A stretch of DNA of 64,000 nt from Dehalococcoidia bacterium (GCA_965207225.1 CBDBLV010000003.1:96001-160000); one strand, 5' to 3'; shown: positions 1-64,000, counted from the stretch's first letter. Made by a program: numbers and translations. Notes: generated by a model not told the origin, from the sequence alone.

Positions 1-1
1 C

Positions 2-103
2 CACCTGCGGTGGCGGAAGGAGGCGCTGGCAGCGGCCTTGGCGAAAGCAAGGCGGCTGCGCTGGCTGAGGCGAGCACTCACCCTGGGTCTGCGATGGGGG
101 TAG
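2..103 (+). CDS. Possible 3' end of a gene entering from the left (..HLRWRKEALAAALAKARRLRWLRRALTLGLRWG*)
   Basis: Open frame from the window edge to TAG at 101-103; too short to assign. Confidence 0.3.
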   Translation, partial: HLRWRKEALAAALAKARRLRWLRRALTLGLRWG

Positions 104-308
104 CCGACTGAAGTAGCTCAAGGCGCCCTTCGCCGTCGGCCAGCAGATCGGACAGTCCGCGGTGGACTCGGCTCTTTCCAAGCGACGGCCTGGACGGAGG
201 TGGTAGAATGCAACCCGTAGAAGAACGCTCTGTTGGAGGAGCCTCGGAGTGGATGCGCCGGTGTCGGTTGGAGATGGCGCAGGCTCCGGGTCGATTGTCG
301 GGTGAGAT

Positions 309-1067
309 ATGACGACGCCAGACACATTCACCAAAACCGCAGAAGTGCAAGGCGGCTTCCGGCTGCCCGACCCCCCGCAGCGGGAACCGGATGAGATGAC
401 GCAGTACGACCAGCTCTTCAAGTACGGCTACTCCCACGCCTTGGCAGTGCATCTGGGCAACCCGGAGACCTCCCTGGTGGAGGCGGACCGCTGGATAGTC
501 GCCAGGCCGGAGTTCAACAAGGCACGCGCCCGGCGCCCCGACCTCTTGGTGGCCTTTGGTGTTGATCCCGAGGTGTATCGCCGGAGCAACGGGTACATCG
601 TCTCGGAGCAGGGGAAGCCGCCGGACTTCGTGCTTGAGGTGGCGTCGGAGAGCACCGGAGCAATGGACGTGGGGGCCAAACGGGTGGACTATGCCCGTCT
701 GGGCATACCTGAGTACTGGCGCTTCGACGAGACGGGAGAGTATCACGGGGCGAGGTTGGCCGGAGACCGGCTGGTGGAGGGTCGGTACGAACCCATACCG
801 ATAGAGACCGTGTCCGATGGAGTCCTTCAGGGATACAGTCCTGCGCTGAACCTGTACCTGAGGTGGGAGGATGGAGCCCTGGTGTTCTATGATCCTGCCA
901 CGGGACGTCCCATCGCCAGCCTGGAAGACGAGCGGCAGGCGCGAGCGGCGGCGGAAGCCCTTGCGGAGGCGCAGCAAGTTCGCGCCGACACAGAGCAAGC
1001 CCGTGCCGACAGTGCCGAAGCTCGAGTCCGGGAGTTGGAGGAGCGGCTCCGTAGCCAGGGAGCGTAG
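309..1067 (+). CDS. Uma2/DUF820-family PD-(D/E)xK endonuclease-like protein with C-terminal coiled coil
   Basis: Motifs RPDLLVAF, PPDFVLEVASEST, KRVDYARLGIPEYWRFD; tail ARADSAEARVRELEERL. Confidence 0.88.
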   Translation: MTTPDTFTKTAEVQGGFRLPDPPQREPDEMTQYDQLFKYGYSHALAVHLGNPETSLVEADRWIVARPEFNKARARRPDLLVAFGVDPEVYRRSNGYIVSEQGKPPDFVLEVASESTGAMDVGAKRVDYARLGIPEYWRFDETGEYHGARLAGDRLVEGRYEPIPIETVSDGVLQGYSPALNLYLRWEDGALVFYDPATGRPIASLEDERQARAAAEALAEAQQVRADTEQARADSAEARVRELEERLRSQGA

Positions 1068-1241
1068 CCTCACTGCCGGATCAGTAGGGCAAGGAGCAAC
1101 AACACCGACCTTAAGGTTATCGAATTGAGTAGATTGGCAGTCCAACTCACCCAAATTGCGGTCGCATCGGCTGCCTTTTCTTGGGTCTTGCCCAAGACCT
1201 TGGGGCGTAACCCTCGCCGCAGGCCTTTGAAAGCCTTGGAG

Positions 1242-1265
1242 CCCCCCCTCCCCCCCCCCCCCCCC
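1242..1265 (+). repeat. C7-T-C16 homopolymer tract upstream of the giant surface protein
   Basis: Directly visible; ends 40 nt before the ATG at 1306; TATTCT -10-like box at 1276-1281. Confidence 0.8.
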
Positions 1266-1305
1266 GCCCAATAGCTATTCTGTTTCCGGCCTGCGCGATG
1301 ATGAC

Positions 1306-4300
1306 ATGATGAGCCGCGCCGCCGGGTTCCGACGCCTGCTCACGTTCCGTACCTTGCTGGCCGTGGCCGCGGTGCTGGCGCTGCTCCTGACCCTGCTCCA
1401 TGCGCAGCAGGCGCAGGCCCAGTCCGGCGGCCTGACGCTCGCCGTGACCGAGCGCAGCGAAAGCAGCCTGACGGTGCAGTGGAGCCAGCTTGAAGACGTG
1501 GTTACCTATACCGTCATCCTCCTCGGGGGTGACGAGTTTTTGGTGCACACCGCCTCACCCGGAGAGGACACCTACGTCTTCACTGGCTTGCAGGCTGACT
1601 TCCAGTACGAGCTGAGCGTCAGCGCCTTCCGCAGCGACGCCAGCAGCGCCGGCGAGGTTCAGATCAGGGCGCGCACACTGCCGCCCATCAAGCCAGAGCC
1701 GACGCCGGTGGTGGAGCCCGAGATCGTCCCCCAAGTAAGCGTGACGGCTGGCCCTGAGGTAACCGAGGGCAGCGACGCCGTATTCACGATAACGGCAGAC
1801 CCGGCGCCTGCCGGTGACATCACTGTGGAGCTGACTATCACTGCCGGCGGCGACGTGATCGGCGACGGAGAGACCGGCCAACGGACCGTGACTGTTCCGG
1901 CCAGCGGATCAGCGACCTACGCCGTGTCCACCGTCGACGATGGCGTGGTCGAATCCCCCGGAACCGTTACGGCGACGCTCGTCTCCGCCGGCGGCGGCTA
2001 CGCCGTCGCGGATACGCCCGGAAACGCGGCGACTGTGACGGTGACCAGCGAAGACTGGCTCCTCCGCACTCCCACGATCAAATTGGTCCAGCCCAGTAGC
2101 ATTACTTCTGAATATGGGCCAACCCTCTTCGGGATGTACGTCCGCCCGGTGTCGACCAAGCCCTTGCTGATCAACGTGAAATTGTCGCAGCAGAACGACT
2201 TCTACGATCCCGCGGATCTGGGGCTGAAGCAGTGGCTGATTCCGGCCGGAGAAGACTACGTGGTGCACGAGATCACTCCGATTGACGACAGCGTGGCCGA
2301 ACCTGACGGCAGCATCACCCTGGAACTGCTGCCGGGAACGGGATACAAGCTGGGGCCGTACAAGTCCGCCACGAAAAGGATCCGAGACGAAGACCTGACC
2401 GAGGAGGAGCGGAAGAATTACACGCCGGAAATCCGGGTCACCGGGACATGGGTCAGCGGGAGACCTCATCAAGAAGGCAGCGATCACCGGTTCAAGTTCG
2501 CGTCGAAAAAATCCCTGTCCAGTCCGCTCCCCATCACCGTGGAGATCAGCCAGATTGGCGATTTCGTGGCGCCGGAACACCTGGGCAAGTACCAGCTGAC
2601 CATTCCCGCCGCTCCTTCCAACGCCTACTTGACTATCCCCACGGTGGACGACCAGGTGGACGAGCCGAACGGCCGAGTGGTGGCGCGGGTTCTGCCCGGC
2701 GACGGCTACGTGGCAGCCCGGTGGCAGGAAAAGGAACACGGGTGGCATGACTACGGCAGCCAGTGGATCCAGGACAATGACGAGGTGGAATTCACCCTCG
2801 CCGCCGGTCCAGACATCAGCGAAGGCGGCGAGGCGGAGTTCACCATCAGCGCCTCGGAGGCGTCGCCAGCCCGGACGGAAACCATCAAGGCCCTCGTCAG
2901 CCAGGGCGGCGACTTCGTGGACGCGCCGGGCGACCTGGGCCTGCGTACCCTCACCATCACCACCGGGCAGTCCGTCACGCTGCGCGTTGCCACCGACGAC
3001 GACGGGACCGATGAAGCCGACGGCTGGGTGAGCCTGTCCATTGAAGGCGCTGCGGCGCAGGTCGCAGTCTCCGACGACGATGGCGGGCAGGTCGCGCAGG
3101 CCGGAGATTGCGTAGCCGATGTCTCCACCAACTGCACGGCCCGCGTTGATGGCAAGGTGGGCGGCGTACTGGATTCCAACCGCGACCAGGACTGGCACGG
3201 CGTCAACCTGACCGCAGGCCGGACCTACTGGATGAAGGCGTGGGGTTTTGAGGCGGGGGTGTACTGCGTATACGACGCCCAGGGCAATTGCGCGCAAGAG
3301 GGCTACTTGGGCCAGGACGTCGTCTTCACGCCGGAGCAAAGCGGAACCTGGTTCATCGGGGTCCGGCCGTCGGGGATGACGGGGGCATGGCCCCCGACTC
3401 CGCCTCAGCACCTCTCACCTGAGTTAGTGGCACTGGAACTGCAAACGAAACCGCTGCCCGAATACGAGAGGGCCTACGTGCTGGAAGTGACCACCGTTAC
3501 CGACGATTACCCCGCCGACGCGACCACCACCGGTCAATTGAGCGCCGACGGCAGCGCGGCCACCGGCCGCAATGAAACCCGCGTGGACGTGGACTGGTTC
3601 CGGGTCATCCTGAGCGCCGGTGCGCAGTATCTTATCTACGCCGATTCGACGCTGACCAAGTCTGGACTGCTGCACCCGCTCCACGCCAGGGTCGAAGGGG
3701 TGTACGACTCCGGCGGCAACCTCGTCGCCAGCGGCGTGGAGTCCCCAATGTTGGCGGCGACTCCGGACGCTCGCATAACTCCGGACGCCGACGGCACTTA
3801 CTACGTCGCCGTCACGGGCAACCGGTACAACTACCGCCTTGACAAAGGTCACCAGCCCCCCCACCCCGATTCCACCAGGTATTCAACCTGCCTGCTGACT
3901 GCTTTCAACTGTTATGACAGTCACTGGAGATTAAGTCTGGGCAACGGGGTTGAATCCTCGGATTGGCACAATGGCGGCGTCCCATACCAACTGTCCGTCG
4001 TCACTGCGGTGGACGACTACGCAGACCACCGGGACACGACCGCCAACGTTGCTGTCGGCGGATCGTTGACCGGGGTCATAGACTACCCGGGCGACGTGGA
4101 CTGGGTCGCGGTCACGCTCCCGCCTGGCAGCCTGTATGAATTCAAGGTTGAGGGTGTTGCCGCCAACGGCAAAGCGACTTTGCCGGATCCCCATTTCACG
4201 GATTTGCTTTACGCGGCGGGTGGGGAGTTCGGTGGCGTCGTGCGCTTCCGTGGTATGCGCAGCGCGGTATGGCGTTGGTCGCAGCATGACGTCGGGAAAC

Positions 4301-7300
4301 CGGTGGATGTCGTAAACACGGACGATATGGGCTGGCACCGGCCCCCTGCGAGCCGCCTGTTCTTCCCCGGTTATGAGAACATCTATTTCATCGGCGTGAC
4401 CTCGGCGGAAAATCGCGAAGGTGTTCTGGATACCGGCGCCTACCGGGTCAGCGTATCCATCGTCCCGCAGGACCCGGAGGGAGACGACAGCTCCACGACC
4501 AGCGCTCTGACCGTTGATGGCGGAGCCGTCGAAGCGCATATCGATTCCGGCGGGGACGTGGATTGGTTCGCCGTCCAGCTCGAGGCCGGCCGCAACTATC
4601 TGCTCGGGGTATCCGTGCAGTGCCCGTACACGAGCTCGTACAGGTGCGCTTATTGGGACAGCGGCTGGGCCGTCCAGGTAAAGCTTGCTGACGCCAACGG
4701 CAAGGAAGTAGGGGTGGGATCGGGATTCAGAGATGCCCATGAAGCCGTTCAAATTGAGGCCTCGGGCACGTACTATCTCGTGGTCAGGACAGGCTTTAAT
4801 TTCCACTGGTCCGGCCAGAAGCTCAAGTACAACGCGTGGGCCAGCCTGCTCCCGGATGATGAGGCGACCGACGACATCCATACCGCCGCCGTGTTGCCGC
4901 CGGCCGTAAAGCAGTCCAAGCAGGGCGAAATCCAGTACCCGGACGACGTTGACTGGTACCGGGTCACGGTGCAGGCCGGCCGGTCCCACACCTTCACGGC
5001 GGTCTATAATCCCGCCCACAGCGTTGCCTACTACGGAGCCCGGATTAGCCCCAGCCACCGGATTGACGGACTGTTTGACTCGACTGGGGCGCCGGTCTAT
5101 GACAACGTCTACTTCTACGATGAGCGGGGGATCAAGCAAGCTTACGCGCACACAAAACGGAGCGGCAGAAGCTGGAGGGAGCTCGTTTTCGAGCCGGATG
5201 CGGACGGCGTCTATTACGTGGCGGTCTCTGGAAGCCTCGGCCCGTACCAGGTGAGACATCGGTCCGCGGTTGCCGCCGCCGTCCCGGTCCTGTCCATCAC
5301 GGCCGACGCAGCGTCGGTCGCCGAGGGCGGCAGCGCGGAGTTCACCCTGACGGCCAACCCTGCCCCCACGTTGGACCTGGCGGTGAGCGTCACGGTGTCG
5401 GCCAGCGGCGACTACGGGGCAACCACGGGGAAGCGGACGGTGACCGTCAGCACGGGCGGGAAGGCCACGCTGACCGTCGCTACCACCGGGGACGACGCCG
5501 ACGAACCCGACGGTTCGGTGACGGCCACGCTGGATACTCCGGCCACCGACGCCGGCTACAAGGTGTCAGCGGCCCAAGGCGCAGCCACGGTCACCGTCTC
5601 CGACGACGACGGACCCGCCCTGCCGGTCATCAGCGTCACCTCCGACGGCGACGTGACCGAGGGCACAGACGCCAGCTTCACAGTGACGGCGAGCCCGGCC
5701 CCCACGTTGGACCTTGCCGTGAGCGTCACGGTGTCGGCCAGCGGCGACTACGGGGCAACCACGGGGAAGCGGACGGTGACCGTCAGCACGGGCGGGAAGG
5801 CCACGCTGACCGTCGCCACCACCGGGGACGACGCCGACGAACCCGACGGTTCGGTGACGGCCACGCTGGATACTCCGGCCACCGACGCCGGCTACAAGGT
5901 GTCAGCGGCCCAGGGCGCAGCCACGGTCACCGTCTCCGACGACGACGGACCCGCCCTGCCGGTGATCAGCGTGACCTCCGACGGCGACGTGACCGAGGGG
6001 GCCGACGCGAGCTTCACGGTGACGGCCAACCCGGCCCCGGACGCGGACCTGGACGTGAGCGTCACGGTCAGCGCCACCGGCGACTACGGGGCGGCCACGG
6101 GGCAGCGGACGGTGACCATCCCGACGGCGGGCTACGCCGCGCTGGCGGTGGCCACCACCGGCGACGACGTTGACGAGACCAACGGCTCGGTGACGGTGAC
6201 GGTGGACCCCGACGCGGACCACGACGACTACCTGGTGTCCACGACCCAGGGGTCGGCCACGGTGGCCGTGGCGGACGACGACGACCCTGCGGGGGCGGAC
6301 TACACCGACTACCAGACGGTGGTCGATATCCTCCTAGAGGTGCGGGACAACCCGCCGAACCCGGCCATGCGCAACAACCCGGCCCACGTGAAGAAGTGGA
6401 ACCGGGTGCTGGCGGCCGTCGGCTACGACAGCGGGGAGTCGGCCATGCCGGCCTCCGAGGTCCACGACAACGCGGCCCAGTGGCCGGACAGCCCCTTCCA
6501 CGCGGCGTCGGTGTACCTGACGAGCCTGGAGCAGCCGCGGGGCCAGGGGCAGCAGCAGACGCCGGAGATCAGCATTGCCGGCGGCACTGGCATCACCGAG
6601 GGCGGCGACGCCGTCTTCACGGTGACGGCCAGCCCGGCCCCAGCGGCGAACCTGGACGTGAGCGTCACGGTGTCCCAGAGCGGCGACTACGGCGCGACCA
6701 CGGGCCAGCGGACGGTGACGGTTTCCACCAGCGGCATCGTCAGCTTCGCCGTGGGCACCACGGATGACAGCGCGGATGAAACCGACGGGTCGGTGACGGC
6801 CACGGTGAATACGGGCGCCGGTTACACGGTGTCGGCGACCCAGGGCGCGGCCACGGTGGCGGTGTCGGACAACGACGACGCCCCCACGCCGGAGGTGAGC
6901 GTCACCGCTGGCAATGGGGTCACCGAGGGCGGCGACGCCGTCTTCACGGTGACGGCCAGCCCGGCGCCGGCGGCGAACCTGGACGTGAGCGTGACGGTGT
7001 CCCAGAGCGGAGACTACGGCGCGACGACGGGCCAGCGCACGGTGACCATACCCACGTCGGGCAGCGTCACCGTAACCATCACAACCACCGACGATACTAC
7101 CGACGAGACCGACGGGTCGGTGACGGCCACGGTGAACGCGGGCAGCGGCTACACGGTGTCCTCGACCCAGGGCGCGGCCACGGTGGCGGTGTCGGACGAC
7201 GACCCTCAGGGGCCGGACCACACCGACTACCAGACGGTGGTGGACATCCTCCTGGAGGTGCGGGACAACCCGCCGAACCCGGCCATGCGCAACAACCCGG

Positions 7301-10300
7301 CCCACGTGAAGAAGTGGAACCGGGTGCTGGCCGCCGTCGGCTACGACAGCGGGGAGTCGGCCATGCCGGCCTCCGAGGTCCACGACAACGCGGCCCGGTG
7401 GCCGGACAGCCCCTTCAAGGCGGCCTCCGACTACCTGAGGAGCCAGGAGAACCAGGGCCAGCAGCAGACGCCGGAGATCAGCATTGCCGGCGGCGCTGGC
7501 ATCACCGAGGGCGGCGACGCCGTCTTCACGGTGACGGCCAGCCCGGCGCCTTCGTCCAACCTGGACGTGAGCGTCACGGTGTCGCAGAGCGGCGACTACG
7601 GCGCGACCACCGGCCAGCGCACGGTGACCATACCCACGTCGGGCAGCGTCACCCTGACCGTTGGCACCACGGACGATACTACTGACGAGACCGACGGGTC
7701 GGTGACCGCAACCGTCAACGCGGGCAGCGGCTACACCGTGTCGTCGTCCCAGGGCGCGGCCACGGTGGCCGTCTCGGACAACGACGACGCCCCCACGCCG
7801 GTGGTGAGCGTCAGCGCTGGCTCCGGCGTCACCGAGGGCGGCGACGCCGTCTTCACGGTGACGGCGAGCCCGGCCCCGGCGTCCAACCTGGACGTGAGCG
7901 TGACGGTGTCCCAGAGCGGCGACTACGGCGCGACGACGGGCCAGCGCACGGTGACCATACCCACGTCGGGCAGCGTCACCCTGACGGTCGGCACCACCGA
8001 CGATACTACTGACGAGACCGACGGGTCGGTGACGGCGACGGTGAATACGGGCAGCGACTACACGGTGTCCTCGTCCCAGGGCGCGGCCACGGTGGCGGTG
8101 TCGGACAACGACGACGCCCCCACGCCGGTGGTGAGCGTCAGCGCTGGCTCCGGCGTCACCGAGGGCGGCTCCGCCGTCTTCACGGTGACGGCCAGTCCGG
8201 CCCCGGCGGCCAACCTGGACGTGAGCGTCACGGTGTCCCAGAGCGGGGACTACGGCGCGACCACGGGCCAGCGGACGGTGACCATACCCACCTCGGGCAG
8301 CGTCACCGTAACCATCACAACCACCGACGATACTACTGACGAGGCCGACGGGTCGGTCACCGCAACCGTCAACGCGGGCAGCGACTACACCGTGTCGTCA
8401 ACCCAGGGCGCGGCCACGGTGGCGGTGTCGGACAACGACGACGCCTCCACGCCGGTGGTGAGCGTCACCGGCGCCGCCGGCGGCACCGAGGGCGAGTCGG
8501 TCACCTTCACGGTGACGGCCAGCCCGGCGCCGGCGGCGGACCTGGCGGTGAGCCTCACGGTCTCCCAGAGCGGCGACTACGGCGCGGCCACGGGCCAGCG
8601 CACGGTGACCGTCCCCACCACGGGCAGCGTCACCTTCACCGTCGGCACCACGGACGACAGTACTGACGAGACCGACGGGTCGGTCACCGCAACGGTGAAC
8701 GCGGGCAGCGGCTACACCGTGTCCTCGTCCCAGGGCGCGGCCACGGTCGGCGTCGCAGACAACGACGACCCGGTCGTTGAGGAGCAGACGGGCTACACGG
8801 TGGACCCGGACGTGATCGCGAAGGTCAGGGAGCTGGCGTCGCAGACGCAGCACGGCACGGCCCACGTGAACCGCTGGAACCGGGTGCTCGTCGCCTTCGG
8901 CGAGCACGACGGCACCGGCGTCACGGGCGGCCCGATGACGGCGGCCGAGGCCCAGGACATGGCGGACAAACACAGCAGCCCCGTGTGGGACGAGGTGGTG
9001 ACCGAGCTGACGGCGCTGGAGGCGGCGTCAGCGCAGACGCCACCGCCGCCCACGCCTGAGGTGAGCGTCACCGCTGGAAGCGGGATAACCGAGGGCGGCG
9101 ACGCCGTCTTCACGGTGACGGCCAGCCCGGCGCCTTCGTCCAATCTGGACGTGAGCGTCACGGTCTCGCAGAGCGGCGACTACGGCGCGACCACGGGCCA
9201 GCGGACGGTGACGATACCCACCACGGGCAGCGTCACCCTCACCGTGGGCACCACGGACGATACTACTGACGAGACCGACGGGTCGGTCACGGCCACGGTG
9301 AACGCGGGCAGCGGCTACACGGTGTCCTCGTCCCAGGGCGCGGCCACGGTGGCGGTGTCCGACAACGACGACGCCCCCACGCCGGTGGTGAGCGTCACCG
9401 CTGGCAGCGGGGTGACCGAGGGCGGGGACGCCGTCTTCACGGTGACGGCCAGCCCGGCGCCGGCGTCCAACCTGGACGTGAGCGTGACGGTCTCCCAGAG
9501 CGGCGACTACGGCGCGACCACGGGCCAGCGCACGGTGACCGTCCCCACCACGGGCAGCGTCACCCTCACAGTCGGCACCACCGACGACAGCGCCGACGAG
9601 ACCGACGGGTCGGTGACGGCCACGGTGAACGCGGGCAGCGGCTACACCGTGTCCTCGACCCAGGGCGCGGCCACGGTCGGCGTGGCCGACAACGACGACG
9701 CCCCCACGCCGGTGGTGAGCGTCACTGCTGGCAGCGGGGTGACCGAGGGTGGGGACGTCGTCTTCACGGTGACGGCCAGCCCGGCCCCGGCGTCCAACCT
9801 GGCGGTGAGCGTCACGGTATCGCAGAGCGGCGACTACGGCGCGACCACAGGCCGGCGCACGGTGACCGTCCCGACTTCGGGCAGCGTCACCCTCACCGTT
9901 GGCACCACCGACGATACTACTGACGAGACCGACGGCTCGGTCATCGCGACGGTGAACGCGGGCAGCGGCTACACGGTGTCCTCGTCCCAGGGCGCGGCCA
10001 CGGTCGGCGTGTCCGACAACGACGACGCCCCCACGCCGGTGGTGAGCGTCACCGCTGGCAGCGGGGTGACCGAGGGCGGGGACGCCGTCTTCACGGTGAC
10101 GGCCATCCCGGCCCCGGCGGCCAACCTGGCGGTGAGCGTCACGGTCTCCCAGAGCGGCGACTACGGCGCGACCACGGGCCACCGCACGGTGACGATACCC
10201 ACCACGGGCAGCGTCACCCTCACCGTGGGCACCACCGACGATACTACTGACGAGACCGACGGGTCGGTGACGGCCACGGTGAACGCGGGCAGCGGCTACA

Positions 10301-10707
10301 CGGTGTCCTCGACCCAGGGCGCGGCCACGGTCGGCGTGGCCGACAACGACGACGCCGCGCCGGAGGTGGAGATTACCGTCACCGTCGAGGCCGCGTCGGC
10401 GGTGGAGGGCGACGTGCTGGAGTTCCGGGTGCGGCTGTCCGAGGCGTCCACCGAGGAGATCAGGATCAGATGGAACACCGCGCCTGCGTACCACCTGCTG
10501 GACGACCGGGCGCACATGACCGACTATCAGTACACGGAGGGTGAGCTGGTGTTCGCGCCGGGGGTGACGGAGCTGACGGCGGAGGTGTGGCTGGAGTACG
10601 ACGACGATGAGGAGCCGGACGAGTACTTCGTGGTGGAGGCGTACCTGCCCGGGACCCTCTACCCGCCCGACGCCGTGGGAACCATGACGATCATAGACGA
10701 CGACTAG
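1306..10707 (+). CDS. Giant secreted repeat protein/adhesin (3133 aa): signal peptide, FN3, about 18 Calx-beta-like domains, 5 PPC-like domains, 3 helical inserts
   Basis: Signal peptide ending AQAQ; FN3-like SLTVQWS..YTV..FTGLQADFQYELSVSA; repeated TEGGDAVFTVTA..TDDxxDExDGSVTATV..VSDND; repeated DxDWFxVxLxAGxxY; canonical Calx-beta at the C-terminus. Confidence 0.9.
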   Translation: MMSRAAGFRRLLTFRTLLAVAAVLALLLTLLHAQQAQAQSGGLTLAVTERSESSLTVQWSQLEDVVTYTVILLGGDEFLVHTASPGEDTYVFTGLQADFQYELSVSAFRSDASSAGEVQIRARTLPPIKPEPTPVVEPEIVPQVSVTAGPEVTEGSDAVFTITADPAPAGDITVELTITAGGDVIGDGETGQRTVTVPASGSATYAVSTVDDGVVESPGTVTATLVSAGGGYAVADTPGNAATVTVTSEDWLLRTPTIKLVQPSSITSEYGPTLFGMYVRPVSTKPLLINVKLSQQNDFYDPADLGLKQWLIPAGEDYVVHEITPIDDSVAEPDGSITLELLPGTGYKLGPYKSATKRIRDEDLTEEERKNYTPEIRVTGTWVSGRPHQEGSDHRFKFASKKSLSSPLPITVEISQIGDFVAPEHLGKYQLTIPAAPSNAYLTIPTVDDQVDEPNGRVVARVLPGDGYVAARWQEKEHGWHDYGSQWIQDNDEVEFTLAAGPDISEGGEAEFTISASEASPARTETIKALVSQGGDFVDAPGDLGLRTLTITTGQSVTLRVATDDDGTDEADGWVSLSIEGAAAQVAVSDDDGGQVAQAGDCVADVSTNCTARVDGKVGGVLDSNRDQDWHGVNLTAGRTYWMKAWGFEAGVYCVYDAQGNCAQEGYLGQDVVFTPEQSGTWFIGVRPSGMTGAWPPTPPQHLSPELVALELQTKPLPEYERAYVLEVTTVTDDYPADATTTGQLSADGSAATGRNETRVDVDWFRVILSAGAQYLIYADSTLTKSGLLHPLHARVEGVYDSGGNLVASGVESPMLAATPDARITPDADGTYYVAVTGNRYNYRLDKGHQPPHPDSTRYSTCLLTAFNCYDSHWRLSLGNGVESSDWHNGGVPYQLSVVTAVDDYADHRDTTANVAVGGSLTGVIDYPGDVDWVAVTLPPGSLYEFKVEGVAANGKATLPDPHFTDLLYAAGGEFGGVVRFRGMRSAVWRWSQHDVGKPVDVVNTDDMGWHRPPASRLFFPGYENIYFIGVTSAENREGVLDTGAYRVSVSIVPQDPEGDDSSTTSALTVDGGAVEAHIDSGGDVDWFAVQLEAGRNYLLGVSVQCPYTSSYRCAYWDSGWAVQVKLADANGKEVGVGSGFRDAHEAVQIEASGTYYLVVRTGFNFHWSGQKLKYNAWASLLPDDEATDDIHTAAVLPPAVKQSKQGEIQYPDDVDWYRVTVQAGRSHTFTAVYNPAHSVAYYGARISPSHRIDGLFDSTGAPVYDNVYFYDERGIKQAYAHTKRSGRSWRELVFEPDADGVYYVAVSGSLGPYQVRHRSAVAAAVPVLSITADAASVAEGGSAEFTLTANPAPTLDLAVSVTVSASGDYGATTGKRTVTVSTGGKATLTVATTGDDADEPDGSVTATLDTPATDAGYKVSAAQGAATVTVSDDDGPALPVISVTSDGDVTEGTDASFTVTASPAPTLDLAVSVTVSASGDYGATTGKRTVTVSTGGKATLTVATTGDDADEPDGSVTATLDTPATDAGYKVSAAQGAATVTVSDDDGPALPVISVTSDGDVTEGADASFTVTANPAPDADLDVSVTVSATGDYGAATGQRTVTIPTAGYAALAVATTGDDVDETNGSVTVTVDPDADHDDYLVSTTQGSATVAVADDDDPAGADYTDYQTVVDILLEVRDNPPNPAMRNNPAHVKKWNRVLAAVGYDSGESAMPASEVHDNAAQWPDSPFHAASVYLTSLEQPRGQGQQQTPEISIAGGTGITEGGDAVFTVTASPAPAANLDVSVTVSQSGDYGATTGQRTVTVSTSGIVSFAVGTTDDSADETDGSVTATVNTGAGYTVSATQGAATVAVSDNDDAPTPEVSVTAGNGVTEGGDAVFTVTASPAPAANLDVSVTVSQSGDYGATTGQRTVTIPTSGSVTVTITTTDDTTDETDGSVTATVNAGSGYTVSSTQGAATVAVSDDDPQGPDHTDYQTVVDILLEVRDNPPNPAMRNNPAHVKKWNRVLAAVGYDSGESAMPASEVHDNAARWPDSPFKAASDYLRSQENQGQQQTPEISIAGGAGITEGGDAVFTVTASPAPSSNLDVSVTVSQSGDYGATTGQRTVTIPTSGSVTLTVGTTDDTTDETDGSVTATVNAGSGYTVSSSQGAATVAVSDNDDAPTPVVSVSAGSGVTEGGDAVFTVTASPAPASNLDVSVTVSQSGDYGATTGQRTVTIPTSGSVTLTVGTTDDTTDETDGSVTATVNTGSDYTVSSSQGAATVAVSDNDDAPTPVVSVSAGSGVTEGGSAVFTVTASPAPAANLDVSVTVSQSGDYGATTGQRTVTIPTSGSVTVTITTTDDTTDEADGSVTATVNAGSDYTVSSTQGAATVAVSDNDDASTPVVSVTGAAGGTEGESVTFTVTASPAPAADLAVSLTVSQSGDYGAATGQRTVTVPTTGSVTFTVGTTDDSTDETDGSVTATVNAGSGYTVSSSQGAATVGVADNDDPVVEEQTGYTVDPDVIAKVRELASQTQHGTAHVNRWNRVLVAFGEHDGTGVTGGPMTAAEAQDMADKHSSPVWDEVVTELTALEAASAQTPPPPTPEVSVTAGSGITEGGDAVFTVTASPAPSSNLDVSVTVSQSGDYGATTGQRTVTIPTTGSVTLTVGTTDDTTDETDGSVTATVNAGSGYTVSSSQGAATVAVSDNDDAPTPVVSVTAGSGVTEGGDAVFTVTASPAPASNLDVSVTVSQSGDYGATTGQRTVTVPTTGSVTLTVGTTDDSADETDGSVTATVNAGSGYTVSSTQGAATVGVADNDDAPTPVVSVTAGSGVTEGGDVVFTVTASPAPASNLAVSVTVSQSGDYGATTGRRTVTVPTSGSVTLTVGTTDDTTDETDGSVIATVNAGSGYTVSSSQGAATVGVSDNDDAPTPVVSVTAGSGVTEGGDAVFTVTAIPAPAANLAVSVTVSQSGDYGATTGHRTVTIPTTGSVTLTVGTTDDTTDETDGSVTATVNAGSGYTVSSTQGAATVGVADNDDAAPEVEITVTVEAASAVEGDVLEFRVRLSEASTEEIRIRWNTAPAYHLLDDRAHMTDYQYTEGELVFAPGVTELTAEVWLEYDDDEEPDEYFVVEAYLPGTLYPPDAVGTMTIIDDD
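5281..10350 (+). repeat. Intragenic tandem repeats of about 327-339 bp encoding Calx-beta-like units
   Basis: gtggtgagcgtcagcgctggctccggcgtc recurs at 7801 and 8128 (327 bp = 109 aa); 13 highly similar units. Confidence 0.9.
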
Positions 10708-10735
10708 TCCGGCCCGGCCGGACCGGCAAGAGGAT

Positions 10736-10774
10736 GCAAGGGGGGCCTGCGGCAATGTCGCAGGCCCCCCTTGC
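10736..10774. terminator. Strong hairpin after the adhesin gene
   Basis: GCAAGGGGGGCCTGCG-gcaatgt-CGCAGGCCCCCCTTGC, perfect 16-bp stem; no clear U tail. Confidence 0.6.
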
Positions 10775-11151
10775 GCTGGCCGTGGGGCGGCTAGGTAATA
10801 TACTAACGTGGGTGTCAGGATCGCCGGAGTGAAGTTGGATCACCCATCCACAATTCGAAAATGGTTCTGCCTATCGTCAACTCAGGCCCACCATCCAGGA
10901 CAAGAACTTGTCGCGTACTTACTAGCATTCGAACGGACCCCTCAACCTACCGGAATACGTCACTGAAGTAGCCCGAATCAAAGGTTTATCAGGGACGTGG
11001 TTACCGTGACTAGAGAATCTGTCAGTCCAACCCTATGACTCAGTTAAAACAATTCGGGGCCAATGGATACAATAGCGTATGTGAACAGCTTCGATTTGCA
11101 AGCCGTTACAACTGTGGTAAAGGATGTGGTAATTGACAGGACGATTCCGTA

Positions 11152-11190
11152 AAATCATAGCTAAAGACTGATCCCACTCCCTCCGCCACT
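11152..11190 (+). repeat. att-like direct repeat copy 1 (includes tRNA-Ser-like 3' end ATCCCACTCCCTCCGCCA)
   Basis: 39 bp, 38/39 identical to 18624-18662. Confidence 0.85.
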
Positions 11191-11282
11191 ACACCTCTTT
11201 TGGTCATCCTCCTTTTTCTCATTTTACGCTTGCTTCATAGCTAAAATGGCCATTTAATCTGCCTTTCCTCGCCCTATTAGGT

Positions 11283-11677
11283 GAGGCATCCGTACTGCGT
11301 GACGAATCCCGGCTGGTGTTCCCGTCGGTTCTAAAGGCAGAGTCTCCGATGTCCGATATGACTCTCACAAATATCCTGGCTCTATCGGTCTGGCTGACCA
11401 CGCCACCGTCCACGGGTTTCCCAGCAGCTTCAAGAACTGGACATTGGAACAAACAGATACCTCTTGGGTAGTATCAGAGGCGGCGCTTGCTCACAGTCTG
11501 GGCAATTCAACCGAGCAGGCTTACACGAGGTCTGATTTATTCGAGCGTCGCAGGGAGCTGATGCAGATGTGGGCAGACTATGTGCTGGACGATTCCCGGG
11601 ACAAAGAGAACCATTTGCAGTTAAATAGGCCGACCTCAGCTAACAACGCTTCTCAGCCAGTGCAGGTCTCTACTTGA
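11283..11677 (+). pseudogene. C-terminal remnant of a P4-like tyrosine integrase
   Basis: LVFPS..PMSDMTLT [frameshift] GLADHATVHGFPSSFKNW..SEAALAHSLGNSTEQAYTRSDLFERRRELMQMWADY; catalytic HGFR is HGFP; N-terminus missing. Confidence 0.85.
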
Positions 11678-11866
11678 GTCGGGCCTTGAATTCACTGACC
11701 TTTGTCCACAGGCGGTAACTTGCCCTTTACCGTGGGCCCTTTAGCGATGCGTTAAAGGCTGTTCGGATGCTTCATGGCTGAGGAGCCCGCTGACCTCTGT
11801 GCGTTGGCAAAGAGCAGGTTCTTAGCGGGCGTCCTATTGAGTGGTTAGTAGCCTGATCAGGCGAAG

Positions 11867-12895
11867 CTAGGTGCCCAAGCTGGCGATCTGAGCAATGAGC
11901 GAGCCGATGTCCGAGTAGCGGTGCTCAACGCCTCCCATCTTCAATCGCCAGGTGGTTGTTTCACCAGAAGTATCGGCGGCTATTTCGACGTCCGTTTGCT
12001 CACCAGCAACTCGGCTTTCGTAAATTCTGAAACCCTCGCGTTCCAACGCTCGACGCATCCACATGCCGGGGAGTCCATCGGCTATAAGCAAGGCAGTGCC
12101 TTTGGCCGGAATGAGAGGCCTGAAGCCTCCGATGTCGGAGTCAAAGTACAGCTCGGAGCTGGAGAATGTGGACTGCAACTCTCCTCGCAGTATCAGGTCC
12201 TCGGGCGCGCCGAGTTCCAGCTTATGCTCGGATGTTATCAGCCACAGGGTGTCGGCTGACCTCAATGCCAGGTCCAGGTCGTGGGTGGACATCAGGACTG
12301 CCAGACCCGTCTCGCGGCTCAGTCGTTTCAACAGGCCCGTAATCTCGACACGGGTGGGCAGGTCAAGAAATGCGGTAGGTTCATCAAGCAGCATCACAGC
12401 GGGCTGCTGGGCAAGGGCGCGCGCAATCATCACTCTTTGGCGTTCCCCGTCACTCAGTTCGGCGATATCACGTGATGCCAAGTGATTGGACCGGGTCACA
12501 CCTATAGCCCACCGGACAACCCTGTGGTCTTGAGCCGTTAGCCCCGCCGCCCAGCCGGTGTACGGATAGCGACCCAGGGCTATCAGCTCGTAGCCCGTCA
12601 AATGGCCAACGGTCAGGCGTTGTGTAAGTACAACGCTCAGCAGCTTTGCAAGTGCATAGCCGCTCAGGCGGTCGATATCGCTTCCCTCAATCTCCACATT
12701 GCCGGCAAGCGTCGGTTGCATCTTGCCAAGGGTCCTGAGTAGAGTCGATTTGCCGGCGCCGTTGGGCCCGAGCATGCATACGAACTCGCCTCTATGGAGC
12801 TCCAGGTCCACGTTTTGCAGGACTATAGTGCGCTTGGACCGACCTGACTTGTATCCTACAGCGAGATCATGGGTGGCCAGAGCTACTTCCTTCAA
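11867..12895 (-). CDS. Iron-siderophore/cobalamin ABC transporter ATP-binding protein (FepC/BtuD-like)
   Basis: GPNGAGKST, LSDGERQR, LLDEPT, STHD; TTG start overlapping the permease stop (TTGA). Confidence 0.9.
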   Translation of the reverse strand: MKEVALATHDLAVGYKSGRSKRTIVLQNVDLELHRGEFVCMLGPNGAGKSTLLRTLGKMQPTLAGNVEIEGSDIDRLSGYALAKLLSVVLTQRLTVGHLTGYELIALGRYPYTGWAAGLTAQDHRVVRWAIGVTRSNHLASRDIAELSDGERQRVMIARALAQQPAVMLLDEPTAFLDLPTRVEITGLLKRLSRETGLAVLMSTHDLDLALRSADTLWLITSEHKLELGAPEDLILRGELQSTFSSSELYFDSDIGGFRPLIPAKGTALLIADGLPGMWMRRALEREGFRIYESRVAGEQTDVEIAADTSGETTTWRLKMGGVEHRYSDIGSLIAQIASLGT

Positions 12896-14022
12896 AGGGC
12901 AAATCCCCTTCTTGCCTTCAGCAACACCCAGATGGCTACCGGGCCCCCAAACAAGGCGGTGGCGGCGTTTATAGGCAGATTGAGGCTGCTGTTGGGCAAC
13001 TCGGCGAGAATTCCGCAGGCCAGTGCGATCACTACGCCTACCAGTAAAGAGCCGGGAACCAGGATGCGATGGTCGGATGTGCCGAATATGCCGCGAGCGA
13101 TGTGTGGTATAGCGATGCCAAGAAATCCGATAGGCCCGGCATAGGCTACAACCGCGCCGGCCATGAGGGAGGCGCTGCCCATGATTACCACTCTTGCCCT
13201 CCTCACGTTCAGCCCCATGCTCTGAGCGTAGCTTTCTCCGAGCAACAGGGCGTTGAGAGGCTTGGTCGTGACAACAGCCAGTACGAGGGCCACCCCGATG
13301 GAAGACGATAAAAATGGCATCTCGTCCCATCGGACGCGGTTGAAACTACCCAGCCCCCACTCCACAAACTCCCTGGTCTGCTGTTCGTTGGCGAAGAAGA
13401 TGAGGATGGTCACTATGGCGCCAATCAGTGAAGCCATCACGACTCCCAGCAGCAACACCACAACCATATCCCCAACACGTGAGGCAACCATGAGCATGAT
13501 TGCGAGAACCGCAGCGGCGCCAAGAGCCGCCCCGGCAACCGTTCCGAGATTGTTGAAGATGCCGCTGCCCACTCCGGAAAAGATCTCTGCGGAAGCCGGA
13601 CTCACGAGAATGACCAGCGCCACTCCCAGGCTAGCTCCGGAAGACACCCCCAGGGTGAACGGGCTGGCGAGGGGATTCCTGAACACGGTCTGCATTTGCA
13701 GACCTGCCAGCCCCAGGGCAGTACCGACCATCATGCCCGTCAGGACCCTTGGAAGCCGGATGTCCATGACTATGGTCTGCCATGAACTCTTCTCGGCTTC
13801 GCCTCCTAGCAGGATTGCCAACACCTGATCAACTGGTATGTTGACTGACGACCAGCTCAGGGACAATAGAATTGCGCCAACGCCTAGAAGCGCCAGCAGG
13901 ACGAAGATTGACAATTGACGCTTAGCACGAGAGCCGGTGTCTATGGCAACGCGGTCATCCTCAGCATCCGGCATGCGCTCGGGTTGAGTAGGCGCAGATG
14001 TCGCCGGACCGGAGAGACTCAT
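12892..14022 (-). CDS. FecCD/BtuC-family ABC permease
   Basis: IRLPRV, FRNPLASPFTLGVSSGASLG, GESYAQSMG, GPIGFLGIAIPH. Confidence 0.92.
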   Translation of the reverse strand: MSLSGPATSAPTQPERMPDAEDDRVAIDTGSRAKRQLSIFVLLALLGVGAILLSLSWSSVNIPVDQVLAILLGGEAEKSSWQTIVMDIRLPRVLTGMMVGTALGLAGLQMQTVFRNPLASPFTLGVSSGASLGVALVILVSPASAEIFSGVGSGIFNNLGTVAGAALGAAAVLAIMLMVASRVGDMVVVLLLGVVMASLIGAIVTILIFFANEQQTREFVEWGLGSFNRVRWDEMPFLSSSIGVALVLAVVTTKPLNALLLGESYAQSMGLNVRRARVVIMGSASLMAGAVVAYAGPIGFLGIAIPHIARGIFGTSDHRILVPGSLLVGVVIALACGILAELPNSSLNLPINAATALFGGPVAIWVLLKARRGFAL

Positions 14023-14810
14023 TTGGTTCGAGGCCCTGCGTGATTACTCAATATGCCGAAAAATTCTCTCACGATTGGTATAAGGACATCCACGCGAGAT
14101 TTGCTCTGGTGATGGTCGAGTCCCTGCAAAGACTTGAAGGAAACGTTGGGGAACTCAAGTGCGGCCTGCCTGGCTAAATCGTGGTCTTCATCCCGGGTCC
14201 CGCATAGCAACAGGTAGGGTATCCGACCCCGTGAGAGCCCTTCACTCAACCCTCGGATTCTACTCGTAGCGACAAGCGCGGCTCCCAGGGCCTTCCAGTC
14301 TCGGGCCTCCAACTCGGCCTTCTGCGCATGGCTTAGGGGGCCGGACTCGGTTTCTCTTCGTTCGATGGCGGCCTCTACGCCGCAATCGATGTATCGCTGG
14401 CCCCACTCTTCGAAGTCTGCGGGAAGTCTCTCAGGGTACGGATGGGCGCCCAGCACTATCACGGAGCGAAACCTATGTGGGGCATAAGCACTGAGTCCAA
14501 AGCCGGTGATCCCTCCCAGCGAATAGCCCAGGAAGTAGGCTGTTTCCGCTCCAACTGCGTCGAGCACAGACGTGACGTCTTGAACTCTCCTTGACAGGCT
14601 GTAGGAGGACGGATCATGCGATTTTTCGCTTCTGCCGTGTCCGCGAGCATCCATAGTGATTACCTGAAACGCATCCTTCAGGGCGCTGACGTGGCCTCCC
14701 GTATGCCAGGCCTCTCCCGATACCCCGAAGCCGTGAAGCAGAACCAGAGGGGGGCCGTCTCCTTCGACGTCGAAGTGAATCCGGCCCCCCTCACTAGCTG
14801 CAAACGGAAT
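14019..14810 (-). CDS. Alpha/beta hydrolase
   Basis: Frame extends upstream of the ORF-track start through GDGPPLVLLHGFG; DARGHGRS; nucleophile GYSLGG; start appears to be ATT at 14810 after GAGGA. Confidence 0.85.
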   Translation of the reverse strand: MPFAASEGGRIHFDVEGDGPPLVLLHGFGVSGEAWHTGGHVSALKDAFQVITMDARGHGRSEKSHDPSSYSLSRRVQDVTSVLDAVGAETAYFLGYSLGGITGFGLSAYAPHRFRSVIVLGAHPYPERLPADFEEWGQRYIDCGVEAAIERRETESGPLSHAQKAELEARDWKALGAALVATSRIRGLSEGLSRGRIPYLLLCGTRDEDHDLARQAALEFPNVSFKSLQGLDHHQSKSRVDVLIPIVREFFGILSNHAGPRTK

Positions 14811-14827
14811 TGTCTAATTCCTCGGTG

Positions 14828-17371
14828 TTATCTCGCAGGTGGAGTAATAATCTCCAGCCATACTGTTTCGTGGTTCGGGACCAACTCTGGATGGATGATG
14901 CTCACAAGGTCTTTCAGCAGGAGGTCGGCCCTGTAGTTTACGGCGGTCTTGTAGTAGTCCTCTCCACGCTTGAAGATGTGGAAGGCTGCGCTGTTATGGA
15001 GAGCGGGAATCTCCGCGTTCAGAGGGTCCTGCGCAACCCAGGCATTTCCGTCGCCCCCATTGTCCAGGGCGTCATACGAAGCGTTCCACCAGAAGTCAGC
15101 AGTTGCTCCAAATTCGACGGCCTCTTCTGTGGAGATGCTTGCGAAGGCATCCAGTGCCAGATCGGCGTCTATCAGGACAGGGGTCCCACCGGCATCCCTG
15201 ATTAGGTGGTAGTCCACTCGGTCAGGGCCAAAGGTGAACCAGGAGCCGCGTTCAGTAAATGAGCCGTGCATTATCGCTGGCCGGCTCTCCACGGGCACTG
15301 CCTCAGCTACCCGTTGGGCCAGGGTCACGTACTCACGCTCAACGGGCTCGAATAGCTCATTCGCGAATTTCTCTTTGTTGAAGAACAGCGCCCAGAACTT
15401 AAGGTGTTCCGCAGCTCCCAGGGGAGTTTCCCAGTAGGAGTTGTAGAACACAGCACTGAGTCCAAGCTCCCTGGCCGTCACTCTTTGTGACGCACTGAAG
15501 GGCACCACAACTATCTCAGGTCCCGCATCGACAACCGGCTCCCAACCGTCTGCCGAGACGTTGGCGACCAAGAAATCGTCGGCCTTGTATCTTCTGTCCA
15601 ATTCCGGCGTGATTTGAGAGAAATCCCCAAACGGTATGTAACCCAAGCCGATAAGGGAGTCGGCTTCACCAAGGAACTCAAGAGCTGTAACTACAGACCC
15701 GCCACCGGAGTTTTCGTATAGGGTTTCGATGGGCACCTGGATGACGTGGGCGTCGGCCAGGTTACCCATCAGGGGCGGGACAGGGGTTCCCTTTTGGACG
15801 AGCACGTAGGTTTCCCGGCTTCCAGCGTTAGCGTCTCCGACGGGTCCCATGTGCAGGAGCTTGTAGTTTCCGTGGTAGCTGACCGTCCAGTCCTTGGCCC
15901 AATTCGCCTCGACCTTGTCGGGGAAGTAGTCAGCCCCCTCGATATATGCATCCACTGGGCCTTGCGGGTTGGCCGCAATTATCCCGACCTGAGCTGCCGT
16001 TTCAATTCGGTCCAGGAACACAGGCTGGTGCCCGGGGAGCAGGCCAGGGTGGATGATGCTAACGAGGTCTTTCAGCAGGATGTCTACTCTGACAGCGCCG
16101 GTGCTGTGGTAGTCGACCGCCCGGCCGTACCGATGGAACGCGTTGCCTTGCTCCAATGCTGCGAATCTCGAATTGAGTACGTTACGTTCCAGGTACTCGG
16201 GCACGTTGGTGGCCCGGGGCCTGAACGCCAACTCGAACCAGTACTCAGAGTCCTGGGCGTATTCCAGGGCAGTTTCCAGGGCCACCCCTCCGAAGCCCAG
16301 GTGGGCGGTGCCATCCAGCAAACCCTGATCCACGGCCTTTAGCAGGGGCCGCTGGCCTCCCGCGTCCTCAATCAGTACGGACTCGAGGCGGGTGCGATTC
16401 CTGCTCTGAAACTGGCCGGAGCTTGCAATAGTGCCAAGCAGGACGGAGGGTGAATCAGACTGGCTCTGGGCCAGCTCCTTGACCCTGTTGTACTCTGCAG
16501 CGATGGGGTCGAAGTACCTGTTGGCGCGGGCCTCCAGGTTGAAGAACAGCGAAACGAACTTCACCTGCTCGGCGGAGCCCAGCGGGCCTTCCGAGAAGGG
16601 TGAGTAGTGAATGGCAGGCACCCCGACCTGGAGGGCGTTGTTCCGCCAGTCGTCCCCGTTGTACTGGAAGTAGACGTCGGGGTCGCCGTCGAGGATCAGT
16701 TCCAGGTCTTCGCCGTAGCTCGTTTCCTTGTGTACGTCATCCTGTGCTACACGGGAGATAACGTCGGGCAGGAAATGGTTCTGGGACCCGGACGTTCTTG
16801 TGTTCACGCCGATGAGCGAGTCCAGGACGCCAAGGCTGTCCAAGGCAGCGAACGACGCTCCGCCGCCTTCCCAAAAGCGTTTGACCGGCACCTCGACAAC
16901 CATCGCATCTTCAAGCTCTCCCGAGAGCTCGGGGGCCGGCGTGCCGCATTGCACCAGGACATAGCTGATATTGTTCTGGGTGTCCGGGCTGTCGTCAGTA
17001 TCGACCGTCAGGACCTTGTAGTTGTCGAAGTATTCGACCCACCATTCCTTGGCATACTGAGCTTCGGTCTTGTCCGGAAAGTAGTCTGTGTCTTCTTCGA
17101 AGGAATCGGCGCACTCCTGTAGATTATTGACGACGAGGTTCTTCACGACAGGCACCTGCACTTCCACAGGTACTTCGACGGGCACTTCTACAGTCGTCTC
17201 AACTTCCACAACACGATCAACAGGGACTTCTACCGGCACTTCAACGGTCCGCTCAACGGGGACCTCTACCGGCACTTCAACGGTCCGCTCTACCACCGTG
17301 TCTCCGCAAGCCAGGATAGCGGTGAGAGCCAAAAGGACCAGGGGGATGAACCACGCTTTTCTTAACGCCAT
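14828..17371 (-). CDS. Lipoprotein ABC substrate-binding protein (iron-siderophore/B12 class) with two tandem binding modules
   Basis: Lipobox ILAC; VEVP repeats; duplicated DYFPDK..YK..YVLVQxGTP..PLGxAExxKF..LFFN..LLKDLVSIIHP. Confidence 0.88.
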   Translation of the reverse strand: MALRKAWFIPLVLLALTAILACGDTVVERTVEVPVEVPVERTVEVPVEVPVDRVVEVETTVEVPVEVPVEVQVPVVKNLVVNNLQECADSFEEDTDYFPDKTEAQYAKEWWVEYFDNYKVLTVDTDDSPDTQNNISYVLVQCGTPAPELSGELEDAMVVEVPVKRFWEGGGASFAALDSLGVLDSLIGVNTRTSGSQNHFLPDVISRVAQDDVHKETSYGEDLELILDGDPDVYFQYNGDDWRNNALQVGVPAIHYSPFSEGPLGSAEQVKFVSLFFNLEARANRYFDPIAAEYNRVKELAQSQSDSPSVLLGTIASSGQFQSRNRTRLESVLIEDAGGQRPLLKAVDQGLLDGTAHLGFGGVALETALEYAQDSEYWFELAFRPRATNVPEYLERNVLNSRFAALEQGNAFHRYGRAVDYHSTGAVRVDILLKDLVSIIHPGLLPGHQPVFLDRIETAAQVGIIAANPQGPVDAYIEGADYFPDKVEANWAKDWTVSYHGNYKLLHMGPVGDANAGSRETYVLVQKGTPVPPLMGNLADAHVIQVPIETLYENSGGGSVVTALEFLGEADSLIGLGYIPFGDFSQITPELDRRYKADDFLVANVSADGWEPVVDAGPEIVVVPFSASQRVTARELGLSAVFYNSYWETPLGAAEHLKFWALFFNKEKFANELFEPVEREYVTLAQRVAEAVPVESRPAIMHGSFTERGSWFTFGPDRVDYHLIRDAGGTPVLIDADLALDAFASISTEEAVEFGATADFWWNASYDALDNGGDGNAWVAQDPLNAEIPALHNSAAFHIFKRGEDYYKTAVNYRADLLLKDLVSIIHPELVPNHETVWLEIITPPAR

Positions 17372-18623
17372 TATCGGAACACTCCTTTACCTTTATTGCT
17401 ATTAAGTATCTGTTAGTTTTTAGGTTTAGTTAGCCATTATAAGCTCATATGTTGAAGTCTTACTGATATGGCATATCGATAGTGCTAAGCCGAGCATTCT
17501 ACTGATGCAAGTTAGTCGTTGTCAAGTCCCGTGACCCCCCGGTTGGATGGATGCGGAACTATCTGCGGGCCGCCCTGCAGCCCGCGTGTCCGATCTAGTC
17601 TCCTTCCGGCAAAAAGTCAGACATACGATTGAGCGGAGGGGAGAGCGCCCAGACATGAGCGAACTACGTGTAGGACGATCCACCGGCCCGAACAAATCTC
17701 TTACAGGTCCTCGGGCCAAGCTCGTTGAATCAAGGCCCGAAATCGCCGCTACTCCTACCTCCGGTCGATCCTTGACTTCACTGGCCCTGCTCAGCAGGCA
17801 GCCCTGCTTCTTGCCCTGGCTCCCTTTCATATGGAACGTCAACGCATCGCTCGGACCCCGGGACATTTCCTCGGTTAATCGAGAGAGATGCTGACGTCTA
17901 TTGCAATAGTCTGTAGGGGGAGTTCGTCAAAGGGCCACCCTCAAATGGCAGCTCCCCACCCGATGGCCCTTTATTGATGTCATTGGGGTGTACAGGAATT
18001 CGATTGATGTCCCCCGTGGGGGAGAATGGGCCATTTCGTGGCTAAGACAGGTGAAAAAGAGGGACTGTCAGGGCGATGAAGCAAGTGGTGTTAGGTGCGG
18101 CTCGGTGCCACGGAAGTGGGACATGGCCGGCCACACGGACACCCGGCATTCATGCTTCGAAGTACCTAGGTGCGATTCCGGACCGGCAAGATATAAACGG
18201 CAGAAGAGTCAAAAGTCCTTCCGAAAGGCCCCCTGCAAGACGAGCTGAGAAGAAGGTCGGTAATGGGCGAAACGCTAGCAAGGAAGGGATGGATATTTGT
18301 CGGGCGAAAGGCAGAGCGCCAACAACGCGGGGTATGACCTCGGACTTAAGTGCGGTAGTGGTAAGGGCGTGAGATGTCAGTTCTTGGACGTATACCACAG
18401 GCCTTGGCCCAGGTGAATGATCCCAGACGGACCATTGACCATTTGGTCTTTGATGCCAAAAGGCTGTTGTGAGAATAGGAAGGCGCCGAAACCCGCGGCG
18501 AGGAGAAGGTTGGCAGTTTGCTTTGGGTGTCTCTAGAAACTCGCTGAGCCACTGCGTGAGGATATTCCGTTTCAGCGTAGGGTAGTCGAAGGCATTATCG
18601 CACTCGGGGAGGCAAATGCCCCC

Positions 18624-18662
18624 AAATCATAGCTGAAGACTGATCCCACTCCCTCCGCCACT
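18624..18662 (+). repeat. att-like direct repeat copy 2
   Basis: AAATCATAGCTGAAGACTGATCCCACTCCCTCCGCCACT. Confidence 0.85.
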
Positions 18663-18788
18663 GTTCCCGTCTAAAGACCACTAATTGCCCGAACGCGGCT
18701 AACCTTGAACGACTGACACTGGAAACGCTTTGGCGATATTCCCGCTCCGGCAAGACAAGGTCAATCTTCTACATTACAATGGCGGGCT

Positions 18789-20372
18789 ATGGGGGAAGCC
18801 GCACAAAACGTCAAGTGGGGCAAGGTCATCGACCAGAACAGGTGCATCGGGTGTCATGCCTGTACAGTTGCCTGCAAGCAGGAGCACAGTGTCCCCCTGG
18901 GCGTGACGCGGACCTATGTGAAACAAGTGGAACTCGGGGTCTTCCCGAACCCTCAACGACAGTTCCAGGTAACCCGTTGCAACCAGTGCAATAACCCTCC
19001 CTGCGTCGCAGCATGTCCCACCACCGCCATGTACCGGCGCCCCGACGGCATAGTCGACTTTGATAGAGACAGGTGCATCGGGTGCAAGGCGTGCATAGCC
19101 GCTTGTCCCTACGACGCCATCTACATAGACCCGGAGAGCCACACCGCCGAGAAGTGTAACTTCTGTACAAATCGCATAGACATCGGCCTCGAACCGGCCT
19201 GCGTGGTAGTTTGCCCCACGCAGGCCATTTTAGTTGGGGACATGAACGATCCCGACAGCCAGGTGTCCCGACTACTGAATAGCCATGAGGTGAAGAGCAG
19301 GCGTCCAGAAAAAGGGACTGAGCCAAAGCTGTTCTATGTGGGAGCCAACGCGCGTACCCTCGATCCTCAGTCGGCTTCCAGTCCCCACCACACCTCCGTT
19401 GCCGATAGTCGGGTCCGGGCCCAGTCCCAGTCCAGCGTGCTATACGGCAGCATCACAGGTTCCGCACACAGAAAAAGCAGCGGCGACCCGGACCAAAGCG
19501 CAGCCGCAGCCATCCTGGTCTACGACCAGCCCCACCGGACTCCCTGGGACTGGAGGGTGTCTTCATATAGCTGGACCAAGTCGATCGCCGCGGGCGTCTT
19601 TACTATGACCGCCGTCCTGGGGCTGACGGGCGTGTCCCTCAGTCAAAGCTGGGAAGTCATAACTGCAGTCCTATCGGCGGTTTTCCTGGGGGTGACGGGA
19701 CTCCTTTTGATAGCAGACCTTGATCAACCGATGCGGTTCTACTATGTCCTGACCAAACCCCAGTGGAGGTCCTGGCTGGTGAGGGGTGCATACCTTATGT
19801 CTGCATTTGTCCTTGTGTTGCTGCTGTATTTCATATCCGCCCTATTGGAATGGCAAAGACTCATCGAGGCTCTGCGGTGGGTGGGAACTGTGGTCGCGGT
19901 TGCCGTAGCCGTTTACACTGCCTTCCTGCTAACGCGGTCTAGGGGTCGAGACCTCTGGCAAAACCCCCTTCTTGTACCAGCCTTTATCTCCCACGCCGTG
20001 GTGGCCGGTTCCGCAACGCTGCTGGTAGTCAGCAGTTTCGTGGAGCTGGAGTCGGCAGGCGTTACAGGGTTGCAGCTGTCCCTGCTTATCTCCCTGGCTG
20101 TTTTCCTGGGACTTGCGCTCGGTGAACTCCTCAACCTCCACCCCACCCCCCACGCATCCATTGCGGCCCGGAACATGTGGCGGGGCCGGTATCGTCTCTA
20201 CTACTGGGCCGGCGTATTCCTTGGGGGCATTATTCCCCTGGCCCTTATAGGCCTTGCGTTAGCGAACGCACCGGACTGGACCTACATTGCCGCATCCGCT
20301 TCGGCCCTGGCCGGGCTTCTGGCCTACGAGCACGCGTATATCCAGGCAGGGCAGTCGGTGCCTCAAAGCTGA
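18789..20372 (+). CDS. Fused 4x[4Fe-4S] DmsB/NrfC-like subunit plus NrfD/PsrC membrane anchor
   Basis: CIGCHACTVAC, CNQCNNPPCVAACP, CIGCKACIAACP, CNFC..EPACVVVCP; TM domain with DLDQPMRF, SWLVRG. Confidence 0.9.
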   Translation: MGEAAQNVKWGKVIDQNRCIGCHACTVACKQEHSVPLGVTRTYVKQVELGVFPNPQRQFQVTRCNQCNNPPCVAACPTTAMYRRPDGIVDFDRDRCIGCKACIAACPYDAIYIDPESHTAEKCNFCTNRIDIGLEPACVVVCPTQAILVGDMNDPDSQVSRLLNSHEVKSRRPEKGTEPKLFYVGANARTLDPQSASSPHHTSVADSRVRAQSQSSVLYGSITGSAHRKSSGDPDQSAAAAILVYDQPHRTPWDWRVSSYSWTKSIAAGVFTMTAVLGLTGVSLSQSWEVITAVLSAVFLGVTGLLLIADLDQPMRFYYVLTKPQWRSWLVRGAYLMSAFVLVLLLYFISALLEWQRLIEALRWVGTVVAVAVAVYTAFLLTRSRGRDLWQNPLLVPAFISHAVVAGSATLLVVSSFVELESAGVTGLQLSLLISLAVFLGLALGELLNLHPTPHASIAARNMWRGRYRLYYWAGVFLGGIIPLALIGLALANAPDWTYIAASASALAGLLAYEHAYIQAGQSVPQS

Positions 20373-20402
20373 GCCCGTTGAATGTGATGTGGGGCAAAGA
20401 GC

Positions 20403-23366
20403 ATGAGTGAGGCGAAAATGGAAAGAGCGCAGGTGGGAAGCGATGCGGACACCGATGGCTGTACACCGCGAAAAGATAATGGGCTGAGGTCCACCCCCAG
20501 GCTTGAGGACTGGGACGACTGGAAGGAGTATGACCCCAGGGAGTGGCCCCGCAGGGTGGAGCGACGTTACACCCTGGTCCCGACCGCATGCTTCAACTGC
20601 GAATCGGCCTGCGGCCTGCTCGCATACGTAGACAAGGACACCCACCGGATACGCAAACTGGAGGGGCACCCCCTTCATCCGGCCAGCCGGGGCCGGAACT
20701 GTGCCAAGGGAGCCGCCACCCTTAACCAGCTCACGAATCCCGACCGGATCCTCTATCCCTTAAGGAGAGTGGGCAAACGGGGAGAGGGAAAATGGCAAAG
20801 GGTGTCGTGGGAAGAGGCCCTCGAGGACATCGCCGGACGCGTCCGAAAGGCCATTATCGAGGAGCGACGCGACCAGGTGGTCTATCACGTCGGCAGGCCG
20901 GGTGAGGACCTGTATACCGAGCGGGTGCTGGCTGCCTGGGGGATCGATGGTCACAACTCTCATACCAATATCTGCTCGTCCGGCGCCCGACTTGGCTATG
21001 CAGCATGGATGGGAATGGACCGCCCCACGCCCGACCATGACAACGCGAAATTCATCTTGCTCATGAGCTCCCACTTGGAGGCAGGGCATTACTTCGTACC
21101 TCAGGCCCAGCGGATCGTGGAATCCCAGGCCTCTGGTACTAAGGTCGCTGTAGTCGACACCCGGCTGTCCAATACGGCCTCCAAGTCGGACTACTGGCTG
21201 GCCCCGAGACCTGGTACCGAAGCGGGTATGTTGCTGGCCATAGCCAACTATCTGCTCCAGGAAGACCTGTACAACCGCCCTTTCCTTGAGAAGTGGGTCA
21301 ACTGGCGAGACTTCATGAAGGACCAGACCTATCTCCGCTACCTCGTCGATCAGGAACTCCTGGGTCAGATACCCGAAGACTATTCCTTAGACAGCTTCAT
21401 CCAAGTGCTGAAGGACCTCTACGGCGGATACACCTTTGAATGGGCTGAGGCCGAAACAGGTGTATCTGCCAAACAGCTTCTTGAGGTTGCGGAGGAGGTG
21501 GCCCGGGCCGGGACCGCATTCGCCAGCCACATATGGAGAAATGCAGCTGCGGGGCACCTGGGCGGGTGGATGGTGCCCCGGACGCTCTTTTTCCTGAATG
21601 TGCTCACCGGGTCGGTCGGTACCCCAGGCGGCACCCTGCCCAATGCCTGGGCCAAGTTCGTGCCCCGGGCCTTCACCCAGCCGGCCCCCCTGAAGAACTG
21701 GAACGATGTCCACTTCCCCCCCGAATATCCCTTCGCCCACTTCGAGATGAGCTTCCTGTTGCCCCACCTCCTCAAGGAGCGAGACCGGTCCATAGATGTC
21801 TATTTCACCCGGGTCTACAACCCCGTTTGGACCAATCCCGACGGCTTCTCCTGGATCGATATGTTCCAGCACAGCAGCCGCATCGGGCTCCACGTGGCCC
21901 TCACGCCCGTGTGGAACGAGACAGCCCAGTATGCCGACTACGTCCTTCCCATGGGCCTCTCCCCCGAGCGACATGACCTCCACAGCTACGAAAGCCACGC
22001 ATGCCAGTGGATCGGGTTCCGGCAGCCCGTGGTCAGGGTAGCCAGGGAGAGAGACGGCGATCAGATAGACTTCACTCACCAGACGAACCCGGGAGAAGTG
22101 TGGGAGGAAAACGAGTTCTGGATAGAACTTTCCTGGAAGATAGACCCTGACGGCTCCCTGGGCATTCGGCAGCACTTCGAGTCGCCCTACAGGCAAGGCG
22201 AGAAGGTCTCGATAGGGGAGTATTACCGGTGGATTTTTGCAAACTCCGTGCCCGGGCTCCCCGAGACCGCAGAAAAAGAAGGTCTAACACCTCTCGAATA
22301 CATGAAGCGATACGGCGCATTCAAGGTAACCGACGACGTATACAGTCAACAGGAACGGCAGCTACCCCTAGAGGTTACGGGAAAGGCTGAGGTGGATGAA
22401 GAAACACGGCAGGTCTGGAGCTCGACTCCCCCGCCCCCGACCAACGTGCGTCCCTACCCCGGACCCTTCCGGGACAAGGATGGTCGGACCAGGGTCGGCA
22501 TACAGGTGGACGGCCAATGCGTCGAGGGCTTTCCTACTCCCTCGGGCAAGCTGGAGTTCTACTCGCCCACTTTTGCAGAGTGGGGCTGGCCCGAGTACGC
22601 CATTCCCATCTACCCCCGCAATCCTCAACAGCGGGAGAGCATGCCCCACATTACGAGCCAGGTGCATCACTCGATAATAGACACGTCCCGTAACGAGTAC
22701 GTACTCCTGCCCACTTTTCGGCTGCCCACCCTGATTCATACCCGCACCAACGGGGCCAAGTGGCTCCACGAGATTGCCCACATCAACCCCGTGTGGATTA
22801 ATCCCCGGGACGCCGCCCGGATCGGCGTAGTCACCGGCGACCTGGCAAGGGTCGAGACCGAAATAGGCCACTTCGTCGACCGCGTCTGGGTTACAGAGGC
22901 GATCCGTCCCGGCGTAGTCGCGTGTTCCCACCACCTGGGCCGGTGGCGGCTGCACAGGGACTCGGGGAGTGACAGGTGGAACTCGGCCCTGGTGACCATC
23001 GAAAAGCAAAACGACACGTGGTCCCTACGGCAAATCGAGGGCGCGACTCCCTTCAAAAGCGCTGACCCGGATTCGGAGCGGATCTGGTGGAGCGACGGCG
23101 GAGTGCACCAGAACCTGGTTTTTCCTGTCCAGCCCGACCCCATTAGCGGAGGCCACAGCTGGCACCAGAAGGTGAGGGTTGAGAAAGCAGGCCCCGACGA
23201 TGAGTACGGGGACATCTCGGTAGATCAAGACGCCGCATCCCGGGTGTACAAGAGCTGGCTGGAGCAGACCAGGCCCGCCCCGGGCCCCGGGGGCCTGCGA
23301 AGACCCCACTGGATGCTGCGCCCTTTGAAGCCCCACATCGACGCCTATAGATTCCAGAACTCGTAA
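20403..23366 (+). CDS. DMSO-reductase-family molybdopterin (bis-MGD) oxidoreductase catalytic subunit
   Basis: CFNCESACG..NCAKG [4Fe-4S] motif, PDRILYPLRR, ADYVLP, WINPRDAARIG. Confidence 0.92.
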   Translation: MSEAKMERAQVGSDADTDGCTPRKDNGLRSTPRLEDWDDWKEYDPREWPRRVERRYTLVPTACFNCESACGLLAYVDKDTHRIRKLEGHPLHPASRGRNCAKGAATLNQLTNPDRILYPLRRVGKRGEGKWQRVSWEEALEDIAGRVRKAIIEERRDQVVYHVGRPGEDLYTERVLAAWGIDGHNSHTNICSSGARLGYAAWMGMDRPTPDHDNAKFILLMSSHLEAGHYFVPQAQRIVESQASGTKVAVVDTRLSNTASKSDYWLAPRPGTEAGMLLAIANYLLQEDLYNRPFLEKWVNWRDFMKDQTYLRYLVDQELLGQIPEDYSLDSFIQVLKDLYGGYTFEWAEAETGVSAKQLLEVAEEVARAGTAFASHIWRNAAAGHLGGWMVPRTLFFLNVLTGSVGTPGGTLPNAWAKFVPRAFTQPAPLKNWNDVHFPPEYPFAHFEMSFLLPHLLKERDRSIDVYFTRVYNPVWTNPDGFSWIDMFQHSSRIGLHVALTPVWNETAQYADYVLPMGLSPERHDLHSYESHACQWIGFRQPVVRVARERDGDQIDFTHQTNPGEVWEENEFWIELSWKIDPDGSLGIRQHFESPYRQGEKVSIGEYYRWIFANSVPGLPETAEKEGLTPLEYMKRYGAFKVTDDVYSQQERQLPLEVTGKAEVDEETRQVWSSTPPPPTNVRPYPGPFRDKDGRTRVGIQVDGQCVEGFPTPSGKLEFYSPTFAEWGWPEYAIPIYPRNPQQRESMPHITSQVHHSIIDTSRNEYVLLPTFRLPTLIHTRTNGAKWLHEIAHINPVWINPRDAARIGVVTGDLARVETEIGHFVDRVWVTEAIRPGVVACSHHLGRWRLHRDSGSDRWNSALVTIEKQNDTWSLRQIEGATPFKSADPDSERIWWSDGGVHQNLVFPVQPDPISGGHSWHQKVRVEKAGPDDEYGDISVDQDAASRVYKSWLEQTRPAPGPGGLRRPHWMLRPLKPHIDAYRFQNS

Positions 23367-23399
23367 TACAATGGCCCTGCGTCGGAAGGAGGGGATGGT

Positions 23400-24533
23400 T
23401 TGAGCATCAAGGCATTGATAATCGGGTTGGGGGACGTGGGGGGTTGGGCGCTGGAATTCCTGGCCCGGGCCCCGGGCGTCGAATCCATAGCCGTCGCCGA
23501 CATCCGCGCCGACTGGGGCGAATACCGCACCAACCTGGCAGCCATCGGCGCGGCCATGAACGGCCAGGACAAGTCCTTCGAGTTTCATCGAGTCGACCTT
23601 TCCGATGTATCACGGACGTCAGATGTGCTTATAAAGGCCAAGCCCGGCGTAGTCATCAACGTCTCGTCCCTGCTATCCCCCCGGTCTGTCACGGAGCAGT
23701 TGTCCAAGATCCAGGGAGAGGTCGGGGAGCGGGCCCGTGCCGCGCTAACCATCGGGGCGCAGCTCCCGTGGCATCTCGCCACCGCTTACAGTGTGATGAA
23801 AGCCAGGGAGGAGTCGGGGCTGGATATCCCGGTGGTTAACGTGTCCTTTGCCGACGTGGTGAACCCCATGTTGTGGGGTGCAGGGGTGGGGGCGGTGTGC
23901 GGGGCAGGGAACTGCGAACACCTTGCCTATGAGATACGCCGTGCGATAGCAGTGGAGCACGAGCGGCCACAAGATGCTGCGCAGGTGTTCCTCGTAAGCG
24001 GCGGCAGCGCCATGCTCCACGCCGGCCCGGGCAAGCTCCCCTACTTCCTGAAACTCACGGTCGACGGCCGGGACGTCACACCCAGCTACGATCCAAAGGC
24101 TCTGATAGAGTCCGCCATCGAGAGCCGGTTCTTCCGCGGCGAGGGCCAGGCCCCGCTATTCTCCACGCCTGCGGCATCGGCGGTTAAGAACGCTCTGGCC
24201 ATAGCCCAAGACACGCAAGAGTTGATGACGGTGAACTCCCCGCTGGGCCTGCCGGGAGACTACCCGTCGAGACTCGGGACCCGGGGCGCAGAACTCGTAC
24301 TCCCCGATGAGTTGAGTCGGGAGGAGGCGGAAGAGATCGGTCGGGCAGCATTGCCCGTATTCGGTTTCTCGGCGATAGAGGAGGATGGGACGGCCATATA
24401 CTCGGATGAGACCCGGGACCGCCTCAAAGACTTGTTGGGATACGACTGCCCAAGGATTCATCCCTCCGAAGCGTGGGTGCGGGCCCGGGAACTCATGCAA
24501 GCCTACCGGGGGTTCCTGGACCTAAACACGTAA
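23400..24533 (+). CDS. NAD(P)-binding Rossmann protein (saccharopine dehydrogenase/LDH-like)
   Basis: IIGLGDVGG dinucleotide motif; C-terminal SPLGLPGDYP. Confidence 0.7.
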   Translation: MSIKALIIGLGDVGGWALEFLARAPGVESIAVADIRADWGEYRTNLAAIGAAMNGQDKSFEFHRVDLSDVSRTSDVLIKAKPGVVINVSSLLSPRSVTEQLSKIQGEVGERARAALTIGAQLPWHLATAYSVMKAREESGLDIPVVNVSFADVVNPMLWGAGVGAVCGAGNCEHLAYEIRRAIAVEHERPQDAAQVFLVSGGSAMLHAGPGKLPYFLKLTVDGRDVTPSYDPKALIESAIESRFFRGEGQAPLFSTPAASAVKNALAIAQDTQELMTVNSPLGLPGDYPSRLGTRGAELVLPDELSREEAEEIGRAALPVFGFSAIEEDGTAIYSDETRDRLKDLLGYDCPRIHPSEAWVRARELMQAYRGFLDLNT

Positions 24534-25771
24534 TGGCTTCAACCCCAGGCATCTACGAACGGCTCAGGAAGATAGACCCCAGCTGGCTTGTGCTGGCCAC
24601 CGCGTTCGTGGTCATTTTCGTTAACAGCGGGTCTCGGATGGTGTTCGGCGTGACACTGAAGCCGATGCAGGAGGACCTGGGGTGGAACAGGGGACCGCTT
24701 TCCCTGGTGCAGACCACCTATATGGTGGTCTCCGCGTTTGCCATGCCTCTGGCGGGCCGACTCGCCGACAAGTACGGTTTTCGGCTGGTAATCGCATTCT
24801 TCGTGCTGGTCCTGGCCGCGGGCGCCGCGTTCACCGGCCTCATCCAGGCGCCGTGGCAGCTCTTCCTCCTATACGGCGTTGTGTTCGCGATCGGGAGCGG
24901 GGGCTCGAACCTGGGCGTGCTGATAGTGCTGGTAAGCCGCTGGTTCCCGAGAAATCCAGGCAAGGCCAACAGCACGGCAATAGCGGGCGGCGCCATAGGG
25001 CAGCTGGTAATCATCTCCATACTGTCGACGTTCCTACTCGACTCTGGGTGGCGCACTTCCTATGTGGTCGTGGGGCTGATAATTCCCGTACTCAGCGTGC
25101 CAATGCTGCTGGCCTTCGTCAGGCAACGACCGGCAATGGAGGTAGGCAAGGAGTCGACGCCCGCGGTTCGGCAGATGGAAGTGGGGAATACGTACAAGGG
25201 AGTCGTCACTTCCCGAAAGTTCCTCACCCTGATCTTCATGCTGTTGATTTGCGGTTTCCAGGACTTCCTGGTCAGCACGCATATCGTCGCCTTCGCCACC
25301 GACCAGGGAATCAGCCCCGTACTGGCGGGCAACCTGCTGGCGATAATGGGGGTGATGGGGATGATGGGGGTGTTGTTCTCCGGATATCTATCGGATGCCC
25401 TCGGGCCCGGGAAACCTGCAGGATTATGCTTCTGGATAAGAATAGGCATCTTCTCCCTGGTCGTGATATCGAATTCACAGCCGGCAGTCATTGCCTTCGG
25501 CCTGCTTTACGGGTTCACCTTCTTGATGACGGCCCCCCTGGCCCCGATCTACCTGACTCGGGCCTTCGGGACTCGCAACCTGGGGGCGCTCACCGGCACA
25601 GCCAACATGGTGCACCAGATCGGTGGTGGGTTGGGAGCTTACGTGGCAGGGCTGATGTTCGACACTTATGGCAACTACGACGCAACCTGGGTCTTGGCCC
25701 TGGGGCTCTCGGTGATCGCCGCTATTTCGGTGGTTGCCATCCGAGACCGGGATATGTTCTGTATGCACTAG
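24533..25771 (+). CDS. MFS transporter
   Basis: About 12 TM; GRLADKYG and GYLSDALG motifs; ATG overlaps the upstream TAA. Confidence 0.88.
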   Translation: MASTPGIYERLRKIDPSWLVLATAFVVIFVNSGSRMVFGVTLKPMQEDLGWNRGPLSLVQTTYMVVSAFAMPLAGRLADKYGFRLVIAFFVLVLAAGAAFTGLIQAPWQLFLLYGVVFAIGSGGSNLGVLIVLVSRWFPRNPGKANSTAIAGGAIGQLVIISILSTFLLDSGWRTSYVVVGLIIPVLSVPMLLAFVRQRPAMEVGKESTPAVRQMEVGNTYKGVVTSRKFLTLIFMLLICGFQDFLVSTHIVAFATDQGISPVLAGNLLAIMGVMGMMGVLFSGYLSDALGPGKPAGLCFWIRIGIFSLVVISNSQPAVIAFGLLYGFTFLMTAPLAPIYLTRAFGTRNLGALTGTANMVHQIGGGLGAYVAGLMFDTYGNYDATWVLALGLSVIAAISVVAIRDRDMFCMH

Positions 25772-25875
25772 CCCCGGACGGCAAGCCGAAACAGGCGCAT
25801 CCGTCATGCTGCCGGGTTTATGGACAGGTCATAGGGGGTCGGCTATCATGTTGGCCGTTTGCCAAAGGAGCCGAC

Positions 25876-27039
<1,164 letters not shown>

Positions 27040-27050
27040 GGACTGAATAA

Positions 27051-27929
27051 ATGAGCATTCTCGTAAACGACGAAACACGCCTGCTGGTGCAGGGCATTAC
27101 CGGCAGGGACGGCAGCTTCCACGCCATGCGCTGCCGTGAATACGGCACTAACCTGGTGGCGGGTGTGACGCCCGGCAAGGGAGGAACGGACGTGGAGGGC
27201 GTGCCCGTGTACAACTCTGTGGAGAAGGCGGTGGCGGAGACGGGGGCCAATGTGGCCCTGATCTTCGTTCCGGCGCCCTTCGCCGCGGACGCAATCCTGG
27301 AGTCGGCGGATGCCGAAGTGCCGCTAATCATCGCCATCACTGAGGGCATCCCGGTCATGGACATGGTGAGCGTGGGGAAGTACCTGAAGGACAAGCCGGT
27401 GAAGCTAATCGGCCCGAACTGTCCGGGTGCGATTTCACCCGGGTCCCGGGCCAAGGTAGGCATCATGCCGGGCAACATTCACATGCCGGGCAGGGTGGGC
27501 ATCGTGTCCCGGAGCGGTACCCTGACCTACGAGGCCGTGGCCCAGCTGACCGAGCTGGGCATCGGGCAGTCCACGTGCGTTGGCATCGGCGGGGACCCGA
27601 TAATCGGGACCAACTTCGTAGAAATCCTGAAGCTCTTTCAAGAAGACGACGACACCGACGCCATAGTGATGATCGGGGAGATAGGCGGGTCTCGGGAGCA
27701 GGAAGCAGCAGCGTTCATCAAGGAGAACGTTACGAAACCCGTGGTGTCGTTCATTGGGGGCGCGACGGCGCCCCCGGGCCGACGGATGGGTCATGCGGGT
27801 GCGATAATCACGGGAGAAAGCGGCACCGCCAAGGCCAAGCAGCAGGCCCTTAGCGAAGCAGGTGCAGCCATCGCATACAGCCCCGCTGAGATCGGATCGA
27901 CGATGCAGAAGGTGCTAGGCACGGGCTAG
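27051..27929 (+). CDS. sucD: Succinyl-CoA synthetase alpha subunit
   Basis: [30 protein letters not shown]. Confidence 0.97.
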
Positions 27930-28010
27930 CTGGCGACTTCAGAATTGACTCGGCTGCTATTGATAGGAGCCGGTCAATCTGCTATCTTCTGAATTCCTTA
28001 CGGACCGCAC

Positions 28011-28086
<76 letters not shown>

Positions 28087-28215
28087 CCCACCTTCCATCA
28101 TTACACCTGCACCTGAACGGCCTGCGCTCGCATTCTCCCAATGGTCGAATCAGTGTTGTCAATCAACGCTTCTGGAGCGAGTCACCCTTGGGGATAGGGC
28201 ATGCGCAAGTCGACT

Positions 28216-29061
28216 CTATGATTTGGCGTCCTTTTTCTCACTTGAGGTTGCCGATTCCGCAACGACCTTGACTCCTTCAATGGTCCCGGTAGCTGCCTTG
28301 CGCACGGCATCTCCGGCGGCATCGCTTACGTCGTATGCGGCTTCGATGGCGCCTGTTGCCACGGCGGAGGCGGTCTTCTCTGCATCGACTCCAACGGATC
28401 GTGCCGCGTTGATGGAGCCTCGAACGGCGGCCAGGGAGATCTGTGCCACGTCCTCACCCATAGCGGCCGCACTGCTGATGAGCTCGCGAGACGTGTCGCG
28501 GGCTGCGGTTGTGACATCGCCGCCCGTTGTCGCAACAGCCTTTACAACTCCGGCGATTGTCCCCTGAGATGCGACAGTCAGGGCCCCCCCGATTTCCTTG
28601 GTGCCGTCAATCGCGCCTCGGGTGACCTGGACGAGGGATTCCTCTGCGGCTATACCGACGGAGGCCCCGCCTCTAAGAGCGCCCTCAACTGCCTGTTGTG
28701 TGGCGACCCCGAGCTCTGCGCCCGCGTCACGTGAACCGCGGATGGCGCCGACCACCACGTCGTGGAGCATGGTTGTAGTCGCCGTGGCAACCTGGCCCGT
28801 TCCTTCAATCACACCTATGGCTGCATCCCTGATTACTGAGCCGGCACTCCCACCGATCTTCCCCGTGGCCTCCAGGACACCCAGCACTGCATCCTGTGCC
28901 AGGTGTCCGGCCTCGCCGCCGATGGTGCGCGCGCTTCTAAGGGCATTGACGGTATTCTCTCGGACCGCGTCGATGGCGAGTCCCGTGACTTCTCCGGTCC
29001 CTCGTACGGTGCTGGCTATCGAATCCCTGACCGTTGTTCCAATCCTGCCTAGTATTGCCAT
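28216..29061 (-). CDS. Ala/Gly-rich protein built of about 12 helical 22-aa repeats
   Basis: GGAGG RBS before ATG 29061; periodic RDAAIGVIEGTGQVATATTTML-like units. Confidence 0.8.
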   Translation of the reverse strand: MAILGRIGTTVRDSIASTVRGTGEVTGLAIDAVRENTVNALRSARTIGGEAGHLAQDAVLGVLEATGKIGGSAGSVIRDAAIGVIEGTGQVATATTTMLHDVVVGAIRGSRDAGAELGVATQQAVEGALRGGASVGIAAEESLVQVTRGAIDGTKEIGGALTVASQGTIAGVVKAVATTGGDVTTAARDTSRELISSAAAMGEDVAQISLAAVRGSINAARSVGVDAEKTASAVATGAIEAAYDVSDAAGDAVRKAATGTIEGVKVVAESATSSEKKDAKS

Positions 29062-29574
29062 AACATCCTCCAGTTCTTCCAAAGACAATGAGGGAGTGAT
29101 GCAACATTTTATCACAAGCCAAATGTTAGGCTGAGGCCGTCTATGTACACACGAGTATGGCCAGTAGCATGAGAAGCTGAGATCACCCTTTTAGGCGCGT
29201 CAGCTTTGTTTATACAATTAGCCAAGTCTAGTGTAATGACTCTATTAACCGCATTTGAATGCTGCGTTTAAGCCAAAGCAGATTTGTAAGCGAAATTAAG
29301 TTCACTTACTAAGCGAATCTCAAAGGGAATATGCAACAAGGTTATTATTACACTTCGACTTCTGGATCCGTTTCGAGTCCGGGCAGCCTGATAGAATAGA
29401 TCCGGGAGTGGCAGCTAAGTGGTCCGTGAGTGCGGTCTCTCTTCGTCAGACTGTTCACGGCCACGAAGACGTTGCCGGGGACTTCGAGGTGTGTCTGTGT
29501 CGCCGGCGGTTGTGCCAGGTTGTAGGCGTCGGACGGGGTTGGGCTAGTGCAAATCAGCCTTTTGATTGAGGTGT

Positions 29575-31035
29575 ATGGCAGTGATTCTGAATAGCGCACG
29601 CAAGACCGTCCTGAGGCATATCCGGCGGTCGCTGATAACCGGGCTGCTAGTCTTGCTGCCCGTGGCCCTCACCTACGTTATCGTACGTTTCCTGTTCGAT
29701 ATCGTGGACGGATTCCTGCGTCCCTGGATCGAGTGGCTCCTCGAGCGGTTCGGGATTGAATGGTCGTTGCCGGGGCCGGGAGTGGTTCTGGCCGTAATCA
29801 TAGTCTACCTGATCGGTGCCTTCGCCACTTTTAGGTTGGGGAGCATGGTAGTCGACTGGATACGAAAGTCTCTTCTCCGCATACCGTTCATCGGCACACT
29901 CTACTCAGCCAATCGACAGCTTATCGAGTCCTTTTCCGGCGCCAGCGTCACGGGATTCAAGCGGGTAGTGCTTGTACAGTTTCCCAGGGCGGATGCCTGG
30001 AGCCTGGGCTTTCTGACCGGGTTAACGGATGCCGCAGATGCGGAGAAGCTGATAATGACCTATGTTCCAACCGCGCCGCTGCCGAATTCGGGATTCGTGG
30101 TGCTGATGCCGCCGGAGGACGTTCTGGACACTGATCTGACAGTTCCCGAGGCGATGCAGCTCATATTCTCCGGGGGCATCGTCTCACCCAGAACAATAAA
30201 GACGAGAAAGATCGACGTGACTGAGGTTGAAAGACAGTTACGGGATATGGAGCAACCCGCCCATGCGGTAACGAGGGCGGTAGGTACGAGCGTTACCGCA
30301 GCTGCGACTAAGGCTGCGAAGTTATCCGTTGGGAAGATAAGGCAATCGTCTGCGAGAGCATTACATACGGTGGGGGCCGCGGCCCACGGGCCCAGTTCCG
30401 TCGCACGGGACGCCATGGTAGGGGCCATGCACGCTGTGGACTCTCTCGGGGTGTGGTCCGCAGAACACGTCAGGGATGCAACGATGGGTGTCGTGCTTGG
30501 CGTCAGGGACGCGACGGGAGTTACAACGAGGATTCTCCACGACGCGGTTGCCGGCGCGCTCTACCACAGAAAGGGGAGAGACGAGCAAACATCAACAATT
30601 CAAGGCGCTGCCGAGGGGACGATGCAGGTGGCGGCATCCGTGGGCATCCCCGCTGACCTCGCTGTGAGGCAGATATCTCGGGCGGCGGTGGAGGCCCTTA
30701 AGAACAACGAAGAAGACCTGATTGAAGGTGGAAAGGCTGCGATGCGGGGGATAATCAGTGGTTCGGCGACGGCGGGAGAGAATGTGTCGGTGGCAGCCGA
30801 GCAAAGCGCGTATGAACTGGTCTCCCATGCAGCGATGATGGAATTCCCGGAGCTTGGGGAGCTTGCTGAAGCGATAGCCGATGCCGCTGCTCAGGCTGCT
30901 GCGGAGCTTTCATTGGACCCGAATGAACTGGCCGGGACGGCAGCAAAGGGCTCTCTGAGGGCCGCCGAGGAGGCAGGCCATTCTGCAGGCGAGGCGGTTA
31001 AGGCGGCTATTGGGAAGAGGTATGGGGCGTTGTAG
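29575..31035 (+). CDS. DUF502 membrane protein fused to a 22-aa-repeat domain
   Basis: ITGLLVLLP..T, RIPFIGTLY, FKRVVLVQFPR, YVPTAPLPNSGF, EAMQLIFSGG; C-terminal repeats collinear with the 28216 protein. Confidence 0.85.
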   Translation: MAVILNSARKTVLRHIRRSLITGLLVLLPVALTYVIVRFLFDIVDGFLRPWIEWLLERFGIEWSLPGPGVVLAVIIVYLIGAFATFRLGSMVVDWIRKSLLRIPFIGTLYSANRQLIESFSGASVTGFKRVVLVQFPRADAWSLGFLTGLTDAADAEKLIMTYVPTAPLPNSGFVVLMPPEDVLDTDLTVPEAMQLIFSGGIVSPRTIKTRKIDVTEVERQLRDMEQPAHAVTRAVGTSVTAAATKAAKLSVGKIRQSSARALHTVGAAAHGPSSVARDAMVGAMHAVDSLGVWSAEHVRDATMGVVLGVRDATGVTTRILHDAVAGALYHRKGRDEQTSTIQGAAEGTMQVAASVGIPADLAVRQISRAAVEALKNNEEDLIEGGKAAMRGIISGSATAGENVSVAAEQSAYELVSHAAMMEFPELGELAEAIADAAAQAAAELSLDPNELAGTAAKGSLRAAEEAGHSAGEAVKAAIGKRYGAL

Positions 31036-31219
31036 CAAAGACCCCGTTAACGACTACGCAGGCCCGCTAGCTTCAATCCAATCGTGTGGTAATCGTTGTC
31101 GGCTTTGGTCCAGATTTCCACGTGACTCATGGCTGGCTCCCGGTCCCCTCAACTCCACCGCCCGCCGCCTTCTCACTAACCCTCTATTTGAGACCCGCCT
31201 CGTGCTTTAGCACAATGCC

Positions 31220-31948
31220 TTACTTGAGATTGGGGCCCGTGCTGCCCGGGGCTTGACTCCTCGATTCATCCGTGGAAGCAGAGGCAGTGTCTTCTCCTGG
31301 GGGAAAGTCGGGCGGGGACTCCTCGGAGGGGGGAGGTTGACTGCGGAGCCGATTTCTTATCCCCATTACCAGTTTCACCACCGCCAGCGCAATCCGCAAG
31401 ACAAACTCCAGGCCGATGAGGAAGAGCAGGTAATAGAGGATGCTCTCACTGTAGTCTCCTGCCACCTCCAGGCTTTCCAGCGAGTCCGTAACCGAGAAGA
31501 AAGAAGCGTCTACAAGGAAGATGCCTAGTACGGCAAAGGGAAGAATCTTCGCCAGGTCCCGAGACAGATCTTCCTTGAAGTAGGACGTGACCCGGATGGC
31601 GGATACCGTGGCCAGCGCTATCAACAAAGTCTCGGGAAAAGTCTGGCCCTTGGACAGAAAGGCCAGTATCAGCGTCAGGACTGCGAACCAGAAAAAGGCG
31701 AAGACCGGAAACAGTACAAGGTACTTGAAGACATACAGGACCACGTGGAGGACCGACCTCCCCGGCCCGTGGCTTCGGCCCTCGTACCTGGAGATGTCAA
31801 GTTTGAACATGTCCCGAGCCGCGACAAACCGATAGAACTTGAACACGAACACCGCGTACGCGGACATGCCCAGGACGTAAATTGAAACGGGCCACAGCAG
31901 GTCCCAGGCATCATTGACGTCCAGGCCCTTGGTGAATATGTCGTTCAT
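31220..31948 (-). CDS. Conserved-looking hypothetical membrane protein
   Basis: 4-5 TM helices; FKFYRFVAARD, AIRVTSYFKEDLSRDLAKILPF. Confidence 0.75.
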   Translation of the reverse strand: MNDIFTKGLDVNDAWDLLWPVSIYVLGMSAYAVFVFKFYRFVAARDMFKLDISRYEGRSHGPGRSVLHVVLYVFKYLVLFPVFAFFWFAVLTLILAFLSKGQTFPETLLIALATVSAIRVTSYFKEDLSRDLAKILPFAVLGIFLVDASFFSVTDSLESLEVAGDYSESILYYLLFLIGLEFVLRIALAVVKLVMGIRNRLRSQPPPSEESPPDFPPGEDTASASTDESRSQAPGSTGPNLK

Positions 31949-32063
31949 ATCCTCGCCTGCTTCTCCTAAAGGCAACTGCCGGCAATGCGGCGCCGCAACG
32001 CTATGATATCCTAAATGCGCTCCCTGTTTCCTGGATTACCTACCCATATATGGCGTTTTCGGC

Positions 32064-34013
32064 ATGGCAGTAGGGGCCATAAGCTTCCTGACAGGCAGGT
32101 GGCGGCGCATAGGGACCAAGCTCTACTTGGCCCTGGGATTTGCCGTAGCCTTGACACTGATCTCGGGCGGAGTAGCGGTCTACTACTTCGAGCAAAGCGG
32201 AGACCACAACTACGACCTGCAGTCCGAAACCGTTCCCGCCCTGGAGTCATCCTGGGTAGCCGCCCGGGAGGCTGAGAGGCTCAGAATCCTGGGCCTGGAA
32301 GTGGCGGCAGATGCGGAGTCGGGGTTCCACCCGCAGGACAGCCAGACCCTCTCCACCACCCTCGGAAGACTGGAAGAAGCGCTGAATGTGGTAAGCGGCG
32401 TGCCTGCCCTCGCAGAGGAAGCGCAGTCAGTGAGCGACGCCGCCTACGACCTTGCGGATGTCATCGATGACCTGGTTGTCGCCCGAGAGTCGCTCCTTAC
32501 CACCGATACCTCAGTACAGGAAGTCAGACTCCGACTGGCCGCCATGTCCTCGGATGTAGGCGACTCAGAAGCGGCGCTATCATTGCTTCGCCAGGCCCTG
32601 GAAGCCCGGGGAGAAGTCGAGCTCCAGGAAATGTTCGATGCATTCTCGGTGGTCCATGCCACCGGCATAGACCCGGAGGTATCGGCCCTCGGGGGAGGCA
32701 CGGGTGTCTTCTACATTCGGGGACAGCAGCTTGTCCTGGAAGAGAACATCAGGGAGCTCGCTACGTCCTTCGATCTCTCGAGCGAAGAGCTGCAGTCTTC
32801 GGTCACAACGCTCCTGGAGGCTTCCGGCGCCGAGTCCTCCGAAGCCCTCGGCCTCGCCATAAGCAGCTTCGACGAAGGCCGCACCTTGCTGGCAGGAATC
32901 AGCGTAATCAGCGTAATAGCCGCCACGCTGGCCGCCTGGGTATGGGTCGGGAACGGCATGGTCCGCAGGCTGTCCCGCATGTCGGAACGGATGCGCAACA
33001 TGGCCGATGGAGACCTGGAGACGCCGGTCCCCGAAGTTGGTCGGGACGAAATTGGAGAGCTGGCCGGCGCCCTCGAAGTCTTTAGGCAGCAGGCGCTGGA
33101 AGTGCAGCGCCTGAACCTGGTGGAAAAGCTCTATGAAGACCTGCGTGTAGCCAACGAGGAGCTGAAGCGCCTCCAGGCGCGGCTTGTAGCCCAGGAGAAG
33201 CTGGCCGCCCTGGGTGAACTGGTGTCCGGGGTAGCCCACGAAATAAGCAACCCCCTGAACTTTGTCAACAACTTCTCCGAGGGCTCGCTGGAGCTTTATG
33301 GCGAACTCACAGAGATGCTGGATAACTACAGGGACAGGATGTCGGAGGACGACACTGCTCTGCTGGACGACATAACCGAGGAGATGAACACGAGCCTGAA
33401 ACGGGTGCTGTCCAACGGGGGGCGAGCCCTCGCCATCGTTGAAAGGATGAGAGGATTTGGCGTAATAGGCGGCGAGGCCGCCCCGGTGGAACTGAACGGG
33501 GCATTGAGAGAGGCCGTGCTCTCCGGCTGCAGTACCCTGAACTCGGAGTGGGAAGGATTCTCGATACAACCCGTCTTTGACATGGATCCCGAGGTTGGGG
33601 AGATGACATTGGTGGAGCGTGACTTCGATGAGGCGATACTGAACCTGGTGTCGAATTCATACTTCGCCATGCACGAAAAGAGCCGCGCATCCGAAGGCTA
33701 CGAACCTGCACTGTTCATTTCCACCCGGCGCATAGACGATACGGTCGAGATTCGAGTGCGGGACAATGGGCCGGGTATACCTGATGACATTGTTGGCCGT
33801 ATATTCAATCCTTTCTTCTCCACCCGAGACGGCGCAGTGGGGGCCGGACTGGGACTTCCTTTGGCGGCGGACGTGGCCCGCAGATACGGCGGCGACCTAT
33901 CTGTGGATACGGTTCACGGGGAGTACGCGGAGTTCCTGATGACCCTCCAGCTAACCGGGGAAGACGCCGTCGAACCCGCCGACCAGGGCGCCCTCGTCCA
34001 GGAGCCGGCTTAG
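32064..34013 (+). CDS. Membrane sensor histidine kinase with HAMP domain
   Basis: 2 TM; GRDEIGELA; H-box VAHEISNPLNF; NLVSNS, DNGPGI, FNPFFST, GAGLGL. Confidence 0.92.
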   Translation: MAVGAISFLTGRWRRIGTKLYLALGFAVALTLISGGVAVYYFEQSGDHNYDLQSETVPALESSWVAAREAERLRILGLEVAADAESGFHPQDSQTLSTTLGRLEEALNVVSGVPALAEEAQSVSDAAYDLADVIDDLVVARESLLTTDTSVQEVRLRLAAMSSDVGDSEAALSLLRQALEARGEVELQEMFDAFSVVHATGIDPEVSALGGGTGVFYIRGQQLVLEENIRELATSFDLSSEELQSSVTTLLEASGAESSEALGLAISSFDEGRTLLAGISVISVIAATLAAWVWVGNGMVRRLSRMSERMRNMADGDLETPVPEVGRDEIGELAGALEVFRQQALEVQRLNLVEKLYEDLRVANEELKRLQARLVAQEKLAALGELVSGVAHEISNPLNFVNNFSEGSLELYGELTEMLDNYRDRMSEDDTALLDDITEEMNTSLKRVLSNGGRALAIVERMRGFGVIGGEAAPVELNGALREAVLSGCSTLNSEWEGFSIQPVFDMDPEVGEMTLVERDFDEAILNLVSNSYFAMHEKSRASEGYEPALFISTRRIDDTVEIRVRDNGPGIPDDIVGRIFNPFFSTRDGAVGAGLGLPLAADVARRYGGDLSVDTVHGEYAEFLMTLQLTGEDAVEPADQGALVQEPA

Positions 34014-34060
34014 ATCAGGGCCCATCCAATACCTCCCGTAATTCCCAGGCTGGCCTTGTC

Positions 34061-35023
34061 CTAGCGTCTCCTGAATATCAGGTAGGAGAACACCCCCGCG
34101 GCGAAGGCGCTGGTCGCCGCCTGAATCACAATTAGGGTCGTGCGCCTGCGCGGAGAGGATGCTATTCCTCCCAGCGTATTCCGGATCCGCGGCAGTGCAT
34201 CCCCGATTACCGGCACCGCCGGCTCCTCCAGTTCCGAGGTCCCAGACCCCGAGGTCGGTGCTGCCGTGGTGACTGGTGCAGGCCCTGGGGTGAAGGTAGA
34301 CGCAGGAGTTGAAGTCGGGGCAGGCGTGGCAGTCGGGATGGGTACGGGCGTGGGCACAGGAGTAGGGGTCGGGGTGGGAGTGGGGGTTGGGGTGGGAGTG
34401 GGGGTTGGGGTGGGTGTAGGTGTTGGCGTAGGAGTAGGTGTTGGCGTAGGAGTAGGTGTTGGTGTGGGCGTGGGAGTGGGCGTTGGGATAGGTGTAGGGG
34501 TAGAGGTCGGCACAGGCGTCGCCGTGGGTGGGGGAGGGGGAGTTGGGGTCGCCTCTACTTCGCGCGTTGGAATAGGAGTGGGTGTTGGGGTAGGTGTGGA
34601 CGTGGGAGGCGGTGGCGGCGGGGGTGGAGGAGGCGGAGGTGGGGGTGGGGGGGGTTGCGCGGGACCGCTCTCAACTATGTCACACCAATCGCTGGGGTCG
34701 CTCCCGCAAGGGAACTGACATTCATGCCCACCAATGCTAACGGCGCAACTGGGATTATTGAGTGAAGTGGGAGGCGGCGGGGGAAGACCTCTGTTGTCGC
34801 AGGGGACGGTAGTACTGGTGGTATCCCCATTTTCGTCTTCGTAGTAGTAAGTGCACTGCAGACCGTCTTGGGCGTTTGCGCGTAGATCAAGCCCGACAGC
34901 TATGGCACCAAAGACCATAGCGACAATGAAGCCGCCCAGTGCAAACTTCAAACACCCCGATTTGGCAATTATCATCAGGAAGCTAGGTATCCGAGTCCGT
35001 CCCGCTTCAGCTTTTGGTCGCAA
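34061..35023 (-). CDS. Exported Pro/Thr-rich membrane-anchored protein (start uncertain)
   Basis: Signal-like N-terminus, Cys-rich head, poly-P and (PT)n stalk, C-terminal TM plus RRR. Confidence 0.7.
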   Translation of the reverse strand: MRPKAEAGRTRIPSFLMIIAKSGCLKFALGGFIVAMVFGAIAVGLDLRANAQDGLQCTYYYEDENGDTTSTTVPCDNRGLPPPPPTSLNNPSCAVSIGGHECQFPCGSDPSDWCDIVESGPAQPPPPPPPPPPPPPPPPPTSTPTPTPTPIPTREVEATPTPPPPPTATPVPTSTPTPIPTPTPTPTPTPTPTPTPTPTPTPTPTPTPTPTPTPTPTPTPTPVPTPVPIPTATPAPTSTPASTFTPGPAPVTTAAPTSGSGTSELEEPAVPVIGDALPRIRNTLGGIASSPRRRTTLIVIQAATSAFAAGVFSYLIFRRR

Positions 35024-35396
35024 GTCAGTCTGCCCCTACCTCACTCCCCCGAGAACATAGGCTACAAGCATATCGACTTTGCTCAGCTCAGATGAGACTG
35101 GCCATAGGTCGAGAAGTTGACCCGTCAGCTTGACAAGGTTCAAAACCCTGCCTTAACCCAATTATATGCCCACCTTTAATATCCACACAGCTAATATAGC
35201 CACCCGTGCTTTATTATTCTCAACCCGCTCCTCGTCATAGGCCGGGCGGTTGATTCGGCGCTTTTGCACTGCCTTCCCGCGCTCCACGCACCCTTGACCA
35301 TTTGTATCCCCTCCCCTCTATTCGAAGTTCAGGTTAGACCGCCGTGAGAAGTCGGTGTCTATCATCCGCCAGACATGCAATCTACCTTCGTTTCCA

Positions 35397-35425
35397 TTGA
35401 CACTATGACCCGTCGGGACTAGAAT
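35397..35425 (+). promoter_or_regulatory. Sigma70-type promoter
   Basis: TTGACA-17 nt-TAGAAT. Confidence 0.8.
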
Positions 35426-35434
35426 TTCTCAGGT

Positions 35435-35461
35435 TTAGCACTCGTATTGGCGGAGTGCTAA
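35435..35461 (+). promoter_or_regulatory. CIRCE element (HrcA operator)
   Basis: Perfect TTAGCACTC-N9-GAGTGCTAA. Confidence 0.95.
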
Positions 35462-35480
35462 ACGTATCTCGGAGGACCGA

Positions 35481-35810
35481 ATGCCTTTATACGACTACGA
35501 ATGCCTGACCTGCAGCCGCCGCTTCGAGGTGCGCCAGAGTGTCAGCGAGGTTGGCAACGCACCTTGCCCCACCTGCGCATCCGATTCCCGCCGTGTCTTC
35601 CACTCCGTCCCCATCCTCTTCAAGGGCTCCGGCTTCTACTCCACCGACCACCGCAAAGGCCAGGCCAGCTCAACTGCCAACGGCAAGGAGGAGTCTTCCG
35701 ATTCTTCCTCCGAGTCCAAATCCGACTCCAAGCCCAAGTCCGAGTCCTCCTCTTCCGACAAGTCCTCAGAGAAGAGCGCCGACAAGGTAGCCTCCACCTC
35801 CGACACCTAA
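35481..35810 (+). CDS. FmdB-family zinc-ribbon protein
   Basis: MPLYDYECLTC..CPTC..FKGSGFYSTD, Ser/Lys-rich tail. Confidence 0.92.
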   Translation: MPLYDYECLTCSRRFEVRQSVSEVGNAPCPTCASDSRRVFHSVPILFKGSGFYSTDHRKGQASSTANGKEESSDSSSESKSDSKPKSESSSSDKSSEKSADKVASTSDT

Positions 35811-35816
35811 GTCCAC

Positions 35817-36284
35817 TTGAAGGCTCTCCTCCAAAGAGTCTCCCGCGCTTCCGTCACCGTTGATGGCGACTCCGTAGGAAGCATCGACACGGGCCTTTGC
35901 CTTTTCCTCTGTGTCAAGCAGGACGATACCCGTGAAGACGCCGACTACCTGAAGGAAAAGACTCTCCACCTCAGGATCTTCCCCGACAACGCCGGACGCT
36001 TTGACAGGTCCGTTCTCGATATCTCAGGCGGCCTCCTCGTCATCAGCCAGTTCACATTGGCAGCGGACACCAGGAGGGGTCGGAGGCCAGGTTTCACTCG
36101 GGCCGCTCAGCCGGACGTCGCCGAGCCGATGCTCGAATATTTCCTAGGGCAGTGCCGGGCTTCGGGCCTCAACGTGGAAACCGGCCGTTTCGGGGCCCAC
36201 ATGCAGGTCGACCTCTGCAACGACGGCCCGGTCACAATCTGGCTCGACAGCCGGGACAGGCACACTTCCCGCCGAAATTCCTAA
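35817..36284 (+). CDS. dtd: D-aminoacyl-tRNA deacylase
   Basis: LQRVSRASV, SQFTL, GRRPGF, FGAHMQV, NDGPVT. Confidence 0.95.
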   Translation: MKALLQRVSRASVTVDGDSVGSIDTGLCLFLCVKQDDTREDADYLKEKTLHLRIFPDNAGRFDRSVLDISGGLLVISQFTLAADTRRGRRPGFTRAAQPDVAEPMLEYFLGQCRASGLNVETGRFGAHMQVDLCNDGPVTIWLDSRDRHTSRRNS

Positions 36285-36289
36285 CCCTT

Positions 36290-37597
36290 CTACCCCACAA
36301 AATTCCTCGGTGGGCTTATCGGGACCCCTTCCGCGAAGCGGCTCGGCCTGAATGCGCTGATGTCTATCGACGTCTTCCCGTCCACAATCAGCTCCGATAT
36401 CAGCTTCCCGCTCATTGGCCCCATAGCAAACCCGTGCCCCGAGAACCCCGCCGCCACTACGTAACCCTTTGGCCTGCCCACCTCCCCGAATACCGGCAGC
36501 ATGTCGGGTGTCAGGTCAATCAGCCCCGCCCACGCCCTCTCCTCGCGCACACCCTCAAGCCACGGAATGGTCTTGACCAGCCACTTCAGCCCCTCGTCAA
36601 CCGTCTTCCGGTTCACCCTGGGCTCGACATCCGAACGCAGCGGCCACGGCCTTCCTATCCGATTTACCAGCGGCAGTCTGGCGTGAACACTCCGAGGCAG
36701 CGCCCGACCCACGTGGAACTTGACCAGTTTGTGGTGCCGGACAATCTGTGGCAGCCACACACGGATATTGTCGAAGGTCTCCCGGGTCACGTCGTAGTCC
36801 CGGGGGTGGTTGTAGCCCCGGGTGAAGAGGATCCCGCCCCCCGGTTCCTGCCTGAACCCCGAATTCGGGCCCCGCACGAAGGGCATTATCCTCTTCGATA
36901 CAGGCTCCGTGATGGCCTGCGTCTGCCGGATGATTCTCACCGGAAACCGCTGCCCCACCTTCCTCCCAACGTGGTTGGCCCACACCCCCGCCGCATTTAC
37001 CACCCAGCCCGTATCAATCCTGCCCAGGTCCGTCTTCACTGATGTCACCCGGCCGTCCCGGGTCTCAATGTCTAACGCAGCGCAATTTGTGAGTACCTCC
37101 ACCCCCGATTCCCTCGCCGCCATCTCGAAAGCCTTGGTGCTTCTCGTTGGGTCCGCATGCCCGTCCGACGGTGAATAGAGCGACCCGATTACCGGGGCCG
37201 TTAGGCCGGGCACCAGCTCCCGGGTCTCCTCGGGGCTGATGATATAGGAGTCGACCCTGTGCTCCTTGGCCAGCCGCGCCCCCCGCTCTATCTCCTTCAT
37301 GTCAGCCTCGTTCTCCACGTAGAGCAGGTTCCCACCCGAAACATACCCGATGTCTGCGTTCAGCTCCTTCTCCAGACTCTCCCACATCTTGATGCACTCC
37401 AGCATGAACGGGAACTCCGTCGGGTTCCGACCCTGCACCCGCACCCCTCCCGTGTTCCGCCCCGACGCCTCCCCAGCCGTATCGCCCTTCTCCACCACCG
37501 TGACCCGCTTGCCCTTCTTCGCCAGGTAATAGGCTGCGGCGCATCCCGTTATCCCCCCACCGATGATTACCACATCCGTTTCTCTGCTCTTCATCAA
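36290..37597 (-). CDS. FAD-dependent amine/amino-acid oxidoreductase (DAO/sarcosine oxidase beta-like)
   Basis: IIGGGITG, ASGRNTGG, TPDMLP, GFSGHGFAMGP. Confidence 0.9.
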   Translation of the reverse strand: MMKSRETDVVIIGGGITGCAAAYYLAKKGKRVTVVEKGDTAGEASGRNTGGVRVQGRNPTEFPFMLECIKMWESLEKELNADIGYVSGGNLLYVENEADMKEIERGARLAKEHRVDSYIISPEETRELVPGLTAPVIGSLYSPSDGHADPTRSTKAFEMAARESGVEVLTNCAALDIETRDGRVTSVKTDLGRIDTGWVVNAAGVWANHVGRKVGQRFPVRIIRQTQAITEPVSKRIMPFVRGPNSGFRQEPGGGILFTRGYNHPRDYDVTRETFDNIRVWLPQIVRHHKLVKFHVGRALPRSVHARLPLVNRIGRPWPLRSDVEPRVNRKTVDEGLKWLVKTIPWLEGVREERAWAGLIDLTPDMLPVFGEVGRPKGYVVAAGFSGHGFAMGPMSGKLISELIVDGKTSIDISAFRPSRFAEGVPISPPRNFVG

Positions 37598-38103
37598 TCT
37601 ACGCCCTCCCCCAACCTTTTCTCCAATTCCCCCACGCGCTGCTTCAACTCGCGTTCTCTCTGCCAGCCCTCAGTTGAATCCCTGACTATCGCAGCCACGC
37701 CCTCCGCCACGCCGTCTTCGGACTTTATCAGGCACACGGTAAACTCCAGCGAGATTCTGCTGCCGTCCCTCCCCATGCCTGGGACGGAAAGAAGCTGGTC
37801 GCCATATCGAGTCTCCCCCGTTTCCATCACCCGACGATAGCCCTCCCAGTGCCTCTCCCTGAACCGCTCCGGTACTATCAGGTCAAGCGTCGACCCCACC
37901 GCTTCCGACTCCCCGTACCCGAAAATCCGCTCCGCCCCCCTGTTCCACAACCGGATGATTCCTTCCCCATCTGCGAAGATGATCCCATCGCTGGACCCAT
38001 CGAATATCTGCTTTAATACTCGGGCCGTGTCCGGTTGCGTTTTCAAGCCGTACCCACCGAATAATGTGCGCCCGATGTTCCCCCCATTTCCGACCATTGT
38101 CAA
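37594..38103 (-). CDS. Stand-alone PAS-domain protein (start uncertain, possibly TTG 38046)
   Basis: DGIIFADGEGIIRLWNRGAERIFGY..LDLIVPERFRERH. Confidence 0.85.
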   Translation of the reverse strand: MTMVGNGGNIGRTLFGGYGLKTQPDTARVLKQIFDGSSDGIIFADGEGIIRLWNRGAERIFGYGESEAVGSTLDLIVPERFRERHWEGYRRVMETGETRYGDQLLSVPGMGRDGSRISLEFTVCLIKSEDGVAEGVAAIVRDSTEGWQRERELKQRVGELEKRLGEGVD

Positions 38104-38145
38104 ACCACCATCAACCCTTCCAGAACCTCCCCAAGGAGCCCCGAC

Positions 38146-38664
38146 ATGCCTGGTGAATTCCGCTATTGCCCCATGTGCCGCTCGACCCTTGGCTCAAAGG
38201 TTAGAGGCGGTAGGCCCCGACCCCAATGCCCGCAATGCGGCTTCGTCCAATACCGTAACCCGGTAGCCGGCGTGGCAGTCATCTGCGCGGGCGAAGAAGG
38301 GGTGCTTATGGGGCGTCGGGCAAAGGGACAGACCCGTGAAGGCCAATGGTGTATCCCCTGCGGCTACGTCGAGTGGGGAGAGGACATCAGGGATGCGGCC
38401 AGGCGTGAGCTGCGGGAAGAGACCGGCTTGGAAATAGAGGTTGGACCCGTCTACGACGTCCACTCCAACTTCCACGATCCCAACTCATTGACGGTCGGCG
38501 TCTGGTTCCTCGGAAAGGTCATCGGCGGCGCCATGAACGCCGCCGATGATGTTGACCTTATCGATTTCTTCCCCCCTCACCACCCCCCGGAACCCCTCGC
38601 CTTTCCCACCGATAAGCTGATCCTCGATAGATTGGCGAGAGAGGGCTTCCCCGACTGGCCTTAG
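38146..38664 (+). CDS. NUDIX hydrolase with N-terminal zinc ribbon
   Basis: YCPMC..CPQCG; GYVEWGEDIRDAARRELREETGL. Confidence 0.92.
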   Translation: MPGEFRYCPMCRSTLGSKVRGGRPRPQCPQCGFVQYRNPVAGVAVICAGEEGVLMGRRAKGQTREGQWCIPCGYVEWGEDIRDAARRELREETGLEIEVGPVYDVHSNFHDPNSLTVGVWFLGKVIGGAMNAADDVDLIDFFPPHHPPEPLAFPTDKLILDRLAREGFPDWP

Positions 38665-40049
38665 CCCGACACCCCCAGCTCCAACTCCAGTTCAGTCAGC
38701 GACCGGTCGACCGCATCCAGGATGTCGTCCACCTGCTCCTTGGTGGCTATCAACGCCGGAGCGATGAACATGGGGAGCCCCCGGTTCAGGTTCTGCGGGC
38801 GTCTCGGGCCCCAGAGACTCGAGTAAAGCGCCAGCCCGTTCTTCAGGGCTATGGACTGGAACACCTCTTCCGCGTTGACCTCGGGTGGGAAGAACTCCAG
38901 CGTCTCCTTGTTGCTGACCAGCTCGGGCACTAGCAGCATGCCCTGGCCCCGGATATCGGCAATGGTCGGGTGGTCAAGCAAAGCTTTGGCCTTGTCGTGC
39001 ATGTATGCCCCTACCTCCGCCGCCTGGTCGACCAGCCCGTCCTTCTCGATGATGTCTATCACCTCAAGCCCGACCGCACAGGCCACCGCGTGCCCCGAGT
39101 AGGTGTACCCGTGCACGAAGTGCCCGCCGTTCTTCACGAAAGTGTCGTTGATTTCGTCCGAAACGGTCACCGCCGCCAGGGGTGCGTAGCAGCTCCCGAT
39201 TCCCTTGGCCGTGACCATCACGTCCGCCTCGACGTCATAGTGCTCCATCCCGAACCACTTGCCCGTCCGGCCCCACCCGGTGATCACTTCGTCGGCTATC
39301 AGTAAAATGTCGTAACGGTCGCATATTTCCCGGATGGTCTGCCAGTATTCGGGAGGCGGGGCCAGCCCGTAGTCCCGACCCTGCGCCAGGGGTGTGGCCA
39401 GAAACGCTGCCACGTGCTGAGGCCCGGCGTAGTAGATCGCCTCTTCCAGCTCCTGGGCGCACTGGATTGCGAAGTCCTTGGGGTCCATGCGGGGTGGGGT
39501 CTCCCTCACGCTGTGCTGGTGTACGTGGGGCCACCTGGTCAGCATGGGCGTAAAGTCCGTCTGGTTCCCCGCCATCCCAGCCACCGACAATGCCCCCAGG
39601 CTCATGCCGTGATAGCTTTCGTAACGGGAAATAACTATGTGCTTCTCGGAGTTGCCCCGCTCCAGGTGGTACTGCCGGGCGACCTTTATCGCCGTCTCCA
39701 CCGCCTCAGAACCCCCCGACGCCAGGAAGGTAGTATTCAAACTCCCCGGCGCCTTCTGGCTGATCCGCTCACACAGCTCCGCCCGAGGCCTGTTCGAAAG
39801 TACCGGGTGGCAATAGGCGAACTTCTCCGCCTGCTTGGTCATTGCCTCGATGACGCGCCGGTCACCGTGGCCCAGGTTCACCGCCATCGGCCCCCCCGAC
39901 ACATCGATGTACCGGTTGCCGTCCTCGTCGTACAGGTAGATCCCCTCGGCCCTCTCCAGCACCGGCGAGAAGGGGTGATAGGAAAAGGCGCGGGCCCAAA
40001 CTCCATCCGGCTCCCTGGTCCCGGGTCTCGGGTTTTCCGTTAGCGTCAT
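38661..40049 (-). CDS. Class III PLP aminotransferase
   Basis: GGSEAVETAIK, SYHG, LIADEVITGWGRTG, VTAKG. Confidence 0.93.
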   Translation of the reverse strand: MTLTENPRPGTREPDGVWARAFSYHPFSPVLERAEGIYLYDEDGNRYIDVSGGPMAVNLGHGDRRVIEAMTKQAEKFAYCHPVLSNRPRAELCERISQKAPGSLNTTFLASGGSEAVETAIKVARQYHLERGNSEKHIVISRYESYHGMSLGALSVAGMAGNQTDFTPMLTRWPHVHQHSVRETPPRMDPKDFAIQCAQELEEAIYYAGPQHVAAFLATPLAQGRDYGLAPPPEYWQTIREICDRYDILLIADEVITGWGRTGKWFGMEHYDVEADVMVTAKGIGSCYAPLAAVTVSDEINDTFVKNGGHFVHGYTYSGHAVACAVGLEVIDIIEKDGLVDQAAEVGAYMHDKAKALLDHPTIADIRGQGMLLVPELVSNKETLEFFPPEVNAEEVFQSIALKNGLALYSSLWGPRRPQNLNRGLPMFIAPALIATKEQVDDILDAVDRSLTELELELGVSG

Positions 40050-40118
40050 TTCTTCGTCCTCCTGTCTCGGTGGGTGGGCTTCGGTCCTACAAGTCCCCGG
40101 CGATATTCCAATAGAGTT

Positions 40119-40549
40119 CTAGCCTGATGGCGGCGGCTCATCGAAGGCTTGCCCTTGCCGCTCGGCCTCCACCCTACGTTCGTTCCAGGCCTGCCACAGA
40201 GCCGAAATTTCGTCACGCGCCTCTGTCACAGCCTCCGCTATCTGTCTCTGCTTCCTCTTTTCGAACCATTCTTCCAGTCGCTCTGCCAGTACCAAACCGT
40301 TCCTCCAGACCTCGGTGACTATCAACGCACCAGCCACCGACGGTGGTATCAGCCTCCCAACCCCCACCACGCTGCCAGTACCGTGTCCAATATCCCATCG
40401 GCCTTGACAACGCGGACTTCCTCATATGTTACCAGCCCGGCGCCAATCAGCACCAGAGCTATGAAGACCATGAAATAGAGACTCTTCGTCTCCCTGTCGA
40501 CGCTCCATATCGACTCCCTTTCACTCTCTTCTTTGTTGCTTAGCATCAT
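40119..40549 (-). pseudogene. Small membrane protein split by a frameshift in a G5 run (real or sequencing error)
   Basis: ORFs 40349-40549 and 40119-40370 join (..AAWWG/VGRLIPP..) if one G is added at 40361-40365. Confidence 0.55.
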
Positions 40550-40715
40550 TCAATCAGTTTAGTCGGTGTGCTGATGCATTAACGTGATTACATAGGACTA
40601 TAGCGCACTCCAACTGTACCCTGTGCTGTCAAGCAAACCCTCACCCCCCACACCTGACACCCCCACCCCCTTGGCAGTATCATTCCCCCAACTCCCCTTC
40701 GCCGGAGGCCGTCAC

Positions 40716-41927
40716 ATGGAACCGCCCCTGAAAGGCATCCGAGTCCTCGAGGTCGCCAACTGGCTCGCCATACCCTCCTGCGGCGCCATGATGGCCGACA
40801 TGGGCGCCGACGTTATAAAGGTCGAGGCCCTCCAGGGCGATACATTCCGCACCGAGATACGGGACGCAGACTTCGGCACGCCTTTCCCCATCAGCTACGC
40901 CTTCGAGATGGACAACCGCGGCAAGCGCTCCATGGCCCTCGACCTCTCCCGACCCGGGGCCCAGGAGGCCGTCCACAAGCTCGCCGCCAGGGCTGACGTC
41001 TTTACCACCAACCTCATACCCCGACGCCAGGAAGCCTTCCACCTTACCTACGAGGAGCTTTCCAAAGATCACCCCCGACTCATCTACCTCTCCTTCAACG
41101 GCTACGGGAACAAAGGCCCCGAAAAGGACCGCACCGGTTTCGACTACACAGCCTTCTGGACCCGCTCCGGCGCCATGTCCCTCTTCAGCCGACCCGGCGA
41201 AGACCCCGTCAACCTCCGCTCCGGTTTCGGCGACCATACCAGCGCCACGGCGCTTTTGGCAGGTGTGATGACCGCGCTTTGGGTCAGGGAGAGGACGGGC
41301 CGGGGGCAGACGGTCTCTACTTCCCTGCTCAACATGGGACTCTGGGTCGTTGGCGGCGATCTGTCCCGCTCTCTCTACGCTCGACAACACCCCTTCCAGT
41401 GGAGGCGTGAGGAGTCGCCTAACCCCCTCCAGAACACCTATCAGACCAGGGACGGCAAGTGGATAAACGTCGTCTCGCCCAATACCAACGAGAAATGGGC
41501 CGGGTTCTGCAAGGCCATTGGCCGAGAAGATCTCACCACCGACGCAAAGTCCTCTGAGCCCCTCGCCCGACGCGAAAACGCCCTCGAACTCATCCCCGAC
41601 CTCGACTCCACCCTCGCTCGCTTCACCCTGGCTGAGCTCCGCCCGCGCCTCGACGCCAATGGCGTTATCTGGGCCCCCATGCAGGACCTCATGGAGTCCA
41701 TGCACGACCCCCAGGTCCGCGCCAACGACTTCATCGTCACCGTCGACCACCCCACCCACGGCCCCTACGAGACCTTGGCCACCCCCCTGAAGTTCAGCGA
41801 AAGCGAGGTTAAACCCCGCGGCGCCGCCCCCGAGATGGGCCAGCACACCGAGCAAGTCCTCGTTGACGAACTCGGTTACTCCTGGGAAGAAATCGAGTCC
41901 CTCCGCGAAGACGGCGCCATCAACTAA
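40716..41927 (+). CDS. Class III CoA-transferase (CaiB/BaiF)
   Basis: ADMGADVIKVE, NRGKRS, catalytic GFGD, APEMGQHT; GGAGG RBS. Confidence 0.92.
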   Translation: MEPPLKGIRVLEVANWLAIPSCGAMMADMGADVIKVEALQGDTFRTEIRDADFGTPFPISYAFEMDNRGKRSMALDLSRPGAQEAVHKLAARADVFTTNLIPRRQEAFHLTYEELSKDHPRLIYLSFNGYGNKGPEKDRTGFDYTAFWTRSGAMSLFSRPGEDPVNLRSGFGDHTSATALLAGVMTALWVRERTGRGQTVSTSLLNMGLWVVGGDLSRSLYARQHPFQWRREESPNPLQNTYQTRDGKWINVVSPNTNEKWAGFCKAIGREDLTTDAKSSEPLARRENALELIPDLDSTLARFTLAELRPRLDANGVIWAPMQDLMESMHDPQVRANDFIVTVDHPTHGPYETLATPLKFSESEVKPRGAAPEMGQHTEQVLVDELGYSWEEIESLREDGAIN

Positions 41928-42101
41928 CCCCCTTCCTACTCTCCCTTTCCCCGTAGCGGCATCCCTCGTGGGCGCCCTCCCCTGGGCGGCGGGGCCGCTC
42001 GTGCTGAGGCACTCGAAGTGCGAGCGGGGGGGTGGCCCACGCACTGCCGACCCCTCACCTTGGCCTCCCACCACCCCCCACTGAGTTATAATCCCCCCAC
42101 C

Positions 42102-43091
42102 ATGGCCATCTCCATCGCTAGACCCTCCCGACTCCGCCTCCGACGCCCCAGCGCCGAGGCTTTCGTCTGGCTCCTGACCGTCACCCTCCTTATCACCGGC
42201 TCCCTCACCCCCGACCCCAACCCCGACATGCTCCGAAACGTCGGCTGGGGCATCCTCAAGATCCTGCCCGTTCTTGCCATCGCCTCCCTTCTCGCTGGCG
42301 CCTTGACTCTCGGCAACTGGGCCGACCGGGCCCTTTCCTTGCTCAAAGGCGGGACCCTGCGTTCCATATTTATCGCCAGCTTGATCGGCGCAATCACCCC
42401 TGTATGCGGCCTTGGCGTCCTGCCCCTCATCGCCTCCCTTCTCCGCCGCGGCGTACCCCTGGCCCCCATCATGGCCTTCTGGGTCTCTTCTCCCGTCACC
42501 GACCCCAGCATGATGCTCGTCACCGGCGGCATCATCGGCGCCGACTTCGCCATTGCCAAGACCGTCGCCGCCTTTTTCATTGGCCTGTTCGCCGGCCTCG
42601 TCACAGCAGCCATACCCGGTTTCCGAGGCTCGGTCCAGGACATGATGCGCACCGACGCCCTCGAAAATTGCGGTACCTGCGAACCCGACCGCTCCCGCTT
42701 CTGGCCCGAGGTCATTGCCAACTCCCGACTCGCCCTCCGCTGGCTCTCCCTCGCCCTCGTCCTGGAGGTCTTCCTGCAGCGCCTCGTCCCCGACGAATGG
42801 ATCATGTCCCTCTTCGGCGCCGACGCCGGGGCCTCCGTCCCCCTTGCCGTCGTAGTCGGCGCCCCCATGTACCTCGACGGCTACGCCTCCCTCCCACTCG
42901 TCCGCGGCCTCCTCGAAATGGGCATGAGCTTCGGTGCGGCCCTCGCCCTCATGGTCTCCGGCGCAGCCATCAGCCTCTACGCCGCCGTCGCCGTAGTCTC
43001 CGTAGTCCGCACCCGCGTCTTCGCCCTCTACGTCATCCTCGCCCTAATCGGCGCAACAATGGTCGGCTACGCCGCCAACCTCGTCGTCTAA
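42102..43091 (+). CDS. DUF318/ArsP-type permease
   Basis: GAITPVCGLGVLP, MAFWVSSP, GAPMY; about 8 TM. Confidence 0.85.
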   Translation: MAISIARPSRLRLRRPSAEAFVWLLTVTLLITGSLTPDPNPDMLRNVGWGILKILPVLAIASLLAGALTLGNWADRALSLLKGGTLRSIFIASLIGAITPVCGLGVLPLIASLLRRGVPLAPIMAFWVSSPVTDPSMMLVTGGIIGADFAIAKTVAAFFIGLFAGLVTAAIPGFRGSVQDMMRTDALENCGTCEPDRSRFWPEVIANSRLALRWLSLALVLEVFLQRLVPDEWIMSLFGADAGASVPLAVVVGAPMYLDGYASLPLVRGLLEMGMSFGAALALMVSGAAISLYAAVAVVSVVRTRVFALYVILALIGATMVGYAANLVV

Positions 43092-43107
43092 CCACCCTTC
43101 TCCTCCC

Positions 43108-43140
43108 CGTCATTCCCGACTCCTCGGGAATCCATCCCTC
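43108..43140. repeat. REP-like palindrome CGTCATTCC-hairpin-GGAATCCATCCC
   Basis: Second copy at 63194-63227. Confidence 0.7.
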
Positions 43141-43303
43141 CGAAACAACCACCCTTCACCCCTCCCAACCCTCACCACCCTCCCCCCTTGATAAAGACAT
43201 ATCAAAAATGCAGTGCATTTTTTGTGTGTCAATATAACAGGGCGGGTGGGTGGGAACTGATTAACTCCCGGGTGGTCGGGGGTATCCCCTCCCCCCACCA
43301 CCA

Positions 43304-43440
43304 AACTAGAGGGATGCACCTGCGCCCTAGCGCCGGTGCATCCCTCTGTTTTTCCCTCCCTCTTAGGACCCGACCCCTAAGGGAGAGGGGGATCAGGGGG
43401 TGAGGCTTCCCCCGTGGGACCGGGGGCGTCCCCCCTTCAA
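43304..43440 (+). repeat. Structured intergenic repeat copy 1
   Basis: AACTAGAGG-hairpin-CCTCTGTT..CCCTAAG..GGAGAGGGGGA..GGGGGTGAGG; also at 45164 and 45945. Confidence 0.75.
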
Positions 43441-43549
43441 CAAATCAAATCCTGTACCTCAGATACCATGTCCCGTAATGACCGGATGACGCCTGAAATT
43501 ATTCAAGCTCGTCAGGTTCGGGGCACGGGCTCGTACGGTCGGATCTCCA

Positions 43550-44968
43550 TCAGGGCTCGAGTCGGGTGTGCCAGACGAACTCATGCTCGGGTAGCAACTC
43601 CGGGTGGAACGCGCTGACTAAGTCTCGCAACAGGATGTCCACGCGGAAGCTCTGCCCGGTCGCGAAGATGTCGGTCCCGCGGGCGAACTGATGGATGGCT
43701 TGCCCCTCGCTCAGCGCCTTAAATGAGGCGTTGAGCGGCTGGTAGGAGAGGGAGCCGGCTACGGTATCACCCAACCGGGTGTCCGCGAAGTAGGTTGTGT
43801 CGATCCAGATGTCGGCGTCCGCGGCCAGATCGATTACTCGTTCCAGCGATAGCGGCGAGTTCAGCGGTACGTCAGTGATCTCGCGCTGCAGGATCGGGAT
43901 TCCACCGGCATCTTCGATCAGCCGGATATCGATCCGGTTGGCTGGCTTAGTCGCCCAGAGGCCCTGCCTGTTGATCGCACCGAAGAGCACGGTCGGCGCC
44001 TCCGTCGCGGAGTCGGCGACCTGTTGTCGGAGGGCCTGGTAGTTCGCAATCACCGGCTCGAGTACCTCGTTCGCCCGTGCTTCAGCGTTGAAGAAGAGCG
44101 ACACGAACTTGATCTCCTCGGCGCTGCCAAGCGGCGGCTCCCAGAAGGAGTTGTAGGCGACGCCGTTGAGGCCCAACTCCCGGGCCTGATCGGTCAGGTC
44201 ATAGCTGAACGCCACGTGAAAGAGCTCCGGCGCAGCCTCCAGGATGGGTTCGAAGCTGTTCGACGCACGCGCGGGGATGGCTAGCCCGTCTTCGAAGCGG
44301 CGGTTGATGTTCGGCAGGTACTCGAGCCCGGCGGCCCGAACGTTCGCACCGAGCACGGTGTCGGAGAGGCCAAGGGTCTCGAGGGCCACGAACCACCCGC
44401 TGCCGGAGGCGGTCCAGAAGGTGCCTGCCGGGATCGGGATGACGTGCGCGCCTGCGAGATCACCGGAGAGGTCAGGTGTTGGCGCACCGCATTGGACAAG
44501 GACGTACGTATCCTGCCTGGCGTTCTGGACGTAGGGGACGGGTTCGATCGTGAGGACCTTGTAGTGCCCTTGGTAGCGCACACTCCATCCCTCGGCGTAG
44601 ATCGCCTCGACCTTGTCCGGGAAGTAGTCAACACCCGGCTGGAAGTCGCTCAAGCAATCCCGGGGATTGCTGGTGATGGGCGGAGCAGTCGGCGTCGCAG
44701 TTGGGACCGCAGTGGGCGGAGTAGCCGGAATCGTGGTTGGGATCGCTGTGGGCGGAGTCGTCGGAATCGTAGTCGGGACCACTGCGGGCGCAGTAGTCGG
44801 CGTCGCAGTTGGGATCGCTGTGGGCGCAGTCGTCGGAATCGCAGTTGGGACCGCTGTGGGCGCAGTAGTCGGCGTCGGCTCTGAGTCACTGCAAGCCACA
44901 GCGATGCACAAGATCGCTAAAGCCAGCAGCCAAATCGCACCTCTGCGGATTGAAAATTCCTTCAGCAT
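43550..44968 (-). CDS. Lipoprotein iron-siderophore/B12-type substrate-binding protein with Thr/Pro linker
   Basis: Lipobox AVAC; PTAVPTATPT repeats; DYFPDKVEA, YVLVQCG, PLGSAEEIKFVSLFFN as in 14828-17371. Confidence 0.88.
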   Translation of the reverse strand: MLKEFSIRRGAIWLLALAILCIAVACSDSEPTPTTAPTAVPTAIPTTAPTAIPTATPTTAPAVVPTTIPTTPPTAIPTTIPATPPTAVPTATPTAPPITSNPRDCLSDFQPGVDYFPDKVEAIYAEGWSVRYQGHYKVLTIEPVPYVQNARQDTYVLVQCGAPTPDLSGDLAGAHVIPIPAGTFWTASGSGWFVALETLGLSDTVLGANVRAAGLEYLPNINRRFEDGLAIPARASNSFEPILEAAPELFHVAFSYDLTDQARELGLNGVAYNSFWEPPLGSAEEIKFVSLFFNAEARANEVLEPVIANYQALRQQVADSATEAPTVLFGAINRQGLWATKPANRIDIRLIEDAGGIPILQREITDVPLNSPLSLERVIDLAADADIWIDTTYFADTRLGDTVAGSLSYQPLNASFKALSEGQAIHQFARGTDIFATGQSFRVDILLRDLVSAFHPELLPEHEFVWHTRLEP

Positions 44969-44987
44969 CAAGTCCTCCAAAGTTATC

Positions 44988-45006
44988 GATATTTATTATC
45001 ATTACT
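44988..45006 (-). promoter_or_regulatory. Fur-family box
   Basis: AGTAATGATAATAAATATC matches 15/19 of GATAATGATAATCATTATC, just upstream of the RBS. Confidence 0.65.
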
Positions 45007-45163
45007 CTAATGATATTAGCACTTATTGTATTGTATTAGGTATCCAAAGTCCATTGATATAGTGTATCTATTAATGATACTTCCTCTCTTTACAGTTCTT
45101 CGCTTCAATAAATCACAGTTCAGACAAACTCCCCCCCACCCATCCCCCTCCTCCCTAGTACTG

Positions 45164-45326
45164 AACTAGAGGCCGACGTGGGTGCGATGCGCCCACGTCG
45201 GCCTCTGTTCTTCTCTCCCCCTCTCCCTTAAAGACCCTAAGAGCCTGCCCCGAGTCCCTCGAGAGGGAGAGGGGGACCAAGGGGGTGAGGGTTCCCCTGG
45301 GGCCCCGGGGGGATATTCCCCCTCAA
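45164..45326 (+). repeat. Structured intergenic repeat copy 2
   Basis: Same architecture as 43304-43440. Confidence 0.75.
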
Positions 45327-45944
45327 AGCCGCACATTTGCTCTTGACACACCTGTCCGACCGTACTATCATATCCTGCGTTCGAACAAATATCTGATAAT
45401 CCAAGGAGGAACCACAACCCCTAGGGAAGCCCCGAGACCCGACCCAGGGGGCTCAACGCCCGGCCCACCCCAAAGGCCCTCGCGCAGGCCCGAGGCCCAA
45501 GCCAGAGACGTTGTCCCCTCACCACCGGGCCCCGTGCCCCTTCCCTACCTTACCCATCCAGGCGATGGAAGGTCCACAACATTAAGCGGCACGCTCCTCA
45601 TATAGGACCCTGCCGAAAAACCTCGGGCTATTACGCCCTTGGAAAAATCTCCCCCGTCGTTCCCCTCGGAGATTCCCCTTAACCCAGCGACGGCAGTGAG
45701 AAAACGTGTTCCCCGCCCCTCCGAGTGGGTCGAGCCAAACTGAAAAACTGGTGGTAGAGACGCCCTCTGGCGAGAACTCCTCGCTTGTCTGCCACGTCAC
45801 AACAGAAACACGGGGCTGAACCAGGCTGGCCTCCCGCCCCCTGAAACTGAGTCCCGGACCTTCCATCGCCGACCCAAAACCCAACAAACACAATGCAAAC
45901 CCAGACCCCACATCCGCATAACTCCTTCCTCCTCTCCAGTATTG

Positions 45945-46055
45945 AACTAGAGGCAGAGGTTGGCGCTGAAGCGCCCACCTCTGCCTCTGTTCTTCTCTCC
46001 CCCTCTCCCTTGAAGGCCCTAAGGGAGAGGGGGATCGAGGGGGAGAGGGTTTCCC
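45945..46055 (+). repeat. Structured intergenic repeat copy 3
   Basis: Same architecture as 43304-43440. Confidence 0.75.
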
Positions 46056-46226
46056 TCCGTTTTTCCCTTTAGGCGTCATTCAATCAAAACAGCTACGAGT
46101 TCAATCAACGTTCAATCAATGTTCAATCAAAACTTCACCCCCCACCGATGCCCTTGACACTCGTTTCCCCTGACAATAACCTTGCCCCACACTTACACGC
46201 ATAACGACGCCCAGGAGCAACTAATC

Positions 46227-47435
46227 ATGCCCATGGTCCTTGAAGGTTTAACCGTCATCGAGCTGTCCACCGGTCAGCAGGGGCCCGTGGCCGGCGCCCT
46301 CCTCGCCGACATGGGCGCCGACGTCATCAAGATCGAGGACAAGGACCACGGCGACCCCGGCCGCAGCGTCCGCACCGAGACCCCCGGACAGGAGCCCTTC
46401 CCCCTCTCCTATTACTTCGAGAACAACAACCGCAACAAGCGCGGCGTCGCCATCGACTACTCCGGCGATGCGGGCATCGAAGTCCTTCGCAAGCTCGTCT
46501 CCAACGCCGACATCTTCCTGTCCAACTTCCCCATAGCCACCCTCGCCGAAATGGGCCTCGACTATCCAAGGCTCTCCGCCGCCAACGAAAAGCTCATCTA
46601 CGCCGTCGCCACCGGCATGGGCCCCACCGGCCCCGACCGCGACAAACCCTTCAATGACATCACAGCCCAGCTTTACGGAGGTATTCAGAGCCACGGCAAC
46701 AGCGACGGCCCCGTCCCCTTCTGGGGCGGCATGGCCAACCAGGAGGACGCCATCCTTCTCGCCTTCGGTATCGTCAACGCCCTCATCGCCCGTGAACGCC
46801 ACGGCGTCGGCCAGGAGGTCTACTCGGCGCTCCTGGGCAGCCAGATTAACTGGGCTGCCCTCAACGTTCAGAGCAACATCTTCAACAAGCGGGAGCCCTG
46901 GGGCATGAAGCGGGAGGCCCCCCTCAGCCCCTTCTGGAACTACTACCAGACCAGGGATGACAGGTGGCTGTGCCTCGGCTTCCTGCAGGAGAATCGCGAC
47001 TGGCACACCCTCTGTCAGGTCCTGGAACGTGAAGACCTGGAGTTCGACCCTCGCTTCGACTCCAATCCCAAGCGCACCAAGATTAACAACCAGGTCCTCA
47101 TCCCCATCATGCGGGAGTGCTTCCTCCAGAAGACCCTCGATGAGTGGGTCGAGATACTGGGCAGGCACGACCTCGGCTGGTCCATTCTCAACGACTACGA
47201 AATGCTCACCGAAGACCCCCAGGTAGTCGCCAATGACTATGTTGTAGACTTTGATCATCCCAAGGTTGGGCCCGTCCAGATGGTCGGTATTCCCGTCCGG
47301 CTTAAGAAGACCCCCGGCTCCCTGCGTTCCCCGGCCCCCGAGCTCGGGGAACACACCGACGAAGTCCTTGGCGCAATAGGTGGTTTTGACGACCAGGCCC
47401 TGCAAGACCTGAGAGACCGGGGCGTCATCAACTAG
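46227..47435 (+). CDS. Class III CoA-transferase (Asn at the catalytic Asp position)
   Basis: ADMGADVIKIE, NNRNKRG, APELGEHT; GGMANQ. Confidence 0.9.
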   Translation: MPMVLEGLTVIELSTGQQGPVAGALLADMGADVIKIEDKDHGDPGRSVRTETPGQEPFPLSYYFENNNRNKRGVAIDYSGDAGIEVLRKLVSNADIFLSNFPIATLAEMGLDYPRLSAANEKLIYAVATGMGPTGPDRDKPFNDITAQLYGGIQSHGNSDGPVPFWGGMANQEDAILLAFGIVNALIARERHGVGQEVYSALLGSQINWAALNVQSNIFNKREPWGMKREAPLSPFWNYYQTRDDRWLCLGFLQENRDWHTLCQVLEREDLEFDPRFDSNPKRTKINNQVLIPIMRECFLQKTLDEWVEILGRHDLGWSILNDYEMLTEDPQVVANDYVVDFDHPKVGPVQMVGIPVRLKKTPGSLRSPAPELGEHTDEVLGAIGGFDDQALQDLRDRGVIN

Positions 47436-47451
47436 CGAGGAGGAGCGGAAA

Positions 47452-48666
47452 ATGGTAATGGCACTGGAAGGCATCCGCGTGGTCGATATGACCGTCTGGC
47501 ATCACGGCCCCGGCGGCGGCACTTTCCTCGCCGACATGGGCGCCGAGGTCATCAAGGTCGAAGAACGCCTCTCAGGCGACCCAGGCAGGCACGGCGGCTC
47601 CCTCGGCGGCGTCGAGAACGAGTACGGCCTCTCATACTATTTCGAGAACAACAACCGCGACAAGAAGAGCTTGGCCATCAACCTCAAGACCGAAAGGGGC
47701 CACGAGGTCATCACCCGGCTCCTCAAGAAGTCCGACATCTTCCTCTCCAACATGCGCAAGAGCGGCCTCGGGCGGCTGGGCCTCAGCTATGAAGAGGTCA
47801 AGGAGATCAACCCCGACATCATATACGCCCACGGCTCGGGCCAGGGCGACCAGGGCCCCCTGCTGAACCGTCAGTCCAACGACATCATCGGCCAGTTCTG
47901 GGGCGGCTACGTCAGCTACGGCTCCGCCGAGGGCCCCATGTCCATCTGGTCCGACTTCGCCGACCGGGGCGGTGCGGTCATGCTCGCCTACGGCGCTGCC
48001 CTCGCCCTCCTCGGCAGGGAGCGGCACGGCATCTCCCAGGAGGTCAACACCTCCCTGCTCGGAGGCCAGGTGCACTTGGGCGCGATCAACTTCCAGCAGC
48101 AGCTCTTCGAAGGCAAGGCCGTCAGCCCCCTCTCCAACGGCGACGGCCACCTCTCCAACCCCTTCTACAACATCTACCAGGACAGGGATGGCGCCTGGCT
48201 CTGCATCGGCGCCGAGGGCACCGACGAAGACTGGGGCGCCCTTTGTGAAGTTCTCGGCACCCCCGGCCTGGAATCCGACCCCCGCTTCGACTCCCAGGCC
48301 AAGCGCACCAACGGCAGCGGCCCCGCCCTCTACGAGTTAATCCGGGACCGCTTCGCCCAAGAGACCATCGACCACTGGCGGTCCGCCCTCGACTCGACCT
48401 CCATCCCCTGGGCGCCCCTCCGCAACTACAATGAAGTCCTCAGCGATCCCCACGTCCTGGAGAACGAGTTCGTCGCAGACCTTGAACACCCTAATAAGGG
48501 CACACTCAAGTACGTCGGGCTTCCGGTGAGGCTCAGCAAGACCCCCGGCAAGCTCCGAATGCCCGCCCCCGACCTCGGCCAGCACACCGAGGAGATCCTC
48601 ACAGAGATCTGTGACTACTCCTGGGACGAGGTCATAGAAATGAAAATCGCCGAGGTGGTCAACTAA
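47452..48666 (+). CDS. Class III CoA-transferase
   Basis: ADMGAEVIKVE, NNRDKKS, SDFADRGG, APDLGQHT. Confidence 0.92.
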   Translation: MVMALEGIRVVDMTVWHHGPGGGTFLADMGAEVIKVEERLSGDPGRHGGSLGGVENEYGLSYYFENNNRDKKSLAINLKTERGHEVITRLLKKSDIFLSNMRKSGLGRLGLSYEEVKEINPDIIYAHGSGQGDQGPLLNRQSNDIIGQFWGGYVSYGSAEGPMSIWSDFADRGGAVMLAYGAALALLGRERHGISQEVNTSLLGGQVHLGAINFQQQLFEGKAVSPLSNGDGHLSNPFYNIYQDRDGAWLCIGAEGTDEDWGALCEVLGTPGLESDPRFDSQAKRTNGSGPALYELIRDRFAQETIDHWRSALDSTSIPWAPLRNYNEVLSDPHVLENEFVADLEHPNKGTLKYVGLPVRLSKTPGKLRMPAPDLGQHTEEILTEICDYSWDEVIEMKIAEVVN

Positions 48667-48691
48667 CCCGACGCAAAATCCCGAATGTGTG

Positions 48692-48733
48692 AACTGGGGT
48701 GAGGTCTTGATATGACCTCACCCCAGTTTTTTT
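48692..48733 (+). terminator. Rho-independent terminator
   Basis: AACTGGGGTGAGGTC-ttgatat-GACCTCACCCCAGTT followed by a T run. Confidence 0.9.
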
Positions 48734-48774
48734 GCGCCAAAACCGTCCCATGCCACCGAGGCTATAATCCCCTC

Positions 48775-49800
48775 ATGCGCTACCCCTGGGCCAACATCCT
48801 CCTCCTCATCTTCATCCTCGCCGACATGGTCTCCGGCTTCTTCGGCCTTATCTCCGGCTCCGAGGACCGTGCCATCTACATCCAGCTCCATCGTGTCTCA
48901 GGTTACGGCATTCTCGCCGTCCTGGCCTGGAAAGTGGCCAACATCATCCGCTCCTTCAAGTGGCCCAAGAAAAAGCCGGTCCGCATCGCCTCCCTTGCCC
49001 TCGCAGTTGTCCTCGTCGTCACCCTTGTCCTTGGATTCGTCTGGTCCATCTTCGGCGACTTCAGCTGGTGGATGTTCAGCGGCGTCAGCTGGCACATCTA
49101 CGCGGGCGTAGTCTTGCTGCCAATACTCCTCTGGCATGCCTGGTACATGTTCCGAGGCCCGCCCATCTCCTTCTGGGCCGAGCGTCGGTCAGTCCTTAGG
49201 GTCGGTGGTATTGCCATAGCTGGGTTCCTCGCATGGCAGCTCACTGAGGCCGTCGCCCGCGCCGCCCCCCTCCCCGGCTCCACCCGGCGCTTCACAGGCT
49301 CCTACGAAAAAGGCAGCTTCGCCGGCAACGACTACCCGGTCGTATCCTGGCTAAACGACAGGCCTGCACCCATCAACGTAGAAGATTGGTCACTGAAGGT
49401 CTCAGGTGAAGTGGAAAGAGAGCTAACCCTGACTTTTGACGACCTCACCCAACTCTCCGAGAAAACCGCCACCATCGACTGCACCGGCGGCTGGTTCTCA
49501 AAGCAGCGCTGGGAAGGCGTCCCCCTCGCCCGAGTCCTGCATGAGGCCCGTCCCTCCGAGACCACCCGCAGCGTCCTCGTTCGCTCAGTCACTGGATACT
49601 ACAGGCGCTTCCCTCTCGACGACGCCCAGGACTTCCTGCTCGCCACTCATGTCACCGGCCAGCGGTTGTCCCACGGCCACGGATTCCCCGTTCGCCTGGT
49701 CGCCCCCGACCGGCGCGGCTTCGAATGGGTCAAGTGGGTCACGGAAATCGAAATCACCGAGACCCCGTCCTGGTGGCAACCACCCCTCCCCACCCAATAA
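48775..49800 (+). CDS. Sulfite-oxidase-family molybdopterin protein with N-terminal His-containing membrane domain
   Basis: IDCTGGW, WEGVPL, HGFPVRLVAP, WVKWV; about 5 TM helices. Confidence 0.88.
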   Translation: MRYPWANILLLIFILADMVSGFFGLISGSEDRAIYIQLHRVSGYGILAVLAWKVANIIRSFKWPKKKPVRIASLALAVVLVVTLVLGFVWSIFGDFSWWMFSGVSWHIYAGVVLLPILLWHAWYMFRGPPISFWAERRSVLRVGGIAIAGFLAWQLTEAVARAAPLPGSTRRFTGSYEKGSFAGNDYPVVSWLNDRPAPINVEDWSLKVSGEVERELTLTFDDLTQLSEKTATIDCTGGWFSKQRWEGVPLARVLHEARPSETTRSVLVRSVTGYYRRFPLDDAQDFLLATHVTGQRLSHGHGFPVRLVAPDRRGFEWVKWVTEIEITETPSWWQPPLPTQ

Positions 49801-49851
49801 TATCGGCCTCTCCGTTCGCGTGAACAGTGCCACTCAGGAGCGTGGTAAAGC

Positions 49852-50949
49852 TCAAGTCAGCAGCCGTGTCAGGTTCCCCCCGAGCACAAGCTCCCGGTCC
49901 CCATCAGTCATGTACGGCGTGTGGAGACGAATGAGGTCCAGGTTCTGCTGGTAAGTGCACGTCCGGTAGCACCACGGAAGGTCCGACCCCCACACCAGCT
50001 TCGGCCCGAAACGCTTGTACACCTCTTGCATGATCTGGTTGTGGCGCCGGTATGGATACAAAGCGTCGGGGCCCCAGATGCGCTGGTCTTCGTAGGCCAG
50101 CACGTACCCGACTTCCAGGTAAAACTGGCCCGTATCCAGCAGCGGAAACAGCTCGGTCGGTGTCTCTACATACTCGGGATTGGAAGGATGGAGCAGGTTC
50201 CCCCCGACGTGTGAGTCGATCACATCGAGGTCCGGGTACCGGTCCAGCACAGCCTTGAGACCCCTGAGCTGTTCCAGATACTGCGCCCTGGAGTGGAACC
50301 CCGTATTCACGTAAGCCGGAACACCGAGACGGATAGCCTCTCGCCAAAGACGGTCGCACCGAGGGTCGTCCAGAGGGTCTGGAATAGCCTCCCCTCCGAG
50401 GAACAACGCCCGGAACCCGTAATCTTCCACAGCGTGGGTCAGGTTCGCTATCTGGCCCTGCAGAAACTCATCCGACCGGGAAAGCCGATAGTCCACCGCC
50501 GCCGTTGCAAAGAACCGGTCGGGCCGAGTCCTAACGGCATCCAGGAAAAAGCCCTCACGGCCGGTGTCGAACTCAACATAGTCAAAATCAGCCTGGATAA
50601 CGGCCATGTCCACGCCTGCGGCATCCATGTGAGCAATAATCTGCTCGGGGGTGGACTCCATTCGGTCCATGAAGGCCGGCCCGCGTTGCAGCCAGCAGCC
50701 CTCGCCGTGCTTACGCCAGTAGTACCGGCCATGCCTCCCGACAGTAAACCCTACGTCCTCCCCGGGCTCGGGTATGAACTTGGGATCGGTATGACTGGAG
50801 ACCATGCGTCCCCAAAAGTTGGCTACGCTATTTTGTAACTGTGCGACATGATTCGCTGGGTCGGGCCCGACTTCCGGACCGCCCTGGTCGGGGAAAATAT
50901 GAATATGGTTGTCGATAATCATCTCCGCCCCTTCAGACAGACTATTCAT
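49852..50949 (-). CDS. Amidohydrolase_2-family protein
   Basis: IIDNHIHIF, SHVGG, LVWGSDLPW, LGGNL. Confidence 0.85.
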   Translation of the reverse strand: MNSLSEGAEMIIDNHIHIFPDQGGPEVGPDPANHVAQLQNSVANFWGRMVSSHTDPKFIPEPGEDVGFTVGRHGRYYWRKHGEGCWLQRGPAFMDRMESTPEQIIAHMDAAGVDMAVIQADFDYVEFDTGREGFFLDAVRTRPDRFFATAAVDYRLSRSDEFLQGQIANLTHAVEDYGFRALFLGGEAIPDPLDDPRCDRLWREAIRLGVPAYVNTGFHSRAQYLEQLRGLKAVLDRYPDLDVIDSHVGGNLLHPSNPEYVETPTELFPLLDTGQFYLEVGYVLAYEDQRIWGPDALYPYRRHNQIMQEVYKRFGPKLVWGSDLPWCYRTCTYQQNLDLIRLHTPYMTDGDRELVLGGNLTRLLT

Positions 50950-51754
50950 CCCAAAAGGCGTGAAAGTGGTTCAGAGGGCCGTGCCCTTGGCCCACCGGAT
51001 ACGCCGCTTCTATTGACGCCGACACATATTCCTTGGCTTGTGACACTGCCTTTTCAACGGAACATCCCCGGGCCAGGTGCGCCGCTATGGCCGAGGCGAA
51101 AGTACATCCCGTCCCATGCGTATTCTTCGATTTTATACGCTCAGATACGAACTCGTGTACCGCCTCTTCCGAATACAGGATGTCCTTTACGGGCCCCTCC
51201 CGATGCCCGCCCTTGATCACCACCCACTTTGTCCCCATCCCGGTTATGACCCTGGCGGCGCGTACCGCATCTTCGTCCGTCTCTATCGTCATGTCTGTCA
51301 ATGCCTCAGCTTCCGGGACGTTGGGCGTCACCACCAGCGCCCTGGGCAGCAGCCTCGACCTGTACGCATCAATCGCCTCTTCCCGAAGAAGTCGGTCTCC
51401 GCTCTTGGCCACCATTACCGGGTCCACCACCACGTTGGGCATGCCCAAGGCTTGAATCCGGTCGGCCACGGCATCGATTATCCCGCTGTGTGCCAGCATC
51501 CCCGTCTTCACCGCATCCGTCCCGATGTCCGACATCACCGTGTCTATCTGCGCAGCAACCATGTCCGCCGGTATCTCGGCTATCCCGTCTACCGACAGGG
51601 TGTTTTGTGCCGTTACCGCTGTTATCACCGAGGTCCCGTACACACCCAGGGCCGCAAAGGTCTTCAGGTCAGCCTGTATCCCCGCCCCTCCCCCCGAGTC
51701 CGAACCCGCTATCGTCATGGCCCGGGCCACCCGCTTTACTGACGAATGGCTCAT
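50942..51754 (-). CDS. thiD: Hydroxymethylpyrimidine/phosphomethylpyrimidine kinase
   Basis: [38 protein letters not shown]; ATGA overlap with the upstream cyclase. Confidence 0.95.
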
Positions 51755-52623
51755 GCTATGGCTAGCGGGTTCCACGGAGAACCGGTCCCGTGTGTGATCC
51801 GCAAGGGCGTCCCGACGAACAGGAACTCGTACACCCTGTCCCGGGCCAGATCTTGAAGGTCCAGGTTCTCCAGCAGGTAGACCCCCAGGTCCCGGAGCCC
51901 GTGCCGATGCAAGGGCATCTCCACGGGGGACTCAATATTCTCGAAGAGCTCGCATGTTGGGTGGTCCGTCCCTATGGCGACCACATCGTGCTCCTTGAGC
52001 CATGCCAGCACCGAGCCGTCGGGCCCGGGAAACGACCGTGACCAGCTCTCCCTGTCGGAGTGGAACAAGTTGTACCAGCCAGTCCGCACCAGTACCACGT
52101 CCCCGGGTTTCAACTCGATTCCCTGGGCGGCAGCGACGTTATCCAGGTCGGTGGCAGTGACGGACTCGGCAGCGGCAAGGTGCTCGACGCCCTTGTAAGC
52201 CGCTATATCAAGCATGACGCCTCGCCCGAATATGTGGCGCACGTTCTCAATGCCCACGCGCTCGACTCCACGGCTGCTTGCATATTTCTCCGACGAAAAC
52301 CCGTTGTATAGCTGGCCGTCGTGCCACGAATGCCCTATCCCGTCTATGTGCGTGCCGGAATGAGTCTCCATTGCGATCACGTCGTCGATAATGTCAAGCT
52401 CGGGGCCGTACAGGTGCTGCCAATGCGACACCCGCCACGTCTTATGGAATAGAGGGAACTGCGGCCCGTCTTTCTCCAACGGGACCGCCAGGCTGTAGAT
52501 ATCCCCCTTCTTCACTAGCTTTATCGCTTCCAGCACGGACGCTTGGTTCTGGATGAGGTTCAGGACACCTATCTGGTCGTCGGGGCCCCACCGACCCCAG
52601 TTGGACAGCTTTTCATTACTCAT
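51751..52623 (-). CDS. Cyclase/kynurenine-formamidase-family metal hydrolase
   Basis: [33 protein letters not shown]. Confidence 0.9.
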
Positions 52624-52635
52624 GTTGTGCCCTTC

Positions 52636-53511
52636 CTATATGATCGCCAGTGGATTCCAGGGAGAGCCCGTGGCATGGGTCAGCCGCAGCGGCGCCCCTA
52701 TGAAAAGAAACTCGTAGACCTTGTCCCGGGCCAACTCCTCCAGGTCAAGGTTCTCTAGTATGTACACCCCCAGGTCCCGAAGGGCATACCGGTGAAGTGG
52801 AAGCCCCCCCTCCGGGCTCCCGACCTTGATCCTCAGCTCGCAAGTCGGGTGGTCCGTGCCGATGGCGCATACGTCGTGCTCCTTCAGCCACGGCAGCACC
52901 GAGGCATTTGGTCCCGGAAAAGATGTGGCCCACCTTGCCCTGTCCTTCTCGAACAGCGTGTACCACCCGGTGCGGATCATTACCACGTCACCCGGTTCAA
53001 GCGAGATGCCCTGCGCCCGTGCCGCCCCATCCAGGTCCTCGGGGGTTATGGCCTCGGCCTCCTGGAGGTGATCGACACCCCTATACGCCGCAACGTCCAG
53101 CATCACCCCCCGACCCACTATGTGCCGTACATTCTCGATACCCGTCCGCTCGACTCCACGGCTGCCGGCGTACTCATCCGAGGAGAAGCCGTTATAGAAC
53201 TGGCCGTCGGCCCACACGTGCCCAATAGCATCAATATGCGTGCCGGAATGGGTCTCCATGATGATGACGTCGTCGATGATGGACTGGTCGGGGTCCTTGC
53301 GTTCCGCCACATGCGAGACGCGCCAGGTCTTGTGGAAGGTCGGCATCTGCGGCCCGTCCTTCTCAAGCGGCACCGCCAGGCTGTAAATCTTCCCCTCCCT
53401 GACCATGCTGAACGCCTTGAGCACCTGCTCCCGACCCTGCAGCAAGTTGAGAACGCCTATCTGGTCGTCCGGGCCCCACCGGCCCCAGTTGGAAAGGTTC
53501 GTATCCGTCAT
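52636..53511 (-). CDS. Cyclase-family metal hydrolase (tandem paralog)
   Basis: Same motifs (THSGTHIDA). Confidence 0.9.
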   Translation of the reverse strand: MTDTNLSNWGRWGPDDQIGVLNLLQGREQVLKAFSMVREGKIYSLAVPLEKDGPQMPTFHKTWRVSHVAERKDPDQSIIDDVIIMETHSGTHIDAIGHVWADGQFYNGFSSDEYAGSRGVERTGIENVRHIVGRGVMLDVAAYRGVDHLQEAEAITPEDLDGAARAQGISLEPGDVVMIRTGWYTLFEKDRARWATSFPGPNASVLPWLKEHDVCAIGTDHPTCELRIKVGSPEGGLPLHRYALRDLGVYILENLDLEELARDKVYEFLFIGAPLRLTHATGSPWNPLAII

Positions 53512-53623
53512 GGCTTCCTCCGGTAACTGGCTGTGAGTCGACTAACGGCCTGATTATACGGGTTTTGGGGGGTTGGGTGGGTTATAATTGACCCACAGGC
53601 CCTATCCCAAAGGAGGACCGAGG

Positions 53624-54055
53624 TTGAAGAAGAAGACTTTCGAGCAGGCCCTGAAGGGCGCCGTCAAGATGTCCGAAAAGTACGTCGAGAAGGGCCCCTA
53701 CGAGTTCTACTCCGACCCCGAGATCGTCGACGAGGTCCAGAAGGGTCTCGCCAAGAACGAGGTCAAGTGGGGATACCGATACTGTCCCTGAATGATCGTA
53801 GAAGGCGACCCGGAGCGGGATCGCATGAAGATCTGCCCCTGCGAGAGGCACCACGAGGACATAGCTCGGGATGGCTTCTGTATATGAATGTTCTTCGTAA
53901 GCGAAGAGTTTCTTCGCAAGATGGAGCAGGGCGAGGAGCCCATGAGCACCCTGGCCGGAGAGGGCGGTGCCCCCGGTGAGGAGCTGTTCCCCGACGACAA
54001 GTACACCGGCGCCCCCAAGAAGTCGGCCCGGGGCCCGGCCAGCCGTAAGAAATAG
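53624..54055 (+). CDS. Ferredoxin:thioredoxin reductase catalytic subunit homolog with two selenocysteines (143 aa on readthrough)
   Basis: AAGGAGG RBS then TTG; GLAKNEVKWGYRYCP-U(53789)..ICPCERHHEDIARDGFCI-U(53885)-MFFV..TAG. Confidence 0.88.
53805..53824 (+). promoter_or_regulatory. Candidate bacterial SECIS 1
   Basis: GCGACCCG-GAG-CGGG(A)TCGC hairpin 13 nt after the TGA. Confidence 0.7.
53901..53917 (+). promoter_or_regulatory. Candidate bacterial SECIS 2
   Basis: GCGAAGA-GTT-TCTTCGC hairpin 13 nt after the TGA. Confidence 0.7.
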
Positions 54056-54080
54056 CCCAACGACCTTTTTTGCATGTGGA

Positions 54081-54113
54081 ATAATGGGAAACTGCTGAGC
54101 AGTTTCCCATTAT
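54081..54113. other. Perfect 16-bp inverted repeat (terminator or operator)
   Basis: ATAATGGGAAACTGCT-G-AGCAGTTTCCCATTAT. Confidence 0.6.
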
Positions 54114-54206
54114 CATGTACGGAGGAAACGCAACCTCAGACCCCTGCTTGCGTTATCTATTGCAAGGCCCGCATTTCACGATTACGACCTCAAGACATAG
54201 GTGGAA

Positions 54207-55577
54207 ATGATTAAGCTCAAGTTACTGGCCGTGGCCCTTATCGCTTTATTGGTCGCGGCCGCATGCGGAGGCGGAGTAGACGCAACTGCCACCACCGAGG
54301 CCGGGGCCCTGACCCCCCAGGCCCGGGATACCACCGGCACCCCGACTCCCACGGCCACCACCCCCATCCCCACCGCCACCCCCATACCCGCTCCCGGCGT
54401 GGTAATTCCCACCCCCGTCTCCTTCATCCCCGACCTGGGGGACATCGCCTATGGTTATGTCGAGACCATCGTAAGCAGGTTCGGAGAACGGGATTCCGCC
54501 ACAGACGGCGAACTGGCGGCGGCCGAATACATCGCCGGCGAATTCCAGTCCTTTGGATACGATGCCGAGCTCCGCAGCTTTGACCTCCAGGTGATTGACG
54601 ACTCGGAGCCCTGGCTAAGGGTAACCAGCGATGGAGACCGGGAAATCGAGGCCTTGTTCATGTTCCGCACGGGCTTCGGAGACGTGGAAGGGACTCTGGT
54701 GAACGTTGGGCTTGGCCTCGAGGACGACTTCCCGGATGAGGGCCTTGACGGGGCCGTTGCCCTCATCGAACGGGGTGGAGCCGACTTTGAAGTCAAGTTC
54801 CAAAACGCCGTGGCCGCCGGGGCCTCTGCAGTCATCATCTACAACAATGAACCGGACAACTTCTCCGGCACCCTCCAGTCTCAGGGCCAGGTACCGGTCC
54901 TCTCCTTGAGCCAGGAAGACGGCCAGGCCCTCGCTTCGATGATAGAGTCCGGCGAAGTAAGCGTCCGCGTCCGTGTCATAACCCTCGACCGGGAGAGCCG
55001 CAACGTAGTGGCCGTCAAGGAGGGGTCCGACCCCAACGCCCTCGGCATCGTGGTCGGCGCCCACTTTGATGGCGACGCCGAATCGGTCGGAGCCAACGAC
55101 AACGCATCCGGGACTGCAGCTCTCCTCGCCGTGGCCGATGCCTTGAAGGACGACACCTTCGCTGCGGACGTCACTTTCGTCGCTTTCGGCGCCTCGGGCC
55201 TCGGCCTTATCGGCGCCCAGAGCTTTGCCAGCGGCCTGCTGGACGAAGGTGCCCCGACCGTCGGTCTGATGATTAACATGGACGTGGTTGGAAGCGGCGA
55301 GAGAGCAGTCGTGGCGGGGGACCCCGTCACACAGCTTGAAACCCTTCGGCTGGGCACGGAGCTCGGGGCGGTAGTTTCGCCCGGCAACACACCCGACGGA
55401 GTCTTTAGTGATCACATGGTCTTCCAGGCCCTGGACATTCCCACCGCCTTCTTCTTCACAGATGACCTTTCCAGGGTCAACACCCCTGAGGACACCCTGG
55501 AATTCGTAGACGCGGCTTTGCTGGGCGATGTCGTGAATTTGGTCGTTGCCCTGGTCCGCAGTGGTGCAGGTCAGTAG
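54207..55577 (+). CDS. M28 peptidase-like lipoprotein with PA domain, probably catalytically altered
   Basis: Lipobox AAAC; ALIERG, VIIYNN; GAHFD, GANDNASG, NMDVVG, SDH. Confidence 0.85.
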   Translation: MIKLKLLAVALIALLVAAACGGGVDATATTEAGALTPQARDTTGTPTPTATTPIPTATPIPAPGVVIPTPVSFIPDLGDIAYGYVETIVSRFGERDSATDGELAAAEYIAGEFQSFGYDAELRSFDLQVIDDSEPWLRVTSDGDREIEALFMFRTGFGDVEGTLVNVGLGLEDDFPDEGLDGAVALIERGGADFEVKFQNAVAAGASAVIIYNNEPDNFSGTLQSQGQVPVLSLSQEDGQALASMIESGEVSVRVRVITLDRESRNVVAVKEGSDPNALGIVVGAHFDGDAESVGANDNASGTAALLAVADALKDDTFAADVTFVAFGASGLGLIGAQSFASGLLDEGAPTVGLMINMDVVGSGERAVVAGDPVTQLETLRLGTELGAVVSPGNTPDGVFSDHMVFQALDIPTAFFFTDDLSRVNTPEDTLEFVDAALLGDVVNLVVALVRSGAGQ

Positions 55578-55597
55578 TGCACGGGCTTAACTGACAG

Positions 55598-56974
55598 ATG
55601 ACTCTTAAGCAATACCTACCGTGGCGCGTTGCCACCGCCGTGGCGTTGTTGATCGCCGCGGTAGCGCTCTGGGCCGCCCTGTTGGTCGGCGCTTCCGCGG
55701 ACAACGACTGGATCGAGTTCGGAGACCAGTCCGCCGTCATCAACTTCCCCGACGACATGGTCTTCACCCTGGAGTTCACCACCGACAGACCCGTGGCCCG
55801 CGCCAACCTCTCCTTCAACATCGTCGGGCAGGACTCAGGCCGCATCGAACCAGCCGATATCAAGGCAGGTGACCCGTCAACAGCCGAGTTCACCCTCAGG
55901 ACCCGGGGCGGGAGCAGCACTTTCATCCCCCCTGGCGCTGTTATGACCTACCGGTGGATCATCGAAGACGAGGATGGAAACTCCGCGGAAACAGAGTCCA
56001 CCCAACTGATGTACACGGACACCCGCTTCGAATGGAATACCGTCTCCCGTGACAACATTTACGTGCACTACAACGGCCCCACCAGGACCCGCGCCGAGAC
56101 CATACTGGACGCCTCTGCCATTACCCTGAACAACATGGGCAGGCTTCTCAACGCCGAGTTGACCAGGGACGTCAACGTGGTCATGTACAACAATCCCCTC
56201 CAGATGAAGGACGCCCTTCCCTTCATCAGCCAGGCTAGCTCCAGCGGGCTGGTGACCCAGGGCCAGGCATACGGTAAGGAGGGGGTGCTGTTGATAAACG
56301 GCTTCGATAGCCAGATTGAGGGCATCGTATCCCACGAAGTTACCCACCTGCTGGTAGCTCAGGCAGGAGAAGGCCCCGGCAAACGGGTCCCGGACTGGCT
56401 CAACGAAGGTCTGGCAGAATACGGCAACATCCAGCCCGGCGTCTCCTACGATCTCGCCGTCCTGCGCGCCGTGCGCACCGACACCCTATATCCCCTCGTA
56501 CAGCTTGCCAACCGACCCGGAGAACCCGAGGCCGTCATCGTCTTCTACGGCCATTCCCGCCAGGTCGTCGACTTCATGATCGAAACCTTTGGCCCCGACA
56601 AGATGAGTCAGCTACTGCGGGAATTCCGGGACGGCGACTTAAACTTCGAAGACACCCTTGAGAAGGTCTACGGCCACACCCTCACGGAGATAGACAACAT
56701 GTGGCGGGACAGCCTGGGTCTTCCTCACGTCTCGACAGAGAGAATAGGTAACAGGCCGAGTTCCGCCGCCCCCACCCCCCGACCCACCCTACCTCCGCTG
56801 GGAGCTCCCACTGCCACGCCTTTGCCGACTGCCCCTCCACCTCCCACCTCTACCCCCCTTCCGGCACTCGCCCCCGACTCGTCGGGAGCAGGGAGCGGAT
56901 ATCTCTGGCTTCTACTGCTATTGCTGCTGATTCCGGCGTCGGCAATAGGGCTATTTCTCTTGCGTCGGCGGTAG
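55598..56974 (+). CDS. Membrane-anchored gluzincin (peptidase MA) protein
   Basis: HEVTH..WLNEGLAEY; signal peptide; Pro-rich linker; C-terminal TM plus RRR. Confidence 0.88.
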   Translation: MTLKQYLPWRVATAVALLIAAVALWAALLVGASADNDWIEFGDQSAVINFPDDMVFTLEFTTDRPVARANLSFNIVGQDSGRIEPADIKAGDPSTAEFTLRTRGGSSTFIPPGAVMTYRWIIEDEDGNSAETESTQLMYTDTRFEWNTVSRDNIYVHYNGPTRTRAETILDASAITLNNMGRLLNAELTRDVNVVMYNNPLQMKDALPFISQASSSGLVTQGQAYGKEGVLLINGFDSQIEGIVSHEVTHLLVAQAGEGPGKRVPDWLNEGLAEYGNIQPGVSYDLAVLRAVRTDTLYPLVQLANRPGEPEAVIVFYGHSRQVVDFMIETFGPDKMSQLLREFRDGDLNFEDTLEKVYGHTLTEIDNMWRDSLGLPHVSTERIGNRPSSAAPTPRPTLPPLGAPTATPLPTAPPPPTSTPLPALAPDSSGAGSGYLWLLLLLLLIPASAIGLFLLRRR

Positions 56975-57240
56975 AGGTGCGCCCTTCCGTACATACGCCC
57001 ATCCCCCGGACGTGCTGCGATTTTCGGAAAGCGGTTCGTGGTCACTGATTTTGATTAGCGCCGCCACCGACCCCGGCAGCCTGGCAACCCTGGCCTCCTC
57101 CATCCTGGAAATCACCCCTTCCTAAAAGCACGGGCTTACGGTCTACAGGGTCGGACTTGCAGATGCATCGCAAGATGACGTGGATTTGATTGCATCCAGT
57201 CCGGCGACGGTGAATCTATAGGCTTTCAGGCCACTAACCG

Positions 57241-59274
57241 CTATCGCGTCCTCGGGTTCAGCACGTCATTCAGTCCGTCCCCCAGCAGGTTCCAGGCGTA
57301 GATGAGTATGGCTATTGTCGCGGCCGGAACTAGGAGCAGGTGTGGATCATCCCGCAATATCGACAGGTTGGATATTCCGAAGTTCTCCAGGATCATCCGC
57401 CCGAGACTCGGGTTAGGGGGTTGTATCCCAATCCCGAACCAGCTCAGCACAACCTCAGACCCCGCCACCGCCCCCATCCCCACTGACACCGAGACAATAA
57501 CCGGGCTCAGGGCATTCGGAAGCAGGTGCCGGAATATGATGCGCATGTTGGAGGCGCCCATCGCCCTTGCCGCCTCCACATACTGGCTCTCTTTCAGCCA
57601 CAGGAGTTGGCCCCTGACCAGCCGGGCCATCCCCACCCAGCTGAACAGCGTCAGTGATGCAAACACCACGAAATAGTCCACCCCGCCCGACCGCACGATC
57701 CCGTCTATCCCGGACCAGTCCTCGAAGGCCCTGACCCACTCCACGACCCTCGGCTTCACCGTCGCCGCTATCAGGATGATCAGCAATATGCCGGGGAAGG
57801 CCAGGAATATATCGCCGGTGCGCATTATCACCGTGTCCACCCGCCTCCCGAAGTAACCCGCCGCCGCCCCCATGAATACCCCTATCAGCAGCGACCCCGT
57901 GAGCACCGAAGCCAGGGTGATGATTACGGTAGTCCGAATTCCGTAAATCACCCGGCTCAGCAGGTCCCGCCCGATCCTGTCCGTACCCAGCGGGTGCTCA
58001 AGACTCGGGGGCCACTTGAAGATAGACGGGCCCTCGATGAGGTCCGTGGAGGCCAGCTCGCTCCAGGTGTCCCCGCCGTTGGTGGTTATAAACAACCCGC
58101 CGTCCACGGTCCCGGCAAATAGGGTGCCGTCATTGCCGAAGTCAGGGGAAATTGCCAGGCCCTCGGCCTTCGTTATGCTTAGACCAGCAGTCGCCGTCAC
58201 CCAACTGGCGCCCTCATCCACCGACCGAAAGATCCCCAGGCTGCCCGTGTTCGCGAATATGGTCCGGTCCGACTCGTAGCCCGGGGAAGTCAGCAGGGCG
58301 AGCACCTGCTGGCTGTTCAGCCTTGCATCCATCAATTCCCATGTCGACCCCCTGTCCCGAGACCTCAGCAACCCCTCGGACGAGGTAACGTACAGGGTGC
58401 CGTCCCGCCCGAACCCCGGCGATATCGCCATGGTCGCCTCACGGGACACGCCGGCACTGGCCTCGTAGACCGGCGCCCAGGATATGCCTGCATCCGTAGA
58501 GCGATACACCTCTTCCACCGTCCGAAATGACCCGGTCTTCCTCTCGGTGACCGTTGCGAAGACCGTGTTGTCGGAGGCAAAGTCGGGGGAGAACACGACG
58601 TGAGAGGCGGCTGGGGCCTCGCTCTGAAATCCGCTGTTGACGTTGGCCCAGCTAGAACCCCGGTCACCGCTCCGGTACAGACCCCCAGACAGCGCCGCAA
58701 TGGCGATACCATCTGAGCCAAAGGTGGGGGACGCGGCCAGGTGCTTTACGCCGCGATTTGCAGGGAGGCCTTCGCTGGCCTCTTCCCATGTCGAGGCCCC
58801 GTCCCGGGACACGAATATCCCCTGCGGGGTCCCCGCAAAGACCACGTTATTGTCCCCCTCAATCGAGACCGGTGCCAGCACGTCAACGTTCACCGCCCCC
58901 AGCCCCGTGTTCACCTGCTCCCAGGACCCGCCCGCATTCTCCGACCTGAACACCCCGATGGGGGTGTAGTTGTACAGGGTTGAGTCTTCAGTCCAGCGCG
59001 GAGAGATGACTAGCCCCTGGAAACCGGGTAAATCCTCCAGGTTGGTCGACGGTGTCTCCCTATAGTCCCGGGGAGCGGTCCAGGGGGCCAGGGCGCCGCC
59101 CACATAGAGAATTACTATCAGGATCAGCGCCCCGAAAGCCACCTTCTTGCGCCGGAGTCGCGCCCAGGCCTGCGCCCAGGGTCCGCCCCGCATCTGCGCA
59201 TCGTCGGAAGAGTCCCGTCGGCCCCTCCGGAAGAGACCCCACACCCGACCCAGCACCTGTAGAAGGCTAGTCAT
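57241..59274 (-). CDS. OppC/DppC-type permease with an inserted BNR/Asp-box beta-propeller
   Basis: HPLGTDRIGRDLLSRVIYG, EAARAMGAS, HLLPN; repeated RSxDxGxSW. Confidence 0.9.
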   Translation of the reverse strand: MTSLLQVLGRVWGLFRRGRRDSSDDAQMRGGPWAQAWARLRRKKVAFGALILIVILYVGGALAPWTAPRDYRETPSTNLEDLPGFQGLVISPRWTEDSTLYNYTPIGVFRSENAGGSWEQVNTGLGAVNVDVLAPVSIEGDNNVVFAGTPQGIFVSRDGASTWEEASEGLPANRGVKHLAASPTFGSDGIAIAALSGGLYRSGDRGSSWANVNSGFQSEAPAASHVVFSPDFASDNTVFATVTERKTGSFRTVEEVYRSTDAGISWAPVYEASAGVSREATMAISPGFGRDGTLYVTSSEGLLRSRDRGSTWELMDARLNSQQVLALLTSPGYESDRTIFANTGSLGIFRSVDEGASWVTATAGLSITKAEGLAISPDFGNDGTLFAGTVDGGLFITTNGGDTWSELASTDLIEGPSIFKWPPSLEHPLGTDRIGRDLLSRVIYGIRTTVIITLASVLTGSLLIGVFMGAAAGYFGRRVDTVIMRTGDIFLAFPGILLIILIAATVKPRVVEWVRAFEDWSGIDGIVRSGGVDYFVVFASLTLFSWVGMARLVRGQLLWLKESQYVEAARAMGASNMRIIFRHLLPNALSPVIVSVSVGMGAVAGSEVVLSWFGIGIQPPNPSLGRMILENFGISNLSILRDDPHLLLVPAATIAILIYAWNLLGDGLNDVLNPRTR

Positions 59275-60196
59275 ACTTGATCCTCGGGTCCAGGAACGCG
59301 TAGAGGACGTCGACGAGGAGGTTGGCCAAAACGAAGGAAACGGATATCAACAGAACAAGCGCCATGATTACCGGAAAGTCCCGATTGAATATCGAATCAA
59401 CAGCCAGCCTTCCTATCCCCGGGATCCCGTAAAGTTGCTCCGTAATAAACGCCCCCGTCACCAGGTCTCCAAGCGAAAGCCCGACAACCGTGACTATGGG
59501 AATGATGGAGTTACGTGCAATGTGCCGGCGACGCACCGTCCACTCTTTCAGCCCCTTGGCCCGAGCCGTGCGGATGTAGTCCTGGCCCAGGACGTCCAGC
59601 GTGCTCGCCCTCATCAGCCGGGTTAGGACCGCTATGCCCGGCACCCCCATCACCAGGGCCGGCATCAGGATCCGCATATCGAAAAAGCCCCCCCACCCCC
59701 CGCTGGGAAGGACGTCCAGCCAGACCACGAATATCAGCGCCAGGATAGGCGCGGTCACCAGCACGGGAATCGATACAAAAAAGAGCGTGGTCGCCACTAT
59801 TACGGGGTCGACCCACCTCCCCTGGTTCAGCGCTGCAATGAGCCCTAGCGGCACCCCTCCCATCACCGAGACTATCATCGCCGCCAGCCCCAACTGCGCC
59901 GACACCCAAATCTTGCCCGCGATCAGGCTGGACACCCGCTCTCCGCGGAAGGTGAAGCTCTCGCCCAGGTCTCCCTGTACCGCATTCCAAACGTACCTGC
60001 CGTACTGCACGAAGAACGGGTCGTCCAGGCCGCGTTGCTCCTTGATTCGGGCAATGACTTCCGGGTCTCGGTGCTGGCCCGCCAGGACCGACACCGGGTC
60101 CCCCGGCCCGTAGGTGCCCAGCGCGAACGTGACGAAGGAAACTACAAGTAATACAACGGGCACCCAAAGCATCCTTCGAAGGATGTAGGCCTTCAT
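59267..60196 (-). CDS. OppB/DppB-type peptide ABC permease
   Basis: PGDPV, GDLGES, YIRTARAKGL, RDFPV, DPRI. Confidence 0.93.
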   Translation of the reverse strand: MKAYILRRMLWVPVVLLVVSFVTFALGTYGPGDPVSVLAGQHRDPEVIARIKEQRGLDDPFFVQYGRYVWNAVQGDLGESFTFRGERVSSLIAGKIWVSAQLGLAAMIVSVMGGVPLGLIAALNQGRWVDPVIVATTLFFVSIPVLVTAPILALIFVVWLDVLPSGGWGGFFDMRILMPALVMGVPGIAVLTRLMRASTLDVLGQDYIRTARAKGLKEWTVRRRHIARNSIIPIVTVVGLSLGDLVTGAFITEQLYGIPGIGRLAVDSIFNRDFPVIMALVLLISVSFVLANLLVDVLYAFLDPRIKYD

Positions 60197-60268
60197 CTAC
60201 GCCTCCGGTAGTTGGATAGTGCCCTCCTACCGAACACCGAATAACCGATGTCTACCTTAGATGAGATC

Positions 60269-60676
60269 TTAGACCTCGCGCCAACCCGAGCCTCTCGCGA
60301 GGTCTAGAGCGTACTGCTTCTGCTTTTCCCTATCATTAGCAACACTGGCGGGTAGAACAATGTCCGCGTGATAGGGGTTCTCATCGCCAATGGGGGAAGC
60401 AACTACTGTACGGCCTTTTTTACTGACTGCTTCGGCCGTTACGGTCGCCCATCCGCAAAACTCACCTTCCCGGTTTGCAGCCCGCCTCCGGGCTATTGCA
60501 ATGGCTTCATCTGGTGGAGCAACACTCAATCTATCGACCGAAATGCTCGTCTGTCCTATCGGGGGTAGAAAAACACTGTAAGGCACACGACCTTTGCTCG
60601 CCCGCCTGGCTGCTCTTGCTGAATAGATGCCCCGACCCAACTCTTCCCACTCGGCAACAATGTCAGGGACTGGCAT
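60269..60676 (-). CDS. Hypothetical protein, possible ADP-ribosyltransferase-like fold
   Basis: GRGIY..FLP..ISVDR..NPYHADI pattern. Confidence 0.6.
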   Translation of the reverse strand: MPVPDIVAEWEELGRGIYSARAARRASKGRVPYSVFLPPIGQTSISVDRLSVAPPDEAIAIARRRAANREGEFCGWATVTAEAVSKKGRTVVASPIGDENPYHADIVLPASVANDREKQKQYALDLARGSGWREV

Positions 60677-60681
60677 ATAAG

Positions 60682-61089
60682 CTAGCCGGGCGCCTGCTCC
60701 AGAGAGTAAAACTCTTTAACCAGGGATTCGTCCGGGAGATCTTCGGTTGACGGGTACCTGCGGATGCGTTGCTCGTCATTAATGTGTACCAGGCAGAGGA
60801 CCTCGCCCGCAGGCTCGCACAGGACCAACACCGCAGACCCTCGGTCATTTCGTGCATCGATAGCGACTTCGCCATCTGGGTTAGGATACACCTCAAAGCG
60901 ATGAGGCCAGACAACGTAAAGTTTTCTCAAGAGCTGCTCGGACCTATCAAGCAATTCCTGGTCGGGTATGGGGAACCCGTCCTCCCGAGCCTCTTCACAC
61001 GCGTCCGCAAGGTCCGCTAGCGCATCCGCGAGGTCCTGTGGAGTGCCGTTGGAATCTTCCCCTACGTTCTGTATTGTACGCTCGCGCAT
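60682..61089 (-). CDS. Acidic hypothetical protein, possible antitoxin partner
   Basis: GGAG RBS; GFPIP..EVYPNPDGEVAID; 5-nt gap to the next gene. Confidence 0.65.
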   Translation of the reverse strand: MRERTIQNVGEDSNGTPQDLADALADLADACEEAREDGFPIPDQELLDRSEQLLRKLYVVWPHRFEVYPNPDGEVAIDARNDRGSAVLVLCEPAGEVLCLVHINDEQRIRRYPSTEDLPDESLVKEFYSLEQAPG

Positions 61090-61170
61090 GACGTCTCCAG
61101 CGCTGTAGCCCGACCCCTTCAGGAATCGGACTACAGCTTACCACACGCCCCCGATTCAACCTTGTCGCGC

Positions 61171-62949
61171 CTACTCCGACTCTATGTGTATAAACCTCAG
61201 CTTCGATATCGGAAGCGGCGAGAGCACGTAGCCCTTGATGTGCGGCTTTATCAGCACGTACCGGTCACCTTCGTACCAGCGGGGGATCCAGGGCACGTCG
61301 CTGACTATCAGCTGCTCGGCTTCCTGGTAGAGCGCTATCCGGGTCTCGACGTCCTTCTCCGTCCGCGCCTGCTCTAGCAAACCGTCCACCTGTGAGTTGG
61401 AGTAGCCCGTATGGTTGTTGGCGCTCTCCGAATGGAACAGGATGTCCAGGAAGTTCTGCGGGTCCGGGTAGTCCGCCACCCACCCGAGGGTGAACATCTG
61501 GTACCGACGCCTGTCAACGTCGTTCAGGAACGTCGCAAACTCCGACTGCTGCACCTCCACGTTTACCCCCAGCAGCTCCTGCCACACGGCCAGGATGACC
61601 TCCGTGTCGAGACCCACCGCCCCTCCGCCCCCCGGCACCGACAGAATAATGGTCGGCAGTTCGGCCGCGGCCAGCCTCGAGGCCTCTGCGAGCGCAATCA
61701 GCCGGCTCTCGTCGTCCGTTGCTGCATCAGCCTGGGCAACGAAGCCCGCTACCTCGGGGATCGCCCGACCATAGCTCGAATCCGCCAGCGACCTCATGGC
61801 CGTCTCGATATCGTATCGAAGTCCCAGTAGGTTCTGGTTGTGGCCCGGGAACCCCGGCGGCAGGATGCCGTAAGCCGGCACCACCAGGTTCGAGAGCACG
61901 GCCTCCGCTATCAACTCCTTGTTGATGGCCAGAGCCAGTGCCTGCCGCACCTTTGGATCGTCGAATGGCGCCATCTGGGTGTTGAATCCGAAATAGCTGA
62001 CGCTGTAGTCCGGCGGCGCGATCTGGAGGTCCCGGTTGATGGGCTCGGTCGGGTCCAGGACTCGGTCGATGTCCGCAAGCCCCACGCCCGTGAAATCTAT
62101 CTCATCGTTCTCGTACATCGTCATCCCGACTCCCCCGCTCAGGATCAGGTTGACGGCGTTCAGGTGGGCCGGCTCCCGGTAGTAGAGGTCGTTCCTCTCC
62201 AGCCGGATCCTCTCCCCAATCTCCCATTCCGTCAGCCGGAACGGGCCCGTGGCGTTGGGTCTCGACGTCCAGTCGGCCCCCGACTCCACATTCTCCTGGT
62301 CAACCACGAATGCCGTCGGATACGTGAGCTTGGCCAGGAAATAAGGCTTCGGAGCATCGATGGTGATTTCCAGGGTGTAGTCGTCCAGCACCCGTATGCC
62401 GGTTACATTGTCGGCGGCGCCCCTCAGCTTCGCCGAAGCCCCGACTATGTCGTTCAAATAGAGGTCCGCAACCGTCGACTCCGTCCTCGGGTCCAGGGCC
62501 CGCTCCATGGAGTACTTGAAGTCGTGGGCCGTAACGTCCTTGCCGTCGTGGAACTTGACATCCTGTCGGAGATAGAACGTGAAAGTCCGTTCGTCGTTGC
62601 TGATGTCCCACCTCTCGGCGATGTCCGGGACGATATTGAGGTCCGGATCAATGGTCACTAGACCGCTGAACACCTCTATCACGACAAAAGCGGAACTGGT
62701 GTCCGAGGTCAGGGCAGGGTCGAGGGTCGGTGGATCTGAAAACAGACGCGTAAATTCGCCCCCCGACCCCGTGGAAGCGGAGTCGGTGGATTCCGCCGGA
62801 GCTTCGGATGGGGTGGTGGGGACTGGGGTGGGGGTCGGCTGGAGGGTGGGGCCCTCGTCACCGCCTCCGCAAGCGACTGCTACCAGCAGGGCAACAAGTG
62901 CAAGGGCCAGTGTTAACAATATGGTATTTCGACGCATTACTCTCCTCAT
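61171..62949 (-). CDS. OppA-type (SBP family 5) lipoprotein (start approximate)
   Basis: Lipobox AVAC; PPTLDP, TFYLRQDVKFHDG, TGPF, WVADYPDP. Confidence 0.93.
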   Translation of the reverse strand: MRRVMRRNTILLTLALALVALLVAVACGGGDEGPTLQPTPTPVPTTPSEAPAESTDSASTGSGGEFTRLFSDPPTLDPALTSDTSSAFVVIEVFSGLVTIDPDLNIVPDIAERWDISNDERTFTFYLRQDVKFHDGKDVTAHDFKYSMERALDPRTESTVADLYLNDIVGASAKLRGAADNVTGIRVLDDYTLEITIDAPKPYFLAKLTYPTAFVVDQENVESGADWTSRPNATGPFRLTEWEIGERIRLERNDLYYREPAHLNAVNLILSGGVGMTMYENDEIDFTGVGLADIDRVLDPTEPINRDLQIAPPDYSVSYFGFNTQMAPFDDPKVRQALALAINKELIAEAVLSNLVVPAYGILPPGFPGHNQNLLGLRYDIETAMRSLADSSYGRAIPEVAGFVAQADAATDDESRLIALAEASRLAAAELPTIILSVPGGGGAVGLDTEVILAVWQELLGVNVEVQQSEFATFLNDVDRRRYQMFTLGWVADYPDPQNFLDILFHSESANNHTGYSNSQVDGLLEQARTEKDVETRIALYQEAEQLIVSDVPWIPRWYEGDRYVLIKPHIKGYVLSPLPISKLRFIHIESE

Positions 62950-63120
62950 CACGTCAAGCACGAGACTGGGGGTCCCGCTGTTTGGCTATAGTAGCCACAA
63001 GGATATTCGGTATCAAGGTTAGTGGCTTCAAGTAAATAAACGCACAACGCCAGGGAAAGTTACCTCGACTGTAGAGGTAGAACGAACCCCCTTAACCACC
63101 CTACCCCCCGACCCCCCTCC

Positions 63121-63308
63121 CATTCCGATGCCCCGCGAGGAATCTAACGCGCCAGCCCACCAAGCACCCCCATCATCCCCGCCCACCCTATGCCGTCATT
63201 CCTGCGGAGGCAGGAATCCATCCCTCCTGAATAATCACCTCCAACTCCGCAACTCACCCCACCCCCGACTCCACACATTCCCACTCCGAGACCCCGCGAG
63301 GAATCTAA
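63121..63308. repeat. Cluster of REP-like palindromes
   Basis: CCCCGCGAGGAATCTAA twice (about 63131 and 63292) and CGTCATTCCTGCGGAGGCAGGAATCC at 63194. Confidence 0.6.
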
Positions 63309-63330
63309 GGCGTCTCTGCCACTAAGCGCT

Positions 63331-63681
63331 CTAGTCCAAGATCAGAGCTATGATCTGAACGATGACACTCGCGAAGGCAAGCACACCCGTGATCGTGGCT
63401 ATGGATACTGCGAACCAGTTTTTCTTAAGCCAGACTCTCTTAGGATATTTGAGCTGCTCTAAATAATTAAGCCCTTTAAGAGTTGTACGGGCATTGTCTG
63501 GGTCTACATATCCTGCGCGGCTCAAGAGATAGAAGGCATACTCATGCTGGAATCGCACAAAGGCCTTGAAATGCACCTCTGTCGCAGCGTCCAGAACCTT
63601 TATCATCTCCTCTTTAAGCTGGTTATTTATACCGCTCACCCGCAACATTCTCCACTCAATTTTCTGGCCAATGTGAATCAA
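63331..63681 (-). CDS. AT-rich hypothetical protein with C-terminal TM
   Basis: TLKGLNYLEQLK..NWFAVSIATITGVLA. Confidence 0.5.
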   Translation of the reverse strand: MIHIGQKIEWRMLRVSGINNQLKEEMIKVLDAATEVHFKAFVRFQHEYAFYLLSRAGYVDPDNARTTLKGLNYLEQLKYPKRVWLKKNWFAVSIATITGVLAFASVIVQIIALILD

Positions 63682-63967
63682 GATTTTGAACTACCGCGCG
63701 AAAACCCTCTAACGCGTCGTTTTTCTTGGAAGACTCCTCAGCAGAGTCATTCCTGGCTTCACCTATTTCAGTATCTTGAAATATTGACACAAGGAATAAT
63801 GTGGTCTCAGCCTCGCGAAGTTTAGGTAGCACGAAACTCCTAACCCCTGCACCTGTAACCTTATCTAAAGTTTGCAGAGAGTAAGTCAAGGCCATCATCA
63901 ATGCCGTGACTTGCCCATCCAAATACCCTATACGGTCCAAGTTATCGGCCGTTGACTTAACCAGCAT
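63656..63967 (-). CDS. AT-rich hypothetical protein
   Basis: ORF only. Confidence 0.4.
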   Translation of the reverse strand: MLVKSTADNLDRIGYLDGQVTALMMALTYSLQTLDKVTGAGVRSFVLPKLREAETTLFLVSIFQDTEIGEARNDSAEESSKKNDALEGFRAVVQNLDSHWPEN

Positions 63968-64000
63968 TTTATTTGTTTCTATGAGTTTCCTTATGACTTC

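Follow-up and report, generated by a model that had tools for sequence, protein, structure and literature searches.

Two conserved in-frame UGA codons in an FtrB-family selenoprotein gene of Dehalococcoidia

The locus considered here raises the question of whether a reading frame that conventional translation ends at a TGA is in fact one gene, and, if it is, what kind of redox protein is made from it. It lies in a stretch of 64,000 nucleotides from a Dehalococcoidia bacterium (the window; the source genome is denoted G000), in which translation table 11 yields two open reading frames on the same frame, 53588..53791 and a tail at 53888..54055, the first of them ending at the same position, 53791, as the open-reading-frame track of the initial annotation. 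When TGA is translated as selenocysteine (Sec, U), the frame runs from a TTG start at 53624, which is counted as residue 1 throughout, across TGA at codons 56 and 88 to a TAG at 54053-54055, and the three motifs that had been read in it, C54-P-U56, C71-P-C73 and C86-I-U88, are reproduced exactly (Table 1). The proteins of relatives begin at the matching position with M-P-K-E... or L-K-K-K (80 loci), and residues encoded 5' of the TTG show no conservation among the genes of 16 relatives.

Table 1. Features of the double-Sec ftrB-family locus, in window coordinates.
Feature	Position	Strand	Remarks
Shine-Dalgarno-like AGGAGG	53611..53616	+	7 nt 5' of TTG, from sequence
Double-Sec ftrB-family gene	53624..54055	+	143 codons then TAG; two in-frame UGA (Sec)
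C54-P55-U56 motif	53783..53791	+	UGA-1 at 53789-53791; aligned to C55-P-C57 of 1dj7
SECIS-like hairpin 1 (putative)	53805..53824	+	columns 17-36 after UGA-1, loop G at +25
C71-P72-C73 motif	53834..53842	+	two predicted [4Fe-4S] ligands; aligned to C74-P-C76 of 1dj7
C86-I87-U88 motif	53879..53887	+	UGA-2 at 53885-53887; aligned to C85-H-C87 of 1dj7
SECIS-like hairpin 2 (putative), GCGAAGA-GUU-UCUUCGC	53901..53917	+	columns 17-33 after UGA-2
C-terminal tail, residues 106-143	53939..54052	+	acidic/Gly-rich then basic; G-x-x-L-F motif conserved

With regard to its family, the translated protein matches Pfam PF02943 (FeThRed_B, the catalytic chain of ferredoxin:thioredoxin reductase, FTR), scoring 76.6 bits where the gathering score is 22. 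It also matches the NCBIfam equivalog NF041072, "FtrB family double-selenoprotein", its residues 2-123 covering model positions 1-121 with 213.7 bits (cut-off 160). A six-frame search of the genome with NF041072 gave 203.4 bits with two TGA codons inside the match, and the gene is the single FeThRed_B match in G000. Since a curated model covers exactly such a two-Sec protein, the kind is not new. The two-Sec FTR homologue was already known and the present gene is a rediscovery, so that the novelty that the initial annotation had left open is gone: besides the equivalog model, such a form has been in print since 2008. In that study, Zhang & Gladyshev (PMC2398784) count FTR among their new selenoprotein families, giving 2 sequences with Sec and 10 homologues with Cys, and describe an FTR read from the ocean metagenome (GOS; JCVI_READ_1093012271142) in which Sec occupies both redox-active Cys positions and a SECIS element is present. 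Both this read, as presented there, and NF041072 resemble the window gene in having Sec in place of both redox-active Cys; behind the UGA a SECIS element is reported for the read, where the window gene has putative SECIS-like hairpins, and nothing essential separates the window copy from NF041072 except that the last 20 residues of its tail lie beyond the model. FTR was entered in the table of a 2022 review as COG4802 with the motif CxU, and in that of a 2026 review as NF041072, motif CxU, 2 Sec (PMC13188914); the accessible part of the latter review makes no mention of Chloroflexota or Dehalococcoidia. A search of the open-licence PMC and bioRxiv literature for selenium, cluster or activity measurements on any family member found none, the sources being in-silico only.

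Whether the frame could be an FTR-like gene spoiled by two nonsense mutations, or even three unrelated short ORFs, is answered by its relatives. Both TGAs stand at identical codons, 32 apart, in all 16 genes of relatives that were compared. In the relatives sample, 16 of 61 genomes score above the family cut-off (two TGAs in every one, 12 of 12 from the window's own family among them). In an evenly drawn sample of 401 genomes of the class, 34 lie above the cut-off and 34/34 have two TGAs, no Cys variant of the double-Sec subfamily above the cut-off being found in this sample; in one further genome, G334, the gene lies on two contig ends, each part having one of the TGAs. The species-representative collection held 168 relatives, the best 80 of which, all titled as Chloroflexota or Dehalococcoidia metagenome-assembled genomes, have C-P-TGA, 32 codons and C-I-TGA in 80/80 loci, the 16-gene, 34-genome and 80-locus sets overlapping and sharing ancestry, so that their counts are not independent. 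The family is double-Sec in every genome examined and, given the 34 of 401 sampled genomes and the 168 species-representative loci, it is common in Dehalococcoidia.

The selection acting on the frame past each TGA points the same way. The mean pN/pS over the 16 genes is 0.24 for the 50 codons ahead of UGA-1, 0.14 for the stretch that separates the two UGAs and 0.34 for the 19 codons that follow UGA-2; selection between and after the TGAs is thus purifying. Among 76 aligned proteins, R75-H-H-E-D-I80, R82-D83, C86-I-U88 and F90-F91 are invariant, as is C71-P72-C73 (76/76), and the M-F-F-V-S-E-E-F stretch 3' of UGA-2 is almost so. Even in the tail, which is free of Cys, F122 is invariant in the 76 sequences and E113, G118 and L121 are each kept in at least 90%. 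Both TGA sites are spanned by contigs from four public runs, each of a different study (two DNA-type, two from RNA libraries), and no alternative letter at either TGA, including the TGC or TGT that had been suggested as a thing to look for, was found among the matches listed; the contigs of the RNA libraries span the gene, which as contigs cannot prove its transcription.

A pseudogene, for which the end of the table-11 frame and the existence of a decayed copy in one relative could be cited, is a reading with hardly any probability left, refuted as it is by the conservation of TGA at both codons in 80/80 loci (best of 168) and 34/34 genomes, by the low pN/pS between the TGAs, by a score above the curated equivalog cut-off and by the standing of the gene as the sole FeThRed_B gene of its genome. 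The gene is a functional selenoprotein gene, and the earlier argument that the two TGAs go beyond what random nonsense mutation would give is borne out. The decayed copy just mentioned (L040, on G035:C43, minus strand) is a double-Sec one, in which C-P-TGA and M-P-L-S-G-D-P are kept, C-S-C stands for C-P-C and similarity is gone after R-H-H. A second FTR-like frame, a weak match that has no stops, was seen in another genome (G040; C120:22465-22782, minus strand), divergent beside the double-Sec gene at 23035-23382 (plus strand).

The host is equipped to decode the two codons, as all four components that the initial annotation had proposed to look for are present in G000 (4.03 Mb on 5 contigs, 92.3% complete, 8.3% contamination). 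These are selA (556.2 bits, cut-off 267.9), selB (326.6 bits, or 358.9 including a C-terminal piece, cut-off 242.25), selD (387.4 bits; G000:C5:649975-650898, minus strand) and a tRNA-Sec that scores 66.4 bits with the Rfam model and is called tRNA-SeC, anticodon tca, by ARAGORN at C5 478668-478766. The selD gene has one in-frame TGA of its own, so that selenophosphate synthetase is itself a selenoprotein in G000. There is also a second, borderline match to the tRNA-Sec model at G000:C2:390271-390356 (plus strand; 47.1 bits, the gathering score being 47), which probably represents some other long-arm tRNA, because ARAGORN gives no tRNA-SeC call there. As G000 is a multi-contig bin, five single-contig relatives were examined in addition, and in 5/5 selA and tRNA-Sec share the chromosome with the double-TGA gene. 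Within the class sample, selA was detected in 300 of the 401 genomes (with the unpublished G243 included) and in 33 of the 34 family-positive ones, the exception being G047, which is 71% complete.

TGA is at the same time an ordinary stop in G000, where it terminates 486 of 1469 stop-to-stop frames of at least 400 codons, and several family genes elsewhere (among the best 80 of 168 loci) also terminate at TGA; both observations argue against a genome-wide reassignment. The idea that TGA encodes a standard amino acid throughout the genome, as in codes of the 4/25 type, or that sequencing errors have replaced TGC or TGT, has the open frame itself in its favour and nothing else, and it was rejected as next to impossible in view of the normal use of TGA as a stop, the complete Sec machinery and the agreement of independent assemblies and the four public runs, in which no alternative letter occurs among the matches listed.

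At the RNA level, each UGA is followed, from 13 nt 3' of it, by a hairpin of 7 bp with a G in the loop (Table 1). When compared with dinucleotide shuffles in the window, hairpin 2 is unusually stable (z -3.77, with 0/200 shuffles equally stable) and hairpin 1 is unremarkable (z -1.17). The hairpins overlap constrained codons and were therefore compared with synonymous recodings as well, against which both are the more stable in the window, hairpin 1 at -11.6 versus -5.4 kcal/mol (z -2.73) and hairpin 2 at -9.2 versus -4.6 kcal/mol (z -1.82). The same recoding test on 81 sequences gave median z values of -2.69 and -1.87 for hairpins 1 and 2, with 69% and 72% of the sequences below -1.64, as compared with 6-19% below this value and medians of -0.40 to 0.00 at five offsets within these genes that served as controls. 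Consistent with that, the codons of the stems are almost frozen (GGC in 94% and CGC for Arg+11 in 95% in hairpin 1; AGC for Ser+37 in 95%, GAG in 100% and CTT for Leu+41 in 97% in hairpin 2), whereas six-fold codons that lie outside them are free to vary (entropy 1.6-2.3 bits).

In a fixed register, pairing is retained in 93.5% of cells in hairpin 1 and 93.7% in hairpin 2, versus 15-45% and 31-68%, respectively, when the partner strand is slid. Compensatory double changes in the fixed register were seen at 0 pairs in either hairpin, and the argument for an RNA element rests for that reason on the freezing of synonymous sites and the recoding controls. In four loci (L094, L117, L109 and L121) hairpin 2 is remade from other letters, with the register shifted by one and the (A)GUU loop kept, which is the nearest thing to covariation in these data. 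Taken at the level of sequence, a constraint on the RNA is well supported, and the hairpins are best described as putative SECIS-like elements. The organism decodes Sec, selection acts on the whole read-through frame as a single gene, and the RNA hairpins stand at fitting places.

It has to be noted that Sec insertion is inefficient, and that a short message carrying a pair of UGAs should compound this inefficiency. This general consideration favours a reading in which the UGAs are decoded only in part, the main product being an N-terminal fragment of 55 residues, or in which Cys is inserted at low selenium, so that the UGAs would act as a selenium-sensing switch. The strong purifying selection that continues after UGA-1 and the retention of hairpins at both sites make this very improbable as the account of the locus; partial decoding adds to the best explanation, that of a double-Sec protein, and does not replace it.

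As to the type of enzyme, a phmmer comparison with solved structures placed the protein closest to 4tpu (E 6.9e-13) and 7pwe (E 1.2e-12), and much further from the FTR of Synechocystis, 1dj7 (E 3.3e-4). The entry 4tpu is deposited as "Rubredoxin", and we take it to be the ferredoxin:disulfide reductase (FDR) of Methanosarcina acetivorans. The two Sec are aligned with the last residue of the first and of the final CxC motif; in the alignment to 1dj7, U56 is placed opposite C57, U88 opposite C87, and C54, C71, C73 and C86 opposite C55, C74, C76 and C85. In the Synechocystis enzyme C57-C87 is, as we assume, the redox-active disulfide, and the other four Cys are presumably the ligands of the cluster, so the claim of the initial annotation that exactly the redox pair is encoded by TGA and all four ligands remain Cys agrees with the alignment at all six positions. 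The same placement of the two Sec of the ocean-metagenome read, at redox-active Cys positions, is stated in the available text of PMC2398784. The classical CPC/CPC/CHC set of motifs is replaced by CPU/CPC/CIU, with four Cys kept, two others changed to Sec and Ile in the place of His.

The assignment to FTR holds in part. The protein is a homologue of the catalytic chain, sharing with the plant and cyanobacterial enzyme (PF02943; 1dj7) the Pfam family and the six motif positions. The name ferredoxin:thioredoxin reductase, however, is not supported, as the nearest solved structures are of the FDR type and no variable chain accompanies it: in G000, at 92.3% completeness, PF02941 had no match, the control genome of Synechococcus being positive. 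FTR is a heterodimer in which a [4Fe-4S] cluster helps to reduce an adjacent redox-active disulfide, according to the accessible part of PMC6006212; against this heterodimer with its C-H-C motif, the window protein has C-I-U, no variable chain in its genome and the weak relation noted above. The FDRs, described in the accessible text of PMC6262447 as Fe-S enzymes that are kin of the FTR catalytic chain and reduce atypical thioredoxins, are like the window protein in the CPx/CPC/CxC spacing and in having no His in the last motif, where FDR (4tpu, 7pwe) has Tyr. They differ in having Cys at both redox positions and an extra domain (a rubredoxin-type C-terminus in L041-L046), whereas the window protein has Sec twice, Ile and no added domain; no rubredoxin domain was found in its 143 residues, for which Pfam gives FeThRed_B only.

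Several kinds of this family occur side by side in the class. Genes of the FDR type with C-P-C/C-P-C/C-Y-C and a fused rubredoxin domain were found at five loci (L041, L042 and L044-L046), classical C-H-C genes at four (L047-L050), and FTR-type genes with a single Sec at two (L051:1423-1923, plus strand, and L052:1354-1821, minus strand, in genomes G032 and G048), the last with the motifs C-P-C ... C-H-TGA. The single-Sec genes resemble the window gene in being FeThRed_B kin that have Sec at the redox position next to the cluster and, behind the TGA, a hairpin, and differ from it in having one Sec only and keeping the His; they belong to a different subfamily, score 43 bits on NF041072 and have no NCBIfam model of their own.

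This variety bears on the residue at position 87. The His of C-H-C is important in plant-type FTR, and the initial annotation had suggested that it could give way to Ile because a selenolate needs no His. That explanation finds no support, since the nearest Cys-only relatives (4tpu, 7pwe and the five C-Y-C loci) lack the His as well, with Tyr in its place, and the single-Sec form keeps His beside Sec in both L051 and L052; a link between Sec and the loss of His is therefore unsupported. Ile87 is a fixed trait of the double-Sec subfamily (80/80 loci, best of 168), and because Ile stands for His in every member, the proton-handling step of FTR is not directly transferable to it.

Taken together, the gene very probably encodes a genuine FtrB double-selenoprotein of the NF041072 kind, a single-domain protein of about 16 kDa that is related to the FTR catalytic chain and to the archaeal and bacterial ferredoxin:disulfide reductases, with both UGAs decoded and a mechanism that, by homology, would be FTR-like. 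SelB and tRNA-Sec would presumably be recruited by the hairpin behind each UGA. In the finished protein, a [4Fe-4S] cluster is predicted by homology to be held by C54, C71, C73 and C86, with U56 and U88 as an adjacent redox pair beside it that, on oxidation, would form a diselenide. The cluster would be reduced by a one-electron donor of low potential, such as ferredoxin, whereupon the Se-Se bond would be cleaved and U88, the cluster-proximal residue, held at the cluster; the exposed selenolate of U56 could then attack a disulfide of a thioredoxin-like or other target, and a second electron would release the product.

The Se-Se bond in this scheme is what we infer from the homology with the FTR disulfide. 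The AlphaFold2 model built from the 76-sequence alignment is poor (mean pLDDT 57, pTM 0.52, with values below 50 over residues 106-143) and offers no geometrical evidence of contact between the two Se. A natural parallel may be seen in SelL, a selenoprotein family reportedly described by Shchedrina et al. in 2007, which is said to have a thioredoxin fold and a UxxU diselenide motif with the Sec three residues apart and no Fe-S cluster. Like the window protein, it has a natural two-Sec redox motif that is thought to form a diselenide; the Sec pair of the window protein differs in being 32 residues apart and in its predicted position beside a [4Fe-4S] cluster. For a diselenide placed beside a [4Fe-4S] cluster, no expression, measurement or solved structure was found in the open-licence PMC and bioRxiv literature.

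The surroundings of ftrB in the window, where two cyclase-family genes, a ThiD kinase, an amidohydrolase, two peptidases and a permease are its neighbours, give no hint of its function. The two cyclase genes are tandem paralogues of Pfam Cyclase (PF04199) at 51751-52623 and 52636-53511 on the minus strand, of 290 and 291 residues and with near-identical domain coordinates, and this pair lies immediately 5' of ftrB on the opposite strand. On the 3' side, a perfect 11-bp inverted repeat with a 3-nt loop, TGGGAAACTGC / GCAGTTTCCCA, was seen by eye at 54085-54109 (plus strand); it begins 30 nt past the stop and has no T run. A scan of 53450-54250 for promoters and terminators returned 0 sites of either kind, and the inverted repeat was not called a terminator.

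The neighbourhoods of the relatives offer more. In 23 of the 80 loci (best of 168), among them L069, L077, L080, L081 and L084, an unannotated ORF of about 115-120 residues stands directly 5' of ftrB on the same strand, and its product has an invariant CxC...CxxH pattern (C68, C70, C112 and H115 in the numbering of G000), hence the designation Cys3His. The copy in G000 is unlinked to ftrB (C4:468926-469288; L135:1427-1792, plus strand). A Pfam and NCBIfam scan of three members gave no significant match, the best being at E ~0.1, far below the cut-offs. In the class sample the protein was detected in 18 of 401 genomes, of families f1, f32, f34, f35 and f87, and 18/18 of these belong to the 34 genomes that carry the double-Sec gene; it was detected in 0 of the 367 without an ftrB match above the cut-off, a number that includes G334 with its gene split over contig ends. 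It was not detected in 16 of the 34 ftrB-positive genomes, including some that are 94-99% complete, in a search that is biased to the lineages concerned, as its profile derives from genes next to ftrB.

The Cys3His protein is new as a candidate partner. It could be a putative electron-entry metalloprotein that takes the place of the rubredoxin domain or the variable chain, or else a dedicated substrate. That the double-Sec FtrB is half of a two-protein redox module specific to Dehalococcoidia, with the Cys3His protein as its other half, is put forward as a tentative proposal that we ourselves regard as doubtful.

A genuine double-Sec protein need not, however, work as sketched above. Its oxidised state may be something other than a simple diselenide and its target something other than thioredoxin, for example if U88 stays on the unique iron of the cluster, or if another low-potential substrate is served together with the Cys3His partner. 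This proposal is on the whole rather unlikely. It would accommodate the invariable Ile at the position of His, the lack of both a variable chain and a rubredoxin domain and the constancy of the two Sec in all 34 genomes, which, with no Cys variant above the cut-off, suggests chemistry beyond the reach of sulfur; the confinement of the Cys3His protein to family-carrying genomes, with a place directly 5' of the gene in 23 of the 80 loci, is consistent with it as well. Against it stand the alignment of all six motif positions with FTR and FDR, the failure to detect the small protein in nearly half of the family-positive genomes and, in the window, a set of neighbouring genes that are unrelated. 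The FTR-like mechanism with a predicted diselenide is thus the reading that we prefer.

The value of the locus as a discovery is small, as a two-Sec FTR homologue was published as early as 2008 and the NCBI annotation model names such proteins. The lasting interest lies in the chemistry, that is, in a predicted diselenide set against a [4Fe-4S] cluster. What is added here, namely the abundance of the family in Dehalococcoidia, its constant double-Sec state, its lack of a variable chain and of a rubredoxin domain and a candidate partner protein, makes bench work easier to plan. If the two-protein module were real, the Fe-S-coupled diselenide would supply a single dedicated client with reducing power at an unusually low potential.
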